IMG/VR virus record: IMGVR_UViG_3300020608_000013
Span: 62,001 to 126,000 of that record
Strand: one strand, 5' to 3'
DNA length: 64,000 nucleotides
Under the pieces are notes generated by a model. That model did not search any database. It was given only the letters and a program-made list of their open reading frames with translations, and was not told where the DNA came from. Positions within the stretch are counted from its first letter, which is position 1, and every line of letters starts with the position of its first letter. A program made the position numbers and the translations under genes. This document shows positions 1-64,000 of the stretch, piece by piece.

Positions 1-937
1 AACGCTCTTCTATTTTTAGTGTAAATCTAACAGGGTAAACACAACGGTAGGTAGGTACAATTTCAGTTGCTTTAGCTTTGAAAGGCGTTCCTGATAAGAA
101 TAGTAAATGCGCGGGTCTAATCTTTTTACAAAGCTCTGTGAACAACTTGGTACGGTTTGATTTAAGATCGTTAAAATTGTGCGACTCGTCTAATATGATA
201 ATCGTTTTCTCAGAGGGTTTAGCGCGATAATTTGTATAAAAACTACCTAGTGCCTCATAATGACAAATATAGTGTCGATACCTATCATTCATCGGCGTAT
301 TTTCATCTTTAGACGACCATGCCTTTACAGGGTTTTTATAAATACTCTCTACGGTCTTTACCCAGACTTTATTTATAACAGGTAGCGGACAGACGATAAC
401 AACTTTCACACACTTCTCTAACTCTGCTAAGAATAGACTAGCTGCCGTCTTACCAGAACCAGCAGCGCCGTTTAGTAAAAGCGCGTTGTTACCGTAACGT
501 TGGCATTTAATACTGTAGTCATCAAGAAAGTTTTGTTGATGAGGTAGTGGTTTCCAATGCATCGTGTCCAGTAGTTTCAAATTGTAATGGGGTAAATAAG
601 TTTTACTTAACCGCATTATTTCGGGTAGTTGTTCAAACTGGGTAAGAATATCCTTAATATCTTTCTTAACTCGTCTTGGGAAGCGTGCATAATCCTTGTT
701 TGTAGTTAACTCATGTAAAATACGTTTAGCAAATTCATAAAAATCGCGTATAAAGAAAAGTGGTATCTCTAAACGATTATGGGTAGATTTCTTAAACAAG
801 TAAGTTTTTACGCGTTCGGTACTAAAAACCTTTTTCGCCATATACAGGAATAGGTGCGCGTCTATATTATATACATAGACAGTCTCACCTTTAACCTCGA
901 TAAGTGTAGGTAGAAAACGACTTGTGATGACAGTCAT
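1..937 (-). CDS. SF2/SNF2-like helicase, N-terminal part; runs off the window edge and is absent from the ORF track
   Basis: Hand translation from ATG at 937 (AGAGGA RBS upstream) is open to the edge: MTVITSRFLPT...LLNGAAGSGKT (Walker A)...VVIVCP...IIILDESH (motif II)...LFLSGTP (motif III). Confidence 0.9.
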   Translation of the reverse strand, partial: MTVITSRFLPTLIEVKGETVYVYNIDAHLFLYMAKKVFSTERVKTYLFKKSTHNRLEIPLFFIRDFYEFAKRILHELTTNKDYARFPRRVKKDIKDILTQFEQLPEIMRLSKTYLPHYNLKLLDTMHWKPLPHQQNFLDDYSIKCQRYGNNALLLNGAAGSGKTAASLFLAELEKCVKVVIVCPLPVINKVWVKTVESIYKNPVKAWSSKDENTPMNDRYRHYICHYEALGSFYTNYRAKPSEKTIIILDESHNFNDLKSNRTKLFTELCKKIRPAHLLFLSGTPFKAKATEIVPTYRCVYPVRFTLKIEER

Positions 938-971
938 AAATTGATTATCCTCTTTAGTAAAAGGTTTAAAA

Positions 972-2270
972 ATGTTTAACATGGCTTCAATGGATGTACC
1001 CTCGCTAGAGTACGTCCGACAACAACATGGTGAGGAGGTATTCGTACCCCTAACTCACCATATTGACCAACTCTACGAAATACTCCACATAGATACTATG
1101 AAGGAGGACAAACTTAAAAAGATCAGCGCTTTTTTAAAAAATCGGTTTAAATTGAAATTTAAAGTGCGTGATGTAAAGAACCAAACTATTTGGGTAAACA
1201 TGCCCATCTTCAATGAAGATCATGTCTATAACAACCCAAACATGCCTAAAATGCCCAAACGTAAAAAATACATCGCAACTCAATTACTCGAAAAAGGGTT
1301 TGAGATTGATTTAGATACGGGTGCTGTAAAGGGAGCTGTTAGTGACATATCTGTTAGTATTGAAGTAGATTTTAAATTCATCCTCAACCAGCATAAACTA
1401 AATAGTAAAGAAATAGCGGCCTGTATACTCCATGAGGTTGGCCATGCGATATATTCGATGATACTTATCCATAACATCACTCGAACAAACACGGCATTAG
1501 AAACTGTCGCACGAATGAAAACACCTAAAAAGAAGAAACTTGAATACGTATTCAAACATCTTCTGACAGCAGAACAAAAGAGACAAGTAGAAGACAGTAG
1601 TTCAGAAGAGGCGGGTCGACTCAGAACGATAGACTTCGTATCCGCCCAAGCGGTCGAAAAGTTACCTGCAAGATATGGTAGTTTACAACACCGTAGAGAT
1701 GAAGAATCATTCGCAGATGCTTTCGCTATTCGTTTGGGGGCAGGTAGTGCGCTACTCACCGCACTTGAGAAACTGACTATACGTAAACGGTACTTTTTGG
1801 GTGGTGTTATAATGTTTCTATTAAATAAATTAATGAGTTCGATTAAGTTATTAGCCATCGCCATTGGGTCGACAGGTCTTGCTACCATTGCTAGTATCGC
1901 AGCCCCCTTCTATATAGTTTTCTCCGTTGTCCTAACTTTCTTCCTGCCATCAAGCGAATTTAATTCATACGGTACTTTTCGTATGCGATGCGCCCGAATA
2001 CTTAACCAGTATATTGAACGACTGAAAACCATTGAGCTAGACCCTAAAGATCGACAAGATTTGGCTTACCAAGCTGTTGAATTAAGGGCTAAGATAGACA
2101 CCATCCCAGACGAAGCGGGGTCGTTAGGTGTAGCAATACTATCACGTCTTAATAAGCGGCATATAATGGCACGAGCAATACAACTCGAAGAGTCTATGCT
2201 TGAAGAACTCATTAATAACGATCTATTCGTAACCCATGCACTAATTACAGCTAAAGGAGAAACAATGTAA
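972..2270 (+). CDS. M48-like zinc metallopeptidase-domain protein with membrane segment; possible virion/head protein
   Basis: HEVGH (HExxH) followed by EESFADAFAIRLGAGSALLTALEKL, the M48-type third-ligand motif; long hydrophobic stretch at about aa 275-325. Confidence 0.65.
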   Translation: MFNMASMDVPSLEYVRQQHGEEVFVPLTHHIDQLYEILHIDTMKEDKLKKISAFLKNRFKLKFKVRDVKNQTIWVNMPIFNEDHVYNNPNMPKMPKRKKYIATQLLEKGFEIDLDTGAVKGAVSDISVSIEVDFKFILNQHKLNSKEIAACILHEVGHAIYSMILIHNITRTNTALETVARMKTPKKKKLEYVFKHLLTAEQKRQVEDSSSEEAGRLRTIDFVSAQAVEKLPARYGSLQHRRDEESFADAFAIRLGAGSALLTALEKLTIRKRYFLGGVIMFLLNKLMSSIKLLAIAIGSTGLATIASIAAPFYIVFSVVLTFFLPSSEFNSYGTFRMRCARILNQYIERLKTIELDPKDRQDLAYQAVELRAKIDTIPDEAGSLGVAILSRLNKRHIMARAIQLEESMLEELINNDLFVTHALITAKGETM

Positions 2271-2713
2271 TGTATCATCTAAACGAAACGACACAAAAAG
2301 AGTTCCTTAAAGAACTCCTCTATAGTGGCAAACTCCGCGACGACTCAACGTCTTTCTTGTATGCTTTAGCCTATGCCGAGAAGAACGGACTCTCAAGAAG
2401 TAAGGACACACCTAGTGAGGAAAATTTCAGAACCCATATTGTCCCTAAACTTATCCATTCTTTAAGAGCATTCACTTTACAAACGAACAATTTAGATACG
2501 CAGGCAATTATTAGACACTTACGAGCAATTTCCAAAGGGTCTGTTTGTAAAGGAACTTTACGCACTAATAGTCAATTTAGCGACGAATTGTTCTTGTTGT
2601 CTTTATTCGGCATCAATGTCCAAACGTTGTCGCCAGCTCTCGTTGAAAGTTTAATGGTCGATAAACCACAGACGAGCCGCATTTATCGCGGTTTTATAGA
2701 GAACATAGTGTAG
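2270..2713 (+). CDS. Hypothetical protein
   Basis: 147-aa ORF translationally coupled (TAATG) to the upstream gene and followed by a terminator. Confidence 0.7.
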   Translation: MYHLNETTQKEFLKELLYSGKLRDDSTSFLYALAYAEKNGLSRSKDTPSEENFRTHIVPKLIHSLRAFTLQTNNLDTQAIIRHLRAISKGSVCKGTLRTNSQFSDELFLLSLFGINVQTLSPALVESLMVDKPQTSRIYRGFIENIV

Positions 2714-2719
2714 ACAGAA

Positions 2720-2754
2720 ATAAACGTTACCTGCATTTAGCAGGTAACGTTTAT
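2720..2754. terminator. Bidirectional terminator hairpin between convergent genes
   Basis: 15-bp perfect stem ATAAACGTTACCTGC/GCAGGTAACGTTTAT with a 5-nt loop and A/T tracts on both sides. Confidence 0.8.
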
Positions 2755-2761
2755 CTTTTAC

Positions 2762-3631
2762 TTAAAGGTTTGGTGTAACTAGCGCAAAATTAAACTGCCA
2801 GACACTAGCATATACACTAGAAAGTGAGCTTATAGACTTACCTTGTTTTAAGCCGTATCTACTACGTCCTGTACCACGACAGTAATTTTTACGAACACTT
2901 GAGGGTAGGTTATTACAAACAGCATTAACAAATCGCCGTTTCTGTTTAACGGAAACGCGACCGCCGCGATCCACCTGTTGCATCGTTATAACATTACCAG
3001 GTCCCAAATTATGATGAATGAAATTAGAATAAATACTACTGCGCCAATCCTTGGTTACGCTACGGTACTCTCTAATTAAATTCGGTACAACTTTAGCATT
3101 GTGGTAAGGGTTATGTCGACTAGCATTACGCGATGGTTTAAAATCACTCCATGCTGCTCGACCAATTTGAAAAGGACCACAATATCCTTTACTATTACAA
3201 ACATTCCGAAAACGCGACTCATAGAAGCTAATTGCTTTTAATGTTTTCGGAGCAAGGTTATTCACACCGTTCAAAGTATCGAGATATTGTAGATAATCCC
3301 GATTCTTTTTCAAGGTCTTATTGAAGTTTTTATGCACTACACAATATTCACTACCATCGGGTAAAATAGTACATCCTGAAACTCGATCGACTGAACACTT
3401 ATGTCGAGCTGCTGCCTTGGTAAAGACATCTGCTTGCGCTAAAAGCCTTTCTCTAGTTCGCACATCGAGTTGTAAGATAGCTTTTTCACGTAAGTCGTTC
3501 GCACGATCTAGGTTTCTAGTTTTATGTAAACGACAGTTTGCATCTGTAGCAATAGCTTTAGACATCGCGTACACAGAAACAGGTGAAAGCATTAACGAGA
3601 GGACGGTAAAAACATATAATAAAATACGCAT
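2762..3631 (-). CDS. Lytic transglycosylase (SLT/lysozyme-like) with N-terminal signal peptide; endolysin candidate
   Basis: SLT motifs ISFYESRF (catalytic E-S), GPFQI and HHNLGPG. Start moved to ATG 3631 (AGGTG RBS), giving signal peptide MRILLYVFTVLSLMLSPVSVYA. Confidence 0.8.
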   Translation of the reverse strand: MRILLYVFTVLSLMLSPVSVYAMSKAIATDANCRLHKTRNLDRANDLREKAILQLDVRTRERLLAQADVFTKAAARHKCSVDRVSGCTILPDGSEYCVVHKNFNKTLKKNRDYLQYLDTLNGVNNLAPKTLKAISFYESRFRNVCNSKGYCGPFQIGRAAWSDFKPSRNASRHNPYHNAKVVPNLIREYRSVTKDWRSSIYSNFIHHNLGPGNVITMQQVDRGGRVSVKQKRRFVNAVCNNLPSSVRKNYCRGTGRSRYGLKQGKSISSLSSVYASVWQFNFALVTPNL

Positions 3632-3710
3632 AATCACACCTATACTTAAAGGTTGGTTAATATGAAACGCATGAATACGTTTCATATTATATAAACCATA
3701 AAGTATTTCT

Positions 3711-4382
3711 TTACCAGTTTGAACCACTATAGAAATTAATTAGTCGATTCTTACCCGCTTCAGAAAGCCCTGATAGTAGCTCTGAATTAAGGTTAACTTG
3801 CGAGCGACGTTGAGCATGTGTTAAAGACAAATCACTTGTCACTTTTAGTAAGTTGAGCAGTCCTTGGAACGCACGTAAATGACTTACTGGACCACCCCAC
3901 CCTTCAGCTTGTTGAAAAATAATTGTCTCGTGAAAGGCGGTTTCGCGGTAAGCGTAGAAATACGCCATAATCGCACGCCAGCGAAGGCTAAAACCATCCA
4001 TAGGACTACTCTCCAACTGACCTCTTAAAAACTTCCAGAAGCGGAATAGGGTAGTTCTAGCCTCACTATCCGTTGTGTTTTTAGTAGGTCCCATTGTTTT
4101 TACAAAAGTATCTAATTGATCTAACGCTAAACTATCGTGTAACGACCCTTTGTCAAGAATGTGCGCCTTGAACTTCGCTAGTCTCTCCTCACCACTATCC
4201 TCTTTCACCTTATTTGGTGTTTCAGGGATATTTAACTTACGAGGGTTGCTAACTGTCGTCTCTGTCTTTGAAGTTTTTACAGGTTTGTTTTCAATAACCG
4301 TACGCTCAACCTCAACGCTCTTGACATCAGTTTCCTGATCTTTTTCAGGTTGAGTTTTCTTAGTTAGTGTTTTGTCTTGCAT
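3711..4382 (-). CDS. Hypothetical protein with low-complexity K/E/T N-terminus and helical C-terminal domain; possible virion protein
   Basis: 223-aa ORF with RBS, co-oriented with its neighbours. Confidence 0.65.
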   Translation of the reverse strand: MQDKTLTKKTQPEKDQETDVKSVEVERTVIENKPVKTSKTETTVSNPRKLNIPETPNKVKEDSGEERLAKFKAHILDKGSLHDSLALDQLDTFVKTMGPTKNTTDSEARTTLFRFWKFLRGQLESSPMDGFSLRWRAIMAYFYAYRETAFHETIIFQQAEGWGGPVSHLRAFQGLLNLLKVTSDLSLTHAQRRSQVNLNSELLSGLSEAGKNRLINFYSGSNW

Positions 4383-4394
4383 AATAAACTTTCC

Positions 4395-5078
4395 TTAATT
4401 ACGTGGTTTGTAGTCAAATTGAGTAGGGTCGAAAGAACCTTCCTCAAACATATTGTTGAAATTGTTCATGTGCTCATTAGCACGACTCAACGCATCGTCT
4501 CGTCCTAAATTGAATACAGGTATGTTCAAGTGCGACGCTAACTTAATAGTGATATTAAGTCGCCCTGTACGGGTAGTTACTTCATCTAGCGTCTCTTCGC
4601 CACCTTCAGTCCAACATAATAGTAGACGCACTGGTGCGTCGAGATTACGCCCAGCAATAGTATTCACCGCAGCACCTTGAAACGACCATAGTTTAAAAGA
4701 CTGATCTGCCAAACCTGGACCATAGCGGCAAGCAACAGCTTTCGCTTGTTTTGTGGTTACAAAATCACCTTTACCATCATTAAAAGAAGAGTAGGGTAGT
4801 GTAATCCATTTTAGTTTCGTCTTAATGCTCGCATGGATTGGCGAACCAGACATGGTGCGTGCAACAAACCCGTCGTCATATTGCTGTGAAAAATTACTCA
4901 TGTCATTAATAATATGATCTGGGACATTCTCGTTAGTCATCAATGCATAGTGTATCGGTACTATACCGTTTACAGGCAACGATAGGAAAAGCGGTTTATA
5001 AGCACGGTCTCCCCCACCTCCTGAATAACCGCCTTTCGGCTTTTTGTTCTCTTGAGAAGTCCAGTATTGTGAACTCAT
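4395..5078 (-). CDS. DprA/SLOG-like Rossmann-fold protein, degenerate
   Basis: C-terminal LLLCWTEGG...TG...IKLASHLNIPVFNL matches the CWT..G...TGGT...IPVFNL pattern of phage SLOG/DprA-like proteins. Confidence 0.55.
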   Translation of the reverse strand: MSSQYWTSQENKKPKGGYSGGGGDRAYKPLFLSLPVNGIVPIHYALMTNENVPDHIINDMSNFSQQYDDGFVARTMSGSPIHASIKTKLKWITLPYSSFNDGKGDFVTTKQAKAVACRYGPGLADQSFKLWSFQGAAVNTIAGRNLDAPVRLLLCWTEGGEETLDEVTTRTGRLNITIKLASHLNIPVFNLGRDDALSRANEHMNNFNNMFEEGSFDPTQFDYKPRN

Positions 5079-5111
5079 AAATACTCCTAAATAATTACAA
5101 GGTTATGAAAA

Positions 5112-7124
5112 ATGGCTTTACCTCCAAATGTTGAAGGCATTGAATGCCGCTTTGTTGTCCCTGTTTCTCCTAAAAAATATGGAGAGGATGACGTACATAT
5201 TATCAAAGAATTAATTCATTATAAAGATGGGACTACTAAACCAAACGTCCGTGTTATTAAAGGTTATAAAAGACCTTATTGGATCACTAAACCTCATTTA
5301 CGTAACTACAACGACAACCGAGAATGGGGACGAATGGAAGAAGTTGATAAGTATGTCGCACAAGACAAAGATTTAATCAACGACGCTGGCAATCGATTAC
5401 AAATCTATGGTAAAAATAAATATAAAGTTTTTAAATCCCCTTATTTGTTCGGCGCAAAGACCTCTGCGTCAGTGTATATCAAACACGCTTATCGGAAACG
5501 ATTTGCTAACATAAAAGAAACACCGTTTAACATTGGTTATCTGGATACTGAGGCAGACTTAGATCGTCCTACATATGTCGCCTATAATCTAAAAACGTAT
5601 AAATTATTGAAAAACACCACTGATTTAGACGAGCTTAAAAAATGGTCTGGGCTTTCTGATAAAGTGTTCAATCTCTTCATCTCTTTCGATGAAGAGTACT
5701 GGTTAGAATTTTTAAAAGATAGTTTAAAGAAGAAAAGAATTACGAACGAGATATACAACAAATTCTTAAACGTGCGGTTACGGAAACATTCACCAATCTC
5801 AATTCTAACCTATGTCACTACAGAAGGCGCTTATGCTTTTGTCGACGAACGCTACCTAAAGAAACAGAATTTAACCGTCGAAGAGATTAACGCGTACACG
5901 AAAGAAAAGATTGACGAAAAGAAAGCAGAGTTTAGTAAGGAAAACAAAGATAAGAATGGTTGGGTGTGGACTAGAGATATAAGTATAAACACAATCGCTT
6001 GTAAGGGTGAGGGCGACATACTGGAAAAAGCCTTCGCCACTATACATAAAAGTAAAATAGATTTACTAGCGATATGGAACATCGCTTACGACATGCCCTC
6101 TATGTTAAGAGCCTGCGCCATTAACGGATTAGAACCTAAACATTTATTCAGCGACCCCTCCGTACCTGAAGAGATGCGTCATTTCAAGTGGTGTCTTGGT
6201 CCGTTGAAGAAAGTAAGTCGGTCAGGTCAAGTAAAGCGTTACGATAAACAAGAACAGTGGCATACGGCTGAATTAACCGCAGGGTTCTATTTCATTGACC
6301 AGATGTGTTCTTACAGTGCCATTCGATTAGGTTCACCTAAAGAGCAATTCTATAACGTAGATGCTATTGCAAACAAACTACTAGGCATGGGGAAACTTTA
6401 CCTCGAAGTCGACGAGGGCATTTACCCAGGGTCTATTGAATGGCACTCTTTCTTAACCAACAACCACTTTAAAGAATATACGGCTTACGCGTTCTTCGAT
6501 GTCATAGTCATGTTATTAATGAATGACTACACTAGAGACCTCGATCTACTATTACCCACTTTCGTCAACAACTCACAGATACGTTCTTTCACTACGAGGA
6601 CACAGATGTTATCCGACAACTTCCAGACATGGCTGATGGATAACGAGAACGCTGCGCTAGGTGCGGCAGGGCTATTATCCGTTTACCAAAAACTTATACC
6701 GAATGTTGATTTAGATGATTGTAATCTACAATTAAGGGGCATTATTGTCAATCTAGATGTGTCGTTAGTACGATATAAGCACCGTAGTATGTTTGAAGAC
6801 GCACCTCACTTAAAGTCAACGGTACGGCGATTTGCGTTCGATATGGATGCCGTCTCCGCATACTTATCAGCTATTGTTCGTAGTAACCTTTCAAGAGAAA
6901 CTTGTCTCTACGAGACTTATGCAATCGATGGTAAATCTACTTACGATATACGGCGAGCAGGGCTTGACCTTTTAATGGGTCATGTGAGCGCCATCGATTT
7001 CTGTACAAATATGTTTAATTTCCCCACCATAACAGAATTGTGTACTGAATATGAAAAAGAAATAGCGCTACTAGATGAAAAGAAAACCGATGACGTACCT
7101 GACTTCAGCGGATGGTTTAACTGA
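5112..7124 (+). CDS. Split family-B DNA polymerase, exonuclease plus motif-A half (phiKZ gp82-like)
   Basis: ExoI YLDTEAD, ExoII IWNIAYD, ExoIII YAFFD, polymerase motif-A-like FDMDAVSAY; adjacent to the gp80-like gene as in phiKZ. Confidence 0.8.
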   Translation: MALPPNVEGIECRFVVPVSPKKYGEDDVHIIKELIHYKDGTTKPNVRVIKGYKRPYWITKPHLRNYNDNREWGRMEEVDKYVAQDKDLINDAGNRLQIYGKNKYKVFKSPYLFGAKTSASVYIKHAYRKRFANIKETPFNIGYLDTEADLDRPTYVAYNLKTYKLLKNTTDLDELKKWSGLSDKVFNLFISFDEEYWLEFLKDSLKKKRITNEIYNKFLNVRLRKHSPISILTYVTTEGAYAFVDERYLKKQNLTVEEINAYTKEKIDEKKAEFSKENKDKNGWVWTRDISINTIACKGEGDILEKAFATIHKSKIDLLAIWNIAYDMPSMLRACAINGLEPKHLFSDPSVPEEMRHFKWCLGPLKKVSRSGQVKRYDKQEQWHTAELTAGFYFIDQMCSYSAIRLGSPKEQFYNVDAIANKLLGMGKLYLEVDEGIYPGSIEWHSFLTNNHFKEYTAYAFFDVIVMLLMNDYTRDLDLLLPTFVNNSQIRSFTTRTQMLSDNFQTWLMDNENAALGAAGLLSVYQKLIPNVDLDDCNLQLRGIIVNLDVSLVRYKHRSMFEDAPHLKSTVRRFAFDMDAVSAYLSAIVRSNLSRETCLYETYAIDGKSTYDIRRAGLDLLMGHVSAIDFCTNMFNFPTITELCTEYEKEIALLDEKKTDDVPDFSGWFN

Positions 7125-8397
7125 ACACGCGATCGATACTGATAGTCACATTACGTGAAACCGTACCGTGGAAAACAGCCATTAACGCATATAGGAAGAC
7201 ACTACCTAAATCCAACGCGGCTAGTGATATACCATCTACTTTAGCACTAACTGTTTTACCTAAACAATGTTTACAAAAAGCAGAGTCTTTTGTTAAACAA
7301 AACCCAGGTGAGCGGAAAGTTTGCCAAGTGTCTATTAGTCCTGCTAAATCATCTTCTGTTTCAATCAGAACCCACTTACCTTGCTTACGTACTTCACAGC
7401 CAACAAAGGTTGACCTAATCTCTTTACCGATGTACTGGTATAGCCCCTGTTCTGTACCACAGTCCTCATCAACAATTTTATAAGGTGTAGACACTTTCAA
7501 CATGTCTTTAGTGACCACGCCAGCATACATCGTACGATAACCCCGCGAGTAGCTACCATAACGTACAACGTTAAGTATTGCAGGAAATTGTTCATCAGAT
7601 GTTGGCCAACCTTCCTCTAAGGAAGTCAAGATAGGCTCGCTAAACTCGCCAAACGATTCAGGTGTGCCTAGACCGTGAAGAAGTTTTTTACGCGACACCT
7701 TCTTCACTTTACCCGTCAAGAACTTATTATTCGTCGGGTCTTTGGCTAGATGTTGTTCATCAAACGCAGCCAACTCTTTCTCGTACTCATTGAATTTTAC
7801 TGGGTTTTTAAGCTCGTCACCATATTCTTCGATTTTACGTGCCCTGAAGTCTTTGAAGTCGTCTGCCACAACTAGGTTGGTTGGTGTATCTACTACAGTA
7901 GTAACAAGACTTAAATCTTCTAGGAAGTTAACAGCTTTCTTGAACTTGTGCATCTCATACACTTCAATCGTTTCAGGTGTACCCTTACCATTATCAACGA
8001 GTATCGGTGCAATAATATCACTAATCGTCCCTCCGTCGTGGCGTTTCAATAAGAAAGGTAGCTTCCCATTAAACGGGTACATTAAGGAGATGTAGTTACT
8101 GAATATTAGACCGACAGACACATCTTTCAACTCACTAACATTTTTCCATCGTTTATCAAATATACCCGTCCGTTCATCAAGTAAGAATAAAGGACGTTTA
8201 TTATATTGCTTTGGTTTAAAGCTATGGTATTCGCCCTTATCATAGTAGACGTACTCACCGTCGAAACAGTACACGTCATAAGGCTTTGGCGCTTCTGGTT
8301 TATCTGTTTCTATGATACTAAGTACACTAATCATCCATCGACGTTTAACGTACTTATTGTTGAGTAACGCCAGTCTTAAAAAATCATATTTATCCAT
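7117..8397 (-). CDS. Virion RNA polymerase beta' subunit, middle/C-terminal part (phiKZ gp80-like)
   Basis: Bridge-helix-like GSYSRGYRTMYAGVVTK, zinc-binding DCGT...RSPGFC...FCKHCLG, trigger-loop-like LMAVFH. Confidence 0.88.
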   Translation of the reverse strand: MDKYDFLRLALLNNKYVKRRWMISVLSIIETDKPEAPKPYDVYCFDGEYVYYDKGEYHSFKPKQYNKRPLFLLDERTGIFDKRWKNVSELKDVSVGLIFSNYISLMYPFNGKLPFLLKRHDGGTISDIIAPILVDNGKGTPETIEVYEMHKFKKAVNFLEDLSLVTTVVDTPTNLVVADDFKDFRARKIEEYGDELKNPVKFNEYEKELAAFDEQHLAKDPTNNKFLTGKVKKVSRKKLLHGLGTPESFGEFSEPILTSLEEGWPTSDEQFPAILNVVRYGSYSRGYRTMYAGVVTKDMLKVSTPYKIVDEDCGTEQGLYQYIGKEIRSTFVGCEVRKQGKWVLIETEDDLAGLIDTWQTFRSPGFCLTKDSAFCKHCLGKTVSAKVDGISLAALDLGSVFLYALMAVFHGTVSRNVTISIDRVFS

Positions 8398-9259
8398 CGA
8401 TAACCTCCGTTAACGACATTTGCAATGACCTTAATGTTAACATATATTGGTTACGTAGTAACGGGTCATGCGTGACCGTATTGAAAAACTTTAATAGTGT
8501 TTCACTATAACGCTCTTTTTCCACATCACTGAAAACGACCAAAGTGTAAACAAAATAGACTAATGGCTCATGTTCTTCTTTTTTAACATAATCCGTTATG
8601 TATAAGTCGAACAATTTACAATAGAACTCAAAAGGTTTACCAACTTCCATACCACATTGGTAAAAGGTTAATAAGATATTGTTATTACTCATATCAGTAA
8701 GTTTCTTAACCAAGTCACCAATAGCTCCACTAGAACTAGGTGATTTATGCAATACTTCATGACGGTCTGCTAAATTTTTAAACGCAAATAAAGCGTCGTC
8801 GTAAATAAAATCTATGAGTTCATCAAAGTAGTGTTCAGGACGGTCGTCTGCTATACTAAGTAATGCTGAAAGTTTCTCTCGATTGGTCGTTTCAGGACGG
8901 TCAAACACTTGTATAAAATAACTATAATCTTCAATAAATTGAGCTTTGTATAGAGCAGAGCAAATACTAACTATTTGACTAAGGCTCAAATCTTGTGCGG
9001 TGATAATATAGTGCGATTTTATCACCATTCGTAAATTGTTTTCGATAAGCTCACGCAGTTCAAGGTCTTTACCAGTGAACTCATCATCTTTATCTACAAT
9101 ATTTTGTATCATCGTATCATCAAAATTGTCGTAGAACCCATAAATAAGCACCATACCTTGTAGCAACAAATCCCTCATTTCATCGACATAGTTATCATCT
9201 AAATAGGTGATAATATTGGGATCAATTAAAGTTGTCTCGGTGTCTTGTGAATCTAACAT
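8390..9259 (-). CDS. Conserved phiKZ-like hypothetical protein (gp79 position)
   Basis: Start moved to ATG 9259 (AAGG RBS), giving 289 aa; the longer ORF-track version overlaps the opposite-strand gene. Assigned by synteny. Confidence 0.6.
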   Translation of the reverse strand: MLDSQDTETTLIDPNIITYLDDNYVDEMRDLLLQGMVLIYGFYDNFDDTMIQNIVDKDDEFTGKDLELRELIENNLRMVIKSHYIITAQDLSLSQIVSICSALYKAQFIEDYSYFIQVFDRPETTNREKLSALLSIADDRPEHYFDELIDFIYDDALFAFKNLADRHEVLHKSPSSSGAIGDLVKKLTDMSNNNILLTFYQCGMEVGKPFEFYCKLFDLYITDYVKKEEHEPLVYFVYTLVVFSDVEKERYSETLLKFFNTVTHDPLLRNQYMLTLRSLQMSLTEVIDG

Positions 9260-9287
9260 GTATTTACCTTTTTTTAAATAAACGGAA

Positions 9288-9683
9288 GTGATAATGAGCA
9301 CAGAATATATAAATGATGTCTTCGGCATAGATGACATACTCACAGAACTAAAACCCGCTCCTAGTGAAATGGAGCGTTTACGTTTAGTAGTATTAGATGC
9401 CCTCGATAAATCAGATGTGAACAACAAACCCATTGAGGAGTATTTAACAACCGACCTACCTAAAGAAATCAAAGCCATCGAAGATGGTGTAAGTAAAATA
9501 GAAGCCTACAAAGATACTTTAGGTGAAACAGAGGATATTGACGAGTTAATGGTTGTCATTAACAACTTAGTTGAGATTGGTACTAAAACAACAACCATTA
9601 CTGAAAAACTCACTAATTTATCTAATAACACAACAGGAAATGAACGACATGACGAAAACGTACTATTGGCGCGATCTACATGA
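9288..9683 (+). CDS. Hypothetical acidic, coiled-coil-like protein
   Basis: 131-aa ORF with GGA upstream; first gene of a + strand unit. Confidence 0.6.
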   Translation: MIMSTEYINDVFGIDDILTELKPAPSEMERLRLVVLDALDKSDVNNKPIEEYLTTDLPKEIKAIEDGVSKIEAYKDTLGETEDIDELMVVINNLVEIGTKTTTITEKLTNLSNNTTGNERHDENVLLARST

Positions 9684-9894
9684 ACTATTAGACGATGTAG
9701 TTTCAAAAACGAACAATCGTAGCGCTCTGTCCAAAACATTAGTAAATCGTATTGATACTGTACGATCACTGCTACCTACGACCAACACCCCTGTCCAACA
9801 AGACGAACTTAATAAATTTAGTGAATTACATTACACTATATTAGAGTTAAATGAAGCGTTAGATTTACATATTTTCAAAGGTGGAGTACAATGA
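9649..9894 (+). CDS. Small hypothetical protein
   Basis: AGGA at 9635-9638 supports ATG 9649 (or 9640); stop overlaps the next start (ATGA). Confidence 0.55.
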   Translation: MTKTYYWRDLHELLDDVVSKTNNRSALSKTLVNRIDTVRSLLPTTNTPVQQDELNKFSELHYTILELNEALDLHIFKGGVQ

Positions 9895-11312
9895 AAAACC
9901 CATTCACAACCCTAACCATTATTGATAAAAAAGGGAAAAAGACAGGTTTACCTGTTTTAGATTTACCCTCTTTGCGTAAAGACACTATTGAACAAATCTA
10001 CAGTACAGAATACTTAGAAGGTGTTGATACATACTCTAAGGCCTCAGAATGGGCTGAGTGTATCCGTGAAGGCGGTGTTCTAGAAATTGATAATGGAGCA
10101 CTTAATAAAGTCGCAGACGATCCTAATAGAAACTGGTCTCAACAGTATGAACACGATGGGAAGGTGTTTAAGTCTAGTGAAGGCATTTTCAACGAGTTAA
10201 CTAATCGTCAACTTGAAGGTAAAAGAGCCATCGCTTATTACCAACGTACTCGTAAGATTGGTAATGTGTTCAACGTCTACCTACCGCATTCTGGTTTCTG
10301 GGTATCTGTCGAACCACCATCGAATACAAGTATCGTTAACCTAACCTCATTAATCACACAAACCACTATTTCACTAGGTCGTGAAACTAAAGGGTTGTAT
10401 TTATCATGTGATAACATTTTCACCAATTCACATATCACCGACCATGTTCTAAGTCACATTAAACAAACGAACATTAAAAATAGTCCGCATGAAGATTTAT
10501 CGATCATGCGTAAATTAGTAAAACCACAAGACTTACCTATTGTATTCTGGGGAGGCGCTTGTAGTAAATATCGTGATGGGGTAGTATATAGACATGCGTG
10601 TATTAACAAAGATGTTGAGAAACATTGTAACACGATCTACGAAGAGAAGTTGAACTTAGACAATCTTTGTATCACAGACTACGATGTACTAGATGAGGTA
10701 CAGAAGAAGAATCTGATTCAAAAAGGCGCTGGTAGTCTTGAACTGGAAGATATTGAGTCTTATCAAAATAAATTACACAAACCTGTCACGTACGTTAATA
10801 AGACCGAGTTAGATGGGGAAGAACTCACTATTAAAATCACGATCGAGTCTCCTAACCTACATGACTATTTCAATACAGGCATGGACTGGATTAATGGGTT
10901 AGTTGATACGGTTGAAGGGTTTATTGATTCTAGTAAAGAACTCGATCAGGATAAAGAGAGTCTATTGGAAGTGTATAACAAATCAACTAAGATGCGTACG
11001 TACCACCACTGGATCACTAAGATTGAGCTTGATACTAACATCATCACTGACAAACAAACTATCGGTGAACTGTTAACCAATATATCCTCAACAAGTGACG
11101 ATGGTATATTCATTGCTGAAAGTGTGAATAACTACATTAATCAAACAACGATTAGTTTAGTAGGTATACCAGAGTTTGATTGTACGAACTGTGGTAAACT
11201 ACAGGAAACTATAGAGCACGAGGGACTTTCTAAAGTTATTCCGTTGGATTACATGCAGCTTTTTATACTACTAGCTTTGGCACAATTAGCAAAGACGGCC
11301 CGCCAAGGCTAG
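9891..11312 (+). CDS. Conserved phiKZ gp77-like protein with CxxC; possible tail/baseplate assembly chaperone
   Basis: 473 aa, GGAG RBS, C-terminal FDCTNCG knuckle; lies between the gp75-like and gp79-like genes. Confidence 0.6.
   Translation: MKNPFTTLTIIDKKGKKTGLPVLDLPSLRKDTIEQIYSTEYLEGVDTYSKASEWAECIREGGVLEIDNGALNKVADDPNRNWSQQYEHDGKVFKSSEGIFNELTNRQLEGKRAIAYYQRTRKIGNVFNVYLPHSGFWVSVEPPSNTSIVNLTSLITQTTISLGRETKGLYLSCDNIFTNSHITDHVLSHIKQTNIKNSPHEDLSIMRKLVKPQDLPIVFWGGACSKYRDGVVYRHACINKDVEKHCNTIYEEKLNLDNLCITDYDVLDEVQKKNLIQKGAGSLELEDIESYQNKLHKPVTYVNKTELDGEELTIKITIESPNLHDYFNTGMDWINGLVDTVEGFIDSSKELDQDKESLLEVYNKSTKMRTYHHWITKIELDTNIITDKQTIGELLTNISSTSDDGIFIAESVNNYINQTTISLVGIPEFDCTNCGKLQETIEHEGLSKVIPLDYMQLFILLALAQLAKTARQG
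11260..11312 (+). promoter_or_regulatory. Candidate programmed -1 ribosomal frameshift signal
   Basis: CTT TTT slippery T-run (11260-11264), 6-nt spacer, 11-bp stem CTAGCTTTGGC/GCCAAGGCTAG (11271-11281/11302-11312, one G-U pair); the -1 frame is open from 11234 to 11719. Confidence 0.6.
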
Positions 11313-11719
11313 AAAGGCAACACCATGTTACTAATAGAGATTTTAGTAACGGTATTAATCTAAAGCACTACGTTAACGAGGTATTAGGGTCTGTAAATGT
11401 TAAAAGTAGGACGGATCGTCAGATCATTATGAATGACATGTATCTCCATACGTTCAACATCTACCCTGCGTTAAAACCTGATAGAGTGTTAGGTTTTGCA
11501 GCTCTCCATGAGGCAGAGACCAACATCAACGACCACTTGTTAAACATGTATCACAGGGATTATTTAGACTACCAAATAAAACAACTTTGGGGCTACACAT
11601 TCTCAGAATACATGGATTTAACTTACTCGTATACAAAAAAATTAAACATGTTAAGTGAAGAGGAACTCCAACGGCGTTCCTTAAGAGAGCAACTACTTAC
11701 TGAAAACATGGGAGACTAA
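11264..11719 (+). CDS. -1-frame extension of the gp77-like gene (gp78-like); track ORF 11429-11719 is only its C-terminal part
   Basis: Frame is open from 11234 with no ATG, GTG or TTG before 11429 and reads ...FYTTSFGTISKDGPPRLERQHHVTNRDFSNGINLKHYVNEVLGSVNVKSRTDRQIIMNDMYL... Confidence 0.6.
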   Translation, partial: YTTSFGTISKDGPPRLERQHHVTNRDFSNGINLKHYVNEVLGSVNVKSRTDRQIIMNDMYLHTFNIYPALKPDRVLGFAALHEAETNINDHLLNMYHRDYLDYQIKQLWGYTFSEYMDLTYSYTKKLNMLSEEELQRRSLREQLLTENMGD

Positions 11720-11721
11720 AT

Positions 11722-11759
11722 TAACAACACACACTACCAGAATGTAGTGTGTGTTGTTA
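11722..11759. terminator. Bidirectional terminator hairpin
   Basis: 16-bp perfect stem TAACAACACACACTAC/GTAGTGTGTGTTGTTA between convergent genes. Confidence 0.8.
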
Positions 11760-11764
11760 TTGTA

Positions 11765-12196
11765 TTACCGATCGGCACTTTCAACTACGGCTTTCCAAAT
11801 AGCGGAAGCGCGTACCACATCAGAACTATGTCCCGATTTATTGAAATTATAATAGGCTTCTTTATAATCCACCCACATGGTCTTCATAGTATCCATGTCT
11901 CTATTGTTGGCAACTACGCTATTCCCAACGTAACGACTATAGCAGAAGCGTGTATACGTCTCTTCCTTAGCGTTTCGATAAGCGCGACCTTTATGGAATA
12001 TATCGAGTGTTACTACGTTATCGATCTCAACAAGCGCTTCTTCAAGAACTTCAGCGCGTGCCGCTTTAGCTAACGACCCGTGATCACTAATACCACCACC
12101 AGGTAGTGTTGTATAAGACTCCTCGCCCTCACTACCAACAACAAGTAAAACCTGACCTTGATCGTTAAGGACAACAGTCTCTACTCTAAATCTCAT
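11765..12196 (-). CDS. Nudix hydrolase
   Basis: Nudix-box-like LPGGGISDHGSLAKAARAEVLEEAL and N-terminal VVLNDQGQVLLV strand; 143 aa. Confidence 0.8.
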   Translation of the reverse strand: MRFRVETVVLNDQGQVLLVVGSEGEESYTTLPGGGISDHGSLAKAARAEVLEEALVEIDNVVTLDIFHKGRAYRNAKEETYTRFCYSRYVGNSVVANNRDMDTMKTMWVDYKEAYYNFNKSGHSSDVVRASAIWKAVVESADR

Positions 12197-12197
12197 C

Positions 12198-13673
12198 TTA
12201 TTTCACCTTCTTATCTTTCTTAAGGGGCGGTGCTCCGTAATAACAAATACGTTTAACACGCTCCTCCATTAATACAATTTTATCGTAATGATATTGTACT
12301 TGTTTAGCAATATCGAGACAATATAAATAACTAAAAAACAACTCGCGCCCTTTAATAGGTCTAGGACGATAAAGCGCTTGTAAATTACTAGACGCTTTAG
12401 ATAACGAGGTTGTCATAATAGCTGATGTTAAATTAGGTATGTCTACTAGTTCGCCAGATTTCGTTAATGTAGACACACATATATCAGTGTTATAAAGGTT
12501 AGCTTCAGGCTCACCTTGCACAAAACGCGTGACGCTCAATTTAGGGTATCGGTTGGCCAAATGGTCAATAATAGCGTCAATCATTTTTAGACTACTCGCA
12601 TAGATAAGACAACAATCACCTTCTCTATAATCTTTAAAGTAAGTACTAATAACAATTTGTTCAATCATTTGCAACCATGCTTTAAGATAGCTACCTGACA
12701 TTAACCACATCTCGAAAGTAATATGATTATACTCGTCACGCCCTGGAATGCGCCAACGTATATCTTTACGCTTAACTCCTTGTAGTTTATAATTAAACGC
12801 GTTAAGTGTAATATACCTATCATAATCCTTATCGATATAACGATTCTTCGTAGGAAAATAGGTTTGATAAACCACTTCGAGCGAATCATCATCTGTGATA
12901 AATGTACCTGATAAATTAATATCGTATGGTGTATCCATAAACAACTTAATACGTGCTACTGTTTTAAACTCGCGATGTATCTCGTCAAATATAAAAGCAC
13001 CAAGCTGTAACTTTTCTAAAACATAATCTAGTTTATAGGGGTACTTATCCTCATCGCAAATTAAATCGTAACATGCTTTAAAACCTATTATTACTGCTTT
13101 AAAAGAACCTACTATTAACCTACCATTAAGATAATTATCAACCATTTTACTTGATTTAAGTATAAGTACTTCACTTTCCTTTATTGCAAAATATTTATCA
13201 AGATCAGATAACCATTTTGACACATAGGTGTTCTTTACAATAATACCTAAACGATATTCAATTAAACTAACGGCTTTCATTGCACAGTAAGTTTTACCTT
13301 TACCCATTACAAGTTCGCAAAGTTTAGAACTAATTTCACTACTACTTAAATACTTTATAGGTTTTTTCTGATAGGGTCTATCAATAAACGTTTCGTTCAT
13401 CGAATAGTCTTGCATTACCCCATAAAAACGCGAATAGTGTAATTCAATATTCGCGTTTTTAACTTCCTCTATTTCTTTAACCTCATCATACAAACCCACT
13501 GGAAAACGCAACTCCGTACCATTATCATAATAATAAGTAGTGTACGTCTCTTCCTCCCCGCTCATATGATCCTGTAATTTTAATTTACCATCGAGAAAAA
13601 ATTTAATAGCGTTGTATTCCTCACTAGTTAGTTCCTTAGCTAATACACGTTGATACCCACATTTTAAAATCAT
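12198..13673 (-). CDS. SF2 (UvsW/Rad3-like) DNA helicase (phiKZ gp75-like)
   Basis: Walker A MGKGKT, motif II FDEIH, motif III LSGT, motif VI QALYRPR; immediately downstream of the gp74-like gene. Confidence 0.88.
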   Translation of the reverse strand: MILKCGYQRVLAKELTSEEYNAIKFFLDGKLKLQDHMSGEEETYTTYYYDNGTELRFPVGLYDEVKEIEEVKNANIELHYSRFYGVMQDYSMNETFIDRPYQKKPIKYLSSSEISSKLCELVMGKGKTYCAMKAVSLIEYRLGIIVKNTYVSKWLSDLDKYFAIKESEVLILKSSKMVDNYLNGRLIVGSFKAVIIGFKACYDLICDEDKYPYKLDYVLEKLQLGAFIFDEIHREFKTVARIKLFMDTPYDINLSGTFITDDDSLEVVYQTYFPTKNRYIDKDYDRYITLNAFNYKLQGVKRKDIRWRIPGRDEYNHITFEMWLMSGSYLKAWLQMIEQIVISTYFKDYREGDCCLIYASSLKMIDAIIDHLANRYPKLSVTRFVQGEPEANLYNTDICVSTLTKSGELVDIPNLTSAIMTTSLSKASSNLQALYRPRPIKGRELFFSYLYCLDIAKQVQYHYDKIVLMEERVKRICYYGAPPLKKDKKVK

Positions 13674-13701
13674 AATATGTCCTAAAATAAAAAAGAGTTT
13701 G

Positions 13702-13723
13702 AACGCACCTATTCAGGTGCGTT
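13702..13723 (-). terminator. Rho-independent terminator at the end of the gp74-like gene
   Basis: 9-bp stem AACGCACCT/AGGTGCGTT; U-rich tract follows on the minus strand. Confidence 0.6.
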
Positions 13724-15661
13724 ATATTTAAACCATTCTTCTGGAGAAACCAGTACATCGTAAGCAGAATCTGGGCGATTCTCCTGAAAGTAATTCCTAG
13801 AATTGCGGTATGTCTCTCTATGGCTCTCATAAGCTAGTTGTGCTGAAAGCGATCTATTCTTAAGGACTTCACTTAATATACCCAGTGTAGGGTTATCACT
13901 ATGTCTAGCAAGACCTGTTGTGAGTCCATCACACATCATAGCATAAATAGCCACTTCAGTGATTGCTATGTTAATGGTCATCTTTTTATTAACTAGATTA
14001 TATAGTTCTAACAATACGGAATCGTATCGCCCTTTCTTCACCCTGTCCCAATACAACGATTTTTTAGACTCGAGTAATGAAGCTATCTCGTCGGCAAACA
14101 ACGACATCTTATACTCCATTGCAGGCGCTCTAAATACAGGTGAATTAAAATCCCACTCATCTAAGTGGATAATGATGCGATTACTATCACTTATTGTATA
14201 TCTTTTACGATTAACGTACCTAACTAATTCCTCGCTAAGATGTACGGCTTTCTTGGGGACTATATCGAAAAACACGTCGAGTCCATTCTCCTCATCAACT
14301 AACCCTACAGACATAACCCAAGAGATCGTGTAAATATCTAACCGACGAACATCTTTAGATAACACAATATCATTAAGCCCACGAATATCCTTTGCTTTAA
14401 ATTTAAGATAGGCGTTTTTAGATAGTTTCAAACTCTTCTTAAAGTAAAAAAGGAATGAATGCTCACGCCGCTCAAGTACTGAAGTGGCGCGATCGTCAAG
14501 TTTAATCAAGCTCCCTAAGTCTGTCGAAGCATGGTGTTTCTCTTTCAATACTTTACCCGCCACACTCGCATTTAACTGACTTATCGTCTGTACGCCTAAA
14601 TTACCACCTGTGAATAGATTATAATATAGCTCACCAAAGCAAGTGGAGCACACTTGTGTAGGGTCTTTTAACTGACACTTATGTGCTGAACGGAGTTGTA
14701 GTGTTTCCCCATACAAATGGGTATCCCCTTCCTTAATGACTTGAAGTGCATCGATAGAGGGATCGTAGTAGTACTTACCTATTAAAGAAGGAAGCATATC
14801 AAACCCCTCACCTTTATTGACTTTAATCTCTAGGTACTTTTTCGACCCACAATCACCTTTAACAATCCCTGATACAACCATCATGTTCAGTTGTGACCGT
14901 CGAGCCATATACTCAACCTGACCAAGGTCGTCTTGCTGATAGGCTAAAGCTCGTGCTGCCGTACTAGATTCTGCACACACATCATACAGTGAAGATAGTC
15001 CATTATAATACCCTGTTGTAATAGGGTATTTATAAACCATAGCTGTCGCATCAGACCGTTTACCCACTGGACCAATAATAGATAACAGTTGGTCGACTTT
15101 CGTAGATTTGATCATCACAACAAATCGAATAGGGCTTTTCTTAAACTTGTCCTTTGTAAGTATAACTTGCTTAATACGTTTTTTCGCTTCTACAGCATCG
15201 ATAACCCCTTCATTAGCTTGTTGGTTAATATATTTAATATCTTCATCCAACATAATGAGTCTGTAATCAAACCCTGATAGGGGTATCATATACTCTTCTG
15301 CGATCGAATATATTTTAGTATTAATGTCATTGACTACCCCGTAGATTAAACGGTCTATATGCTCACGATCTTCGAGCGTATTGAAGAACCCGAAAAGTCT
15401 TAACGTTGCGTAAATATCATTAATGATGGTACCGTGGGTATGCTTTGTGACCAACACATCTTTCTGAAGAACATGTGTGGTTTTAAGCGGGATTGCATAC
15501 TGCTCATGTACTTTCCAAAACACCCTTGAGTAGGTTAATCTCGATCGTGTAGTATGTATCTCACCATCATCACACTTGGCTAATAAAGTACCTTTTGGAA
15601 GATCGTCATAAATTTCTTCAGGACTTAAGTTCAACAACTCTCTAACATCAACCACACTCAT
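13709..15661 (-). CDS. Non-virion RNA polymerase beta' subunit, C-terminal part (phiKZ gp74-like)
   Basis: GPVGKRSD, GDCGS, LRSAHKC and VCSTCFG zinc ligands, KHHAST trigger-loop-like motif, RSLSAQLAYE. Confidence 0.88.
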   Translation of the reverse strand: MSVVDVRELLNLSPEEIYDDLPKGTLLAKCDDGEIHTTRSRLTYSRVFWKVHEQYAIPLKTTHVLQKDVLVTKHTHGTIINDIYATLRLFGFFNTLEDREHIDRLIYGVVNDINTKIYSIAEEYMIPLSGFDYRLIMLDEDIKYINQQANEGVIDAVEAKKRIKQVILTKDKFKKSPIRFVVMIKSTKVDQLLSIIGPVGKRSDATAMVYKYPITTGYYNGLSSLYDVCAESSTAARALAYQQDDLGQVEYMARRSQLNMMVVSGIVKGDCGSKKYLEIKVNKGEGFDMLPSLIGKYYYDPSIDALQVIKEGDTHLYGETLQLRSAHKCQLKDPTQVCSTCFGELYYNLFTGGNLGVQTISQLNASVAGKVLKEKHHASTDLGSLIKLDDRATSVLERREHSFLFYFKKSLKLSKNAYLKFKAKDIRGLNDIVLSKDVRRLDIYTISWVMSVGLVDEENGLDVFFDIVPKKAVHLSEELVRYVNRKRYTISDSNRIIIHLDEWDFNSPVFRAPAMEYKMSLFADEIASLLESKKSLYWDRVKKGRYDSVLLELYNLVNKKMTINIAITEVAIYAMMCDGLTTGLARHSDNPTLGILSEVLKNRSLSAQLAYESHRETYRNSRNYFQENRPDSAYDVLVSPEEWFKYNAPE

Positions 15662-17790
15662 TTATAAACTCCTTTAGGGGGTACGTAAACAAAATCACAG
15701 CCAAAACAATTATTTATAAGCCGTACTACTTTTAATGGCCCTGTTGGTAAACGAAGTGTCTCTTTACTAACAGCACGTTCTATCCTAGCTGGGTTTGGAG
15801 CATATAGAATAGATTTAGAAATTTCATGCAGTGCTGCCGTCGTGTTGCGCGACATCTCTTCATAAGTCGTTGCAGGGCCGTTATACGCTAGACTAGCTCG
15901 ACTCTCTGACTCACCTTGGTTACGCGTAGGTACATCACGATGGGGTCTATTAGACATGGTTGACATTTTTGAGGGTATGTCATAGTGTGAAGTGGGTCGT
16001 ACAGAACATACGTTAAAATTGTCTCCTATGCGGTTTAATGCTAAGTAGTAAATAGGCGCTATAATACAAGGGTTTTTAGTAAGTCGTCTACGACCATCGT
16101 GACTCGTAAAATAGACTTGATCAACCACAGGCTTGTAAATTTTCTCCATAGCCTCCATTGCTTCGGCATGTTGGTATGGGTTGTCTATATGTAGCGGAGC
16201 TATGATGTGGATATGTAACGTCTCACCTATAACATGTACTTTCTCATCATGTGTAGCACTCACATAAACATCACTATCATCGGGACAAAAATGTGTTATG
16301 AATAGTAAGTAGTGGGTGTAGGCTTTACTCAACTTATCCTTACCTTCTCTTTGCACAAAAGCCTTAGCCTCAGCAACACTACCGAAACTACCTTCATATC
16401 TAGGCAAGCCATATATTTCACGGATAGCGCCCTCTACTTGCATAGCCATAAAAGTAACATCTTGTTCATGTAGTCTACCTATATTAGTGCGGTTTGTTGT
16501 CGCTCCACCATAAGCAACCACATCAGCTACAATACCATCTTTGGTACAAGGCATTTCACTAGCAGGTAACGCGTTACAATTGATACCTTTACCACCAATC
16601 AAATCCGTCATTTTGAAACGCACGCCCATTTCATGTATTTGTAATGTTTTAATGATTACTTGATAACCATTTATTTTCCTAACCTTATGTTGTAGAGAAA
16701 TGTTATTTTTCGGTACCGATGCAAGTAGTAATGATTTAGACCACACTAACGCAGTATGGAGTTCGTCAGTCACCGTCTCTGGTGAATATGTTAAACCATA
16801 CTCTTCAAGACCGCGATCGACAGCATATTGTAAGTTTCGCTGAAAGGTTAAGTAGGCAAGGGATAAATCATCGAGTTGCTTATGCCAATAGTTTAAACTA
16901 TTACGTACCTTAGCTTGCCGTGTGACCGTAATATCTTGAATAATGCTACCTGTAGGTGCAAGATACTCTGTATCAAAGATGACATCATGTTCTCTCGCAC
17001 GCTCCATTGTTGCGCTAATAGGTATGCCATCATATTCCTTTTTAACAGCAAGTAGACCATTCTTTACTACACCACCAATAACATCAAGCGGTCTGTATTC
17101 CTCATCGTCACCGAATATATTGGCAAGGTATGTCTCACCCCCAACATTAAATCGAGTCGTGTTGTGCGTGACGAACTTCCGTTTCTTTAATGTGTCCTCG
17201 TTGACTAGTAAAGCATCTTCATTACTTAATCGATGTGATATAAAGAGTGTGTTCAAAAGCATACCGAATGAATAATAGTCCTCGTATATCGACTGTGGTT
17301 CAATAATAGATTCGTCTTTTTCGTACACCGCTCCTATTTTTAACTTACCCTCAATTACCTCTTTATACATAAACCCAAACCTTGTATCGAAACGATCCAT
17401 ATATCTAGGTAACTCTAGTAAGCCTATATGCCTGTGCGTAAGTGAATAATAAACTGCATACGTCAATGGGTTATTTTTGGAATTAGGGTATTTCTTAACA
17501 ACATCAATTATCTTTAGATCGCAAGGCGCTCTGACACTAATCGTGGTATTACGTAGACCATCGGTGGCTGTGTTATGCCAATAAGGTATATCGACTAAAC
17601 CACCATTCACTGTAGATAACGATAAACCTTGGCTACGCTGCAACATACTCATAGCTGCCCTCGGTGAAGAACAATACCTCGACCAAGGGTAAGTGCCGTC
17701 AATATGATGGGCACGTATACCCACCTCCGTAGTTAACGGATTATTCAAACGCTCTTTTACCTGTTTTTCTAATACATTGTAGTCGTACAT
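15658..17790 (-). CDS. Non-virion RNA polymerase beta subunit, C-terminal part (phiKZ gp71/73-like)
   Basis: SSPRAAM, SNEDA, KMTDLIGGKG, ADVVAYGGATTNRTN, RNQGESE, all RpoB C-terminal-type motifs. Confidence 0.9.
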   Translation of the reverse strand: MYDYNVLEKQVKERLNNPLTTEVGIRAHHIDGTYPWSRYCSSPRAAMSMLQRSQGLSLSTVNGGLVDIPYWHNTATDGLRNTTISVRAPCDLKIIDVVKKYPNSKNNPLTYAVYYSLTHRHIGLLELPRYMDRFDTRFGFMYKEVIEGKLKIGAVYEKDESIIEPQSIYEDYYSFGMLLNTLFISHRLSNEDALLVNEDTLKKRKFVTHNTTRFNVGGETYLANIFGDDEEYRPLDVIGGVVKNGLLAVKKEYDGIPISATMERAREHDVIFDTEYLAPTGSIIQDITVTRQAKVRNSLNYWHKQLDDLSLAYLTFQRNLQYAVDRGLEEYGLTYSPETVTDELHTALVWSKSLLLASVPKNNISLQHKVRKINGYQVIIKTLQIHEMGVRFKMTDLIGGKGINCNALPASEMPCTKDGIVADVVAYGGATTNRTNIGRLHEQDVTFMAMQVEGAIREIYGLPRYEGSFGSVAEAKAFVQREGKDKLSKAYTHYLLFITHFCPDDSDVYVSATHDEKVHVIGETLHIHIIAPLHIDNPYQHAEAMEAMEKIYKPVVDQVYFTSHDGRRRLTKNPCIIAPIYYLALNRIGDNFNVCSVRPTSHYDIPSKMSTMSNRPHRDVPTRNQGESESRASLAYNGPATTYEEMSRNTTAALHEISKSILYAPNPARIERAVSKETLRLPTGPLKVVRLINNCFGCDFVYVPPKGVYK

Positions 17791-17805
17791 TTAAAGGTTC
17801 CTTTT

Positions 17806-18147
17806 ATGAATATTATTGATTTATTAAAAAGCAATACCGCGAACGTAAGTTACCAAGACCCTTCGTTCGTACATATGTTTCGTACCATGATCCCTGTTTA
17901 TAAAAAGGCTGGGAAAATCACAAAAAAAGAAATCCGACCAGTCGCCACTCATAAACATGAGGGCGACTTTTTTGGACTTCTACAACACTTAGGTATTGCT
18001 AAAGAACTACACGTAGTTCACCTACTGATCAACAATTTAAACTCGCCAGGCGATTACCTGGGCGAGACAAATAGTATCTATGTTATAAATGAAGAAGTTG
18101 TTAACGACTTATATAACATGAGTGCCACAGAAGAGATATTTATTTAA
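17806..18147 (+). CDS. Small conserved protein on the opposite strand inside the minus-strand RNAP block
   Basis: 113-aa ORF with AAAGG RBS; stop overlaps the stop region of 18144-19103. Confidence 0.7.
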   Translation: MNIIDLLKSNTANVSYQDPSFVHMFRTMIPVYKKAGKITKKEIRPVATHKHEGDFFGLLQHLGIAKELHVVHLLINNLNSPGDYLGETNSIYVINEEVVNDLYNMSATEEIFI

Positions 18148-19103
18148 AATATACTCTTATATTTTTGGGAGGTGGGTTGTGACTCAAACAAGGTTTTCTT
18201 CCCACGCTGCTGCTTCGCCCACTCGCTGTATGACATCTTTCCTTTAGGTTTCTCCTCTTGAGGTTTGTTTTTGAAGAGCGGCTCGCTCTTCGGCTCTTTA
18301 GGGTTGGGCGCAACCTTCGGTTGTTTAAGTTCTAATGTTGGGAGTGCGTTTATCACCCCGCTATTGAGATCAAAGTTCTCTATAAAGGTCTCAATAATTT
18401 CCCAATCATCGAATTCAATTAACTCGGTTTTCGATTCAATTGTTTTTATTAACGAATTATTTTTATTAATTCGTTTAATTAAAGAAATGACTGCTTTAAG
18501 GTATGTGTATGTATTAGGCGCAAGCAGCGCTCTTGACTCTATCTTAAACGAGTCAAAACCAACTAACTCCTCATAAAAGTCGCTCATTGGTTCACGATCT
18601 TTAAGCGCAAAATACTTACTATTTTTAGTAGCGGGCACGCTACCTAAAACATCCAGTATATCTGAGGTGACTTTAGTATACACTATTACGCCGTTACTAT
18701 CATTCACTCTACCAATAAAGGTAGATAATAAACTATTTTCCGCCCATAATGTAGGTGTGGATAATAGTTTATTTGCACCTACACTAAGGTTTGTCGGAAC
18801 CTTAGCTAAAAGCTTAACCATTTCATTGCTAGCGGTATGACCATCAATCGCCTTACTAATTTCTAGTAAAGCTTTCATTTGAGCATATATACTCAAATTG
18901 ATTTTAAGGTCAAACGCCTTTTTTAACTCCCATAGTGAATCGTTGGGTGGTGTACCCAATGGTTCACCAAATGGGTGGAACACCTTTTCTAGCGGTGTTT
19001 CACTGAGCACTGCTTCAGTGGGCAGAGGTCTTGCCACACCCTCATCTATCGAGGCACACTTCAAGAGTGTTTGATAAAACACAATTAATTTTTCACGTTT
19101 CAT
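18144..19103 (-). CDS. Conserved phiKZ gp70-like protein
   Basis: 319 aa with P/K-rich C-terminal tail; assigned by synteny between picA and the RNAP beta gene. Confidence 0.55.
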   Translation of the reverse strand: MKREKLIVFYQTLLKCASIDEGVARPLPTEAVLSETPLEKVFHPFGEPLGTPPNDSLWELKKAFDLKINLSIYAQMKALLEISKAIDGHTASNEMVKLLAKVPTNLSVGANKLLSTPTLWAENSLLSTFIGRVNDSNGVIVYTKVTSDILDVLGSVPATKNSKYFALKDREPMSDFYEELVGFDSFKIESRALLAPNTYTYLKAVISLIKRINKNNSLIKTIESKTELIEFDDWEIIETFIENFDLNSGVINALPTLELKQPKVAPNPKEPKSEPLFKNKPQEEKPKGKMSYSEWAKQQRGKKTLFESQPTSQKYKSIF

Positions 19104-19115
19104 ATTTTTCCGCCT

Positions 19116-20483
19116 TTAATGGTTAGCGAAATTGAATATAGCTTTTAAATTACTAGAGAAATCAGTAATCTGTTCACTCGTCATTCTTAAAGGACTAAGT
19201 AGGTCAGTCCCACACTTAGGGAAAACATACTCTTGATAGCTATGTTGATCGCCAGCTAATCCAATTTTAATTACATGTGACTCTCTTGTATCACATGTAA
19301 AGACGTAGGGTATCTCAGAACCCTTACTGAGCGTCTTATAGAAAGTTCGTAAGTGACCTTCTAGACACTTTGTAAGCTCTGGGGTAGCTAAAGTATTGCC
19401 ATTGTTACGTAGTATATACGTAACAACGATGGCTATTTTTTCACGCCCAAAGTTATCCACTTCTCCTGCGGCTGTCGCCGAAAACGCGGCAATATTAAAC
19501 TTCCTATGTATGTTAGGAATTTCTTTATTCAAAGTAGCCGCGCCATGGGATACTAAATCACCTCCACTACCACAATCCGTATCGAACTGTTTATTGAAAG
19601 TAAGCATTTTATTTGGATAGTACTCTAAAATATTATCCATTTGTGGATTCAGCTTTACTAAATCCTGATAATCGAATTGTAACGGGTCGTCGTACGATGA
19701 ATAATTCTTCATCAGTCTGAAGAAATCATCGCTGTACCGCACATCTCCTTTCACTAAGTATGCGCTTCGACGACTTACGTCACCATCATCGGCCAATTTA
19801 TCTAAAGTTTTACCGTGGGTGTAGGCTTGAACTAAATCAGACGAAAACTCTATAGGGCTATCCCAGCCCTGTGAATACATAGCGCTCGCGCCCTGATATA
19901 GGATAGTGGTCTCGTCGATAACATCTTGACTAGACCAGTTATCCTTTTCATCAAAGTACATAGACAGAGGCATTTCTGCATGTCTATTAAGTACACCAGT
20001 GACACTGGCGAGATGTACGTCTTCCCCACGGTCATCCTTTTTCGGACTAATTGTGACGTAAGTTTCGTCATCCAGTTTACTTTTATCTATCATAGGGATT
20101 TTAGTTACCCTTTCTACATGAAAGGTAATATCTGGCGGTAGTCTCTTTTTCAAAAGTAACTCCGATGACGGCGGCATATTTTCAGAATAGACATCTACTT
20201 CATATCGTACCCGTATGTTACGGGCAGTGGTATGCGTGAAATGAATTTTAGCCAGTAATCGATCTATCGACCAACCGCCTGGTATCGAGACTGTACTGGT
20301 TTGGTGGGATAAACCTGCGATGCTTTGGTCGCTGGCACCGTTTAAGATTTGGAGCGTTGAGGTGGTTGGTTCCACACTCATTCTACGCCCCTTTACTGCC
20401 GACGCGAAACCACCATAGGGTTTAACCTTCATCGATGTGATTGTAAACAGTGGCTTATTCGCCATATTTGGTAATTGTAACAT
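19116..20483 (-). CDS. picA: PicA/Imp1-like phage-nucleus protein import factor (phiKZ gp69 position)
   Basis: 455 aa; directly follows the gp68-like gene in the conserved block. Assignment is by synteny and size, not alignment. Confidence 0.6.
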   Translation of the reverse strand: MLQLPNMANKPLFTITSMKVKPYGGFASAVKGRRMSVEPTTSTLQILNGASDQSIAGLSHQTSTVSIPGGWSIDRLLAKIHFTHTTARNIRVRYEVDVYSENMPPSSELLLKKRLPPDITFHVERVTKIPMIDKSKLDDETYVTISPKKDDRGEDVHLASVTGVLNRHAEMPLSMYFDEKDNWSSQDVIDETTILYQGASAMYSQGWDSPIEFSSDLVQAYTHGKTLDKLADDGDVSRRSAYLVKGDVRYSDDFFRLMKNYSSYDDPLQFDYQDLVKLNPQMDNILEYYPNKMLTFNKQFDTDCGSGGDLVSHGAATLNKEIPNIHRKFNIAAFSATAAGEVDNFGREKIAIVVTYILRNNGNTLATPELTKCLEGHLRTFYKTLSKGSEIPYVFTCDTRESHVIKIGLAGDQHSYQEYVFPKCGTDLLSPLRMTSEQITDFSSNLKAIFNFANH

Positions 20484-20485
20484 TG

Positions 20486-21877
20486 CTACCTCTTTTTATC
20501 AATTAAGATGTCGGCGAGAATATACCGAACATCTTTGTTAATTTCTAAAATTTTGTTATCTCTGTACGAATAGTAATCGTACCCGTTTATTAATGCGGTC
20601 ACTTGTCCTATATATGTAACCACCCCTTCGTCACTTAGAGTTTTCACTCTATCTATATCGTCTTTCGTCGATTTTGTCAACCTCCTGGAAATGTGCAACT
20701 GTAAATCTATTTTTTTATGACATACTGCTAACATTATCTCGCTTATTAAAGATGAGAAGTGTACTTTAACATATAACGAGGCTAGGTATGTCACACGATA
20801 AATATCTTTATCGAGAAACTCGATCATTTGAGGGGCAAGCCCATTTAGTATAAACACCCATTTTGTAAGAAGTATGGATGGTTGATTCACATCACCCCCT
20901 ACTGTAACACAGGTGTTGTAATACATCTCATACTCTTCTTCATTAATCAATGAACGATCCAACCCCAGATACTCAGGTAAGTTGGTGTTTAAGAGAAATT
21001 TTAGCTCTTCTATTTCACCCGCACTTAACTTACGCGCCCCTTTAATCGCCTCATAAATAGAAATTTTATCGTTAGGGTTTTTACGAGCATTGTCTAATGA
21101 CTGACTCATATCCCTCCACTTACTCGTGGTATTTAATTTAGCCAACACAGACCTATATATTCTCGTAATAAGGTTATCCTCACCATCGATAGGTGCGAGC
21201 GGTGCAGTTCTGACCAATACCATTGAAAGTAAGTACTCGTTGAGTGTTATAGAAGTTATCTCCGTATCAATCGCTAACTGAGGGTTAACTTTAACATCTG
21301 ATAAGTAGGCTGTGTATCTACTGACCTTTGCGTATGGCGGGAGTTTTTTTATATCGTCTTCCAGTAAATCGACAATAACTTGCGAGTATTTGTATGTACC
21401 GTATAACCGCGAGTAAGCTATTATCGCAGTTGCCATAATAGGACTAATACCCCTTAAAGCTATAATAAAACCTATTAATTCTATATAAGCTTTATTGTCA
21501 TAGGTTAAATCCTCATGGTATTTATAACTCCATTGCCCATTTTTTTCAACATCAATTTTTGGTAAACAATCTAAGGCATACTGCCTGTATTTATAAAATA
21601 TTCTAAACGCGATTGAGAAAATAGAACTTAACTTCTCAGTGTGTTCAAGGGGTGTCTCTAATAATATGTTCGCATATTTAAACATATCAAATAGAGCACG
21701 ACTAGTTTCATCGTCCAGTTTCCCCAAAAGAATATTAATCACTTCGTACGGATCGTTTTTAAAACTAGGTCTACTGTAACCTGAATTAAAACGAATGCAT
21801 TCACCTTTATATAAAACTTCTATATATAAAGGCGAGGGATCATATAACCCACTTACCCTATAATTGATTTTACTCAT
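20486..21877 (-). CDS. Non-virion RNAP promoter-specificity (sigma-like) subunit (phiKZ gp68 position)
   Basis: 463-aa helical protein with GGAGG RBS and its own TATATTAT motif; syntenic between chmC and picA. Confidence 0.6.
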   Translation of the reverse strand: MSKINYRVSGLYDPSPLYIEVLYKGECIRFNSGYSRPSFKNDPYEVINILLGKLDDETSRALFDMFKYANILLETPLEHTEKLSSIFSIAFRIFYKYRQYALDCLPKIDVEKNGQWSYKYHEDLTYDNKAYIELIGFIIALRGISPIMATAIIAYSRLYGTYKYSQVIVDLLEDDIKKLPPYAKVSRYTAYLSDVKVNPQLAIDTEITSITLNEYLLSMVLVRTAPLAPIDGEDNLITRIYRSVLAKLNTTSKWRDMSQSLDNARKNPNDKISIYEAIKGARKLSAGEIEELKFLLNTNLPEYLGLDRSLINEEEYEMYYNTCVTVGGDVNQPSILLTKWVFILNGLAPQMIEFLDKDIYRVTYLASLYVKVHFSSLISEIMLAVCHKKIDLQLHISRRLTKSTKDDIDRVKTLSDEGVVTYIGQVTALINGYDYYSYRDNKILEINKDVRYILADILIDKKR

Positions 21878-21894
21878 AAAATACCTCCATATAA

Positions 21895-21902
21895 ATAATA
21901 TA
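21895..21902 (-). promoter_or_regulatory. Putative early promoter motif TATATTAT
   Basis: AAACA-TATATTAT, 18 nt upstream of the gp68-like start; one of seven similarly placed copies. Confidence 0.55.
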
Positions 21903-21924
21903 TGTTTATAAATATATAAATTAG

Positions 21925-21955
21925 ATAGCGTGGTAGGTCTTACCTACTACGCTAT
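21925..21955. terminator. Terminator hairpin downstream of chmC
   Basis: 14-bp stem ATAGCGTGGTAGGT/ACCTACTACGCTAT (one non-Watson-Crick position) with a 3-nt loop. Confidence 0.65.
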
Positions 21956-21959
21956 ATGT

Positions 21960-22571
21960 TTAATAAGGTATTTGATCTGAGTAATCATCTGCGTTGTTTG
22001 ATGTATTACTATTATAACCGTTGTTCTTATCATTACCAGTTGGTACTTCTACTTTACCTGCCTCTATTAGATAAGTTTGTCGCATGTGTTCAACATCAAT
22101 CACTTCTTGACACCTTAGTAAGGTATCGCACCAATTACGGAAAAAATTCGTCGAAACTACATTAAGCGGTACCTCCGCTTTATTTAACATAAGTTTAACC
22201 CAAGGGGGCGGGCGAAAGTTTATTCTTGTAGTTCCGTCCTCTGTTTTCATCAGAATGTTAAAAACACCTCCCTCATCTTTACTAAAAGATAATATTCGGC
22301 TTTCCTCACTATCTTTCGTCTTTACAAGAATCGTGTAGTCTGTACGACCCTCACGCTCATTCATTTTATCAGTAATCGTTTTGAACGCCACAAAGTTGTT
22401 CTTATGGGTAGACAGTTTAAGATTATTACCATCTTCACGTTGGTGTGTCCAATAGTTAAACGTGAATAAACTTGTTGATGGCGAATACACTACATGGATA
22501 GTTCCTTTATCATTAGAGACTCGACAATCTGGTATACTAATGAAAATTGGGGGGGCTTCTTGTTTTCGCAT
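21960..22571 (-). CDS. chmC: ChmC-like nucleic-acid-binding protein (phiKZ gp67 position) with N-rich tail ending DDYSDQIPY
   Basis: Beta-rich core, Asn-rich disordered tail, SSB-like acidic C-terminus; syntenic just before gp68. Confidence 0.6.
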   Translation of the reverse strand: MRKQEAPPIFISIPDCRVSNDKGTIHVVYSPSTSLFTFNYWTHQREDGNNLKLSTHKNNFVAFKTITDKMNEREGRTDYTILVKTKDSEESRILSFSKDEGGVFNILMKTEDGTTRINFRPPPWVKLMLNKAEVPLNVVSTNFFRNWCDTLLRCQEVIDVEHMRQTYLIEAGKVEVPTGNDKNNGYNSNTSNNADDYSDQIPY

Positions 22572-22604
22572 AATGAGTACTCCTTCGTACTTTTTAACAT
22601 TATA

Positions 22605-23441
22605 TTAATTATACTTGTATTTAATTACAGGTTTTATAAAATCACGGAGGTATGGGTCGTCTTCACGACTCAGTTGTTGTTTAACGAGACCGACACCCGT
22701 AGAAGGTGTCCATCTATATTTCCTACTAAGTTGTTCGACAATTAACCTAGTTTTAATCGGTGCTGCGGTATAGGTCGCACGATCGCCAAAAACTAAGAGT
22801 AGTATAAGGTTAAAAGGTAGTCTTGAAAGATCAATGTTCGTCTTACCTGCTCGCTTGACATATTTCGTATTCCATAAATCATGCGTTTTAACTTTACCCG
22901 TATGTGTTTCAAGTAAACACGATCGTCTATCTGCAATAACGAGGTCATTAACGCGGTGGGTTATTATTAACCCACGTTCTATGCGATAAAGGCGTTCCGT
23001 ATATACATAGTCACTCGATAGCGTAAAGTTATTAATAAAGCTCTCTAACACAGAGTTTGTATATCGTACAACCTTCGCTTTTGATTTACGCAAAAAACGT
23101 TTATCTATATCCACTTCACTTTGTTTAAAAAACAATACCTCTTTATCTTTTGTTGATTCATTTAACTTAAATGTATCTTGTAGTAACTCTAACTCAAGTA
23201 TTAGATCGTCAACAAACAAAACATCTGCAACATCTTCCACGCGTGTAAAACTGGTCACATAATTACGGACAATGGTTTCAATATTTATATAAATAGTTTC
23301 GTACGCGCTCACATCGGGTACGGGTAATGGTTTATTCTCACCATTAACCTCTTCAGTTGGAGAATACAATCCTTCGAGACCTAAAGATGTCCCAATAGAA
23401 AGACCGCTATCACCAACCTCCCTCTCATTGTTCTTGCTCAT
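22605..23441 (-). CDS. Conserved phiKZ gp66-like protein, possible PIN/FEN-fold nuclease
   Basis: 278 aa, YINIETIVRNY motif, follows sbcD as in phiKZ. Confidence 0.5.
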   Translation of the reverse strand: MSKNNEREVGDSGLSIGTSLGLEGLYSPTEEVNGENKPLPVPDVSAYETIYINIETIVRNYVTSFTRVEDVADVLFVDDLILELELLQDTFKLNESTKDKEVLFFKQSEVDIDKRFLRKSKAKVVRYTNSVLESFINNFTLSSDYVYTERLYRIERGLIITHRVNDLVIADRRSCLLETHTGKVKTHDLWNTKYVKRAGKTNIDLSRLPFNLILLLVFGDRATYTAAPIKTRLIVEQLSRKYRWTPSTGVGLVKQQLSREDDPYLRDFIKPVIKYKYN

Positions 23442-24510
23442 CTATTATATTTTTAAACTCCTCTTTTAGTAATATAGGACTATCCACGACAGATAGTTCA
23501 GGCTCAACTAGAAGCTTGTAAAGCGACTCTGGTGTGTAATGGTGTTGATCTGTCGTAGTATATTCCACTATGACAGACTGAGGTTTTTCGACCATCTCCA
23601 TTTCATACTGTATAATGTAAGTAGGGTAACGTCTATCAATCTCTCTAAAGACATTAGCTAGATACAACGCCTCTTTCATAATAATTTTGAATTGAGACCC
23701 ACTTTTAACATGACCTACTCGTTCAATCTCACTGTAAAGCATCATTAGATCATCAGCTTCGCTGTTAATTGTTATGAACGGTAATGCGTTATCATTATAA
23801 AGTCTTTGATAGGTTGCCTGATCACCTATTAAAGTGCTCAATACACCACCCTTACGCTCACTTTCCCCAAAACGTATACGATCGAAAGAATTTGTTGAAA
23901 TAATTCGATCAAATGTTTTATCGTTATGGATGTGTCCTGTATGAATAAAATATCGAGTGATTGCTAAATAAGCGACTGACGAGTGTGCGGCTGCTGAAGT
24001 AACGGGTAATTGAAAATCAAATTCTCCGTGTACAAAAGTATAGTCCACTTGGTCGAGATTACGCTCCTTTAATAATTCGTACACTTCTTCTAGCGTTTTA
24101 CTACTATCACCATTCCATCGATCTGGAATAAATAGCGCATTCAACCCATTTTCTAAAGTGACGATGGATAATTTATCAATGTAGTATACTATCGCATTAA
24201 TGCCGAACAGGTTATTGAAATGTCGAAATAACTCGTGTTGTTTCCAATCGTGCGAAGGTGTACCGTTTAGTAAATAAGTGACAATCCCTTTACTCTTAGC
24301 AAAATGGAGATACCACCTAATGAACTCGTAAAGCGCCAATGATGCTTTAGAATACATTTGTTGCTGTCCATCTGTAAAATCACCTAAAAAGAAAACATAA
24401 TCAGGAGTATGTTTTTCAACATACTCCTTTAACCAAACTTTTAGATTATCTAATATAAAAGGATTGCGCTTATGCCCACTATGGACATCGCTCACAATAA
24501 GAAATACCAT
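23425..24510 (-). CDS. sbcD: SbcD/Mre11-like metallophosphoesterase nuclease (phiKZ gp65-like)
   Basis: VSDVH, LGDF, NGTPSHD, VHG and HTGHIH metal-binding motifs. Confidence 0.9.
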   Translation of the reverse strand: MVFLIVSDVHSGHKRNPFILDNLKVWLKEYVEKHTPDYVFFLGDFTDGQQQMYSKASLALYEFIRWYLHFAKSKGIVTYLLNGTPSHDWKQHELFRHFNNLFGINAIVYYIDKLSIVTLENGLNALFIPDRWNGDSSKTLEEVYELLKERNLDQVDYTFVHGEFDFQLPVTSAAAHSSVAYLAITRYFIHTGHIHNDKTFDRIISTNSFDRIRFGESERKGGVLSTLIGDQATYQRLYNDNALPFITINSEADDLMMLYSEIERVGHVKSGSQFKIIMKEALYLANVFREIDRRYPTYIIQYEMEMVEKPQSVIVEYTTTDQHHYTPESLYKLLVEPELSVVDSPILLKEEFKNIIDEQEQ

Positions 24511-25085
24511 TATTCAACCATATCATCTAAATACGTGTTGTCAGTACCCGCAACACTAACAGCTTCCTCATTAACTACATCACCACCCTCATCATCTTCT
24601 AAAACATTCATCGTCAGACCATAGTCTTTTGCAATCGCGTTCCATTGCTTACGATGTTCTTCGTTGCCAGGGTGTTTAATAGTTTCTCGACACATCGCCT
24701 CTACATTGTCGAAGAGTTTATTCTTCGCATCTATTACGGCTAAATCCAATTCTGGTCGATTCGCTAACACAATCAACTGTTTATCAATCCCATTTTTACA
24801 CGCGTGTTCGATAGGGATAGTTGGTACTAATGGTGGTAAAATATATCTCAATTCATTTGTCTCATCATCTCGTATTTCTATTGATGAATAGATGGCGTTA
24901 AACCACCCTCTATTATTTAAAACATTAGAGATGTCGTCGACAGTAATTTCACCCTCCCCTAGTTGTTTTAAACAAGGTATCATAATACGCTCGAAAAAAG
25001 ATAAGGGTAATACCACTTTTTCATTTTTAATATTATCGAAAATCGTATTGACTTCTTCATTCATCGTAGTTAACATTTCAGTCAT
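24510..25085 (-). CDS. Conserved hypothetical protein (gp64 position) with acidic tail
   Basis: 191 aa, coupled to its neighbours, YILPPL motif. Confidence 0.6.
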   Translation of the reverse strand: MTEMLTTMNEEVNTIFDNIKNEKVVLPLSFFERIMIPCLKQLGEGEITVDDISNVLNNRGWFNAIYSSIEIRDDETNELRYILPPLVPTIPIEHACKNGIDKQLIVLANRPELDLAVIDAKNKLFDNVEAMCRETIKHPGNEEHRKQWNAIAKDYGLTMNVLEDDEGGDVVNEEAVSVAGTDNTYLDDMVE

Positions 25086-25870
25086 TCTTCAATCACCTTC
25101 GTTTTAAATTCACTTAATAATAAATCAATTACTCTATTCATACCATCAATTAAACGACGCTCTTTTCCTAACGCAATTAAAAGACCTTTAGAGCAATTAA
25201 TGTAATTTGCTTTAATAGCGCCCAACTCCATACGTTGCGTCTTTGTTAGAGTATTGCCTATTGTTACTAGACTAACTAAAAAACCTACATCTTTTTCAGG
25301 CGAACCGATGCGTCGTGTAATTCTAGGTAGCGCTTTCTCGATAACAGCTACGTTTTTATCGAGTGTCCCTATCCAATCTGTTTTTGAAAATGTTTTAAAA
25401 AAATTACCAAAAACAGGTGCTGTGCCACTCCCTACATGTAACGTAGTTAGTGTGTTCTTAGGATCAACATTTTCATTCAATTCATGGACAGCATTATAAA
25501 AACTGTCAACCTCCTCATTATATTTCTCACACTGAGTAATAAAAGACAATAACCCATCTTGATAAAGTTGCACCTCTGAAGACTTAAGTGTTCTGTGATC
25601 GAGTAATAGTAGATTGATGTTAACCACTAAACTCTCTCTAGCAGAGGCTAGATTAGCGAAACTATCCATTACCCAATTGAGTGTCTCCACATAATCTAAT
25701 AGCGTAACCGTAGTCCCTGTCAGTCGTTTGATATTAGAGTGGAATGTTATATCGAAAGCTATATTATTTTTAGCCTTCACTAATTGCTTAACTGTGCTTT
25801 TATCTGCATTAGTAAACAGTTTAAGTATGTCACGCACACCCTCTAAACTATACCCATCATTCATTTTCAT
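25082..25870 (-). CDS. Hypothetical helical protein
   Basis: Start taken at ATG 25870 (or 25864) to reduce overlap with the upstream gene; inside the coupled operon. Confidence 0.6.
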   Translation of the reverse strand: MKMNDGYSLEGVRDILKLFTNADKSTVKQLVKAKNNIAFDITFHSNIKRLTGTTVTLLDYVETLNWVMDSFANLASARESLVVNINLLLLDHRTLKSSEVQLYQDGLLSFITQCEKYNEEVDSFYNAVHELNENVDPKNTLTTLHVGSGTAPVFGNFFKTFSKTDWIGTLDKNVAVIEKALPRITRRIGSPEKDVGFLVSLVTIGNTLTKTQRMELGAIKANYINCSKGLLIALGKERRLIDGMNRVIDLLLSEFKTKVIEE

Positions 25871-26273
25871 ACACTCGTTTAGTATAAGTACCATACGTTA
25901 CAATGCGGTTTAGGTTGACTGTCTCGCCTTTATACGCTAAACCTAAGTAGATGTTTAGAATAGTGTTTGTCTTGTCAACCGTTTTTGTATTCTCTGTCAC
26001 CTCGACTTCAACATCGTCGAATACTGTACTATAATATCGTTTTATAGACAGTGTTATTTTCCGAATAATTTCATTAATGTCACTACTCCCGACACTCATC
26101 ATTACGTTCGGTAGGGAGTCAACATATTGGTATAATTCGTACGATTGTGAGTACTCGCTACATAGATAGTATGCGAACATTCTATCGGCAATAGCGAGTA
26201 GATCGAGTGACGGAGACAACATCACTGTCTCATCTAACGTTAATAAAACAGCGTTGTTTCCGTCATCATTCAT
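25857..26273 (-). CDS. Conserved phiKZ gp62-like small protein
   Basis: 138 aa, GGAGG RBS in the upstream gene's 3' end; syntenic. Confidence 0.55.
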   Translation of the reverse strand: MNDDGNNAVLLTLDETVMLSPSLDLLAIADRMFAYYLCSEYSQSYELYQYVDSLPNVMMSVGSSDINEIIRKITLSIKRYYSTVFDDVEVEVTENTKTVDKTNTILNIYLGLAYKGETVNLNRIVTYGTYTKRVYENE

Positions 26274-26897
26274 TTAAAATTTACCTCCTAGTGGGTCTGT
26301 AGGATCAAGGCCGTCCTCAATCATCAATTCTTGAAGCGCTTGTGCCTCAAGTAAATCTAGGCGATCGTTGTTTTCTATTTTTTTCGGTAAAATACTCGAA
26401 CGGTACTTCCTTGCCGAGTACTCACCTACTTCATGTTGAAGCCTTGCACCATTGTTAACAGCTTGGTAAGTAATATCTTCCGCTGGTTCTATAGTGGCTA
26501 TTGAACGTGGTACGGAGTCGTTGAATCCGTACAACCGTTCTTGACCAATATATCTTTTAACGACAGGACTCGTTAAAAGATAAGGTCTTAGTTCTGGTGC
26601 GATCAATTGTATTTCTTTAGTTTCTAACGCTTCCTCTAGGACAGTAGCGCAATATAAATAACTACTCGTTGAGTTGTAGAGGACATCTAACTCACCCAAC
26701 TCACTAATATTTTTAGTGAGGCTAACGCTACCGAGCGCGTCACTTAGTATCTTTTTACTGATACCCTCATTTACGTTCAATTCAAGCTCACTATTCCTTT
26801 TCTGGAAATACTTCAAGTCATCGACAACTTGCTGATAGTTCCCCGAAGACCCTAATTCAAACCCAAAAAATGCATGTCGTTCATCATATATTTTCAT
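26274..26897 (-). CDS. Conserved gp59/Imp3-like protein
   Basis: 207 aa directly after the gp55-like gene; C-terminal DGLDPTDP motif. Synteny-based. Confidence 0.5.
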   Translation of the reverse strand: MKIYDERHAFFGFELGSSGNYQQVVDDLKYFQKRNSELELNVNEGISKKILSDALGSVSLTKNISELGELDVLYNSTSSYLYCATVLEEALETKEIQLIAPELRPYLLTSPVVKRYIGQERLYGFNDSVPRSIATIEPAEDITYQAVNNGARLQHEVGEYSARKYRSSILPKKIENNDRLDLLEAQALQELMIEDGLDPTDPLGGKF

Positions 26898-28387
26898 TAC
26901 TCGTCCTCATCTAACCATCGACTTATTGTTTCTAGAGCAGGCATCGCTACCTCTACATTTCTACTAATTTTACCAGGCGTGTCTAGAACAAAAGCATTTC
27001 TATAAATATTGAACTTTTCTTGCTCTAACTGCACACGGTCAATTTTAATAGCGCAGGCTATGTGGTCGCCGTCGTGATCACCACTCACAGCAGGTAGTAC
27101 GAGACTATGCACTGAAATAGTGTAGTCGCTCACATTCGACTTCACGCCCCCTATAAAGAACCGATTGCGTGACCCGAACAACATCGTTGGGAAACGCACG
27201 CCTACACCAGGAAACCCTTTAGGACTATAGCCACCCTTAATAAGGCTATCCATTAGACCAGCTAACCAAGGACAATACACATCGTGCTTATAATACAAAT
27301 ATTTTATAATTTGATTATGTGTCCAAGGTTTTTCACCTCGTTCTATAATAGAGCGGTTCATTAGATTTACTAAATGTAATCTAAAAATAGCTATCCCAAT
27401 ATTCCAAGGAATGAATATTTGTTCTGGGTCGGAGAAGCGCTCTACCGAGGAAATGACAGCATACATAGTGAAATTACTACGTGAGGCGAATATATGTTTA
27501 CGATATAAGCCCTCAGGACCGCCTAAGCGATCTTTTATTTGTGCGTCGTAATATTTTATTAACAACATATATGCTTTACTCAAGCGATTCTCATCTCGTT
27601 TTTCAGGGCGTTGTGTGGTTAAATTACGCAAAACGATAATAGCCTGTGTAGCACTATCTGTGGAGAAATCGAGATAGCTACACATACTAAACTCTTCGAG
27701 AACAATTAGGTGTTTATCAGGTAATGGTAAATGTACTGACAAGAAACTCTCGTGATAGGCCATGAACAGTTCATGGAATATTTCACTACCCTTCTTCTTA
27801 AACTTCTTACACCCATTTAACTTTTCATAGATTTCAAGATAATTCTGTGTGAAGTAGGTTAGTCCTCGTTTAATACCTAAACTCTCAACTGTTTCGTAAA
27901 GCATGGCAGCTTTCGCATTAGCGGGTTTATCAATACTCGTGTCAATCAAGTATTCAATAATATTTGTCCTGAATACCGTAAAACGATCCATTAACTTGGA
28001 TAACATTTTCATATTCGGGTTAAGGGACATACCCTCTAATTGCTTAAACCACAACCGTGTCCCGTCAGGTATACTAGGCGCATCTTTAACAGGCTCGTTG
28101 CATTTTGGACATATTCTACCCACAAGATGTGCGCCTTTCAACGCAATGTTTTCAGGACAAGCGCACTTAGGTATGTATATCCTATCACTGTCGCTGTCAG
28201 TATAACTCACACTGACCAGTTCTCTCATTTTTGTCGTTGGAGGGACGGTTGATAATTCTACTACACGGTACAATTTCGCCATCCGTTCGTAGTACTCATC
28301 GCCATTCACGACTACTTCAATAACGGGCACATTCTTACTCCTATTAATTTCACGAACAAAAAAAATATAGTCGTCATGCGTTAACAT
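26897..28387 (-). CDS. Non-virion RNA polymerase beta' subunit, N-terminal/catalytic part (phiKZ gp55-like)
   Basis: Zinc finger PKCAC...ICPKC, GLYRKHIFASR, RFPTM, catalytic DxDGD as SGDHDGD. Confidence 0.9.
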   Translation of the reverse strand: MLTHDDYIFFVREINRSKNVPVIEVVVNGDEYYERMAKLYRVVELSTVPPTTKMRELVSVSYTDSDSDRIYIPKCACPENIALKGAHLVGRICPKCNEPVKDAPSIPDGTRLWFKQLEGMSLNPNMKMLSKLMDRFTVFRTNIIEYLIDTSIDKPANAKAAMLYETVESLGIKRGLTYFTQNYLEIYEKLNGCKKFKKKGSEIFHELFMAYHESFLSVHLPLPDKHLIVLEEFSMCSYLDFSTDSATQAIIVLRNLTTQRPEKRDENRLSKAYMLLIKYYDAQIKDRLGGPEGLYRKHIFASRSNFTMYAVISSVERFSDPEQIFIPWNIGIAIFRLHLVNLMNRSIIERGEKPWTHNQIIKYLYYKHDVYCPWLAGLMDSLIKGGYSPKGFPGVGVRFPTMLFGSRNRFFIGGVKSNVSDYTISVHSLVLPAVSGDHDGDHIACAIKIDRVQLEQEKFNIYRNAFVLDTPGKISRNVEVAMPALETISRWLDEDE

Positions 28388-28402
28388 GACGACTATTATT
28401 TG

Positions 28403-29605
28403 TTAGAAGAACAGAGTTCGAGGGTTGGCGCTCTCCTCAACACCAAGGTCCATAGCGAATCCGCCTAGACCCCCAAAGATGTTATTACCAACTTGACCAA
28501 CATTGGTAGAGTAACCGTTGGCATTCATAACCTTTTCGGGCGGGATTACAATGTCACAACCAATCCCTGTTACTGTAAAACCGAAAGTAGTGGAGAATTT
28601 TAGTAGGGATTGAATTGAGTTTTGACTTTCAATAAACCCTGGAGCTTGATCTCTCGCATCATTTGCGAGACGAGACACCTTTAGGAAATTCCCAATGGCT
28701 TCATTATTATAGTCGCCGATTAAGATTGGGACTACTCGATCTCCCTTATATTGCTTAAACAGTCCCCGTGTGTAGTCGGACTCCCGACTAGTGACAGCAC
28801 TCAAAATACTATCGATCCCGAAACCAGTGAGGAATTCTCTCACGTCATCAACCGTCGAAACGGTCACGTTCTGTTCTACCAGAGCTTCCAAGCGCTCTGT
28901 GGCGAGCGCCTTCAAGTACGTCTTCGTTTTCGTAACGAAGTTGAGCGCCATGAGCGCAATACGCTCATACATATCAGTGTCTAGTGGAAGACTATTAGAT
29001 GTAATACCTGTTACGGTATTGACGAGGAATCGCGATCTTGAATCCGCGATGATCTTACTATCCACGAATACAGTGTAGCTCCCACCGTTTTGAGGGGCTG
29101 CAACCTCAAGAACTTGATTGTGCGGGACATAATTCCCAAACAATCGCGCATTTGGCATTTTAACACCATTACTAATGTTATAGTGGTGCTTGGTTTTGTC
29201 CCCCAACACAGTGTCTAGGGATGAGTTTATAACCTGATTAAGGAGGGCCTCGTACTCCCCTGGCGGTAGGTTCTCAGGAACCCAAGTCAGACTGATACTA
29301 TTCCCCTTGCCTTCAAAAGCCTCTTTGTTGAGACTTGACATGGGTGTTATCACGGTCGCGTCGTTGTTTAGATAAACAGAAGACTCGATTAATAAGTGCT
29401 CCAGTTTGAAGGGTGTACCACCCTCGTCCTTAACCAACATTTCTAGAGTAATAGCCTCGCGCTCCCCTAGACGGAGTGGACTAATTCTTACGCTTTTCCC
29501 CCATACGCTATCTTCCAGGGCGCTTAAGGCTTTAGCCTGTAAAGAACCTGTAGGGTTAATTCTAGTTAGAAATGGTACTAGACCTGACATGTCACTGTTG
29601 TTCAT
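28403..29605 (-). CDS. chmA: Chimallin (ChmA) phage-nucleus shell protein candidate, unusually short at 400 aa
   Basis: Occupies the chmA slot directly upstream of the gp55-like gene, with AGGAG RBS and TATATTAT motif. Terminal segments GLVPFLTR...AKALSAL and SIQSLLKFSTTFGFTVT...VGNNIFGG resemble the ChmA ends as I recall them. Confidence 0.65.
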   Translation of the reverse strand: MNNSDMSGLVPFLTRINPTGSLQAKALSALEDSVWGKSVRISPLRLGEREAITLEMLVKDEGGTPFKLEHLLIESSVYLNNDATVITPMSSLNKEAFEGKGNSISLTWVPENLPPGEYEALLNQVINSSLDTVLGDKTKHHYNISNGVKMPNARLFGNYVPHNQVLEVAAPQNGGSYTVFVDSKIIADSRSRFLVNTVTGITSNSLPLDTDMYERIALMALNFVTKTKTYLKALATERLEALVEQNVTVSTVDDVREFLTGFGIDSILSAVTSRESDYTRGLFKQYKGDRVVPILIGDYNNEAIGNFLKVSRLANDARDQAPGFIESQNSIQSLLKFSTTFGFTVTGIGCDIVIPPEKVMNANGYSTNVGQVGNNIFGGLGGFAMDLGVEESANPRTLFF

Positions 29606-29657
29606 TTAATTGCTCCTTGTTAATGAACGTTGCTAATGAGCAAGTAAGCTCATATTT

Positions 29658-29665
29658 ATAATATA
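29658..29665 (-). promoter_or_regulatory. Putative early promoter motif TATATTAT upstream of chmA
   Basis: AACCG-TATATTAT, 53 nt upstream of the chmA start. Confidence 0.55.
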
Positions 29666-29751
29666 CGGTTGAATATATGTATAATCGTTATTACGACGCT
29701 ACATAGTTTCAATGTATAACAAACCTTTGTAAAAAAATACTAGAGTAAATA

Positions 29752-30813
29752 ATGTTAAGAAAATATTTCGATAAAATAAGTGGTACACACGTTAGTACCT
29801 ACGCAAACGATGATTGGTTACGGCGTACCGTTAGTATATCATCAGCGCAAGTCCGACGATATTATATGTACTCAAACCATTATATAAAAACCGAGCATTT
29901 ACTCGTTAGGTTTTTACGTTCCCTTGACCTTCCAATTGAGAAAAGTAAAGAGGCTTATTTAAACCACGCTAAAGTACAAGGTATGCAACTGAGTAAAGTT
30001 TTCCAATTCACTTCACCGTTACAACTTGGTGTGCTCCACGATGATGTATTGTATAGTGGTAAACACCTTATCTACACTTTTAAAGGTAGTTCAAATAACC
30101 AGGTTAGTTGGTATCGACGAAAACCCATACGTTTAATCTATACGCGTGCAAACTACTTAGACTTCCCGCCTCTACACGGTATATTGCCGAGCACCATGAC
30201 AATCATATCGATTAACTTAATAGACCTTATGAGTATGTATTATGAATATAAGGTACACCGTTCTCGTTTAAACAGTCTTTACCGAAAAGTTCGACCCGAT
30301 TTACCTATTTCGGCAGGACATTTTATAAACACAATGATACTACCTTCCTTATCCGTCGATTCTTTTTTAAGTACAATAACAAACAATATTATTAAACCAA
30401 AATCGAGAGAGAAGGCAAATATACACTCTTTCACATTAAGGGAGTATACAAAAGAATTTGATGAAATTATTGAAAACTACCGACAGAATGTAGTGTTACA
30501 GGGTAGTGATTATAACACTGCTTTAGTTAACTACCCTAATTTACTCTACAAGCAACCTAATGGGTTCTTATCCTATAAACTACCCTTTAGTACCTTTAAC
30601 ACTATATCACGGCTTGTAGCTTACCTCATGCGGTTAGACCATATGTATAGTTATATCCATCTAGACCGTGAAGGATTTAAACAATCTAATGGTAGTGAAT
30701 ACTATTACCTCACTCGTTTCTCTCGTTTACTTAAACGTGATAACCAAATGAAGACCTTAGTAAGTGCCTTTAACGACACCGCTTTAGAAGAACGTTTTAA
30801 CTACTTTTTATAA
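29752..30813 (+). CDS. Conserved phiKZ gp52-like protein
   Basis: 353 aa, divergent from chmA; assigned by synteny. Confidence 0.55.
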   Translation: MLRKYFDKISGTHVSTYANDDWLRRTVSISSAQVRRYYMYSNHYIKTEHLLVRFLRSLDLPIEKSKEAYLNHAKVQGMQLSKVFQFTSPLQLGVLHDDVLYSGKHLIYTFKGSSNNQVSWYRRKPIRLIYTRANYLDFPPLHGILPSTMTIISINLIDLMSMYYEYKVHRSRLNSLYRKVRPDLPISAGHFINTMILPSLSVDSFLSTITNNIIKPKSREKANIHSFTLREYTKEFDEIIENYRQNVVLQGSDYNTALVNYPNLLYKQPNGFLSYKLPFSTFNTISRLVAYLMRLDHMYSYIHLDREGFKQSNGSEYYYLTRFSRLLKRDNQMKTLVSAFNDTALEERFNYFL

Positions 30814-30827
30814 AACGACGTAAAAAG

Positions 30828-30852
30828 CAGGGATCGCGAAACACGATCCCTG
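30828..30852 (-). terminator. Rho-independent terminator
   Basis: 9-bp stem CAGGGATCG/CGATCCCTG; AAAAAG to the left gives a U-tract on the minus strand. Confidence 0.65.
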
Positions 30853-31236
30853 AATATATGAACAACGTACAATTCCCCCATTGGCACTGTCTAAACCAGA
30901 GCTTGAGGAGTAGGACCGCAAAGTCACTACAATCTATTATATAAAATAGGTGTTGTTATTCGATAATCTAATCTAGACCTTCTCAACAACTAACATACTG
31001 GGTTATGCACAAACCTATCTAACATGATAAATCACACTTAGTGAATATTACTTATTATCTCTTTTTCTACTATACACTGGTAGTCAAACTTAGTGTAACC
31101 TAAACACTTTAACATTGTTGGATAATCTATACAGATGATTTACCATTAAACACTATTACTAAATTCATCTACACAATACCTATCCTTAGTCTATGTGTTA
31201 TTAATTCATCTTCTATCTGATTATACAAGATGGAAA

Positions 31237-31329
31237 ACTAAACTATAAATACTATCCTTTAAAACAGGGCTACCCCCCCCCCAAGTATGCTTAGTTTAGT
31301 GTTTGATGGCTCGTTCCTTCGTAACTCGT
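31237..31329. repeat. Structured poly-C element, copy 1
   Basis: ACTATCCT..AGGGCTAC10AAGT inside stem ACTAAACTA..ATACT/AGTAT..TAGTTTAGT, followed by box CTCGTTCCTTCGTAACTCGT (31310-31329). Confidence 0.8.
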
Positions 31330-31454
31330 ACAATACATTACAACACAAGGTATAAAAATACAGAGTGAAAAATAGGCAAGAAAAAAATAAGGACACAAAT
31401 AAAGTGTACTACGACATTACGCCATAGCACACTCGGTGGGTTAAGGTAACTTAC

Positions 31455-31940
31455 CTATTTACATAACGACGATCTTGTTTTTACCGAAAGTTGATAAACA
31501 TCGTCAACTAAATGGTAGGTCACGTTGAAGGTTTTAAAAACATCACCTCCAAAAGCTCTCATTAGGGCATCAACGTCTATGGGTGTACTACTCCCTATTA
31601 ACTCAGCCACATATTCAGTAGGCTCTTTAGTCTTCAGACCCACAAAATTTAAAAGGTCGTACTTGTTCACCCATCTACTAAAATACGGCTCTACCCGCAC
31701 TAACTCCTCATCCACCTTTCCTATATGGACTATCGCGTCTATACTCCCCTCATGCCATGTAATTTCAAAACGTTTAACTTCGATAGCATCGTAGCCATAG
31801 TGATTATCCAATACTTCATTTATACCATATACATCCCCTTCACCACACCCAGTGGTGACGACATCAATCAGTTCTAAGTGATCGAAATCGTATACTTCGC
31901 ACAATCCTTTACAAAGGTGGACTTTCATTGATTTAAACAT
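31455..31940 (-). CDS. Hypothetical acidic protein; the only convincing gene in the non-coding island
   Basis: 161 aa, GAG RBS and TATATTAT motif upstream. Confidence 0.7.
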   Translation of the reverse strand: MFKSMKVHLCKGLCEVYDFDHLELIDVVTTGCGEGDVYGINEVLDNHYGYDAIEVKRFEITWHEGSIDAIVHIGKVDEELVRVEPYFSRWVNKYDLLNFVGLKTKEPTEYVAELIGSSTPIDVDALMRAFGGDVFKTFNVTYHLVDDVYQLSVKTRSSLCK

Positions 31941-31987
31941 AACGCTATCTCTTAATGGTTATTGACTACTCCATTATAGTCATGTCT

Positions 31988-31995
31988 ATAATATA
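31988..31995 (-). promoter_or_regulatory. Putative early promoter motif TATATTAT
   Basis: 48 nt upstream of the ATG at 31940. Confidence 0.5.
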
Positions 31996-32421
31996 CCCGT
32001 ATACCAATCTATATTAACCACGATACTTCACTCGACAGACACAAGTAGACCACCTGTAACGCCTTAACGCTACTGATGGTTATACTACGTTCCAACAACT
32101 CACTCTACGCTATCTACAGTCCACGTTATAAGGTTTTCACAACCTAAGTGATGCCTAACCTCACTATCGTGTTATAAACCCTCTCCCTACTCAGTATACC
32201 TTTAACCTTTCTACGACGTTATTACAGTTACCTCACTTTGGTGTTATCAGACCAACCCTAATGACCCATAGGGCATAGGGATAGACATAACGGATACTGT
32301 ATACCTTATGGCTTAACGTTATCACTATGTTATACTTTACCTTAATCGTCTACCTTCGTCTTCCTATATGCACCCAAGGCACGGAAGGTATTATATATCA
32401 TCATGATTACACTATAGGTTA

Positions 32422-32518
32422 ACTATATTACGACACTATACACTATCCTCTTAAGAAGGGCTACCCCCCCCCCCAAGTCGTAATATAGTAGAAGAGGACT
32501 CGTTCCTTCGTAACTCGT
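32422..32518. repeat. Structured poly-C element, copy 2
   Basis: ACTATCCT..AGGGCTAC11AAGT inside perfect 13-bp stem ACTATATTACGAC/GTCGTAATATAGT, followed by the identical box CTCGTTCCTTCGTAACTCGT (32499-32518). Confidence 0.8.
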
Positions 32519-33239
32519 TCAACACATAAATAAAGATTGGGGTTGCTATTCGGTATGGGTAAAAAGTAGTCAACTTAAAATAGACCTCAGTAGTCATCTA
32601 CAGATGGTTAAAAAATAGGCTTAAGTAACACACCTCTGGTAGCGGTCTCACCCACCAGACTAGACTCATGTCGAGAAGGTAGTCTAGACTAACCAAGTGG
32701 TACACTAACACAATAACACAGTAAAGCTAGGTTTACCTACCAGTCTAGGCAGAAAGTCTAGAATGGGTAACAGAGTCACGCTTTGTGCTTAGGGAATATT
32801 CTCTACCAGGTTAATAAACGTGCTAATCGTTAAAGTTTCTGGCCAGTCTACTAACCCTTATATTTTTAATATTAGTTAGGTTATTTAGCCTTAGCTTACA
32901 CGCTTAGCGAAGGGGGTAGTTAATGTACCGTTATAAACCTCTCAGTGACGCTAGATTGATTTTTTAACCCTATAGGCAAGCTTACCTACTACCTAGCGTG
33001 GTGATGGGCACTATAGCCCTTTAAAACAGATTTAAGCAATCAGTGTACATACGCCATTGTCAATGACCTTTAACGAGTTTTTGGGTTAGTCACGACACTT
33101 TCTGGCCATTAGTTTCAGAGGACTACCGTAGACCTTATTCCAGCGATCGATCATTGATCAGACGATCTGGAATTAGTCCCTAACGGTGTCGTTTTTAAGG
33201 GTTTTATAGGGTGTCTAACTATTGACCATTTTAGGATAT

Positions 33240-33279
33240 ACCCTTCTATATATAATCTATAGATTATATATAGAAGGGT
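33240..33279. repeat. Perfect 40-bp palindrome with no spacer
   Basis: ACCCTTCTATATATAATCTA|TAGATTATATATAGAAGGGT equals its own reverse complement. Confidence 0.95.
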
Positions 33280-33354
33280 GGATGGAATCTGAAAAATGGT
33301 ACTTTTAGGTCGTGTTATACAAGTAGTCGCGCACGCCCGCATGGTTCCTATTTA

Positions 33355-33381
33355 GTTTATAATATCTAAGATATTATAAAC
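33355..33381. repeat. 13-1-13 palindrome flanked by GC-rich CGCG tracts
   Basis: GTTTATAATATCT-A-AGATATTATAAAC. Confidence 0.9.
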
Positions 33382-33432
33382 ATGCGCGAGCGCGTGGGCG
33401 CGAACGCGTGCGGTACTTTAGATTTTATTTCT

Positions 33433-34112
33433 AGCGATCGTGATGGTTTAATTCACCGACCTGTTAAAAAAATCAGGTGGAAGCGAAGAACATCGATCGC
33501 TCTTCAGTTCCAAGCTCAGCTCCCTTAGCGAGAGACTACACACCACCCCTGTCTTAAACCCCAGCCGCTGAAAGCTTGGGCTGGGGTTACTTCGATTCAA
33601 CCGTGGAAATTAATAATCACCACCGAGGGCCTTTTTCTAACCATCGAACCAACCCCCCGAAAATTTCAAAACCCTGAAACACAATGGTGAACGTCGTCAG
33701 GTTGAACACCATGACTCGTCCTGACTTAGGGGTCAGGACTTCGTGGCATACACAGACCTAGCCTATATCGCTCTGTAATCGATTCTAAGCCATTTTTTAC
33801 CTTGAGATGATTCATGTTAGGGGTAGGGGTAGATAAAGGCGATATGAGCTTCTGAGGGCTATAGAAAAAAGATAAACCAAACTAAACAAAACCGAAGGTT
33901 TATCACTAAAATCCCTCGAAGAGGGGATAGAGCGTCTGCAAGACAAAAGTATTATAACCCCGCGACCCCAGGCGAAAAAAAGCGCTGCGAGCGAAACTGG
34001 AGAAAACTGAAAGGTAGATTGTGCGCTATATGGGCGTGAGATCGCCATACAGACGTTTTAGGGGGCTAGCCTATGTTTTGGTATAGGTGGGTGTTATAAA
34101 GTGGCTTAAAAT
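33433..34112. ncRNA. Candidate structured non-coding RNA or ssDNA-structured origin segment
   Basis: Stems at 33433-33501, 33557-33588, 33684-33712, 33718-33739, 33871-33904 and 33911-33928, plus long-range pairing 33782-33796/34098-34112; no credible ORF. Confidence 0.4.
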
Positions 34113-34148
34113 GCATTCTACGGTATTTTAGCATTTTGAGTAATGTAG

Positions 34149-34168
34149 TGATAATTGATCAATTATCA
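34149..34168. promoter_or_regulatory. Perfect 20-bp palindrome, operator-like
   Basis: TGATAATTGATCAATTATCA, about 105 nt upstream of the 34275 gene. Confidence 0.6.
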
Positions 34169-34274
34169 TTCACTATTAAACGACAAATCACTTTGAAAAA
34201 TTTTAATGGTGTTGTGCTGTAGTACAAGATCGGTGTTTTGATAAATTGTTAAAAACAAAGGAGTTATTAAGGAA

Positions 34275-35108
34275 ATGGATACGATTAACGGTGTTATAAA
34301 TGCCATCAAGCATCAGATACCTCGGGCGATTCTAGAAGAAACGTTTAATGAACCTGATGCTGGGTTGTTACGCAGTATCGATGATGGAATTTACCGCAAT
34401 GTGATACTAGGTCGAGTCGTTCTAGATTGTAACCTAATCGGAGGTGAAGAGGCTTTAATTTACATAAGTCAAAGCCAAGCCGAACGGGTTAATGACATGG
34501 TGTCGCTTTATGATATACCTGATAGTGCGACACAAAACAGAGAGGTTATATCGCCACTTAGCGTGACTTATGCGACCTCATTAATGTCTAACGCAGGGTC
34601 TAGTCTTTCGATGGGTAGGGCACGGCACATGGGCGCTTCTCAATCGTCTGGTGGATGTAGTCAGAGTGAGCTTTTAAAGCAAGCTAAGAGTATGTTAGAC
34701 ACGATGAAACCATTACCCGTACTTTCCCACACTAACCTGAAAATGACCGCACGTAACGTACTAAGAGTGACGGATAGTAGTGGTATTTTTGGTGATTTCA
34801 TTCTTCGTTGTATCTTGGGTAATTCAGCGAATATGGAGAACCTCCAACCCTACTCTCGATTAAATTTCAACGAGCTTTGTGTACTGGCTTGTAAGGCGTA
34901 TTGTCATAACGAACTTGTCATTAAGCTGAATAAACAAAAAATTGCGTATGGGCAAGGTCTAGGGGTTATAAAGGATATTGTCGATGAGTATAGTGAGGCG
35001 AATGAACTTTACTTAGATTATCTGAAGAATGTGTGGACGACCGTTGCTTTTTGCAATGACCGCGATACCTACCGTAGATTTATCTCGTTGCAAATACCTA
35101 ATTTTTAA
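34275..35108 (+). CDS. Conserved phiKZ-like core protein
   Basis: 277 aa, AAGGA RBS; N-terminal AIKHQIPRAILEETF resembles a phiKZ-group core family as recalled. Confidence 0.6.
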   Translation: MDTINGVINAIKHQIPRAILEETFNEPDAGLLRSIDDGIYRNVILGRVVLDCNLIGGEEALIYISQSQAERVNDMVSLYDIPDSATQNREVISPLSVTYATSLMSNAGSSLSMGRARHMGASQSSGGCSQSELLKQAKSMLDTMKPLPVLSHTNLKMTARNVLRVTDSSGIFGDFILRCILGNSANMENLQPYSRLNFNELCVLACKAYCHNELVIKLNKQKIAYGQGLGVIKDIVDEYSEANELYLDYLKNVWTTVAFCNDRDTYRRFISLQIPNF

Positions 35109-35125
35109 GAAAAAAAAACAAATGA

Positions 35126-35161
35126 CTACTACCAAGATGGGATAACCCATCTTGGTAGTAG
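35126..35161. terminator. Bidirectional terminator hairpin
   Basis: 16-bp perfect stem CTACTACCAAGATGGG/CCCATCTTGGTAGTAG between convergent genes. Confidence 0.85.
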
Positions 35162-35167
35162 CTTTGG

Positions 35168-35683
35168 TTACTCTGTTAAAATTTTAGCATATTCACTCGC
35201 CGCCTCGCTTAACTTTTTGGCGTGGTCTTCCTCACCTTCCGTATATTTAGTAAAGCTGAATACAGGGAGTACGCTTTTACGAAGACGGTTGTCACCATCC
35301 TCTACATCTTTTCCTGGGAGCTTTATCTCGCGAACCACACGTCCGTGATACTCGTGCTTTCCATACGTTGCGCTCAATTGAACCCTGGTGAGTTCAGAGT
35401 TGTCTTTAAGTGCTTTCGCACCTTCATCAAGTAACGCGAGGTCCATTTCCCGCGCATACTTTTCATCGAACTCTTGATATTTTAAGGACACTTCATAATC
35501 CAAGCCCTCTTGTTCAAGGGCTTGTTTATAGGCGCTCTCGTCCACTGTAGTGGTCATGGTTTTTGTTTTCTTATCTTTTTCTCCTATTTCTTTACTTAGC
35601 GCTTCCCCAATATTCTTTTTTAGAATATCGTTTATAGTTAGAAGCTGTTTAGTTTCGATGTTAGGACTATTTGGTTTAGACAT
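35168..35683 (-). CDS. Highly charged (K/E-rich) hypothetical protein, probably early
   Basis: 171 aa, AAGGCG RBS, TATATTAT motif upstream. Confidence 0.7.
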   Translation of the reverse strand: MSKPNSPNIETKQLLTINDILKKNIGEALSKEIGEKDKKTKTMTTTVDESAYKQALEQEGLDYEVSLKYQEFDEKYAREMDLALLDEGAKALKDNSELTRVQLSATYGKHEYHGRVVREIKLPGKDVEDGDNRLRKSVLPVFSFTKYTEGEEDHAKKLSEAASEYAKILTE

Positions 35684-35722
35684 TTTTATTCGCCTTTTAA
35701 TAAGGGTTGATACATAAATAAA

Positions 35723-35761
35723 AATGACATAGTTTAACTACTATGTCATTCATATAATATA
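35723..35761 (-). promoter_or_regulatory. TATATTAT motif (35754-35761) followed by an 11-bp leader hairpin (35723-35750)
   Basis: Stem AATGACATAGT/ACTATGTCATT lies immediately downstream of the motif on the minus strand. Confidence 0.5.
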
Positions 35762-35827
35762 TTTTTTTAATAAACTATATTATGACTTCTCGTCACTATA
35801 TAAATAACATTAGTAAAAAAATACTAT

Positions 35828-37990
35828 TTAAATAATATCACAATTTCCACCACCACAAGAGACAATAGTTTTAATAGACCCGTCTTCTGATTCATAGTTA
35901 CGTAATTTAGTCCAATCGATTATTGTAGGACATTTTTCAATTAAGGTATTATAAGTCTCTTCATCAATGTCTTGGAAGGGCGCTTGCGGGTAAACGTGAT
36001 TGTCTTTCGGTAAGAAGGATAACCCTGACAGGTTATTGAATCGTGTAAATACCCAATCAGCTACTTTATCCCACTCGTCATCTTCTACGTAAATTGTGCA
36101 AGAGGGTTTGTGTTCACACCAATGGTTTTGATAAGTATACCATAGTTCTAACTGTTGAATACAATCCACCTCATTTCTATACAATGGTTTATCAGTAATT
36201 GTTTTAAAGGGGAAATAAATTACCACACTATTAAGTGGGTCGTATTTAAGAGGTTCTTTTAAAAGACCTTGATCGCCGATGAATGTACAGATGGGGTCTT
36301 TAATATCGCCTTGTACAGTGCGTCGGTAGAAAGGCGCGTGTCGTGGGTGGATACCTGAACTACATTCTACTAGTGCCGATACAGTCCCCGATGGTTTTAT
36401 ACAAGTGGTTGCTTGCGATTGAGGGATTGATAAATAGCCCGCCCACTCTTTGTTCGTAGCGACAACTTTAGCGCGTAAGTTATTTAAAAAGTTGTCTAGA
36501 GTGGGTGAAGGTGTACGCATCATTTCGTTATCGTAAATGCCTGTAAAGGATACGCCTAATAAACGCCCTCGCTCAGTCGCCTCTTTCCATTCAGTGGATA
36601 GGTAACAGAAGTCTGTTAATGTTGATTGTAGCGTGCCTAGAATAGTCGTATAGACGACTTTACGTTCTATGGTCTGTTTGGTATCATCGTATCGTAAAAC
36701 ACTTTCTGTGAGGTTACAGAATTGACCGTTTTCTAAAAATGTTTCACTACATGGGTTACACCCATAGTGCGCGTCTGGGTCGCGTCGTTGTTTAGTAGGC
36801 TCGTTTGCGAGTAATGCTCTATTATACTCTCGCTCATTCATTTCGTTAATCGCTTTACGTGCCGCGATAGCGTTAAAGAACCCCCGCTCACCTGAACGCG
36901 ATTCTACTAGCGCAGCCCATTCACTATCGAACGCCATTCGGTCAGGTAAATGGTCATAATACACGGAGTTGTTAGCCTTATAATACTCTACATGTAAACT
37001 TTGCCAATCTTCACCGCGTTTCGCATTACGCATGTCCTCATCGTCGAGGTCTGAAAGAGAAATCAGGGCGCTGCGTCGCACACCACCCACCACGATTACA
37101 TGGGCGATCATACAAACAATCCCATGTACCTCGATTGCTTTTAATCGTTTCCGATTTTCATTAATAAGGGTTTTGAATATATTTACAACATACTCGAATA
37201 ATTTCACTAGCGGTCCAGGTCCACTAGCACGCCCACCAAAGGTCTTCAATCTTGCGCCTTTAGGTCGTACAGTGCTAGTATCCCATTGTATATTAAGATT
37301 ACCTTTGTAAAGCTCTGTGATAAGGATACGTACTGCTGAAGCCCAACCATATTTACTGTCATGGACATGTAGTGTATTTTCTTCAACATTAAATCGAGAA
37401 ATTTCTTCTGGGTTTATACCAGGGTAGTTTTCGTTAGTAGGTAGGTAGCGTGAAGTTAAGTCGTCACCTACTTCAGGTAGTTTGTCAATAAATTTTTGTT
37501 GACAATTAAACCCAACGCCAGTCCCTACTGAAAGCAGGTATAAAATTTCATCAAACGCGATAAGGCCGTTGACCACGCGGTACGCACAATTGTAAGCTGC
37601 TGCATTATCACGCTTTACAGCTTTACCAGCCGTCATCAATAAGCGCATCGATGGCATGATCTCAGTTCTTAAAATACTTTCTTTAATAGAGTAGAACAAC
37701 GGGTTTGATTTTGTTAATAGCCCGAGTTCGTCCCAGAAATTCATATACCTGGTTACAGCTTCTTCCCAAGTCTCTCGTCGACCTTCTTCGTCTAACCATC
37801 TTGAATAACGTGAAGCTACGATGTACTCGCTATAAGCTGCATTCGAGATATACGGGCAACGTTTCAAGTACCCGTCAGGGAGGTCAATATGTTCGTCATC
37901 TGCCCAAGGTGTATAGGTTAACGAATTCATGTACTTTTCATAGTCAGGGTTCGTGAAGTTCGGAGCGTTGTAAGAAAAAAGTTGGTTCAT
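35828..37990 (-). CDS. nrdJ: Class II (adenosylcobalamin-dependent) monomeric ribonucleotide reductase
   Basis: MPSMR, NCAY, GTGVGF, RLKTFGGRASGPGPL, GGVRRSA, NPCSE (thiyl Cys), CNLTE, KPSGT, WCEHKPS, C-terminal CGGGNC. Start set at ATG 37990 (GAGGT RBS). Confidence 0.93.
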   Translation of the reverse strand: MNQLFSYNAPNFTNPDYEKYMNSLTYTPWADDEHIDLPDGYLKRCPYISNAAYSEYIVASRYSRWLDEEGRRETWEEAVTRYMNFWDELGLLTKSNPLFYSIKESILRTEIMPSMRLLMTAGKAVKRDNAAAYNCAYRVVNGLIAFDEILYLLSVGTGVGFNCQQKFIDKLPEVGDDLTSRYLPTNENYPGINPEEISRFNVEENTLHVHDSKYGWASAVRILITELYKGNLNIQWDTSTVRPKGARLKTFGGRASGPGPLVKLFEYVVNIFKTLINENRKRLKAIEVHGIVCMIAHVIVVGGVRRSALISLSDLDDEDMRNAKRGEDWQSLHVEYYKANNSVYYDHLPDRMAFDSEWAALVESRSGERGFFNAIAARKAINEMNEREYNRALLANEPTKQRRDPDAHYGCNPCSETFLENGQFCNLTESVLRYDDTKQTIERKVVYTTILGTLQSTLTDFCYLSTEWKEATERGRLLGVSFTGIYDNEMMRTPSPTLDNFLNNLRAKVVATNKEWAGYLSIPQSQATTCIKPSGTVSALVECSSGIHPRHAPFYRRTVQGDIKDPICTFIGDQGLLKEPLKYDPLNSVVIYFPFKTITDKPLYRNEVDCIQQLELWYTYQNHWCEHKPSCTIYVEDDEWDKVADWVFTRFNNLSGLSFLPKDNHVYPQAPFQDIDEETYNTLIEKCPTIIDWTKLRNYESEDGSIKTIVSCGGGNCDII

Positions 37991-38107
37991 TGATATACCT
38001 CGTTTTGGATTGTATTGCCAACAATTCCATAAGTTTATAGGGCCAAATTTTAAGCTAGGCCATTTAATGTTTGTCATAGAATCACCGTAAGTGTCAAGTA
38101 TATTAAC

Positions 38108-38500
38108 TTAACGGTAAAGGTTTAAATCATAGTTGTACGTGTCAACATCGCCGTAGATAGTCAATTTATTGTCCTTGACGTTTATTATCTTCCCATAGCC
38201 CTGATCATTGAGTTTTTTCTCATAGAGGTCATGTAGATGATGGAGTTTCCCGTTTGTTAATCTATAGAGCATTACTTCACCACCATCGAAAGTGGAGTAT
38301 TCGTAACAATGAGCATAATTGTTAAATATAATAATAATTATATCTTTTTCTAAAAGAGCGTAACTTATTCTATTTTTAAAATGACGGCGATCTGTCTCCA
38401 TTTTTAAAAGAGTGTTTGGTTTAATTTTTTTAATAACCAAATCTTTTTTATTATATTCAATAATGTAATTACTTTCTGTCGTTTCTTTAAAAGGTAACAT
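38108..38500 (-). CDS. Hypothetical protein
   Basis: 130-aa AT-rich ORF with GTGGT RBS. Confidence 0.6.
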   Translation of the reverse strand: MLPFKETTESNYIIEYNKKDLVIKKIKPNTLLKMETDRRHFKNRISYALLEKDIIIIIFNNYAHCYEYSTFDGGEVMLYRLTNGKLHHLHDLYEKKLNDQGYGKIINVKDNKLTIYGDVDTYNYDLNLYR

Positions 38501-38543
38501 TTTTTATACCACTTATGAAAAAAAAAATAAAGAAATGCATTAA

Positions 38544-38579
38544 AATAGAACCGACTCCTATAAAGAAGTCGGTTCTATT
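38544..38579 (-). terminator. Rho-independent terminator
   Basis: 13-bp stem AATAGAACCGACT/AGTCGGTTCTATT; U-rich tract follows on the minus strand. Confidence 0.75.
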
Positions 38580-38599
38580 ATTATATTTAATTAATAATA

Positions 38600-38977
38600 T
38601 TAATCAAGTTTAACTGTTTTAGTCTCGTTTTCTTCGATGCGGATAGTTTTCGTTTTACCCATGTTATATTGGACAGTACATCGATTGGGCGTGAGGTTCA
38701 GATTCACGGTCGTCCCACCTACCACGTTTTGTGCGTAGACAAGTACATGTGGACTACTCATGTTTTTATCCTCTCGACAAGTTACACATACGTTCATACT
38801 ACCTGTGATTGCAGGTACTAATATTTCCAACTTCGCGTTACCAATGTCGTTAATTCCGACATTTTTTACTGCTGGACATAGCCCAGCAGTACCCTCAGCA
38901 TGTGCTGGGGAACATGCTGTTAATGTAGTTGTTAAAACAGTTGCAATGGTTGAAGTGATAATGGTTTTAATTTTCAT
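38600..38977 (-). CDS. Small exported protein or lipoprotein, Cys-rich
   Basis: Signal peptide MKIKTIITSTIATVLTTTLTAC with lipobox LTAC and alternative AHA-E cleavage site; four further Cys; beta-rich. Confidence 0.75.
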   Translation of the reverse strand: MKIKTIITSTIATVLTTTLTACSPAHAEGTAGLCPAVKNVGINDIGNAKLEILVPAITGSMNVCVTCREDKNMSSPHVLVYAQNVVGGTTVNLNLTPNRCTVQYNMGKTKTIRIEENETKTVKLD

Positions 38978-39000
38978 AATGTTTCTCTCTTGTTAAAGGT

Positions 39001-39423
39001 TTAGTAGTTTATTCCGAATGTACCCGTGTTACGAGGCGGTTCGATTACAATAGTCTGCTCAGGTGTTTTTTCAGTGACGATAACGACACCCGTGAAATAC
39101 CCTGCCGTAACTATGTACTCACCGACTGGCAAGTCTGGCACACTTTTGTTCTTTTCAATCGCTCCACAGAACACGTTGAAGTGTCTTTTCTCGCGTGGGT
39201 TGTCGCTAGGGTTTTTATAGGAGACCCCGACCCATACTGATTCAACTTCATCGGGCTTGATGAACTTAATCACCCCTGGACCGATTTGATCAGAGTTTAG
39301 TTCACTACCCATAGTCGACCCTTCAATCAGGCAGTCCATTCTGTAACCATAGGCTTCTACGTTAGTAATGCCCGCCACTGTTATTGCGAAGCTAAGCATT
39401 AATTTCTGAGCAAGGTGTTTCAC
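39001..39423 (-). CDS. Small exported protein, beta-sandwich-like
   Basis: Signal peptide MKHLAQKLMLSFAITVAGITNVEA; LPVGEYIVTAG motif typical of prealbumin/CnaB-like folds; two Cys. Confidence 0.7.
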   Translation of the reverse strand: MKHLAQKLMLSFAITVAGITNVEAYGYRMDCLIEGSTMGSELNSDQIGPGVIKFIKPDEVESVWVGVSYKNPSDNPREKRHFNVFCGAIEKNKSVPDLPVGEYIVTAGYFTGVVIVTEKTPEQTIVIEPPRNTGTFGINY

Positions 39424-39424
39424 G

Positions 39425-39985
39425 TCATACTCCTGTAATGTATTTAAGGTCAGATGGGTTTGTGGTGGCTAGTACTCTGTAATTTGTACTTCCTAGATGA
39501 CGAATATCGCCGAATGGGGTTTTAATAAGATCGTTTTTACGTCTCAATGTTGAAAGCATGTCGATGACCTCTCGGTACTGTGACGGCGTATGTACCTCGA
39601 AACACACTACTTTTTGCAATGCTAAAGTACCGTGTTGTTTGTAGTTCCCTTCTTCTTCTGGGTTCTCAAAGAGGTAAAGTGTACTAGTTAACACCCCATC
39701 TTTTTCGTGGAAGAAAGGGGCTAGGTGTCCGAGTTTATCCTCGATAAGTTCCTTCTGGTATATTTGTAAACCAGTTCTTGCCCAGTCAACCCCTTTTATT
39801 CGGACTACACCATAGGCAGCCTTTTCTTTAGATGGTATTTTCATACCAATGAAGGCTATTTCAAGTCCAGTCAGTCTTCTCGATACCTGTACCGCTAAGG
39901 CATCTAATAAGTTTTTGGCAGGACGTATCTCTATCAGCCCGCCTGTGTGGGTGAAAATGTTGACAAAAGTTGGTTTCATGCTCAT
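39425..39985 (-). CDS. Hypothetical protein, first gene of the putative early operon
   Basis: 186 aa, GAGGA RBS. Confidence 0.65.
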   Translation of the reverse strand: MSMKPTFVNIFTHTGGLIEIRPAKNLLDALAVQVSRRLTGLEIAFIGMKIPSKEKAAYGVVRIKGVDWARTGLQIYQKELIEDKLGHLAPFFHEKDGVLTSTLYLFENPEEEGNYKQHGTLALQKVVCFEVHTPSQYREVIDMLSTLRRKNDLIKTPFGDIRHLGSTNYRVLATTNPSDLKYITGV

Positions 39986-40041
39986 TACATGTCCTCTTGT
40001 TTTTTAAAAAAAAGATGTTTGAGTTTAGTAAACTCATTATT

Positions 40042-40049
40042 ATAATATA
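40042..40049 (-). promoter_or_regulatory. Putative early promoter motif TATATTAT
   Basis: AAACC-TATATTAT upstream of 39985, followed by a small hairpin at 40020-40036. Confidence 0.55.
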
Positions 40050-40114
40050 GGTTTATATCTATTTAAAATAAGCTAATTAGCTCAACGTTATTATTTCTAT
40101 AGGGTAAAAAAATA

Positions 40115-42244
40115 CTAATAAAATCCCCCATAAATATATTCAGTCAACGTCATTTTTTCAGGTATTACAATTCCGAGAGTTTCTAATACGACGTATATAG
40201 GACTACAGGAATTTGTAATGATGCGCTCGTAGTCGATTACGCGTAGTATCTCATCTGGCATACCTTTAGTACTAATGTTTACACGCGGTAGGTCAAAATG
40301 GTTGACATCTGTCTTTTTACTAAAAGCGAGCCAGTCAACGACGTTTTCTCTAATATAAGAATCCTTTATCGTAGCTATCCACGCATTCAGTGCTGTTTTA
40401 TTAGGGAGTTTTGTCAAGACACGTACCGCAGTATAAGGTATACTACCCACATCACCTTTACTCGGTTTAAAAACTCTATCCCAAAATAAGTAGTGTAGGT
40501 AAGGCGCAGCCTCCTCCCCTAGTGCGTAAGTAAAGACAGATTTTATTTGTTTTATTTGGTAGTACTTTAAGTCAACACCTTCTTTTAAGGTGTCGTAGAT
40601 AACGCGTTCTAGTTTAGTGATTGTAGCTATTACGGTAGCGTAACGCATCATTTTGTTATTTTCAACACAATAACCAATTTCGTTCATGAGGTCGGTTCTT
40701 GTTTGAATAACTTCTTTAGGTAAGGTTGCGTTTATTAGATGTGCGCCAGATACATCGAGTTGTGTTTTTGCGAAGATGTTACCTTCAGCGATATATGTTC
40801 CGCAATAGTAGTGGTTTTTCATATTCATGGAAACGGTTAAGTGTACCCACGACATTTCACTTTTCATAGACAGCCGACCCACATCTTTTAAATCGGTGTT
40901 CATATTAATAGAGAAAACTTTTACAGCGTGGTGGATGGTTAATGTTGCTTGATAGATAATCGCACCTGCTATCGCTGCTGTTTTTGCGTTAAGACGGACA
41001 TCACCCTTAGTGTACCATGTGATAAATTCATCTACTGAAGCGCAAGAGCTGTCTGTGTTTGATACGGCAACAACACGTCGTATAAATTTAGGCATAGCGC
41101 TAACACTAGGGGGTATATTGTCGGTCATTGCAAGCCCAAAGAAATCCCAATACTTCTCTGTCACTTTCTGAATGTGCCTGCAAGTATGGTAGAGTACACC
41201 GAAAGCACCTGCCTTTTTTATCTTCTCTATATCTGTCCCAAGACCTTTAGTTTCCTCATAACAAATTTGACCTGCTAGAATACGAATAGGTTCTGAGAAT
41301 TTGTAAATTGCTTTAGTAGGTTGATCGGTATCACCATGTACCTTCACTGTCAATTCGTTTAAGAAGTTATAGATAAAGGTTTCGTTGAGTTCGCGGAGGG
41401 TTTTTAGATCGCCGTAGTAACAGAACCCTGCTCTTGAAATAGGATCGGATTTTTCCACATAGGTAAGAAAACGAGTCTCGTCAGGGTTGTTTGAGTAAAG
41501 TTTGTAACAGCGTTTCGCTTTATGCACGACATCTTCAACGGTTGGTATTTTTAATTGATAGCGTTCGATAGTATCTTTTAACGCTTTTAGCTTCTCAGGT
41601 TTTCTTTGTAAGTAACTTTCTATTGAGAGAAAGTTGACGAGTGCGTGGTCAGGTGTGAAGAATGCTAAATTACCACCAATAAAACGTTCGTTGCAAGCGT
41701 TACTTAAAGAGGTTATAGCGCGAATAGTACTAGTCATCACAGGATGTGCGCTTTGTGCGTAAAGTGACGACCCCATAACTGACATACCACCTGATATGTC
41801 TAAGAGTCCTTGTTTCACCATTTTTTGTTGAGCATACTTCATTAAGTAAGTTTTCAACATACCGTTGAGCTTGGCATCGAACATCTCACGTTTTAGTCTT
41901 TTTCGATAGGCTAATTGTTCTGTAATAAATTTTGCGACCAGTGATAGCTTGACATCAGCGGGCAGGAATAAAGAAAATGTCGCAGAGGTAATTAAACGTT
42001 TCTCCCTAATGCTTTCTAACATTAGGGAGAGTTTAGTATCTTTCTTAAGACTATCTAAATTACCGTTTACTTTTTTCTCAATTCCACGAACCATCGGGTC
42101 AATCGCTTTACGCTTCACGATTTTTTTAATGATTTCTTTATTTTCAGGTCGATACCCGTAAATTGTGTTAATCATTTTTTCTGTTTGTATATAGTACTCT
42201 TTTATAGGGTCTATATAACGGCTCAATTCGGAATCACGATTCAT
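40115..42244 (-). CDS. Split family-B DNA polymerase, polymerase half (phiKZ gp50-like)
   Basis: Motif-B-like QQKMVKQGLLDISG, HPVMTSTIR, motif C as VSNTDS, MKSEM; 709 aa. Confidence 0.85.
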   Translation of the reverse strand: MNRDSELSRYIDPIKEYYIQTEKMINTIYGYRPENKEIIKKIVKRKAIDPMVRGIEKKVNGNLDSLKKDTKLSLMLESIREKRLITSATFSLFLPADVKLSLVAKFITEQLAYRKRLKREMFDAKLNGMLKTYLMKYAQQKMVKQGLLDISGGMSVMGSSLYAQSAHPVMTSTIRAITSLSNACNERFIGGNLAFFTPDHALVNFLSIESYLQRKPEKLKALKDTIERYQLKIPTVEDVVHKAKRCYKLYSNNPDETRFLTYVEKSDPISRAGFCYYGDLKTLRELNETFIYNFLNELTVKVHGDTDQPTKAIYKFSEPIRILAGQICYEETKGLGTDIEKIKKAGAFGVLYHTCRHIQKVTEKYWDFFGLAMTDNIPPSVSAMPKFIRRVVAVSNTDSSCASVDEFITWYTKGDVRLNAKTAAIAGAIIYQATLTIHHAVKVFSINMNTDLKDVGRLSMKSEMSWVHLTVSMNMKNHYYCGTYIAEGNIFAKTQLDVSGAHLINATLPKEVIQTRTDLMNEIGYCVENNKMMRYATVIATITKLERVIYDTLKEGVDLKYYQIKQIKSVFTYALGEEAAPYLHYLFWDRVFKPSKGDVGSIPYTAVRVLTKLPNKTALNAWIATIKDSYIRENVVDWLAFSKKTDVNHFDLPRVNISTKGMPDEILRVIDYERIITNSCSPIYVVLETLGIVIPEKMTLTEYIYGGFY

Positions 42245-42260
42245 GGGGGAGGTACTTTAT

Positions 42261-42620
42261 TTATGTTTTAACAAATTCTAATTTTAGTTTTTTCATAAGT
42301 GTTTCTAAGGCACTTATTTTTTCCTTAGTAGGTTGTATTATCTTGTAGGTAACATCTTCGTTCAAATATTCTTCAACATCGATCAACCACTCTCGTGCGA
42401 AAATTGTACCATCGTTAAATTCGATATACTCATATTCTTTGTAATTGAGGTGTGTCGTGGGCGCTATAATACTACTTATGGCAGATTGTGTTAGGTCGAT
42501 GTTACCCCCAGCTCGCATCGCTGTTTCGTAGCCGTGTAGAGCTACAACCGTTTTGATGTAACTCCCTCCAAGTATGGCAGGAGCTTTAGTTTTGAATCGA
42601 TAGGTTTTCTTACGTTCCAT
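42261..42620 (-). CDS. Conserved gp49-like small protein upstream of the DNA polymerase
   Basis: 119 aa, TYRFKTKAPAILG N-terminus; syntenic. Confidence 0.55.
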   Translation of the reverse strand: MERKKTYRFKTKAPAILGGSYIKTVVALHGYETAMRAGGNIDLTQSAISSIIAPTTHLNYKEYEYIEFNDGTIFAREWLIDVEEYLNEDVTYKIIQPTKEKISALETLMKKLKLEFVKT

Positions 42621-43144
42621 TAGGTAATCTCCGTCGTAAATGTTATAATCTGTGATCGTCGGACGAATTCACTTTTTCTACTAAGTATAGTAGCGATTGC
42701 TCTATCGTGGTCAGAGTCATGGTTTAATAACAAGTTTGTCCAGACGCACATTGTTGTTTCAGTAACAATATTAATGATGTTTTCTTGAGTGTCTTCCGAT
42801 AAGGGTAAAAACCCACCCTCTTTATCGTAAACTTCGCTTATGTTATAAAAGATGTTGTCGACAGTAGCGTGGTATAAATTCTCTAAAAGTGTGTCGTTAC
42901 TACGATCATTCATAATCGTTAAGATGTCGTCTATTAATGAGCAAAGCATACGGTGTACTTGTTTTGGGAATAAAACGCGTCGCTTGCCTTTAGTGTATGA
43001 GAAGTATTCGATATTAAGACTGTTATCACCTACTGCGTTTAAAAAGTTTGGGGCATAATATAGTCTCCAAAAAACTTGGTCGAGGTCTTGGGCGATGGGT
43101 TGTAAGTACGGGTGTATGTTCGGAGTTATTGTGATTTTTCTCAT
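42620..43144 (-). CDS. Hypothetical protein
   Basis: 174 aa, translationally coupled to its neighbours. Confidence 0.65.
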   Translation of the reverse strand: MRKITITPNIHPYLQPIAQDLDQVFWRLYYAPNFLNAVGDNSLNIEYFSYTKGKRRVLFPKQVHRMLCSLIDDILTIMNDRSNDTLLENLYHATVDNIFYNISEVYDKEGGFLPLSEDTQENIINIVTETTMCVWTNLLLNHDSDHDRAIATILSRKSEFVRRSQIITFTTEIT

Positions 43145-43452
43145 TTTCTTAGGTAGATATGTTGTTTAAAGGGTAGGATCGTGTAGTTAGCGTAGAAAAA
43201 ATCGTAAGGCATAATCAGAGGGAGGGTTTCATCATTAATGTAATTAACTAGGTCGAAAATTTCTTCCTCGGTTTTGTAAGGGCAGATTGATTGACTGTAT
43301 TCCAATACATGTCTATTACTGCGAATAAGGTAGTATAAAACATTCCTCGCTTCTTCATCCGTTATGCCAAAATTATCACTTAAAGAGTGGATAATATCTA
43401 GAGGTATCCACACTCGAATGTACCGCCATTTGCTTCTTTCTCTTGTAACCAT
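43141..43452 (-). CDS. Hypothetical protein
   Basis: 103 aa; overlaps the upstream gene by 55 nt and its stop overlaps the next start. Confidence 0.55.
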   Translation of the reverse strand: MVTRERSKWRYIRVWIPLDIIHSLSDNFGITDEEARNVLYYLIRSNRHVLEYSQSICPYKTEEEIFDLVNYINDETLPLIMPYDFFYANYTILPFKQHIYLRK

Positions 43453-44141
43453 TGGTAAATTCTATAATCGATGTGCTTGTTTATCACTATTTCATTAAAA
43501 TTTGAATTAAAAGTGAGGATAGGTAAAGTTTGACCATGAAATAGGAAATTTTCAACGCGCTCATGCATACTATAATAAACAAAAGCGGTTTCTATGTGAT
43601 CGAGAAGAGTATCTTCATCATCGTTGTGGGTGTATTTTTTAAATTTTTGGTAGGCGCTCCACGCATTATTCCTGTAGAAGTTTTCACTAGCAGGTATGTT
43701 GTGAAGGGTTAATATGCTATCCAAGTAATCACAAAGTATAGTGTTAGTCGTGTAACGTATATAGTCGTAGAAAATGTCAGGTGATTTACAGTGTTCGTAC
43801 GACTCATCTGCCCATTCAAAATAAAAAATAGACTTACTTAACATGTTTTTGTGTACTCTATTATGTTTTGGCGTAATGAACACACTGTGTTTTTCATAGT
43901 AGTCCTCGATATGTTCGACCAACTTCGCGTCATTAGGGACAGATGTTTTTTCTGATAGTACGCCTATTTCAAAGGTTTCGATTAATTTATTTTTATGAAA
44001 TAAATTAACTAACGTTCCATCAGGGGTTACTAACAAGTGTTTTTTCTCGTCGATTACCTTTACCATGTCTTGTGTTTTAATACAATACCTGTTTACAGGG
44101 TTCATCAAAGCTTCATGTGTTGTCATAGGTGATTTTATCAT
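43398..44141 (-). CDS. Hypothetical protein
   Basis: 247 aa, AGGGA RBS, TATATTAT motif upstream. Confidence 0.65.
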   Translation of the reverse strand: MIKSPMTTHEALMNPVNRYCIKTQDMVKVIDEKKHLLVTPDGTLVNLFHKNKLIETFEIGVLSEKTSVPNDAKLVEHIEDYYEKHSVFITPKHNRVHKNMLSKSIFYFEWADESYEHCKSPDIFYDYIRYTTNTILCDYLDSILTLHNIPASENFYRNNAWSAYQKFKKYTHNDDEDTLLDHIETAFVYYSMHERVENFLFHGQTLPILTFNSNFNEIVINKHIDYRIYQWLQEKEANGGTFECGYL

Positions 44142-44193
44142 ACGTCCCTTGTGAGTTATTCTTGATACAAGTAATTATAAACTTGTGTAATGA

Positions 44194-44250
44194 AATACAG
44201 TCTTAAACCCATTAGTCTAAGACTGTATTATGAGTCGTAATTATAATATA
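44194..44250 (-). promoter_or_regulatory. TATATTAT motif (44243-44250) followed by a 12-bp leader hairpin (44194-44229)
   Basis: AAACG-TATATTAT; stem AATACAGTCTTA/TAAGACTGTATT. Confidence 0.5.
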
Positions 44251-44531
44251 CGTTTAAATAAATCTAACCCTCTGTTACAATAAAGTCTATCGATAGAGTC
44301 TTTAGCGTGCCAGATAGAAATACTTTTCATGTAGTATTTCATGGATAGACAAACAAATAACCAAGCTATACCGCAAGTGCCAAGTGTAATAATTAAGCTT
44401 TTTACAAAGTCTAGTGGTGAAAATAAAGTTAAGATTCCCCAGCCTAGTACGGGGATTGTTACCATAACCTTACTGTTTAATATAGGTTTTTTTACCAAAT
44501 AGTTTGACAAAGAGAACATAGAGGTACTCAT
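44241..44531 (-). CDS. Possible small two-transmembrane protein (holin-like topology)
   Basis: 96 aa from ATG 44531; two hydrophobic helices and a basic C-terminus; fills an otherwise empty 290-bp gap, but has no clear RBS. Confidence 0.3.
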   Translation of the reverse strand: MSTSMFSLSNYLVKKPILNSKVMVTIPVLGWGILTLFSPLDFVKSLIITLGTCGIAWLFVCLSMKYYMKSISIWHAKDSIDRLYCNRGLDLFKRIL

Positions 44532-44922
44532 GTTAATATTAACGTTACAAGAAATTATTGAATCAGATGTCGACACTGGTCCAACGGCTGATGAAGCTAG
44601 TACAATACCACACAATATAGATGTAAAGGGTTTTTTCCCAGAAGAGATAACTAACGCCTTAAATGAACACTTTGCTAAAAGTAACTTGCCTTTAAAAGTG
44701 GGTAACGAGAGTGTTTGTTTGTACGGTGTTGATCAAGTGGCACTTGAGAGTGGGTTAGAAGACACTTACAAGACTATACGAGATATTGCACAAAGTAAGA
44801 AAACACTAGTTTTCTTACCTGACGGTGACAGTAGGTCTAAGGTTAAACATTTGTCGCGTGTTTTACGATACGACCGAGTGCCTACGTACTCATCTTTAAA
44901 CACTTTATTGGAGGCTTTATGA
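44530..44922 (+). CDS. Hypothetical alpha/beta protein
   Basis: 130 aa, GAGGT RBS, coupled to the next gene. Confidence 0.65.
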   Translation: MLILTLQEIIESDVDTGPTADEASTIPHNIDVKGFFPEEITNALNEHFAKSNLPLKVGNESVCLYGVDQVALESGLEDTYKTIRDIAQSKKTLVFLPDGDSRSKVKHLSRVLRYDRVPTYSSLNTLLEAL

Positions 44923-46106
44923 AACTCAAACAAGTGCTAGACGGTCATTTTGAGAAGGTTTCGTTCGATCGTGAGTTGATTAAACGACTTTATGAATTTC
45001 AGTTGAAATTCATAAATAGGAATGATGACCATCTGTCTTTTTTCAGTGGTAAATTAATGGGCGTTGAAGTCATACGCTTCACAGAGAAAGATGTTAATGC
45101 GATTTTCGTAGACTTACTTCAATTAGATAAACAGAGATTGAGTAAAGATATTTTGAATGCAGAGGAAATTAACCCTGACTGGAGTATTTCAAGTAACTAT
45201 ATCAATCTAACTTTCCTTTACATAGCACATCGGTTTAACATAGAAGGACGTTTACCTAAAAAGTTAAGAGAGACAGGTGTGGTTTTAGCAATAATGATAC
45301 TCCATTATTATGTCATAACCGCAGAAGTCTCTAATTTTTTCCGTTACCCAACTACACCAGATAAAGCGCAAATGGTGTATGAGCGATTGAGTAAACGTTT
45401 TTTGATAAAGCGTTTTAATAATTGGAACGAAGTGTTAGACCATAGAACATTGATGTCGATCGATCTCCACAAAGAAGTAATACACACGTTATCAGATGAG
45501 AAAAAAATACGCTATTTCGTAACCAATATAGTAGGGTCGATACGAGATATAGTACACGAGCATTTTACGGTATTATTGAAGGTTAACGAATTAGACGAAC
45601 GTGTTAAGAAAACAACTTCACTAGGGAGTACGCCTGACGGCGATGTCGCGTTTAAAGATAGTGTGGAAGAGGTGTCCATCCTAGTTCAAAAACTAACCAA
45701 CACTTTAGTGGATTACGGTTCGTTTTATGTGCCCAGAGATATTGAAGTTGTTCTTAAAGTAGTACGAACTACCCGCGCCAAACATCTACAACGGCTTTGT
45801 TTTTGGCTTGTAGATAACTACTTGGAAAATAACGACAGTATAACAACAACGTTGAAAGATGTTATAGTTTATATTCACGGGCGTATGAATAACGTTAAAT
45901 ACGCGAGTACCTCACTAGAGGATAGGTTAAGAGTGTTAAAAGGTATTATTGGTAGTCCTCGTACGTCTGAGCCAGCGTTGTTAAGCCTACGGGAACGAGT
46001 AGAGCGTTTAGCTACAGATGCAGGGATAGACCTCAGTTACCCTAATATCTGTTCCTTGAGGACAGCCTTCATTATTTACCTCTATTTGAGAATTTCATAT
46101 ATTTAA
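44919..46106 (+). CDS. Conserved phiKZ-like core protein upstream of terminase (gp32-like)
   Basis: 395 aa; FINRNDDHLSFFSGKLMGV and INPDWSISSNYIN segments recalled from this family; GGAGG RBS. Confidence 0.65.
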   Translation: MKLKQVLDGHFEKVSFDRELIKRLYEFQLKFINRNDDHLSFFSGKLMGVEVIRFTEKDVNAIFVDLLQLDKQRLSKDILNAEEINPDWSISSNYINLTFLYIAHRFNIEGRLPKKLRETGVVLAIMILHYYVITAEVSNFFRYPTTPDKAQMVYERLSKRFLIKRFNNWNEVLDHRTLMSIDLHKEVIHTLSDEKKIRYFVTNIVGSIRDIVHEHFTVLLKVNELDERVKKTTSLGSTPDGDVAFKDSVEEVSILVQKLTNTLVDYGSFYVPRDIEVVLKVVRTTRAKHLQRLCFWLVDNYLENNDSITTTLKDVIVYIHGRMNNVKYASTSLEDRLRVLKGIIGSPRTSEPALLSLRERVERLATDAGIDLSYPNICSLRTAFIIYLYLRISYI

Positions 46107-46122
46107 CTAATAGGGGGTTGGA

Positions 46123-48240
46123 ATGATATTATTCCGTGAAGATTGGGATAAATACCCTTACGCCGTTGTTCATGAAGAAACTAAGAACAAAACTTTTAAA
46201 GCATTTAGTTACAAAATGTTAAAAAACGGCGTAAGGAATCACAACTTCCCACTAGTCTTGATGAATAAAGGGTTGGCTAAAGTAGACCCACATAGTAATA
46301 ACCTCAGTAGAGAGACTATTAGCGAAATCGTTGAAGAGTGTGGTATCAACCCTTTTTATAGTTTCCGCGAGATAATACGCGCACCTGCTGGTGAATTAGA
46401 ACCGTTCAGAGCAAATCGCGCAAATATGGCGTTCTTGTGGAGTTTTTTTAACCATGTCACGTTTGTCGCAATACAACCTCGACAAACAGGTAAATCCTTT
46501 ACAGCACATTCGTTAACAGTCGTACTGGCTAATTTCTTAACAAGACGTACCGACATCAGTTGGCTTTTAAAAGACACTGATTTAAGGGTCGGGACGTTAG
46601 TAAAGATTAAGCAAATAGAGAAAGCGATGCCACACTATTTGCAGTTCAGAAAACCATCTGATGCCGATAACACACACGTACTCGAAGTTAGTGCGTTGGA
46701 AAACTTAATTAAATGTTACATCGGTAACGATAACCCTGCTAACGCAGAGCGTGTTGCTCGGGGTATTACTTCTGCGATCTTTTTCGGCGATGAGATTGCT
46801 TTTGTTAGGAATTTAAAAATTGTATTACCCATTATTTTGTCTTCAGGTGGTGATGCCAGAGATAAGGCGGCTCGGTATAATAAACCCTATGGTACAGTTC
46901 TAATGACAACCGCAGGGAATCCTGATGATCGTGATGGTGGTGTCGCGCATCGTGTTGCGTTGCGTAGTGCCGAATGGTATGATAGTTACTACGATTGTGA
47001 GAATCAAGAGGAGTTACATAAGGTAATTACTAGCGTTCGAGGTACGTTAAGAATTAATGGGACGTTCAACCATCGTCAACTAGGTTACACCGACGAGTGG
47101 TTGAGAAGAAAAATTAAAGAGCGTGAGCTTGACCCTGAAGACGATCGTGAGGGCATTGAACGAGACTATCTTAACATATGGCCAGCAGGGACACTATCTT
47201 CACCATTAAACCCTAATCAAACTAGACTTTTAAAAGAAGCGCCTGTAGAACCAGAGTATATAGAAATTGATGATAATAATGGTTTGTCAGTACGTTGGTA
47301 TATTGAGGAGATGTTAATCGAATCTTACGTTAATGGTAGACCTCATGTACTAAGTATGGATAGTTCGGATGCATCTGGTGATGATGACATTGGCATTGTG
47401 TTACGTGATGTGCGTACAGGCGGTACAACAGCGGCAGCAGAGTTCAATGTTGTTAATGTTATTGTCTTTTGTGAGTGGCTGAGTAAATGGTTTATTCGCT
47501 TTCCAAATATTGTTATGATTCCTGAACGCCGATACAATGGTTCTACAATGATCGATTATTTTATTTTAGCGTTAGAAGCGGCAGGTGAAGACCCGTTTAA
47601 ACGTATTTTTAATCGAGTCGTACACGAGCCTGAAAATTATCCCGCGCTGTTTGAAGAGATACAAAAACCCGTAATGCACCGTCAACGAGGTCTCACTGAA
47701 CGGAATAAAAAAGTGTTTGGGTTCACCACATCGGGTTCTGGGTATGCTTCTCGAAGTAACTTGTACGGGACAGTATTAAAACAATGTGTTAATAAGACAG
47801 GAAGGGTGGTCAAAGATAAGAAAATTGTTAGTCAGCTACTCGCGTTACGAAAGGTTAATAACCGTGTCGATCATGACGCGAACGGTAACGATGATTTAGT
47901 TATTGCTTGGTTGTTATCTTTTTGGTTCTTAGTTTATGCAGAGAATACTGATTTTTATGGGTTAGAACCTACCTCCGTGTTACGCGATTTAGATTTAGAG
48001 AATAACCGTGAAGCTGCGGTTAAGAAAGAGACAACTGCGAGAAATTTAAATCGCATACAACAGCTTTCAATGCGATTGAAGACCGTTAAAGATGCGCGGC
48101 TTATTCGTGCCTATGAGGATCAACTGCGTAAATTATACGATGAGTTACCTCAAGATAGTCGAGATAACAATACTAATGTTGCCGATTATATCCAGTCTAT
48201 AAAACAACGACGTGATAGAATGCGTTTTCGTAATCGTTAA
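46123..48240 (+). CDS. terL: Terminase large subunit (phiKZ gp25-like)
   Basis: Walker A QPRQTGKS, Walker B FFGDE, motif III MTTAG, nuclease SMDSSD and NDDLVIAW. Confidence 0.93.
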   Translation: MILFREDWDKYPYAVVHEETKNKTFKAFSYKMLKNGVRNHNFPLVLMNKGLAKVDPHSNNLSRETISEIVEECGINPFYSFREIIRAPAGELEPFRANRANMAFLWSFFNHVTFVAIQPRQTGKSFTAHSLTVVLANFLTRRTDISWLLKDTDLRVGTLVKIKQIEKAMPHYLQFRKPSDADNTHVLEVSALENLIKCYIGNDNPANAERVARGITSAIFFGDEIAFVRNLKIVLPIILSSGGDARDKAARYNKPYGTVLMTTAGNPDDRDGGVAHRVALRSAEWYDSYYDCENQEELHKVITSVRGTLRINGTFNHRQLGYTDEWLRRKIKERELDPEDDREGIERDYLNIWPAGTLSSPLNPNQTRLLKEAPVEPEYIEIDDNNGLSVRWYIEEMLIESYVNGRPHVLSMDSSDASGDDDIGIVLRDVRTGGTTAAAEFNVVNVIVFCEWLSKWFIRFPNIVMIPERRYNGSTMIDYFILALEAAGEDPFKRIFNRVVHEPENYPALFEEIQKPVMHRQRGLTERNKKVFGFTTSGSGYASRSNLYGTVLKQCVNKTGRVVKDKKIVSQLLALRKVNNRVDHDANGNDDLVIAWLLSFWFLVYAENTDFYGLEPTSVLRDLDLENNREAAVKKETTARNLNRIQQLSMRLKTVKDARLIRAYEDQLRKLYDELPQDSRDNNTNVADYIQSIKQRRDRMRFRNR

Positions 48241-48246
48241 ATAAAA

Positions 48247-48276
48247 AACCTATGGGTGCTATAACACCCATAGGTT
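48247..48276. terminator. Bidirectional terminator hairpin
   Basis: 12-bp perfect stem AACCTATGGGTG/CACCCATAGGTT with flanking A/T tracts. Confidence 0.8.
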
Positions 48277-48287
48277 GTTCTTTTTCG

Positions 48288-48587
48288 TCACCACCCTTCT
48301 AAGGGTATCAAGTAAGTGTTTTCTTCGGCAGTGAAAGGTTCTGTGCTATAGGTTATGTAGTCACCTACATTTATCAAAAGAACACTATCCGTCGTATCTC
48401 GTGTTATACGACAAAGTGCGTGACGTTCTTTAGCAGTAAATACGTCAATAGTGCCGTTATGAAGCTCAGTAAACTTCCCATAGAGTTCAGTATCATGGAT
48501 GTCATCCAGTGTTCTCGCAAAGTGTCGTGAGATAACACCTTTGATAGTATTTGATTGACCATCATAGATATTAAACCGTTTACCCAT
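48288..48587 (-). CDS. Small hypothetical protein
   Basis: 99 aa, GGAGA RBS, coupled to the upstream structural gene. Confidence 0.6.
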   Translation of the reverse strand: MGKRFNIYDGQSNTIKGVISRHFARTLDDIHDTELYGKFTELHNGTIDVFTAKERHALCRITRDTTDSVLLINVGDYITYSTEPFTAEENTYLIPLEGW

Positions 48588-50199
48588 CGCCCGTCTCCTC
48601 TATTACTATAGTAAAGACTGTTATCCCCGTAACAATACCTTTATAAGTATCCATAAATGCACAGATTACAATATCATTATCTGCTAAAGGTGTTGTGAAA
48701 TCAATAGGGTTTTCAACAGCTTCTTTGTTAATGAGTACACTACCCTTACCCACTACACTGATTTTAATTTTATCAAAATCTTTGTGTTTGGTTAATGGCG
48801 TGAAGTTTGTTAAAGACCATTCATAGAATGGTTGATTGTCGATCATTTTAAGTTGGTTATTAGTCGCTTTCACAATTTTCTGTTCGATAGGTACACGGTA
48901 CTTATCTAAATAGGCCCAACTACTTCTAACTTGCTGAGGTTCGTTTAATACAACCTCAAAAGTTTGTTGTTTAACATAGGCAAGGTTTGCGGGGTTTATT
49001 TTATCTACCTCAACACCAAGTAGAAGCGACTGTACTTGATTATATAGTTGGTTGTCGAAATAATTACCATTACCTAATACAGTGATTAACTCATTACAGA
49101 CCACATACGTACCATCGCGGTAATTGTATAAAACACCGTTTAAATGGTAGACACCATCCTTAAGCTCAATAAAAGGTATTAAATGGAATTGGTATGAGAT
49201 GATAGGGTCTACAATTTTAATCGTATACTGACGTGTTATCGCAGTGTGGTCGTCAGTTGCTTGATTAGTCGTTTCTTCATCACTTAGTGTATAACGTAAG
49301 GTTACAGGGTATTTAGCACCATTTCTAATCTCGTGGAAGAAAACGTCCCTGTTCATTAGTTTGAATTTACTACCATTGAGCGGGAGATTGAGGTGATCGC
49401 CATTTGAATATTTAACGCGTCCAAATAGGTTTAAATCATCAAGCGTTAGATTTGAAGGACATTGTATAACATCAGGTTCGGTAGGGCTGATAAACGGCGA
49501 TGTTATTTCGATCTGGCTAATATAACGTTGCGTTAAATTGACAGGTCTTATAAAGTTAGTGTTGATGACAGTAAACTCATCCGTGTGGATCACGCTACCT
49601 TGATCGTTATAGAACACAGCCGTAATAGTCTCGCCATCTCTTAACAATTCCCTTGTGCTGGTCGGACGCATTGTTTTTATAGCAATGTTATCATGAGAGT
49701 CAATGGCTACTTTTTCTAGTAAGACTTTGTGTGATGTAATCTCACCAATAGAGTTGTATTGATGTGATAATACATGACCGTTCGTACTAATATCAGTACC
49801 TTTAAATAAGATTGCGTATGAGAGCATTGTACCGCCCACGAAATACGCGCAGCTTATGGTTAGTTGGTAAGGGTCAATTGTAGTATCTAGGTAGGCCTTA
49901 TTTGCAAGATTACCGCGTCGTGTTAAAGAAGTTTCGCTACTTTTAGTGTTAATGTAGATTGGTTCAATTTCTGGTATGAGTGTTGCGGCATCAATGCGTA
50001 CAACTTTAAAGAAAGTGAAGTCTGTAATACGTACAAGGTAGTCGTCAACATTTGGAACGATTTTATTTTTACCTACCTTGCCCCAGTAAATTTCATTATA
50101 GCTTCGTATTTTCCAAGATTCGTTAGGGTTGTGTAGCGGTACGTGACCATCTGTTCCGATTACACTCACTGTGGGTATAAAGTTAATTTGATTTGACAT
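48580..50199 (-). CDS. Virion structural protein (phiKZ gp26-like)
   Basis: 539-aa beta-rich protein with KIVPNVDDY motif; in the terminase-to-sheath block. Confidence 0.7.
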   Translation of the reverse strand: MSNQINFIPTVSVIGTDGHVPLHNPNESWKIRSYNEIYWGKVGKNKIVPNVDDYLVRITDFTFFKVVRIDAATLIPEIEPIYINTKSSETSLTRRGNLANKAYLDTTIDPYQLTISCAYFVGGTMLSYAILFKGTDISTNGHVLSHQYNSIGEITSHKVLLEKVAIDSHDNIAIKTMRPTSTRELLRDGETITAVFYNDQGSVIHTDEFTVINTNFIRPVNLTQRYISQIEITSPFISPTEPDVIQCPSNLTLDDLNLFGRVKYSNGDHLNLPLNGSKFKLMNRDVFFHEIRNGAKYPVTLRYTLSDEETTNQATDDHTAITRQYTIKIVDPIISYQFHLIPFIELKDGVYHLNGVLYNYRDGTYVVCNELITVLGNGNYFDNQLYNQVQSLLLGVEVDKINPANLAYVKQQTFEVVLNEPQQVRSSWAYLDKYRVPIEQKIVKATNNQLKMIDNQPFYEWSLTNFTPLTKHKDFDKIKISVVGKGSVLINKEAVENPIDFTTPLADNDIVICAFMDTYKGIVTGITVFTIVIEETGDG

Positions 50200-50206
50200 A
50201 GCTCGC

Positions 50207-52693
50207 CTATTTTGTAATTTTAACTAGTTCGTCTAAATCATCGATAGGTGTGTTAATAAACATATCGATAATCTTTTTAAAGAAGACGTATTGTGGTGGG
50301 TTTAACGTTATGGGTTCTTTATAGGTGTGAGGATGTATCTTAATAAAACGTTTATCAAATAAATTATTAGGGTTGATTGGATCAATCTCTAACCAATGTA
50401 AATGAGGTTTTGTTTGCTCGTAAACGTTCTCTGTGGTAGCTGTTACTTTTATTTTTTCGTAGCGAATATAGTGTAACATGGTGGCTAGAAAGGGGCTATA
50501 CAAAAGATATTTGTTTGGGATAACTGTATTGACTACGGAAGGAGATTTTGGGTAGAGCGTCGTTAAATAGTGATCGATTTCAGCGTCTTTTTCAACAGCC
50601 TCCTCTTTTAAAGAAATAGCCTCATCCTCATCTATTTCGATGGCGTTGAGCGTATGGTTTTTTTGAATAACCATATAGGGTAAACCGCTATAATCGTTAT
50701 AAGGGTTTACGCCATCTTCGTCAAACGTGACGTTGCTGAGTGTTTTTAGTTGACCGCCTACGATTAATTTTAAAACTTTATCCTCTTTTGTTTGGTGGTA
50801 AAAATCTCTAGACAACATACCGCGTTCAACAAACCCCCGATTAATTACGCGGTCGGTTAGTGCAGAAACATTCGTCTCGTACACGATTAAGTCTTGCGAT
50901 GTATCGTGCAAGTGTTGTTTATTTAGTATAAGGATGAGATGGTTATAGCGTATATAATCCACACCTTCGATTAGTGTATAACCATTCATGATGACGTTAA
51001 GCGTAGCTTTAGGCGTGTAGTCAACGACACTTTTACCTTCTTTTTTATACGTTAATGGTGTTTGGTATACTCCTCGATTGATTTGTAATGGTTTTTTGTT
51101 AAGGTTGAAACGACCATCTGTTTTGACAAGGGTTTTTATATTGTAATTAAGTTGTTTACGGGTTAGCGTAGTACCTTGTAAACGGTAGTTGTCGTTATCT
51201 ACAATTTCCCAAACAGGTGCTTCAGATTCCTCATAGTTCTGAGGTGACTCGTAGATGGTGACGACATTGCCCTCTAATTCAACCGTACCCACACCTTCAA
51301 AATAACAACCCTCATCACTTCCCGTGCCAGTAATGACTTCAATATTACTCCATACACTTTCAAAATAATTATCTAACGTTTGTTCTTGTAACTCTACCTC
51401 TCGTACAAGACCTGCGTTATTGTAATGGAGTAGCGTAACAGCCTGGTCGTGGAATACGATAGGACGTGCCGCACGACCTCGACGTACTGGAACTGGGTAA
51501 GGTGCGATCATTTTAATAATAGCGTTGTACCCGTACAATGAACTAAAAGAATGGGGTGTTAAGTGCTCAACCGTGTTCGTTTCGACACTGTTGTATATCG
51601 ACGCTTCGAGTGTGCTGGCTTTCCAGAAATTCAGTTGATCGTCTGTGGACAAGAGTAGTTTATTCCTATGCTCTTCAGGTAGTTTTTCTAACTCATGTTG
51701 TTTATTTGTCTCATAAACACCATGTCGATCAATTCCTGTGGCTTTAACTTTTACGGTGATGTAGAGGTTTGTTTCGTCTAAGTTGTTTATAGGTGTTATA
51801 TCGCGCAAATTGTCGATGAAGTTTACTTCAAGACTAATGCGGTGGTGTGTAACATTACGGTGGTAACGTTTGTTAGCGCGATGATAATAGGTGTATAGAT
51901 TCTGCGTACCCACATAGACATCAAGATCATTGTTGTAATAACGTTCGCTAAGCCCTTCTAGCGTTAAAAGGTATTTATAGCAGTTGTCTAACGCACTATG
52001 GAATACAGGTAAGTCTGATAGTTTGAATTGGTAAACCTTTATTATACTGGGGTCTACGATAACGTGTACGTCTGTAGGTTGTGATACATTCCGTAGAGTG
52101 AATTCATGTACTCCCCAACCATTCACGACAATTTCTTGATGTCCTTCAGTGTTCTCTAAATCGTTCCGTAGTTGAGTTACATCGCGTTGTGTTTTCACAG
52201 TTTCGCTGTAACATACTAAACTATTTTTATGTTTAGTGTAGTCGTATGTGTTCTGATAGAAACGAAAGTAGAGGTGATTGTCATTTAAATTAAACACTCG
52301 GTTGGTTGGCGACTTAATAGCAAATAGTATATAACGTTCCCTTGTATACAACGTGTAGGCGTTATGTAATGGTAAGCGTAAGCCGTTATCTAAGTAAATG
52401 TCAATTCTAACGTTATTGTTAGTGACATGCTCATCGATAGGTTGCCATCTCGAAAACGCTAAGTGGTCAGTACGTGTGGTAACGCCTAACTTAGCAGGGT
52501 TACTTATGCCTAAATAGTAGATGTAGTAACGACTGTCTTTAGTAGGTAGTCTGTAAGTTGAACTAAAAGCCGTTACTGTATTTTTAATGTTCCTACCTTT
52601 AGTTAATGGTGTTAGACCGTAAATTAAATGCGATTCTTGATCGGGCGCTCCCCAAATGTCAAAGAGCGCTCTATTTATTAAATACTGACTCAT
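50207..52693 (-). CDS. Virion structural protein (phiKZ gp27-like)
   Basis: 828 aa; N-terminal IWGAPDQE, C-terminal KYLLYSPFL...IHPH; syntenic. Confidence 0.72.
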   Translation of the reverse strand: MSQYLINRALFDIWGAPDQESHLIYGLTPLTKGRNIKNTVTAFSSTYRLPTKDSRYYIYYLGISNPAKLGVTTRTDHLAFSRWQPIDEHVTNNNVRIDIYLDNGLRLPLHNAYTLYTRERYILFAIKSPTNRVFNLNDNHLYFRFYQNTYDYTKHKNSLVCYSETVKTQRDVTQLRNDLENTEGHQEIVVNGWGVHEFTLRNVSQPTDVHVIVDPSIIKVYQFKLSDLPVFHSALDNCYKYLLTLEGLSERYYNNDLDVYVGTQNLYTYYHRANKRYHRNVTHHRISLEVNFIDNLRDITPINNLDETNLYITVKVKATGIDRHGVYETNKQHELEKLPEEHRNKLLLSTDDQLNFWKASTLEASIYNSVETNTVEHLTPHSFSSLYGYNAIIKMIAPYPVPVRRGRAARPIVFHDQAVTLLHYNNAGLVREVELQEQTLDNYFESVWSNIEVITGTGSDEGCYFEGVGTVELEGNVVTIYESPQNYEESEAPVWEIVDNDNYRLQGTTLTRKQLNYNIKTLVKTDGRFNLNKKPLQINRGVYQTPLTYKKEGKSVVDYTPKATLNVIMNGYTLIEGVDYIRYNHLILILNKQHLHDTSQDLIVYETNVSALTDRVINRGFVERGMLSRDFYHQTKEDKVLKLIVGGQLKTLSNVTFDEDGVNPYNDYSGLPYMVIQKNHTLNAIEIDEDEAISLKEEAVEKDAEIDHYLTTLYPKSPSVVNTVIPNKYLLYSPFLATMLHYIRYEKIKVTATTENVYEQTKPHLHWLEIDPINPNNLFDKRFIKIHPHTYKEPITLNPPQYVFFKKIIDMFINTPIDDLDELVKITK

Positions 52694-53637
52694 AAAGTAC
52701 CTTCGTTCTTGAACTTCGTGTGTTCGTTAATAATCATATCAACTTGTTTATTAAACGTTGATAAGTCTGTATTTCTAGCTTGACGTTTGATGAGTGAGAA
52801 AAGTCGTGTATTACTGTATAAACTACTCTGTAGCGTAACCGTAATTAAAGCCAGCCATAAGGGTGGGTATTCTAACGCACAGCCTAGCATTGTTTTTGCT
52901 TCATACCCGTACCAAATGTTTGAAGTGATATTGATTAACCCACCTACTTCTAAACTAGTAAGTTGGGGGTTATCTGTTAACCCTTTAATAACTTCACATA
53001 GGTGGTCTAGGTTAGCAATACGTCCAGTGTTTTGGAAAATGGGTAGCACGGTACTAATAGGAATTTTAAAAGTATTCTTAAACGTAAGTGCGAGTAAATC
53101 GATGTCGATTTGATTATTATAGTAAGGTGTGTGGTAATAAGCATAGGCTGCGGCCATTACTTTAAGTTCGTCTAACGGGTTTAGACCGTATCTATTCTTT
53201 AATGAATTTGCAATCCATTGCGTGTAAATAAACGCAGCAATTGGTGAAATAAGGCGGAGTGAATCACGTTTACCATCTAACCACACTTGCGTAAAAATGG
53301 CATGAAGTACCGTTAGTTTAAACCCTTCGTGATTTGAGAATTTATCTTTATTATAGTTGGCTAGTGTTACTTTCTCACCCTTTTTCAAGAATGGGCGTAT
53401 GTCGATAATAAGGTAATCATTACCACCGTGTTCGACAACAAAGGGGTATTTTAACACAGGTATGTCTGTTTGGTAATTATCACTCCCTTGTAAGAAAACA
53501 GGCGTAACTGAACTTTTCTTTAAAATAAATTGTTCGTTCTTTAAGTCGCTTAAAATAAGAACTTGTTTAATGGTGTTGATGAGTTTGTCAGTATGGTATA
53601 CACTACCCATAGTAGTGTTAATAATGTGTTCGTACAT
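52690..53637 (-). CDS. Virion structural protein (phiKZ gp28-like)
   Basis: 315 aa, divergent from the sheath gene; ALEYPPLW motif; syntenic. Confidence 0.7.
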   Translation of the reverse strand: MYEHIINTTMGSVYHTDKLINTIKQVLILSDLKNEQFILKKSSVTPVFLQGSDNYQTDIPVLKYPFVVEHGGNDYLIIDIRPFLKKGEKVTLANYNKDKFSNHEGFKLTVLHAIFTQVWLDGKRDSLRLISPIAAFIYTQWIANSLKNRYGLNPLDELKVMAAAYAYYHTPYYNNQIDIDLLALTFKNTFKIPISTVLPIFQNTGRIANLDHLCEVIKGLTDNPQLTSLEVGGLINITSNIWYGYEAKTMLGCALEYPPLWLALITVTLQSSLYSNTRLFSLIKRQARNTDLSTFNKQVDMIINEHTKFKNEGTL

Positions 53638-53697
53638 ATCAGTATCCTGTTACGGTTAAATAGATTGAGTCTGACATTTTTTATAGGAGTTACATTA

Positions 53698-55794
53698 ATG
53701 CCAGTAACAATGATTAATGCTGCACCAATGGTCATCGATTTAGGTACAGAGGATTTATCTACACGGACGCTACCACGCGCACCTGAAGAAATCCCACAAC
53801 ATTTACCTAAAATCTTCCTTTGGGCGCAAAGAGGTAATACACTACCACATTTAGTTGTAGGTAATGAACGTCAGCGTATGTACGGTGACGCAACCTTCGA
53901 TTACTTAGATAAATATTCTAATCACGCGACACCTTTTGCGAACTACATGAATACAGAAGGTAACTCGCAAATGTTGCAACGGGTTATCCCTGAAGATGCA
54001 GGACCTAAAGCCAACATGACTTTCTGGCTAGATGTTCTTGCGACAAAAGTACCGAAATACAAGCGTCATATTGATGGAGCAATCCAGCTTGATGAACTTG
54101 GTGAACCAATCGTTGATAGTATTATCGATGGGTATAAGGTTAAGTGGGTCATCACCCGTGCATCAACACATGAAGAAGCCAGAAAGATCGGGTCTCAGGA
54201 TATTGAGTTTGGCGATCAAGTAGACCCCGATACAGGTGAGCGCTCAACACGTTACCCAATGCATGAATGGGAAGTGTTGTCACAAGGGAGTTATGGGAAC
54301 GATTGCGGTATTAACTTATTCGCACCGACCCAAGATGATACCGTTATGCCTACCACCATGATGTCTGAGAAACGAGCTTATCCTTACAAGTTCCGCATGA
54401 TTGAGCGTCAAGATGGGTTAACTACACCAAAAATCATGCCAACTATCTTTGGTGAGTATGATATTCAAATGGTGTTTAAACCAGAGACTATTGACCCAAC
54501 CACGACACAAGAGCTTTCGGCTGATAAAATCGTCTTTAAAAGCTATCATAACGACGATTCACGCTACCCTACACAGTACAGTAATTTCCCACGTTACGTA
54601 CAATATGTAGATAACATGGAACATGTTTTAAAACTATTCCATCAAGCAGAAATCCCTCATATTGATGAGTTTTCAGATTTTAATGAAGATGAGAATGATT
54701 TTTATTTGTTTAATTTTATTAGTGGGGTTAGTAGCGCTAATGTTCCATACCATTCGTTCCACTTTGTAGATGATAGCGATAGTGTCCGTCTTACAAAACA
54801 TACGAATATTTATGCAGGTGGTGGGTCTGATGGGACAATGAACGACGAAACTTATGCAGCACTTGTTTCTGCACAAATGAATCGTTATGCCGACCCTATT
54901 GATGAAATTCAAGACATTGCTGTGAACGTAGAGAGTATTTACTACGACTCTGGTTTACCGTTGAAATCAAAGTACGATGCGATTAAGTTTATTTCTGAGC
55001 GTAAAGATACTTTCGTAGTGCTATCTACCTTCACGCATGGAGAACCTACCTTTACACCTTCGCAAGAACATGCGATGGCGATTGCTTTGAGAACACGTTT
55101 ACAAATGTATCCAGAGTCTTCGTATTTTGGCACTCATGTTATGCGTGGCATGATCATGGGACGTGATGCGCGGATTCGTAATAGCTTGTATCGTGAACGC
55201 GTACCTTCTTCACTAGAAGTGGCGATTAAATCTGCTCGCTATATGGGTGCAGGGCACGGTCGTTGGAAGGCAGGTAAGAACTTCGATAACGCACCATTGA
55301 GTGTAATCGATTACTTATACGACTTCAATGAAACATGGGTACCTCGTTCAGTGCGTAACCGTAACTGGGATGTTGGTTTAAACTTCGTGTTGAATTTCAA
55401 CCGTCGTGAGCAATTCTTCCCCGCGCTTAAAACGTGTTATGATGACGACACTAGTGTTTTAAACTCATACTTCACAGCGATGGCGATCTGCTACCTTAAC
55501 AAAGTAGCCCATGCGACATGGCGTGATTTCTCAGGTTCAGCAGGTTTGACTAACGAACAGTTAGAAGAACGCATGAACGCTAAGGTTATTGAGTTAACCA
55601 CAGGTCGTTTCGATGGACGTTACATTATCCAACCTCGTGCATTCCACACCTATATGGATAAATTACGCGGTTACTCTGTATCGTTACCAATCGAGATTTA
55701 CTCACCTAACATGAAGACCGTTATGACAACTTACGTACAAGCGCTACGTATCGACGACTTCGGTAAACCTGTTGTTGGTCGTACAGGCATCTAG
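53698..55794 (+). CDS. Tail sheath protein (phiKZ gp29-like)
   Basis: Start moved to ATG 53698 (AGGAG RBS), 698 aa; INAAP, PQHLP, YGDATFD, YDSGLPL, YPESSYFGT, FFPALKT sheath motifs. Confidence 0.9.
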   Translation: MPVTMINAAPMVIDLGTEDLSTRTLPRAPEEIPQHLPKIFLWAQRGNTLPHLVVGNERQRMYGDATFDYLDKYSNHATPFANYMNTEGNSQMLQRVIPEDAGPKANMTFWLDVLATKVPKYKRHIDGAIQLDELGEPIVDSIIDGYKVKWVITRASTHEEARKIGSQDIEFGDQVDPDTGERSTRYPMHEWEVLSQGSYGNDCGINLFAPTQDDTVMPTTMMSEKRAYPYKFRMIERQDGLTTPKIMPTIFGEYDIQMVFKPETIDPTTTQELSADKIVFKSYHNDDSRYPTQYSNFPRYVQYVDNMEHVLKLFHQAEIPHIDEFSDFNEDENDFYLFNFISGVSSANVPYHSFHFVDDSDSVRLTKHTNIYAGGGSDGTMNDETYAALVSAQMNRYADPIDEIQDIAVNVESIYYDSGLPLKSKYDAIKFISERKDTFVVLSTFTHGEPTFTPSQEHAMAIALRTRLQMYPESSYFGTHVMRGMIMGRDARIRNSLYRERVPSSLEVAIKSARYMGAGHGRWKAGKNFDNAPLSVIDYLYDFNETWVPRSVRNRNWDVGLNFVLNFNRREQFFPALKTCYDDDTSVLNSYFTAMAICYLNKVAHATWRDFSGSAGLTNEQLEERMNAKVIELTTGRFDGRYIIQPRAFHTYMDKLRGYSVSLPIEIYSPNMKTVMTTYVQALRIDDFGKPVVGRTGI

Positions 55795-55824
55795 TTCTTC
55801 AGTAAAAAAATATAGTCTAGCAAT

Positions 55825-55864
55825 ATGTATTGTCACAGTACGATTAAGTACTGTGACAATACAT
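55825..55864 (+). terminator. Terminator-like hairpin after the sheath gene
   Basis: 17-bp perfect stem ATGTATTGTCACAGTAC/GTACTGTGACAATACAT followed by TTGTT. Confidence 0.75.
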
Positions 55865-55883
55865 TTGTTATTAATAACTTAAA

Positions 55884-56450
55884 GTGAGTAACGTTATGGA
55901 ATTTCATGACAAGATTAAACTTATCAAACATAATCCTGCATTAGGTGTGACGATCGACTACCCTCGACGTGCTACAAAAGGGTCTGTTGGTTATGACATT
56001 CATGCGTGTATCGACGCGCCTGTGGTTGTACCTAGACGTGAATTGTGGTGTCGCCAAGATGAATACTTTAAAGCAGGTCATCTTGTTTATGGTCCTATTG
56101 TAGAAGAGAAACAAGAACATGTGGTGACAATCCCTTGTGGTTTCTCTTTCGATTATCGTGATAGTGGGACATTCCCTTTAATCGCACCACGATCAGGAAG
56201 AGGATGTAAAGAGGGTCTGGTTTTAGCCAACTCTGTTGGTATCGGTGATCCAGATTACAAGGGAGAGTATAAACTATGTGTCATGAACAGAGGGCATGAA
56301 GACATTACCATCAACCCCAACGATCGTATTATGCAGATTGTTTTCTTACCTGCTATTTTCGTGGAGTTTGTTGATGATAAGTTTGAACCACTCGCACCTG
56401 TTGCACAAGTACCTGAGCGAACAGGTGGATTTGGTCATACAGGGAGTTAA
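55884..56450 (+). CDS. dut: Trimeric dUTPase
   Basis: Motifs I GSVGYDI, II APRSG, III GIGDPDYKGE, IV DRIMQ, V ERTGGFGHTG; GTG start. Confidence 0.93.
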   Translation: MSNVMEFHDKIKLIKHNPALGVTIDYPRRATKGSVGYDIHACIDAPVVVPRRELWCRQDEYFKAGHLVYGPIVEEKQEHVVTIPCGFSFDYRDSGTFPLIAPRSGRGCKEGLVLANSVGIGDPDYKGEYKLCVMNRGHEDITINPNDRIMQIVFLPAIFVEFVDDKFEPLAPVAQVPERTGGFGHTGS

Positions 56451-56704
56451 CCCCTTGCGTTCACATTAAGCTCTTTTAGAAGATATTCGGTAAAGGCTTT
56501 CATCATCTTGTGATTTTCCTCATACAGGTATGTTGCGTATAATTTTTTATACGCAACCATTGTTTTGTAGGTGTAAGTCGTAATATCTTCTTCGTAATTG
56601 AAGAATTTAGTGAAAGCTCTCACGATACCATCATGGGTTTCAACCATGTCTTTGGGGATATTAACCACCCCAAACCCATGATAATGTTTACTAATTAGCG
56701 ACAT
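56447..56704 (-). CDS. Small hypothetical protein
   Basis: Start moved to ATG 56704, right after the upstream stop; 85 aa. Confidence 0.55.
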   Translation of the reverse strand: MSLISKHYHGFGVVNIPKDMVETHDGIVRAFTKFFNYEEDITTYTYKTMVAYKKLYATYLYEENHKMMKAFTEYLLKELNVNARG

Positions 56705-56705
56705 T

Positions 56706-57302
56706 TTATGTAACGTTCTCCATCTCAATATTGTAAGAATAGTTGTGGTCAACGATCTTAAATATGCGTACACCTTCCACCGTTGTTATTTTAAAGGCGG
56801 CAATGATGTGACCGTGACCCACCAACCCATAAAACTCGATTTTCCAACCGAGTGTAGTTTCCTCAAACGTCGTTTTACGATTTTTAGGAATATATTCAGG
56901 TTGGGTTGCGACGACCCACCCCTTTACCGCGTCCCATTGTTTGAAAGGGCGTGCTTTGTTCACCCGCCCTAAAGCTTCGGCAAACAGTACCTTATCAACT
57001 CTTTTATTTAAGAGTAGAGCGTCTGCTTTTAACTCGTTTACTAAGGTCGTGTACTTAGCATAGCGCAAGAGTTGGCTCTTACCTCCTTTAGTATTAACTA
57101 CTATATAATAGTTACTGTTTTGTTTTGTAACTATTATACTTTCATCAACATCAACTTCTTGATATTGCGTCACCGTTCCTTGATTGCAAAATAAAAGACT
57201 GTTAATATCCACGCCTAGATCGTAGTTAGATGCAATGATTGTTAGCTTTTTGGGATTGATCTTTTTAAGATCAATCCCTTGATCTAAGAATCTTTTGTAC
57301 AT
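56706..57302 (-). CDS. Hypothetical basic protein, probably early
   Basis: 198 aa, AGGAG RBS, TATATTAT motif upstream. Confidence 0.7.
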   Translation of the reverse strand: MYKRFLDQGIDLKKINPKKLTIIASNYDLGVDINSLLFCNQGTVTQYQEVDVDESIIVTKQNSNYYIVVNTKGGKSQLLRYAKYTTLVNELKADALLLNKRVDKVLFAEALGRVNKARPFKQWDAVKGWVVATQPEYIPKNRKTTFEETTLGWKIEFYGLVGHGHIIAAFKITTVEGVRIFKIVDHNYSYNIEMENVT

Positions 57303-57352
57303 TAGTTTTGTACTCCTTGTTCAGAATTGTGATTTTACAATGTGTCGTTAAT

Positions 57353-57360
57353 ATAATATA
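57353..57360 (-). promoter_or_regulatory. Putative early promoter motif TATATTAT
   Basis: GAACA-TATATTAT just downstream of a terminator and 51 nt upstream of the ATG at 57302. Confidence 0.55.
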
Positions 57361-57375
57361 TGTTCATAAAAAAGC

Positions 57376-57415
57376 ATAATAAGCTATTACGCCGTCACAC
57401 GTAATAGCTTATTAT
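57376..57415 (-). terminator. Rho-independent terminator after the head protease gene
   Basis: 16-bp perfect stem ATAATAAGCTATTACG/CGTAATAGCTTATTAT; U-tract follows on the minus strand. Confidence 0.8.
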
Positions 57416-57416
57416 A

Positions 57417-58229
57417 TTATTTCCAGTTGTAATAGATAGGTTTTGGCACATCGTCTTCAGGTATTCGGCGATGAGTGTAGTCTTCAACCATTACATTCAA
57501 GGATTCGAGAGAGAACATGGGGACTAAATTCGTTTTATCTTTAAGGTCAGTTGGACAGCTATCTCCAGTACACTGCAATGGAAGTGAAATAGACTCCATC
57601 GATGGCACGCTTACATTTCTAGGACAATCGCCTTGGTTAGCGATAGAGATACCACCATCAACAACTTGGTCAAAGGCTAATAAATTTGTTATTTTTTTAT
57701 ACCATTTATTATTGACACGGTGGGCATCTACTGTAGATCGTACACTAAATGCTACGTTCATATGTGGGTCTAATAAATCTTTTTCTAAGCTATTGCCAAG
57801 AGGACCAGTAGGTCTTAGCTTAGCGAGGATGGGTAGTACCCTATTATGTCCATCGCCAATGTTTTTCACATCAGTGTAGTTTTCATCGAAATATAGCCCG
57901 TACATAGTACCGCAAATCCGATCTTCATCGTAGTGTTTTAATCGGTAGATGAACTCTTGTTCAGTCCAGTGAGGTTCCCATTTAGGATGACCGTGCTCAC
58001 TTCTTAAAACCCCACGCTTAGCTCGATCGGATAACACACTATTTTTCTCTACAAGGTCTTTTGCTTGGTCTGCAACATAATACTCTCCTCTACTATTATG
58101 TGCATTGAGTGCGCCAACACAAACGACGAAATACCCATCCTTATCCACTTCTGATTTGAAAAGATTAGGCACCTCTCCTAATCTCCCCACCTCTATACGA
58201 TTCCCTCTTTGGGGAGTCTGATGATTCAT
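57417..58229 (-). CDS. Prohead (head maturation) serine protease (phiKZ gp175-like)
   Basis: SEHGHP (catalytic His), VAFSVRS (catalytic Ser), AFDQV; 270 aa; C-terminal SMES/SLES putative self-cleavage sites. Confidence 0.88.
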   Translation of the reverse strand: MNHQTPQRGNRIEVGRLGEVPNLFKSEVDKDGYFVVCVGALNAHNSRGEYYVADQAKDLVEKNSVLSDRAKRGVLRSEHGHPKWEPHWTEQEFIYRLKHYDEDRICGTMYGLYFDENYTDVKNIGDGHNRVLPILAKLRPTGPLGNSLEKDLLDPHMNVAFSVRSTVDAHRVNNKWYKKITNLLAFDQVVDGGISIANQGDCPRNVSVPSMESISLPLQCTGDSCPTDLKDKTNLVPMFSLESLNVMVEDYTHRRIPEDDVPKPIYYNWK

Positions 58230-58231
58230 TT

Positions 58232-58915
58232 TTAACTCCTTAGAACACGTTCTGCTTCATCTATAACATCATCCTGCGTAACAATCGCGCTAATTATACC
58301 GTCTTGTGAGTAACTATTGAGTAGTTTATTCATAGACCCTTTTGTAGAAAGTATAGGGTTACTTAATCCGATATAAGAGAGGTCTGTTTCGTTTGGGTAA
58401 TGTCTAGCAAGCTTCTTTAAGTCACTTTTTAAACGAGCGGTTAATGACCCCAGTAATTCACTAGCTACTCGAAAAAGTCCTGATTTAGAACCCCCATAAG
58501 CTTTCGCGCTATTTAAAATTGTTAACATATCTTCATATTCAAAGAACCAAGGTATTTTCCCTTTAATACGGATACGTTCAAAAAACTTAAAAGTAAGGTC
58601 CGACGTTTCTGCGATGTGGAGGGACTCGATAATAAAACTACCTGGGTTTATGTGTAATCTGTAATACGTGTCACCATCTCGGTTAAATAGTTCGATCTTA
58701 TCAGGATGCGTTGTCACCATTGCGGTTGCGTTATAAACAGTATACTCGTCTTCACAGATCAATGCAAATGTGCCAAAGATTGAAACAGTATCTGCTATAC
58801 GCATTAAGCCTGTTATTTCATAATCAGCTAGTGTCTCTATAGTCACTAGCTTATCATGTGTAATAGACCCACCAACAATAGTGAACGTGTTAATTAGTTT
58901 ACTATTGCGTTTCAT
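58232..58915 (-). CDS. Conserved phiKZ gp176-like virion protein
   Basis: 227 aa, KGKIPWFFEYED motif; syntenic. Confidence 0.65.
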   Translation of the reverse strand: MKRNSKLINTFTIVGGSITHDKLVTIETLADYEITGLMRIADTVSIFGTFALICEDEYTVYNATAMVTTHPDKIELFNRDGDTYYRLHINPGSFIIESLHIAETSDLTFKFFERIRIKGKIPWFFEYEDMLTILNSAKAYGGSKSGLFRVASELLGSLTARLKSDLKKLARHYPNETDLSYIGLSNPILSTKGSMNKLLNSYSQDGIISAIVTQDDVIDEAERVLRS

Positions 58916-58920
58916 AGTAC

Positions 58921-60381
58921 CTACTTAATGAGTAAGTTGTCAGTGTAACGGACTAAGTTGGCTAAGGTTGCAACGGTAGCCGCTTCCCTTGGGTCTTGTG
59001 TACTACCACTTGCTTGACGCATGTAGTAGAGTACTTCACCTGCGTCTGTGGTGTGGAAGATGATCGTAGTAATGCCTTTCTCAACAACAACAGGGATGTT
59101 ATCAAGATCGTCCAGTTTAAGGTCTCTTACAAACGTTTCATATAACGCTTTCGCTTTATTACGATGGGCTTCGGGTGTGGTAGTGCAACAATCAATCCAG
59201 CTCTCACCTTGGATTAATTCAAAGATGAGTTCTTTAAAAACAACCTTAAAGAGCTTCAACCGCTCTGTCTTTAACCGTAACGTATCAAGTCTTAAATGAT
59301 CGTCCCACGCTCGTTTACTCGCCTCTATACGTGATTGTAATCCCTCAAAGTTCTTCGTACTGGGGTTGACTGTCGCCGTAGCGATCAAATCTTCTTTACT
59401 ATGTTTTTGCATCCATGCATCGTATGCGTTTCGCACGATTGTTATTGAGTATTTATCCTCATCGCCTTTTAAAATAACATCGCCTCGACGTACTTGTAGT
59501 TTAAATAATTTATAGTGATAATCGAGACGGCTTACCGTTGTTAAAACCCAATGTTGGATAATGTGTTCATATCGCACATTACTTTCATGGCTAATCAAAT
59601 GATTTTTGAACCCTTTACCTAACTGACGGGCAATTAGCATAAGTAAAACGTTGATAGTTAAACTTTGATATAAGGGTAATTCATCGATTTTCTCGAATGT
59701 GATAGCGTTATCGACACGTTCTTTAGTGAACATGCTCAACCATAAATGTTTCAGTAATGGCTCAGTGTAATCGCTCCCAACTAGGACACGTATTTCACCA
59801 TACCATTCTTGAATAGCGGTGATAGTATGTGGTAAGAACCCTTCTGTGATAATATCAAGAAGTTTCCCTTCACTGAGTGTTTCATGGTTCATCATGCTAG
59901 GCTTACGATTAGTTTTTAATCGTGTACCTTCATACTCACTTAAATAAGTGGTTACGTCATCAAACCGCATGAACTCTGGGTCTGGATAGGTTCGTACAGT
60001 GTACTTATCTTTCGCATTATGTTTAGGGTCTAGTCGATCTAACTGCTGTGTTAACTTATCCGCGCTTTCATTGACTACGGGTATAATAGTATTTTTAAGG
60101 TAGTGTGTTTTTGCCTTAATAATTGTTTTAAACTCATCGACGAGACGATCTAAGTTTAACCCGAAAGATAACGTGTCCTCAGTATTTTCAAGCGCTTTCG
60201 TTAAACCGTAGGCATCAACAACACCATTAAGGTGGTCGTTAATATACTGTTTAATATCGACATCATTAAGTTTATTACGCACCGCTCCAACAGGTGAGCT
60301 ATGATAGGTTAATGGTTTTCGATGATCGCTTAACTCTTTCGCTAACGTATACGCTAGAGTGATACTTGTGTTTGAAATCAT
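58921..60381 (-). CDS. Conserved phiKZ gp177-like protein
   Basis: 486 aa between the gp176-like and gp178-like genes. Confidence 0.6.
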   Translation of the reverse strand: MISNTSITLAYTLAKELSDHRKPLTYHSSPVGAVRNKLNDVDIKQYINDHLNGVVDAYGLTKALENTEDTLSFGLNLDRLVDEFKTIIKAKTHYLKNTIIPVVNESADKLTQQLDRLDPKHNAKDKYTVRTYPDPEFMRFDDVTTYLSEYEGTRLKTNRKPSMMNHETLSEGKLLDIITEGFLPHTITAIQEWYGEIRVLVGSDYTEPLLKHLWLSMFTKERVDNAITFEKIDELPLYQSLTINVLLMLIARQLGKGFKNHLISHESNVRYEHIIQHWVLTTVSRLDYHYKLFKLQVRRGDVILKGDEDKYSITIVRNAYDAWMQKHSKEDLIATATVNPSTKNFEGLQSRIEASKRAWDDHLRLDTLRLKTERLKLFKVVFKELIFELIQGESWIDCCTTTPEAHRNKAKALYETFVRDLKLDDLDNIPVVVEKGITTIIFHTTDAGEVLYYMRQASGSTQDPREAATVATLANLVRYTDNLLIK

Positions 60382-60385
60382 TAAC

Positions 60386-60574
60386 TTAGTCCTCTTCGAT
60401 TAATTTAGTACGCAAGTTTTCATATGCGATTCGCTTGATCGTTTGTTGCGTAAGGGTTTCGCCGTCCTTATTTGGAGATAAGTCGTTTCCTATACACGCA
60501 TGAGTCGTGCGGGCGATAAATTCGATCGCCACTGCTAACGCCAGTGTGTCGTTAATAAGTTTCGTGTTTTTCAT
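60386..60574 (-). CDS. Small hypothetical protein
   Basis: 62 aa, AGGTG RBS, fills the gap in the operon. Confidence 0.5.
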   Translation of the reverse strand: MKNTKLINDTLALAVAIEFIARTTHACIGNDLSPNKDGETLTQQTIKRIAYENLRTKLIEED

Positions 60575-60582
60575 AAATCACC

Positions 60583-63500
60583 TTATTTTAAGTAATTGCT
60601 AGAAGTTATCTTGCTAAATTTCTTACAAATGAAGACAGACATGCCTAGTAATTTAGCAGAGTTCACAATACGCGCCGCATCACTACGACCACCAAACCGT
60701 AGATCAATTTTAGTCCCGTCTTCGGCTTCCACGTTATCTGGGTATACTTCAGCGATAGTTGCCTTCAACTGATGTGAGATAACCAGTTTGTCTACCGTGT
60801 TAATCGGGATGTCTTTTACCAGAAATATTTTAAGTTCAACCGTATTAGGTGGGAGAGGTTGCCCTTTTGTACGATAACGGCTATCAACAAAACCTGTTAA
60901 AGTTTTGTCTTTAGTACGCTCTTTTAACTCTATATCGGCTTGCTCAACAACTTTCCTTAATTGAGGGCTTAAATCTTCTAACGGTGCGTTATACCGAGCC
61001 TCAATACGATCAACGGTGGCGAGATATTTAGCAGTTGGTTTGTCACTTGCACGATGTTTGATTAAATCAGAAGTCTCTTTATCAAACATCTCTAATGTAC
61101 TAATCGCACTACTTTCAATATACATTAAAACATCGTCAGGTTTAAGGGATTGACCGACCTTCACAATCTTGCGAATTGTATAATCGGCAGGTACTTGTAT
61201 ATTACGTTCGTATATTTTATGCGTCTTAAGTCGTTTAGTGAGCGCCGTAGAGACTGTTACCGAATCCTCCCAAGTGATGCGTTCTTCAGTATAAGCCATC
61301 GTAGCTGTTAAGTAGGGCAGGTAGATTAGTTTAGCAGGGTCGTGTGGATCGGGTTTAAAATAGCTTTTGTTATAGGCAAGCGCATCATAAGGCTCTACTT
61401 TATCACCGACCTTCAAACTCGTTGTTATGTCATGAATATAATTACTCCCTTCAAAAGACCCGTAGTGTCTACCTAAGAAAACATCTTCTGTAGTTCCGTC
61501 TTCGTACTCGACTACTAACCCTTTATCAGAAACCTCTTTAACAACACCTTTACCTTTTGCGTGTCTAGCATGTATTTTATTCACACGGTAAGGGATAGTT
61601 TTCTCAGCCCCTGTACGCACTATAGGGGACTCGTAACCACTTTTCGGTGCGATGACGTGCGACTCCATAATGGTCGCCATATTTGCCCGTTTAGGGTCGT
61701 CTTGCGTAGAGAAGGGGTTTTTCATATTACTGGTCGATATGAGTCGATTGGCAGTCTCTGGGTTATCATCCCATTTCTGTCCTTGCCCACGTAATGTTTT
61801 AAAATCAGGGTCGTTTGTTAAGTATTTAACAATACCTACATCAGAGGAGTCAACTGTCGCTTCTGAATAAATACCCTTTTGTGTTTTATGTACTGCGCGA
61901 AGTTCTTCAGGTATAGCGTCTTTAGACCGCCCCCCTTCACCAACCATTGTGACCACTTCCTTAGACTTGATGTTTTGGAAGGGGTTGATGTCACGCTCTA
62001 GTTCTACACAAGGGTCTTGCATTATCGTCAACCATGTTGCGTTAGGCTTCATTTCTGGTTTTTGACGACGTTTAGCTTTCCTATTCTTGTAATCCTCGAC
62101 CGATTTAAACAATTCTTTATAAGCGATGCTCGGTAGACGTTCATAACCTCTAACGCGTGACATTAACTCACTGTTAGGGTCTTCATGGTAATCGAAAGTT
62201 AATAGTTCTACAGCACGTACAAGTAACGGAATGAACTCGTGGGGTTCGCCCATAGTAATTAACAAGTCTCTTGAGATCGGGTCTATGAATAGTTCGTTAT
62301 AAGTCTCTATTTTCACCAGACCTCGCGCTTCTACGTTTAAGGTGTTTAGTATACCTAATAACCCTTCAGGGGTGTCGTAGTGAGCGACATTGTAATTTAA
62401 GTTGGTTTTGTTGTAGGCGGCTAACCCGCTAAATAATAACTCCTCTTGAAAGTTTATTCGGTTAAATATTAGGTGGTAGTCTTTAAAGGTTATTGCATAT
62501 TGATCAGGTTTTAATACATATTCCTCACCAACAGGTTTTACCGTTACATCTCGTGCAAAATGTTCAATACAGTAAGATAGCCCTTTTAAAGTCGCTAAGA
62601 TTATAATGACAGGGATATTTCTCCCCATAAGTTTAACGGTTGCGTACTCTGTGAGCGAGTGTGTATCGAAGCGTAAAACATCCGTTAAATGTTTTTTATC
62701 AACGTTGTTGTTTTCGTTTAAATAAGTGACTACCCCATCGTTGTTTAAGAAAAGTAATTGCCCTCCGTTATTAGTAACACCTATGAAAGTACCGTACTTT
62801 TTTTCAGGCTTGGTGATGTCTTTTGTAGTCAACGTTTGACGTGTTTTATGGTTAAATGTTAAACGTGTGTCGTCACTAGTCTCGATCCAGTCAAATGATT
62901 TTGCTAATGCGCTATAGTGTCGACCCTGTTGTTTAAAGTTGTTGTCGAAAACAGGTGTTGGGTTAAGTGAATAGTTTTCATATTTTAAACTAGTTTGGTT
63001 CACCGTTTTCTTTAACCATACCGCATAGTTATTTGCCTTACGAATACCTCGTTGTACAAATATTTTACTGACTGCGCTAGAGATAACGACATTTTCAGGA
63101 CCAATTTTTCTAAGCGGCATATCGACGGTTTGCTTACGCATCCGTGATAGATTACCGTTATTCATGAAAACACCGTCTTCATCTACCACAGGTAGCTGTA
63201 TAGTGAGTGTCGTTGCCTCGCCTTGTATGGGTTTATACCTTACTTTATACAACATGTAATTATCCTTAACAGATTTGACATGTTGTTTACTATACCCTTC
63301 TAAAACCCAACCACCTCGTTGAATGTGTGAAATGGTGTTAACCATATCCTTTTCCAACAGTTCTTCGATGTACTGTGTATTATCGTTAAATAACGATGAC
63401 TTTAACATCGACGCTTTAGTCACGCCTTTTATTTTAGGGAGTTTATCCCCTTTTAGTATAAGTTCGTCAGGCTTGATAGCAGTCAAATCATCTAGTCGGA

Positions 63501-64000
63501 TGGTAGGATCATCAGGGCTTTTAATATCGCGCCATTTACCAAGTTTACTTACAGTGTCGCGATGCGTCTTTTCATCAATAAGACCCACTTTAAGTAAATA
63601 ATTTAGTTTATTTTCGTTGAACGTTTCTATTTTCGGGATCGGTTCATTGTAAGTTTTATTTACATAAGTAGGTTTAGTGGTCGGGATTAACGTGTCGTTT
63701 AACTCCTCTTCTAAAATATCTAACTTTTCGACATCTTGATCATCATACTCTTTTGTAACAGTCGCCTCACTAATCCCATTTAAGAAAGACATGAGTTGTT
63801 TATTAAGTACTTTTGAATCTTTTCTAGAACGGGGTGGTATGTTTTTCCCTATAGTGGGTGAATATGTTTTATCTTTATTAAGATTGTGCAACCAACCTAA
63901 ATTTAAAATAACATAGTGTGTATTAAATTTCAAAATAAAGTTTAACCGACTTGCTTGTTCGGGTGTTAGCTTCCCAAGTCGTGTGGCGGTGTCATTTACA
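60583..64000 (-). CDS. Virion RNA polymerase beta subunit (phiKZ gp178-like); 5' end lies beyond the window
   Basis: EATVDSSDVG, QDDPKRAN, WEDS, DKLVISHQLKAT and RFGGRSDAARIV RpoB-type motifs; the frame stays open upstream of TTG 63933 to the window edge. Confidence 0.92.
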   Translation of the reverse strand, partial: VNDTATRLGKLTPEQASRLNFILKFNTHYVILNLGWLHNLNKDKTYSPTIGKNIPPRSRKDSKVLNKQLMSFLNGISEATVTKEYDDQDVEKLDILEEELNDTLIPTTKPTYVNKTYNEPIPKIETFNENKLNYLLKVGLIDEKTHRDTVSKLGKWRDIKSPDDPTIRLDDLTAIKPDELILKGDKLPKIKGVTKASMLKSSLFNDNTQYIEELLEKDMVNTISHIQRGGWVLEGYSKQHVKSVKDNYMLYKVRYKPIQGEATTLTIQLPVVDEDGVFMNNGNLSRMRKQTVDMPLRKIGPENVVISSAVSKIFVQRGIRKANNYAVWLKKTVNQTSLKYENYSLNPTPVFDNNFKQQGRHYSALAKSFDWIETSDDTRLTFNHKTRQTLTTKDITKPEKKYGTFIGVTNNGGQLLFLNNDGVVTYLNENNNVDKKHLTDVLRFDTHSLTEYATVKLMGRNIPVIIILATLKGLSYCIEHFARDVTVKPVGEEYVLKPDQYAITFKDYHLIFNRINFQEELLFSGLAAYNKTNLNYNVAHYDTPEGLLGILNTLNVEARGLVKIETYNELFIDPISRDLLITMGEPHEFIPLLVRAVELLTFDYHEDPNSELMSRVRGYERLPSIAYKELFKSVEDYKNRKAKRRQKPEMKPNATWLTIMQDPCVELERDINPFQNIKSKEVVTMVGEGGRSKDAIPEELRAVHKTQKGIYSEATVDSSDVGIVKYLTNDPDFKTLRGQGQKWDDNPETANRLISTSNMKNPFSTQDDPKRANMATIMESHVIAPKSGYESPIVRTGAEKTIPYRVNKIHARHAKGKGVVKEVSDKGLVVEYEDGTTEDVFLGRHYGSFEGSNYIHDITTSLKVGDKVEPYDALAYNKSYFKPDPHDPAKLIYLPYLTATMAYTEERITWEDSVTVSTALTKRLKTHKIYERNIQVPADYTIRKIVKVGQSLKPDDVLMYIESSAISTLEMFDKETSDLIKHRASDKPTAKYLATVDRIEARYNAPLEDLSPQLRKVVEQADIELKERTKDKTLTGFVDSRYRTKGQPLPPNTVELKIFLVKDIPINTVDKLVISHQLKATIAEVYPDNVEAEDGTKIDLRFGGRSDAARIVNSAKLLGMSVFICKKFSKITSSNYLK

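What the first reader, a model, noticed from the sequence alone, without database searches (positions are those of the whole stretch)
33240..33279. Perfect 40-bp spacerless palindrome
ACCCTTCTATATATAATCTA|TAGATTATATATAGAAGGGT is exact, which is very unlikely by chance and normally unstable, and this phage encodes an SbcD-like nuclease of the family that cleaves hairpins. Palindromes of this size are the established targets of protelomerases (N15, PY54, phiKO2) and can extrude AT-rich cruciforms at origins. No protelomerase is visible in the window, so it may instead be a cruciform origin or a terminase or resolution site.
Basis: partly seen in the sequence, partly recalled or inferred. Interest (0 to 1): 0.65.

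Follow-up and report, generated by a model that had tools for sequence, protein, structure and literature searches.

The report
Conserved perfect palindrome at candidate phage origin
The 40-bp perfect palindrome is real and is kept perfectly symmetric in related phages; it is not a hairpin-telomere site, and it most likely is an easily melted, cruciform-capable element in the main replication-origin region of a distant phiKZ-like jumbo phage.

Summary
The palindrome at window 33240-33279 is exact and far beyond chance. It is present in independent assemblies. In ~93-99% identical relatives it is a perfect 44-mer: both arms carry one extra TA, while the flanks differ right up to its edges.

The telomere idea fails. 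The whole 212-kb genome has no protelomerase or tyrosine-recombinase domain, and contigs join two different flanks.

The palindrome is not unique. The genome holds seven spacerless perfect palindromes of 26-42 bp and about 48 perfect inverted repeats, nearly all intergenic. A 31%-identity relative has 14 spacerless ones.

This one sits in the genome's largest ORF-free stretch (about 2.3 kb). That gap is exactly where third-codon GC skew flips sign for genes on both strands, the largest rise of any gene boundary (permutation p about 0.001). The distant relative shows the same flip at its own hairpin-bearing gap. The palindrome core and a second palindrome 100 bp away rank 4th and 6th among the least stable 30-bp duplexes genome-wide.

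Best reading (about 0.4): an unwinding or cruciform element of a bidirectional origin. Main rival (about 0.3): an RNA hairpin in a non-coding transcript. No raw reads or RNA data were available.

The parts
33240..33279 (.). P1: exact 40-bp spacerless palindrome. Outer 7-bp G+C-containing clamps surround a 26-bp core that is 24/26 A/T and contains (TA)4 in each arm.
   Evidence: As single-stranded DNA it folds as a hairpin at -14.8 kcal/mol, z = -7.4. It is the 4th least stable 30-bp duplex in the genome. In relatives it is a perfect 44-mer with (TA)5 in both arms.
33330..33412 (.). P2: compound hairpin. G+C-rich outer stems enclose an A/T-rich palindrome at 33355-33381 (13-nt arms, 1-nt spacer). 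Each arm of that palindrome carries the early-promoter core ATATTATA, pointing outwards.
   Evidence: z = -3.6 on + and -4.5 on -. It is the 6th least stable 30-bp duplex in the genome. The inner palindrome and outer stems are unchanged in the relative, which lacks a 14-nt side branch. It scores below 14 on the full promoter matrix.
31941..34274 (.). Largest ORF-free stretch of the genome, lying between a 161-aa gene (-) and the DUF7484 gene (+). The small ORFs 33151-33342(-), 33382-33528(+) and 33812-34048(-) are not kept in frame in relatives.
   Evidence: Indels of 4 nt, 14 nt and 1 nt fall in the relative. Rfam has nothing above chance.
32500..33800 (.). Plateau at the minimum of cumulative G-C. 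It is the centre of the strand-independent GC-skew polarity switch, and P1 lies in its middle.
   Evidence: (corrected, detrended minimum at window 33801).
31237..31390 (.). Poly-C element, copy A. A variable stem surrounds a conserved loop with a C10 run, followed by a conserved 20-nt box. The second full copy is at genome 211805-211958, close to a weaker second skew rise.
32422..32527 (.). Poly-C element, partial copy C. Its 13-bp perfect stem has a different sequence from copies A and B, which is covariation. It marks the border between DNA about 99% identical to the relative and highly divergent DNA.
31987..31994 (-). Core of a canonical early (virion-RNAP type) promoter serving the 161-aa gene. 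It bounds the non-coding region on the left.
   Evidence: matrix score 38.5. The architecture TATATTAT-N6-G matches AR9 and phiKZ early promoters (PMC5312081).

Best explanation
P1 is a cis-acting DNA element of the phage's principal replication-origin region. It is an A/T-rich, clamp-flanked perfect palindrome that melts, and probably extrudes as a cruciform, more readily than almost any other segment of the genome. Together with the neighbouring promoter-like palindrome P2, it marks the place from which forks move outwards in both directions.

Shown:
- The palindrome is real.
- It stays perfectly symmetric in relatives through a mirrored TA indel, while its flanks diverge.
- It lies in the largest non-coding gap.
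- That gap is the sharpest strand-independent GC3-skew switch in the genome.
- A distant relative has the same kind of switch at its own hairpin-bearing gap.
- P1 and P2 are extreme minima of duplex stability.

Inferred:
- The skew switch reflects a bidirectional origin.
- P1 is the unwinding or structure element of that origin, not a bystander.
- Initiation may use a transcript from P2 (T7/T4-style promoter plus downstream A/T-rich region) or a structure-specific nick.
- The symmetry is kept either by selection on pairing or by arm-to-arm templated correction.
For: (1) Strand-independent polarity switch. GC3 skew read on the + strand goes from -0.165 to +0.069 for + genes (p = 8e-4) and from -0.103 to +0.169 for - genes (p = 3e-11) across genome position about 95 kb. 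Per-gene values flip between the last gene on the left and the first on the right.

(2) Among all gene boundaries of the circular genome, the largest minus-to-plus rise (0.279, 12 genes per side) is exactly the gap 93940-96275, which equals window 31940-34275. The permutation 99.9% quantile is 0.281. None of 10000 gene-order shuffles reached the observed range of the corrected cumulative skew. Its minimum is at window 33801, and the raw G-C plateau spans 32500-33800.

(3) Replication of the pattern. The 206-kb relative G001 shows an abrupt switch of the same sign across its 448-bp non-coding gap, which holds two hairpins (p = 5e-6 and 7e-7). phiKZ shows no such structure.

(4) P1 and P2 rank 4th and 6th among the least stable non-overlapping 30-bp windows of 212 kb, and they lie 105 bp apart.

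(5) Conservation. P1 has 0 substitutions inside a block that is about 10% divergent. The one change, a TA indel, is present in both arms in ERR15087779. Contig end-points in two more runs fit the same 44-mer. A nearby 20-bp palindrome is broken asymmetrically in the relative, so symmetry is not kept automatically.

(6) P1 has no U-tract on either side and no canonical promoter directly upstream, so it fits neither transcript-hairpin class of this genome.

(7) The family B DNA polymerase and ribonucleotide reductase genes lie 2-9 kb to the right.
Against: - There is no functional data, no raw reads and no RNA runs.
- A skew switch can also arise at an old inversion breakpoint or a mosaic junction, and this region is mosaic.
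- The skew pattern is not a simple two-arm V. Beyond about 50-60 kb on each side it fades, and there is a weaker second rise near 210-211 kb.
- Six other long perfect palindromes sit in ordinary intercistronic positions with no skew switch. A long perfect palindrome in this phage therefore does not in itself mean an origin.
- No iterons or initiator gene were identified.
- phiKZ-like phages are generally thought to rely heavily on recombination-dependent replication (my own knowledge), which would blur origin signals.
- The flanking genes of the two switch gaps are not homologous.
Confidence: 0.4

Rival explanations
1. P1 acts at the RNA level, like most of the about 48 perfect inverted repeats in this genome. 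It would be a long stem-loop in a non-coding transcript, for example one started leftwards from the promoter-like core in P2 about 75 nt upstream. It would work as a non-canonical terminator or insulator, an RNase III-type processing site, or a stabiliser.
For: Nearly all long perfect inverted repeats are intergenic. Many follow the early-promoter motif directly, as 5' stem-loops; the 30-bp spacerless palindrome at genome 170567 is one of these. Others carry U-tracts and look like terminators. The distant relative has 24 such repeats with a 0-1 nt spacer, mostly between convergent genes. The phiKZ terminator motif is itself a short perfect palindrome. Long stem terminators and 5'UTR-derived sRNAs are documented in 201phi2-1 and phiKZ (PMC11512511). 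The ATATTATA core in P2 points towards P1.
Against: P1 has no U-tract on either strand. No full-matrix early promoter lies upstream: P2 scores below 14, and AR9 vRNAP is reported to be very sensitive to single deviations. P1 sits in a divergent-gene gap where no terminator is needed. Self-complementarity through the loop, and an exactly mirrored indel, are not required for an RNA hairpin. By my estimate from the spacer-4 and spacer-6 counts, about 1 spacerless case would be expected by chance, against 7 observed.
Confidence: 0.3
2. P1 is a recombination or break hot-spot rather than a classical origin. It extrudes as a hairpin on the lagging strand or as a cruciform, and is cut by the phage Mre11/SbcD-like and Rad50/SbcC-like nuclease or by a RuvC-like resolvase. 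The resulting ends seed recombination-dependent replication, or concatemer processing and packaging.
For: An SbcD-like Metallophos protein is in the window. There are sub-threshold Rad50/SMC-like and RuvC-like frames elsewhere in the genome. The region is mosaic, with a sharp change in divergence. Forks primed from a fixed break would also produce a skew switch (inference).
Against: The other six long palindromes would be cut too, yet they show no skew switch. No termini or fold-back data exist. The terminase gene is 13 kb away.
Confidence: 0.12
3. P1 has no function of its own. It is a by-product of a palindrome-perfecting mutational process, such as template switching in quasi-palindromes or slippage in the TA run. 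The process operates throughout this phage clade, and P1 happens to lie in dispensable spacer DNA.
For: Loop-less perfect palindromes are enriched genome-wide and clade-wide, with unrelated sequences. The mirrored TA change is what arm-to-arm templated correction would give. The surrounding DNA evolves fast.
Against: P1 has zero substitutions in a block that is about 10% divergent, in at least two separate studies' samples. It coincides with the skew switch and with the extreme stability minimum. The nearby 20-bp palindrome decays asymmetrically.
Confidence: 0.13
4. P1 is a protelomerase (TelN/TelK/ResT-type) telomere-resolution site of a linear hairpin-ended replicon.
For: Only its size and perfect symmetry. 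A mirrored indel is what hairpin-telomere replication would produce.
Against: There is no PF16684 or PF00589 match at E <= 1 in six-frame searches of the whole genome. The phage is phiKZ-like and lytic in type. P1 joins two different flanks in k=141-class contigs from two samples. Six further palindromes have unrelated sequence.
Confidence: 0.02

Closest known systems
Palindromic origins of herpes simplex virus 1 (oriL, 144-bp perfect palindrome; oriS, about 45-bp) - from my own knowledge, not tested here
   Same: A perfect or near-perfect palindrome centred on an A/T-rich core, lying in a non-coding gap between divergently oriented genes next to replication genes, and notoriously unstable when cloned.
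   Different: The HSV origins are defined by UL9 initiator boxes in the arms. No initiator or binding boxes were identified here. The virus, host domain and replication proteins are unrelated, so this is an analogy and not homology.
Promoter-dependent phage origins: the T7 primary origin (promoters 1.1A/1.1B plus a downstream A/T-rich region) and T4 oriF/oriG (promoter plus a downstream unwinding element, R-loop primed) - from my own knowledge
   Same: A promoter-like element (the ATATTATA core in P2) with an extremely A/T-rich, low-stability segment (P1) about 75-115 nt downstream. The phage encodes its own RNA polymerases.
   Different: P2 is only a core match and fails the full early-promoter matrix. 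The unwinding elements of T7 and T4 are not perfect palindromes. No transcript data exist here.
Intergenic stem-loops of phiKZ-like phages (terminator motifs and 5'UTR hairpins/sRNAs; PMC11512511; phiKZ motif seen)
   Same: They belong to the same phage group and have the same intergenic placement. The phiKZ terminator motif is itself a spacerless palindrome with 9-10 nt arms. Early promoters have the same TATATTAT-N6-G design.
   Different: The palindromes here are 26-42 bp with unrelated sequences. P1 has neither a U-tract nor an adjacent canonical promoter. phiKZ has none with arms longer than 10 nt.
telRL/telO protelomerase targets of N15, PY54 and phiKO2
   Same: The length class (about 40-56 bp) and the perfect dyad symmetry.
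   Different: There is no protelomerase or any tyrosine recombinase in the genome. No plasmid-prophage biology is apparent. The palindrome is A/T-rich, and it is one of seven.

Membership tests
Protelomerase telomere-resolution site (telRL type) | A protelomerase gene (ResT/TelK catalytic domain) in the same replicon, usually adjacent to the site | tested here: not met
   PF16684 gave no match at E <= 1 in the 212-kb genome, six frames. PF00589 also gave none.
Protelomerase telomere-resolution site (telRL type) | Molecules with covalently closed hairpin ends (fold-back L-L' and R-R' reads) | not testable with these tools
   Only Logan contigs (k=31) were served, and these cannot tell L-R from L-L'. 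JGI contigs from two samples join L to R.
Intrinsic (factor-independent) terminator | A stable stem-loop followed at once by a U-tract on the transcribed strand | tested here: not met
   The stem is present, but neither flank is T-rich. The terminator scan of 30800-34300 does not list P1.
phiKZ-type early-promoter 5' stem-loop | The hairpin begins at the start site, 6 nt after a full TATATTAT-N6-G promoter with its upstream A/T boxes | tested here: not met
   Twenty matrix hits score >= 18 (24 hits in all at the >= 14 cut), and none adjoins P1. The nearest core-only match (in P2) is about 75 nt away and scores below 14.
Replication origin defined by compositional polarity | A strand-independent switch of GC skew from negative to positive | tested here: met
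   The same pattern appears in relative G001.
Replication origin defined by compositional polarity | A non-coding region containing an A/T-rich, low-stability unwinding element | tested here: met
   It is the largest ORF-free gap. P1 and P2 are the 4th and 6th least stable 30-bp windows genome-wide.
Replication origin defined by compositional polarity | Initiator-binding repeats (iterons) and a cognate initiator gene | tested here: inconclusive
   There is no convincing iteron family in 30800-34300, only loose AGGGT-type boxes. The flanking 161-aa and 171-aa proteins have no family or fold match.
Replication origin defined by compositional polarity | Demonstrated initiation: marker-frequency peak, 2D gels, autonomous replication | not testable with these tools
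   No raw reads, infected-cell data or isolate are available.

The most novel reading that the evidence does not exclude
The P1/P2 gap is the first sequence-defined bidirectional replication origin in a phiKZ-related jumbo-phage lineage (one with multisubunit RNA polymerases). Initiation would depend on a cruciform-capable perfect palindrome whose symmetry is actively regenerated arm-to-arm, possibly by structure-specific cleavage that seeds replication. The poly-C stem-loop elements found at both skew rises would be part of the same origin machinery. Loop-less perfect palindromes would be a clade-specific solution for intergenic signals.
Probability: 0.25. Interest if true: 0.75.

Novelty: new variant of a known kind. 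Interest (0 to 1): 0.55.

Why it matters
Replication origins of phiKZ-like and other giant phages are essentially undefined. A recent genome paper reports that origin prediction for such phages has low reliability (PMC12390700), and two genome-wide transposon studies of these phages that I checked describe no origin.

This study found a sharp, strand-independent GC3-skew switch that lands on a hairpin-bearing non-coding gap in two distant members of one environmental lineage. That gives a concrete, testable origin candidate and a simple way to look for others.

The mirrored TA indel is also a clean natural example of a long palindrome being kept perfect while its flanks drift. That bears on how phages tolerate, or exploit, sequences that cellular SbcCD-type nucleases attack.

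If the RNA-hairpin rival is right instead, the finding is ordinary regulatory punctuation.

Tried and rejected
- **Similar DNA in phages.** blastn of the non-coding region against 50,697 phage records gave no match.
- **Rfam.** Nothing at gathering thresholds for the whole window or at E <= 5 for the region; the only hits were chance miRNA-like hairpin matches on P1. No tRNAs were found.
- **Relatives.** IMG/VR and JGI scans with the DUF7484 protein and with RNR found only one distant relative, at 31% identity. The word-index protein search found one 97% relative and one 34% relative. The 161-aa ORF has no relatives beyond its own cluster.
- **Other palindromes in relatives.** The 30-bp and 26-bp palindromes and the 35-bp hairpin are identical in the relative's contigs, so they say nothing about mirrored change.
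- **Sigma-70 promoters.** The scan found fewer sites than in shuffles and none at P1.
- **Flanking proteins.** Atlas look-ups of the 161-aa and 171-aa proteins returned low-confidence models and no usable hits.
- **Synteny of the switch gaps.** The genes flanking the G000 and G001 gaps are not homologous.
- **Cyanobacterial HIP1 lead.** GCGATCGC occurs only 3 times against 1 expected, so this was dropped.
- **Direct terminal repeat.** The 141-bp end repeat that IMG/VR classes as a direct terminal repeat is an exact assembly overlap, indicating a circular or permuted assembly. There is no doubling of depth between the poly-C copies, so they do not bound a terminal repeat.
- **Assembly mis-join at the palindrome.** Rejected. 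A mis-join would give an L-L' fold-back and not a non-redundant 212-kb circle, and the relative shows a skew switch without a long palindrome.
- **Extended stem outside P1.** The pairing between 33225-33232 and 33291-33299 is not kept in the relative.

Full report
**1. The observation.**
Window 33240-33279 is an exact spacerless 40-bp palindrome. Its outer 7 bp contain most of the G/C. The inner 26 bp are 24/26 A/T and hold a (TA)4 run in each arm. In 20 first-order Markov simulations of the genome the longest spacerless arm was 8-10 nt.

It is not an artefact:
- Contigs from two JGI metagenomes carry it identically.
- In k=31 Logan contigs of the source run, the left contig stops 10 nt past the centre and the right contig starts 10 nt before it. 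A 40-nt unitig equals the palindrome, and all three have equal depth. This is what a real palindrome longer than k gives.

**2. What the genome is.**
The window is bases 62001-126000 of a 212,020-bp contig whose ends overlap by exactly 141 bp, so the assembly is circular or permuted. The source environments are biofilm, hot-spring and vent metagenomes.

The genome encodes:
- split RNA-polymerase beta-type subunits
- a divergent family B DNA polymerase
- a class II ribonucleotide reductase
- a DUF7484 protein
- a phiKZ gp29-like protein
- an SbcD/Mre11-like phosphoesterase

The best matches to cultured phages are phiKZ-like jumbo phages at no more than 38% protein identity. The SbcD-like gene is a core gene of that group; phiKZ gp65 is annotated the same way.

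**3. The telomere idea.**
Six-frame searches of the whole genome found no ResT/TelK catalytic domain and no tyrosine recombinase at E <= 1. The palindrome joins two different flanks. I consider a protelomerase site excluded for practical purposes.

**4. The palindrome is one of a family.**
- The genome has seven spacerless perfect palindromes of 42, 40, 36, 32, 30, 28 and 26 bp, with unrelated sequences.
- It has about 48 perfect inverted repeats with arms of at least 12 nt and spacers of 0-12 nt, almost all intergenic.
- From the numbers with 4- and 6-nt spacers I expect about one fully palindromic case by chance. Seven are seen, and they include the longest stems (my calculation).
- A 206-kb relative (G001; DUF7484 31% identical; GC 30%) has 51 such repeats. 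Fourteen have no spacer and ten have a 1-nt spacer, mostly between convergent genes.
- phiKZ has none with arms longer than 10 nt, although its terminator motif is itself a short perfect palindrome.

**5. Transcription signals.**
An intergenic motif is strongly enriched. Twenty sites score at least 18 on the position matrix, 24 sites in all pass the cut of 14, and 23 of those 24 are on the - strand. The strong sites lie 55-70 nt upstream of start codons.

Its consensus has an A/T-rich upstream box followed by TATATTAT, six bases and a conserved G. This is the architecture of the virion-RNAP early promoters of AR9 and phiKZ (PMC5312081; PMC11512511).

Many inverted repeats start at that G and so form 5' stem-loops; the 30-bp spacerless palindrome is one of these. 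About 15 others have U-tracts and look like terminators. None of the spacerless ones has a U-tract. P1 has neither a U-tract nor an adjacent full promoter.

**6. The local setting.**
P1 lies in the largest ORF-free stretch of the genome, window 31941-34274. The small ORFs there are broken by 4-, 14- and 1-nt indels in the relative, so they are not genes.

About 100 bp to the right is P2. Its G+C-rich outer stems enclose a 27-bp A/T palindrome, and each arm of that palindrome carries the promoter core ATATTATA pointing outwards. P2 fails the full promoter matrix.

**7. Relatives.**
Logan contigs of ERR15087779 cover both sides (L008, L003). There the element is a perfect 44-mer, with (TA)5 in both arms, and the bases directly outside both edges differ.

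In two further runs, one from another study, the left arm carries the same insertion. The contig end-points, 13 aligned plus 2 clipped bases past the centre, fit a perfect 44-mer (inference).

The surrounding block is about 10% divergent, and 32550-33100 is far more divergent. Zero substitutions in 40 bp is therefore unlikely to be neutral. A 20-bp palindrome at 34149-34168 is broken asymmetrically in the same relative.

**8. Polarity switch.**
- After removing the coding-strand term, the detrended cumulative GC skew has its global minimum at window 33801. Raw G-C is flat from 32500 to 33800, between a C-rich left side and a G-rich right side.
- Third-codon GC skew read on the + strand changes sign for genes on both strands: + genes go from -0.165 to +0.069, and - genes from -0.103 to +0.169 (p = 8e-4 and 3e-11). 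A transcription or coding bias would move the two strands in opposite directions.
- A change-point scan over all boundaries of the circle puts the largest rise (0.279) exactly at the gap 93940-96275. The permutation 99.9% quantile is 0.281.
- G001 shows the same kind of abrupt switch across its 448-bp hairpin-bearing gap (p = 5e-6 and 7e-7). phiKZ does not.
- The arms fade after 50-60 kb, and a weaker rise lies near 210-211 kb.

**9. Duplex stability.**
With nearest-neighbour energies, the P1 core and P2 are the 4th and 6th least stable non-overlapping 30-bp windows in 212 kb, and the two least stable in the non-coding gap.

**10. Interpretation.**
The region-level evidence is what a bidirectional origin gives. 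Within it, P1 is the most conspicuous conserved, symmetric and easily melted element. I therefore rank 'origin unwinding/cruciform element' first, at about 0.4.

The ranked alternatives are:
- an RNA-level hairpin like its many siblings (about 0.3)
- a break or recombination hot-spot (about 0.12)
- a functionless product of palindrome-perfecting mutation (about 0.13)
- a telomere site (about 0.02)

The mirrored indel can come from selection on pairing or from arm-to-arm templated correction. I cannot separate these.

An old inversion breakpoint could mimic the skew switch. The repeat of the pattern in a relative with non-homologous flanking genes makes an origin the simpler reading, but it does not prove it.

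**11. Limits.**
No raw reads and no RNA runs were available. Only one close and one distant lineage could be compared. Origins of giant phages are poorly defined in the literature I could search (PMC12390700), so there is no reference model to test membership against.

Noticed in passing
window 31237-31390, window 32422-32527, and genome 211805-211958 (L025:6805-6958): A three-copy element. A stem whose sequence differs between copies (covariation) encloses a conserved loop with a C9-C11 run, followed by a conserved 20-nt box. Assemblies break at it. The partial copy marks the border between DNA 99% identical to the relative and highly divergent DNA. The distant full copy lies about 1 kb from the second-largest skew rise.
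   Followed up: partly
whole genome: An early-promoter class with consensus A/T-rich box ... TATATTAT-N6-G. Twenty sites score >= 18 on the matrix, and 23 of the 24 sites at >= 14 are on the - strand. The strong sites lie 55-70 nt before start codons and are typically followed at once by a perfect stem-loop at the transcript 5' end.
   Followed up: yes
G001 = IMGVR_UViG_3300026484_000087, 82542-82989 (L016:2542-2989): The distant relative has an abrupt strand-independent GC3-skew switch at a 448-bp non-coding gap with two hairpins. It also has 24 perfect inverted repeats with a 0-1 nt spacer, mostly between convergent genes.
   Followed up: partly
window 35126-35161: A 16-bp-stem hairpin between the convergent DUF7484 and 171-aa genes. 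In the Logan contig of the source run its 4-nt loop appears as the reverse complement (differences at 35142 and 35145). This is either a k=31 graph ambiguity or real loop flip-flop.
   Followed up: no
whole genome: GGATCC is absent (0 against about 28 expected), which suggests avoidance of a BamHI-type restriction site. CGATCG is about 2.3-fold over-represented, with three copies in the non-coding gap.
   Followed up: no
window 33429-33750: A G+C-rich (about 46%) stretch of conserved hairpins, for example the 8-bp G+C stem at 33559-33586 and 33718-33741. The segment 33500-33650 is nearly identical in the relative, and one G-C to G-T change fits a + strand RNA stem. This may be a structured non-coding RNA.
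   Followed up: partly
genome 158932-184659 (L023, L024): Five of the seven spacerless palindromes cluster in 26 kb (12% of the genome). This lies within the region dense in early promoters and at the plateau of the cumulative skew.
   Followed up: no
genome 10465-10704(-) and 2283-2417(+) (L038, L039): Sub-threshold RuvC-like (20.7 bits) and SMC/Rad50-like N-terminal (21.5 bits, 828-aa frame) matches. These are candidate resolvase and SbcC-like partners of the SbcD-like protein.
   Followed up: no

What the first reader, a model, noticed from the sequence alone, without database searches (positions are those of the whole stretch)
33433..34112. Dense hairpin cluster: candidate large structured ncRNA
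At least six GC-rich stems in about 680 nt (for example AACCCCAGCC/GGCTGGGGTT, GTCCTGAC/GTCAGGAC, AGCGATCG/CGATCGCT enclosing ACCTG/CAGGT, GATAAACC/GGTTTATC), plus a 13/15 long-range match between 33782-33796 and 34098-34112. I could not match tRNA, tmRNA, RNase P or intron signatures. Large phages are known to carry big structured RNAs, so this may be a new class.
Basis: partly seen in the sequence, partly recalled or inferred. Interest (0 to 1): 0.6.

Follow-up and report, generated by a model that had tools for sequence, protein, structure and literature searches.

The report
Hairpin-rich noncoding island in jumbo phage
The hairpins are real and sit in a conserved, non-coding stretch of the largest gene-free gap of a phiKZ-like giant phage, exactly where the genome's strand composition flips, but nothing yet shows that they form one large folded RNA rather than a DNA-level or leader-type control region.

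Summary
Perfect stems of 8 bp or more are enriched 3- to 6-fold over the genome mean. Four of seven sub-blocks fold better than shuffles. Two do not, and one of those is the best conserved.

The window comes from a 212-kb phiKZ-like jumbo phage assembled from a hot-spring or biofilm metagenome. The finding is the right end of a 3.4-kb ORF-poor island (30814-34274), by far the largest in the genome.

- **Non-coding:** small ORFs are broken by indels in relatives and have no Pfam or PHROG hits.
- **Constrained:** blocks of 91 and 65 nt have no change, while synonymous divergence (dS) in the adjacent gene is 0.138.
- **No known RNA family:** Rfam and tRNA/tmRNA scans found nothing.
- **No covariation or strand signal:** the only relatives are at least 93% identical, so power is low.
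- **No RNA data.**

Just upstream lie perfect palindromes, one of which keeps its symmetry through matching TA insertions in both arms. An orientation-independent GC-skew switch maps into the island (permutation p<0.001).

My best reading, at low confidence, is a cis-acting control region, a candidate replication origin or transcription hub built from discrete hairpins. A new structured RNA remains possible.

The parts
30814..34274 (.). ORF-poor island of 3.4 kb holding only one 161-aa ORF. It is the largest gene-free stretch of the 212-kb genome, and the finding is its right-hand end.
   Evidence: The next largest gaps are about 0.5-0.65 kb.
33433..33501 (.). Hairpin H1: outer 8-bp stem AGCGATCG/CGATCGCT with inner stem ACCTG/CAGGT.
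   Evidence: z -1.7 on +, -2.9 on -. The inner part is rearranged in the relative, where a TTCACC/GGTGAA stem forms.
33557..33588 (.). Hairpin H2: 10-bp GC-rich stem AACCCCAGCC/GGCTGGGGTT with a 3-bp apical extension. No T-run follows on either strand.
   Evidence: It lies inside the invariant block 33529-33619.
33718..33739 (.). Hairpin H3: GTCCTGAC-TTAGGG-GTCAGGAC.
   Evidence: It lies inside the invariant block 33707-33771.
33871..33904 (.). Hairpin H4: GATAAACC/GGTTTATC with an 18-nt A-rich loop.
   Evidence: block z -3.9 on +. The two substitutions in the relative (33878 C>T, 33902 A>G) would both leave G-U pairs on the + strand.
33913..33925 (.). Hairpin H5: CCCTC-GAA-GAGGG. Read on the - strand it is followed by ATTTTAGT, making it weakly terminator-like.
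33782..33796 (.). Left arm of the 13/15 long-range complement. Its partner is 34098-34112.
   Evidence: The match is 12/15 in the relative: one mismatch is repaired and two outer pairs are lost.
34098..34112 (.). Right arm of the 13/15 long-range complement.
33785..33877 (.). Most conserved block outside the hairpins: 1 change in 93 nt. It has no significant predicted structure and contains TAGGGGTAGGGGTAG.
   Evidence: z -0.65 / +0.87
33225..33300 (.). Palindrome P1, just upstream of the finding. Its core is a perfect 40-nt AT-rich palindrome at 33240-33279.
   Evidence: In the relative a TA is inserted in both arms (left arm on L007, right arm on L004, same sample), so symmetry is kept.
33329..33412 (.). 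Palindrome P2: GC-rich arms around the perfect 27-nt palindrome GTTTATAATATCT-A-AGATATTATAAAC (33355-33381). Each half resembles the phage's TATATTATA promoter motif with one core mismatch.
   Evidence: PWM score only 5.0, genome-wide rank 163. The palindrome is invariant in the relative even though a 14-nt deletion lies next to it.
34215..34274 (+). Invariant 60 nt directly upstream of the DUF7484 start codon, likely its own proximal promoter and ribosome-binding site. A variable spacer (34100-34215) separates it from the hairpin cluster.
34275..35108 (+). DUF7484 gene (phrog_3179), conserved in phiKZ-like phages and the first gene to the right of the island.

Best explanation
The hairpin cluster is the conserved right-hand part of a cis-acting non-coding control region in a phiKZ-like jumbo phage. 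It is most likely tied to a lytic replication origin or a transcription hub.

On this reading the stems act as discrete local elements. They could be protein-binding or cruciform-prone inverted repeats in DNA, or stem-loops in an untranslated origin or leader transcript running rightward toward DUF7484. They are not one compact large ncRNA.

Shown:
- the stretch is non-coding
- there is local sequence constraint
- the hairpins are discrete
- perfect palindromes lie adjacent
- a GC-skew switch maps to the island.

Inferred:
- origin function
- any transcription
- which strand matters.
For: 1. The island 30814-34274 is the only large gene-free region in a genome that is 94% coding.

2. A GC-skew component independent of gene orientation flips between genome 93,940 and 95,151 (window 31,940-33,151) and flips back near 149.5 kb. 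Between-group sum of squares is 353 against a maximum of 173 in 1000 permutations. The local cumulative-skew minimum lies at window ~32,500-34,000.

3. Four consecutive palindromic elements run from 33138 to 33501. They include a perfect 40-nt AT-rich palindrome whose two arms both gain a TA in the relative, and a 27-nt perfect palindrome that is invariant. The genome's highest hairpin density (7 per 680 nt, a maximum shared with windows near 97.1 and 119.1-119.2 kb) is reached in the window starting at 33201.

4. Conservation is at the sequence level. It covers loops and unstructured linkers: 0/91, 0/65 and 1/93 changes, against dS 0.138 in the adjacent gene and a variable patch of 10/57 between the conserved blocks. 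Block 33772-33870 is conserved yet shows no excess structure.

5. There is no covariation and no strand asymmetry in wobble-compatible changes.

6. Distant relatives have DUF7484 at a divergent junction with only 120-380 nt upstream. The island is therefore a lineage-specific expansion of an intergenic control region.
Against: - There is no direct evidence of origin activity.
- Skew switches in phages can reflect expression class or mosaic ancestry rather than replication.
- The second switch point gives very unequal arms (54 and 158 kb).
- Ralstonia phage RP12 shows no comparable switch, and a second IMG/VR relative is ambiguous.
- No conserved iterons were found. The AGTCTAG repeats at 32650-32770 are not kept in the relative.
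- The fitted skew change point and the strongest palindromes lie just left of the finding's coordinates, so the 680 nt could be a separate element.
- Several stem substitutions are G-U compatible on the + strand (33474, 33620, 33878, 33902, 34047, 34069), as an RNA would allow. A strand-neutral count does not make this significant.
Confidence: 0.4

Rival explanations
1. A + strand structured non-coding RNA: either one RNA of about 0.7-0.9 kb, several smaller ones, or a long structured 5' leader of DUF7484. It would be transcribed rightward from about 33385.
For: - The stretch is non-coding, constrained, and matches no known family.
- The dinucleotide-shuffle z-score is stronger on the + strand (-2.9 vs -2.0).
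- In the clear hairpins, the substitutions turn Watson-Crick pairs into G-U pairs or back on the + strand: 33474, 33620, 33687/33696, 33878, 33902, 34047, 34069.
- The second half of the + strand is purine- and A-rich.
- The 13/15 long-range helix could close a ~330-nt domain.
- No + strand terminator lies before DUF7484.
- sRNAs derived from 5' UTRs are known in phiKZ-like phages (PMC11512511).
Against: - No RNA data exist.
- RNAalifold finds 0 compensatory pairs.
- The strand-neutral wobble test is not significant: 17 vs 12.
- Two of seven blocks lack excess structure.
- + strand energies are ordinary against the genome background.
- The only promoter-like site upstream scores poorly.
- A variable spacer and a separately conserved proximal region suggest DUF7484 has its own promoter.
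- No homologue was found outside near-identical relatives.
Confidence: 0.3
2. Leftover or weakly functional spacer DNA: remnants of lost genes with their terminators, plus insulating hairpins that stop read-through between the divergent units.
For: - Relatives have coding genes right up to DUF7484.
- Parts of the island diverge faster than synonymous sites: 32600-33100 at 13-32 changes per 100 nt and 34000-34200 at 12-18.
- Nearly every intergenic region of this phage carries a hairpin (49 found).
Against: - Invariant blocks of 91 and 65 nt alternate with a variable patch on a scale under 100 nt. That argues for selection rather than decay or recombination patches.
- No protein remnants were detected by tblastn against the phage's own proteome, by Pfam or by PHROGs.
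- The phage's usual terminator-type hairpins are 11-19-bp perfect stems next to gene ends. These are 8-10-bp GC-rich stems far from any gene end.
Confidence: 0.17
3. Small protein-coding genes, or RNA decoys or mimics such as solitary CRISPR-repeat-like anti-defence RNAs, hidden among the hairpins.
For: - Several 40-80-codon ORFs exist.
- CCCTC-GAA-GAGGGGATAGAGCG has the general stem-plus-handle shape of some class 1 CRISPR repeats. This rests on memory and was not tested.
Against: - The two ATG-start ORFs (33382-33528 + and 33812-34048 -) are frameshifted in relatives.
- No family hits.
- No direct repeats in the region.
- The host and its CRISPR repeats are unknown.
Confidence: 0.05

Closest known systems
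Transcript-primed phage and plasmid origins (T4 oriF/oriG, T7 primary origin, ColE1 RNA II). Named from established knowledge, not tested here.
   Same: A non-coding region with promoter-like sequence, AT-rich unwinding-prone palindromes and a downstream untranslated, partly structured segment. Here it also coincides with a strand-composition switch.
   Different: No origin activity, R-loop, primer RNA or initiator binding has been shown. There is no sequence similarity. The replication mode and origin of phiKZ-like phages are unknown to me. The two skew arms are very unequal.
5'UTR-derived and intergenic sRNAs of phiKZ-like phages (phiKZ, 201phi2-1; PMC11512511)
   Same: Non-coding structured sequence upstream of a conserved gene in a nucleus-forming-type jumbo phage.
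   Different: Those sRNAs were mapped experimentally, and one of them is conserved across genera. This region is 0.7-0.9 kb, confined to one lineage, unmapped, and lies upstream of a different gene (DUF7484).
Large structured RNAs associated with phages or prophages (GOLLD, ROOL) and other Rfam large ncRNAs
   Same: Size class of several hundred nucleotides, phage context, many stems.
   Different: cmscan against all 4227 Rfam families gives nothing at gathering score and only miRNA-type noise at E<=10. There is no covariation-supported architecture.
This phage's own intergenic hairpins (terminator-type) and its TATATTATA promoter-plus-hairpin units
   Same: Perfect inverted repeats in non-coding DNA. 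None have a T-run, like the phage's usual hairpins.
   Different: The usual ones are 11-19-bp stems with 3-7-nt loops within tens of nucleotides of gene ends. The 21 strong promoter copies all lie on the - strand about 50 nt upstream of genes. The cluster's stems are shorter, GC-richer, far from genes, and carry no strong promoter match.

Membership tests
Any Rfam 15 family (RNase P, tmRNA, group I/II introns, riboswitches, GOLLD, ROOL, HEARO, OLE, ribozymes) | Covariance-model score at or above the family's gathering threshold | tested here: not met
   0 matches in the whole window at gathering score. At E<=10 over 30500-34500 there are only miRNA, SymR and Xist noise hits far below threshold, mostly on the palindromes.
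tRNA / tmRNA | Cloverleaf or tmRNA detected by ARAGORN | tested here: not met
   0 genes in the window
Novel structured ncRNA (generic criteria) | Compensatory base-pair covariation across homologues | tested here: inconclusive
   0 of 238 alifold pairs are compensatory, with covariation term +2.06. Only one independent relative lineage at 93-96% identity is available. In the hypervariable segment further left (32530-33140), both strands give the same apparent covariation, 9 vs 8 pairs, so there is no signal there either.
Novel structured ncRNA (generic criteria) | Discrete transcript from one strand | not testable with these tools
   Only DNA runs (Logan contigs) hold the sequence. No RNA run was found.
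Novel structured ncRNA (generic criteria) | Folding energy well below shuffled and genomic background, on one strand | tested here: inconclusive
   z -2.9 (+) and -2.0 (-) from 20 shuffles. Per-block z-scores are mixed and roughly symmetric between strands. Against the genome background the + strand gives z -0.75 and -0.99.
Intrinsic (rho-independent) terminators | GC-rich stem followed by a T-run | tested here: not met
   No + strand site between 33385 and 34275, and one weak - strand site at 33925-33913. The count for the scanned region equals the shuffle expectation.
Phage promoter class TATATTATA(A)nnnTG + hairpin (defined here) | High PWM score, about 50 nt upstream of a gene | tested here: not met
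   The best site inside the finding's coordinates (33433-34112) scores below 3. The half-palindrome at 33370 (+) scores 5.0 (rank 163), against 19-27.6 for nearly all of the gene-proximal sites.
Replication origin of a dsDNA phage | Strand-composition (GC-skew) switch independent of gene orientation | tested here: met
   The change point falls within the island, p<0.001 by permutation. It is not reproduced in RP12.
Replication origin of a dsDNA phage | AT-rich unwinding element, palindromes, and conserved repeated initiator sites | tested here: inconclusive
   A perfect AT-rich 40-nt palindrome and a 27-nt palindrome are present and maintained. No conserved iteron set was found.
Replication origin of a dsDNA phage | Initiation of DNA synthesis at the site | not testable with these tools
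   Needs marker-frequency analysis from raw reads of infected cells, or 2D gels.
Protein-coding gene(s) | ORF kept open in relatives, or a family match | tested here: not met
   Indels at 33391 (14 nt), 33631 and 33974 break the two ATG-start ORFs, 33382-33528 (+) and 33812-34048 (-). The 50-aa TTG-start ORF 33448-33600 (-) carries no indel. No Pfam or PHROG hit at E<=1.
CRISPR array or repeat-based RNA (ToxI-like, mini-array) | Direct repeats at regular spacing | tested here: not met
   No direct-repeat family within 33433-34112

The most novel reading that the evidence does not exclude
The conserved core (about 33485-34112, possibly starting at the palindrome near 33385) may encode a new kind of + strand structured RNA specific to a thermophilic lineage of phiKZ-like jumbo phages. 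One possibility is an origin-priming or R-loop-forming transcript that couples transcription to the start of replication at the skew switch. Another is a free-standing large RNA with a role in the phage's infection cycle.
Probability: 0.2. Interest if true: 0.75.

Novelty: new variant of a known kind. Interest (0 to 1): 0.42.

Why it matters
To my knowledge the replication origin and the non-coding regulatory repertoire of phiKZ-like (nucleus-forming type) jumbo phages are still largely unknown.

Here a unique 3.4-kb gene-free island contains three things together: a conserved hairpin cluster, symmetry-maintained palindromes, and a gene-orientation-independent GC-skew switch. That makes it a concrete, testable candidate for an origin or control locus in an uncultured thermophilic member of the group.

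If the cluster turned out to be a discrete RNA, it would add a large phage RNA with no known family. If not, the finding is still an unusual but ordinary-in-kind cis-regulatory region.

Tried and rejected
- **Known RNA families and tRNA/tmRNA:** nothing found.
- **DNA similarity to 50,697 phage records:** none.
- **Homologues through the flanking DUF7484 protein:**
  - IMG/VR gave one relative at 31% identity, with no gap upstream.
  - The 5.8-billion-protein word search gave only a 97% cluster and one 34% hit.
  - The contigs fetched (L003, L004, L006, L007, L008) are all one lineage at 93-99% identity.
- **Pattern scans:**
  - The H2 hairpin pattern in viral contigs returned 10 unrelated terminator-like hits.
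  - The exact H2 33-mer and the repeat-core 20-mer returned none.
  - The H3 pattern in JGI metagenomes returned 10 copies of an unrelated repeat family with no further similarity.
- **Gap as a decayed paralogue:** tblastn of the phage's own proteome against the gap gave only noise.
- **Palindrome 33355-33381 as a pair of divergent promoters:** attractive by eye, but the PWM score is low (5.0 and below 3), so I demoted it.
- **My hand count of + strand G-U-compatible stem changes (8 of 8):** this did not survive a strand-neutral recount, 17 vs 12.
- **Apparent covariation in the hypervariable segment 32530-33140:** the reverse strand matches it, so it is an artefact of two-sequence alifold.
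- **GC-skew switch at the DUF7484 locus in relatives:** absent in RP12 and ambiguous in the IMG/VR relative.
- **Failed run:** a first genome-wide fold scan timed out and was redone with smaller windows.
- **Not used:** structure prediction, complex prediction, the protein atlas and the big protein search. No protein question remained open.

Full report
**What the window is.** The window is bases 62,001-126,000 of a 212,020-bp IMG/VR virus record. The record has a 141-bp end overlap, which indicates a circular or circularly permuted assembly. The window encodes several proteins typical of phiKZ-like jumbo phages:
- a divergent family-B DNA polymerase (PF20286)
- a split RNA-polymerase beta subunit (phrog_2987)
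- a class II ribonucleotide reductase
- DUF7484/phrog_3179, whose 203 tblastn hits are almost all in phiKZ-like jumbo phages.

Genome GC content is 38.7%, and HIP1 is not enriched. Sequencing runs holding near-identical DNA are biofilm, hot-spring and hydrothermal-vent metagenomes. All are DNA runs.

**Checking the observation.**
- 33433-33440 / 33494-33501, enclosing 33459-33463 / 33474-33478
- 33557-33566 / 33579-33588 (10 bp, 7 GC pairs)
- 33718-33725 / 33732-33739
- 33871-33878 / 33897-33904
- and a further one, CCCTC-GAA-GAGGG, at 33913-33925.

The long-range complement 33782-33796 / 34098-34112 is 13/15. Matches that good at 100 nt or more separation occur 0.03 times per dinucleotide shuffle.

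Statistically the cluster is real but moderate:
- The whole-region z-score is -2.9 (+) and -2.0 (-), from only 20 shuffles.
- With 200 shuffles per block, four blocks are clearly structured: 33425-33510, 33529-33619, 33680-33771 and 33862-33935. Block 34050-34140 is weak. Blocks 33772-33870 and 33936-34060 are no better than shuffles.
- Perfect stems of 8 bp or more occur 4 times in 680 nt, against a genome mean of 1.25. GC-rich ones occur 3 times against 0.46, which puts the region in the top 1.7% of windows.
- Against GC-matched genome windows, the + strand energies are ordinary.

So the region is a string of discrete hairpins, and a compact global fold is not evident.

**Context.** The finding is the right end of an ORF-poor island, 30814-34274. 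This is the largest gene-free stretch of a genome that is about 94% coding.

The island holds one ORFan of 161 aa (31455-31940, - strand). It has a canonical copy of the phage's promoter motif 48 nt upstream and a hairpin after its stop codon.

Immediately left of the finding are three palindromic elements:
- 33138-33172
- 33225-33300, with a perfect 40-nt AT-rich core at 33240-33279
- 33329-33412, with GC-rich arms around a perfect 27-nt palindrome at 33355-33381.

Together with H1 these make four consecutive palindromic hairpins. The window starting at 33201 reaches the genome's highest hairpin density, 7 per 680 nt, a maximum shared with windows near 97.1 and 119.1-119.2 kb.

Distant relatives place DUF7484 at a divergent gene junction with only 120-380 nt upstream. 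A third relative has a gene abutting it. The island is therefore specific to this lineage.

**Non-coding status.** A 14-nt deletion at 33391 and single-base insertions at 33631 and 33974 in relatives frameshift the two ATG-start ORFs, 33382-33528 (+) and 33812-34048 (-). The 50-aa TTG-start ORF 33448-33600 (-) carries no indel. Stop-to-stop ORFs have no Pfam or PHROG match at E<=1. No paralogous protein remnant was detected.

**Conservation.** The only relatives are Logan contigs at 93-99% identity, effectively one independent lineage. The comparison is mosaic:
- dS is 0.138 for DUF7484.
- dS is 0.019 for the next gene and 0.010 for the 161-aa ORF.

Inside the divergent block, the non-coding sequence is very uneven:

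| Segment | Changes |
|---|---|
| 33529-33619 | 0 in 91 nt |
| 33707-33771 | 0 in 65 nt |
| 33785-33877 | 1 in 93 nt |
| 33650-33706 | 10 in 57 nt |
| 34000-34200 | 12-18 per 100 nt |
| 32600-33100 | 13-32 per 100 nt |

At p = 0.126 per neutral site, 91 invariant sites is about 5e-6. Alternation on a scale under 100 nt argues for selection rather than recombination patches.

The constraint covers loops and unstructured linkers as well as stems. The last 60 nt before the DUF7484 start codon are separately invariant, behind a variable spacer. This suggests that the gene has its own proximal promoter and ribosome-binding site.

**RNA-structure tests.**
- RNAalifold on the three available sequences predicts 238 pairs. 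None has a compensatory change, and the covariation term is +2.06.
- In the clear hairpins, the substitutions I inspected by hand turn Watson-Crick pairs into G-U pairs or back on the + strand: 33474, 33620, 33687/33696, 33878, 33902, 34047, 34069.
- A strand-neutral recount, using stems predicted with G-U pairs forbidden in either sequence, gives 17 + strand-wobble against 12 - strand-wobble changes. That is not significant.
- The relative's sequence keeps folding stability only slightly better than the same substitutions placed at random: z -1.4 (+) and -1.6 (-).
- In the hypervariable segment to the left, alifold reports 9 'compensatory' pairs on the + strand. It also reports 8 on the - strand, so this is the background for two sequences at this divergence.
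- No known family matches.
- Pattern scans of IMG/VR and JGI metagenomes returned only chance or unrelated hits.

**DNA-level evidence.** After removing the effect of gene orientation, per-gene GC skew shows a 54-kb domain. Its left boundary lies between genome 93,940 and 95,151, which is window 31,940-33,151 and inside the island. Its right boundary is near 149.5 kb. Between-group sum of squares is 353, against a maximum of 173 in 1000 permutations.

- Left of the island, genes on the - strand have a coding-strand skew of +0.11 and genes on the + strand -0.12.
- Right of it, the values are about 0 and +0.125.
- The local cumulative-skew minimum is at window ~32,500-34,000.

The 40-nt palindrome gains a TA in both arms in the relative. 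The left arm is on contig L007 and the right arm on L004, both from the same sample. Symmetry is therefore maintained. These features are typical of origins or other DNA-level control sites.

There are caveats:
- RP12 shows no comparable switch.
- The two arms are very unequal.
- No conserved iterons were found.
- Skew domains can have other causes.

**The phage's own signals.** I found a motif, TATATTATA(A)nnnTG followed by a hairpin. Of its 23 exact occurrences, 21 lie on the - strand, and the intergenic ones sit typically 40-100 nt upstream of genes. I also found 49 intergenic hairpins, mostly with 11-19-bp perfect stems and without T-runs, that look like this phage's terminators or RNA-end structures.

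The hairpins in the finding belong to neither class. They are shorter, GC-richer, and far from gene ends. The best promoter-like site nearby, the half-palindrome at 33370, scores 5.0 against 19-27.6 for nearly all of the gene-proximal sites.

**Interpretation.** I rank the explanations as follows:
1. A cis-acting control region, a candidate origin or transcription hub whose hairpins act locally (0.40).
2. A + strand structured RNA or long leader (0.30).
3. Weakly functional spacer DNA with insulating hairpins (0.17).
4. Hidden small genes or decoy RNAs (0.05).

The first two are not exclusive. Origins primed by transcripts (T4 oriF/oriG, T7, ColE1 RNA II, from established knowledge) combine a promoter, an unwinding-prone element and a structured untranslated RNA. 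The G-rich sense strands on both sides of the switch would suit that arrangement, but this is inference only.

**Limits.**
- No RNA data were available.
- Only one relative lineage exists.
- The single reads call laid contigs, not raw reads, so depth cannot be used for origin mapping.

Noticed in passing
window 31237-31390 and 32422-32527; third copy at genome 211,805-211,958 (outside the window): A three-copy element. A stem, whose sequence differs between copies but stays complementary, encloses a C10-11 tract (GGGCTACCCCCCCCCC). It is followed by the conserved sequence CTCGTTCCTTCGTAACTCGT. Two copies lie just 3' of - strand genes. Copies A and B bracket the 161-aa ORF unit. No match was found in IMG/VR.
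   Followed up: partly
genome-wide; in the window for example 29657-29665, 31987-31995, 35753-35761, 40041-40049, 44242-44250, 57352-57360 (all - strand): A strongly conserved motif, TATATTATA(A)nnnTG followed by a hairpin. Of its 23 exact occurrences, 21 lie on the - strand, and the intergenic ones sit typically 40-100 nt upstream of genes. It looks like a phage-RNAP promoter class. No equivalent motif was seen upstream of + strand genes.
   Followed up: partly
genome-wide; in the window for example 2720, 11722, 35126, 38544, 48247, 55825: Almost every intergenic region carries one long perfect hairpin (11-19 bp, loop 3-7 nt) without a T-run. These are probably this phage's terminator or RNA-end structures.
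   Followed up: partly
genome 93,940-95,151 and about 149.5 kb (window 31,940-33,151 and about 87,500): A 54-kb GC-skew domain that is independent of gene orientation. Its left boundary falls inside the gene-free island (permutation p<0.001). It may mark an origin and terminus, or a compositional module.
   Followed up: yes
window 32550-33100: A hypervariable non-coding segment, with 9-32 changes per 100 nt against dS 0.138 next door. It includes a run of 18 consecutive listed differences at 32592-32645 that are all transitions. Four AGTCTAG/CTAGACT repeats in it are not conserved in the relative.
   Followed up: partly
window 33240-33279: A perfect 40-nt AT-rich palindrome. Logan contigs of several samples break exactly here, and a (TA) unit is gained in both arms in relatives.
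   Followed up: partly
window 31455-31940 (-): A 161-aa ORFan with a canonical promoter motif and a terminator-like hairpin. It has no homologue outside near-identical relatives and no Pfam or PHROG hit. It shows 4 non-synonymous against 1 synonymous change relative to the close relative.
   Followed up: partly
window 31300-32500 versus 32500-35110 versus 35168-35683: Sharp mosaic of divergence between this genome and the relative from another study: about 1%, then 4-30% (dS 0.138), then dS 0.019. This indicates recent recombination among co-circulating phages.
   Followed up: partly
window 34149-34168: A perfect 20-nt palindrome, TGATAATTGATCAATTATCA, about 110 nt upstream of DUF7484. It is operator-like. 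One arm changes in relatives (C>T at 34160).
   Followed up: no
loci L044-L053 (JGI sediment metagenomes): The H3-pattern scan hit an unrelated multi-copy element with conserved flanks (GGGTCCTGCCAAGGCGTAGTTCCGCAGGGACGC...). It is present twice on some contigs and is not related to this window.
   Followed up: no
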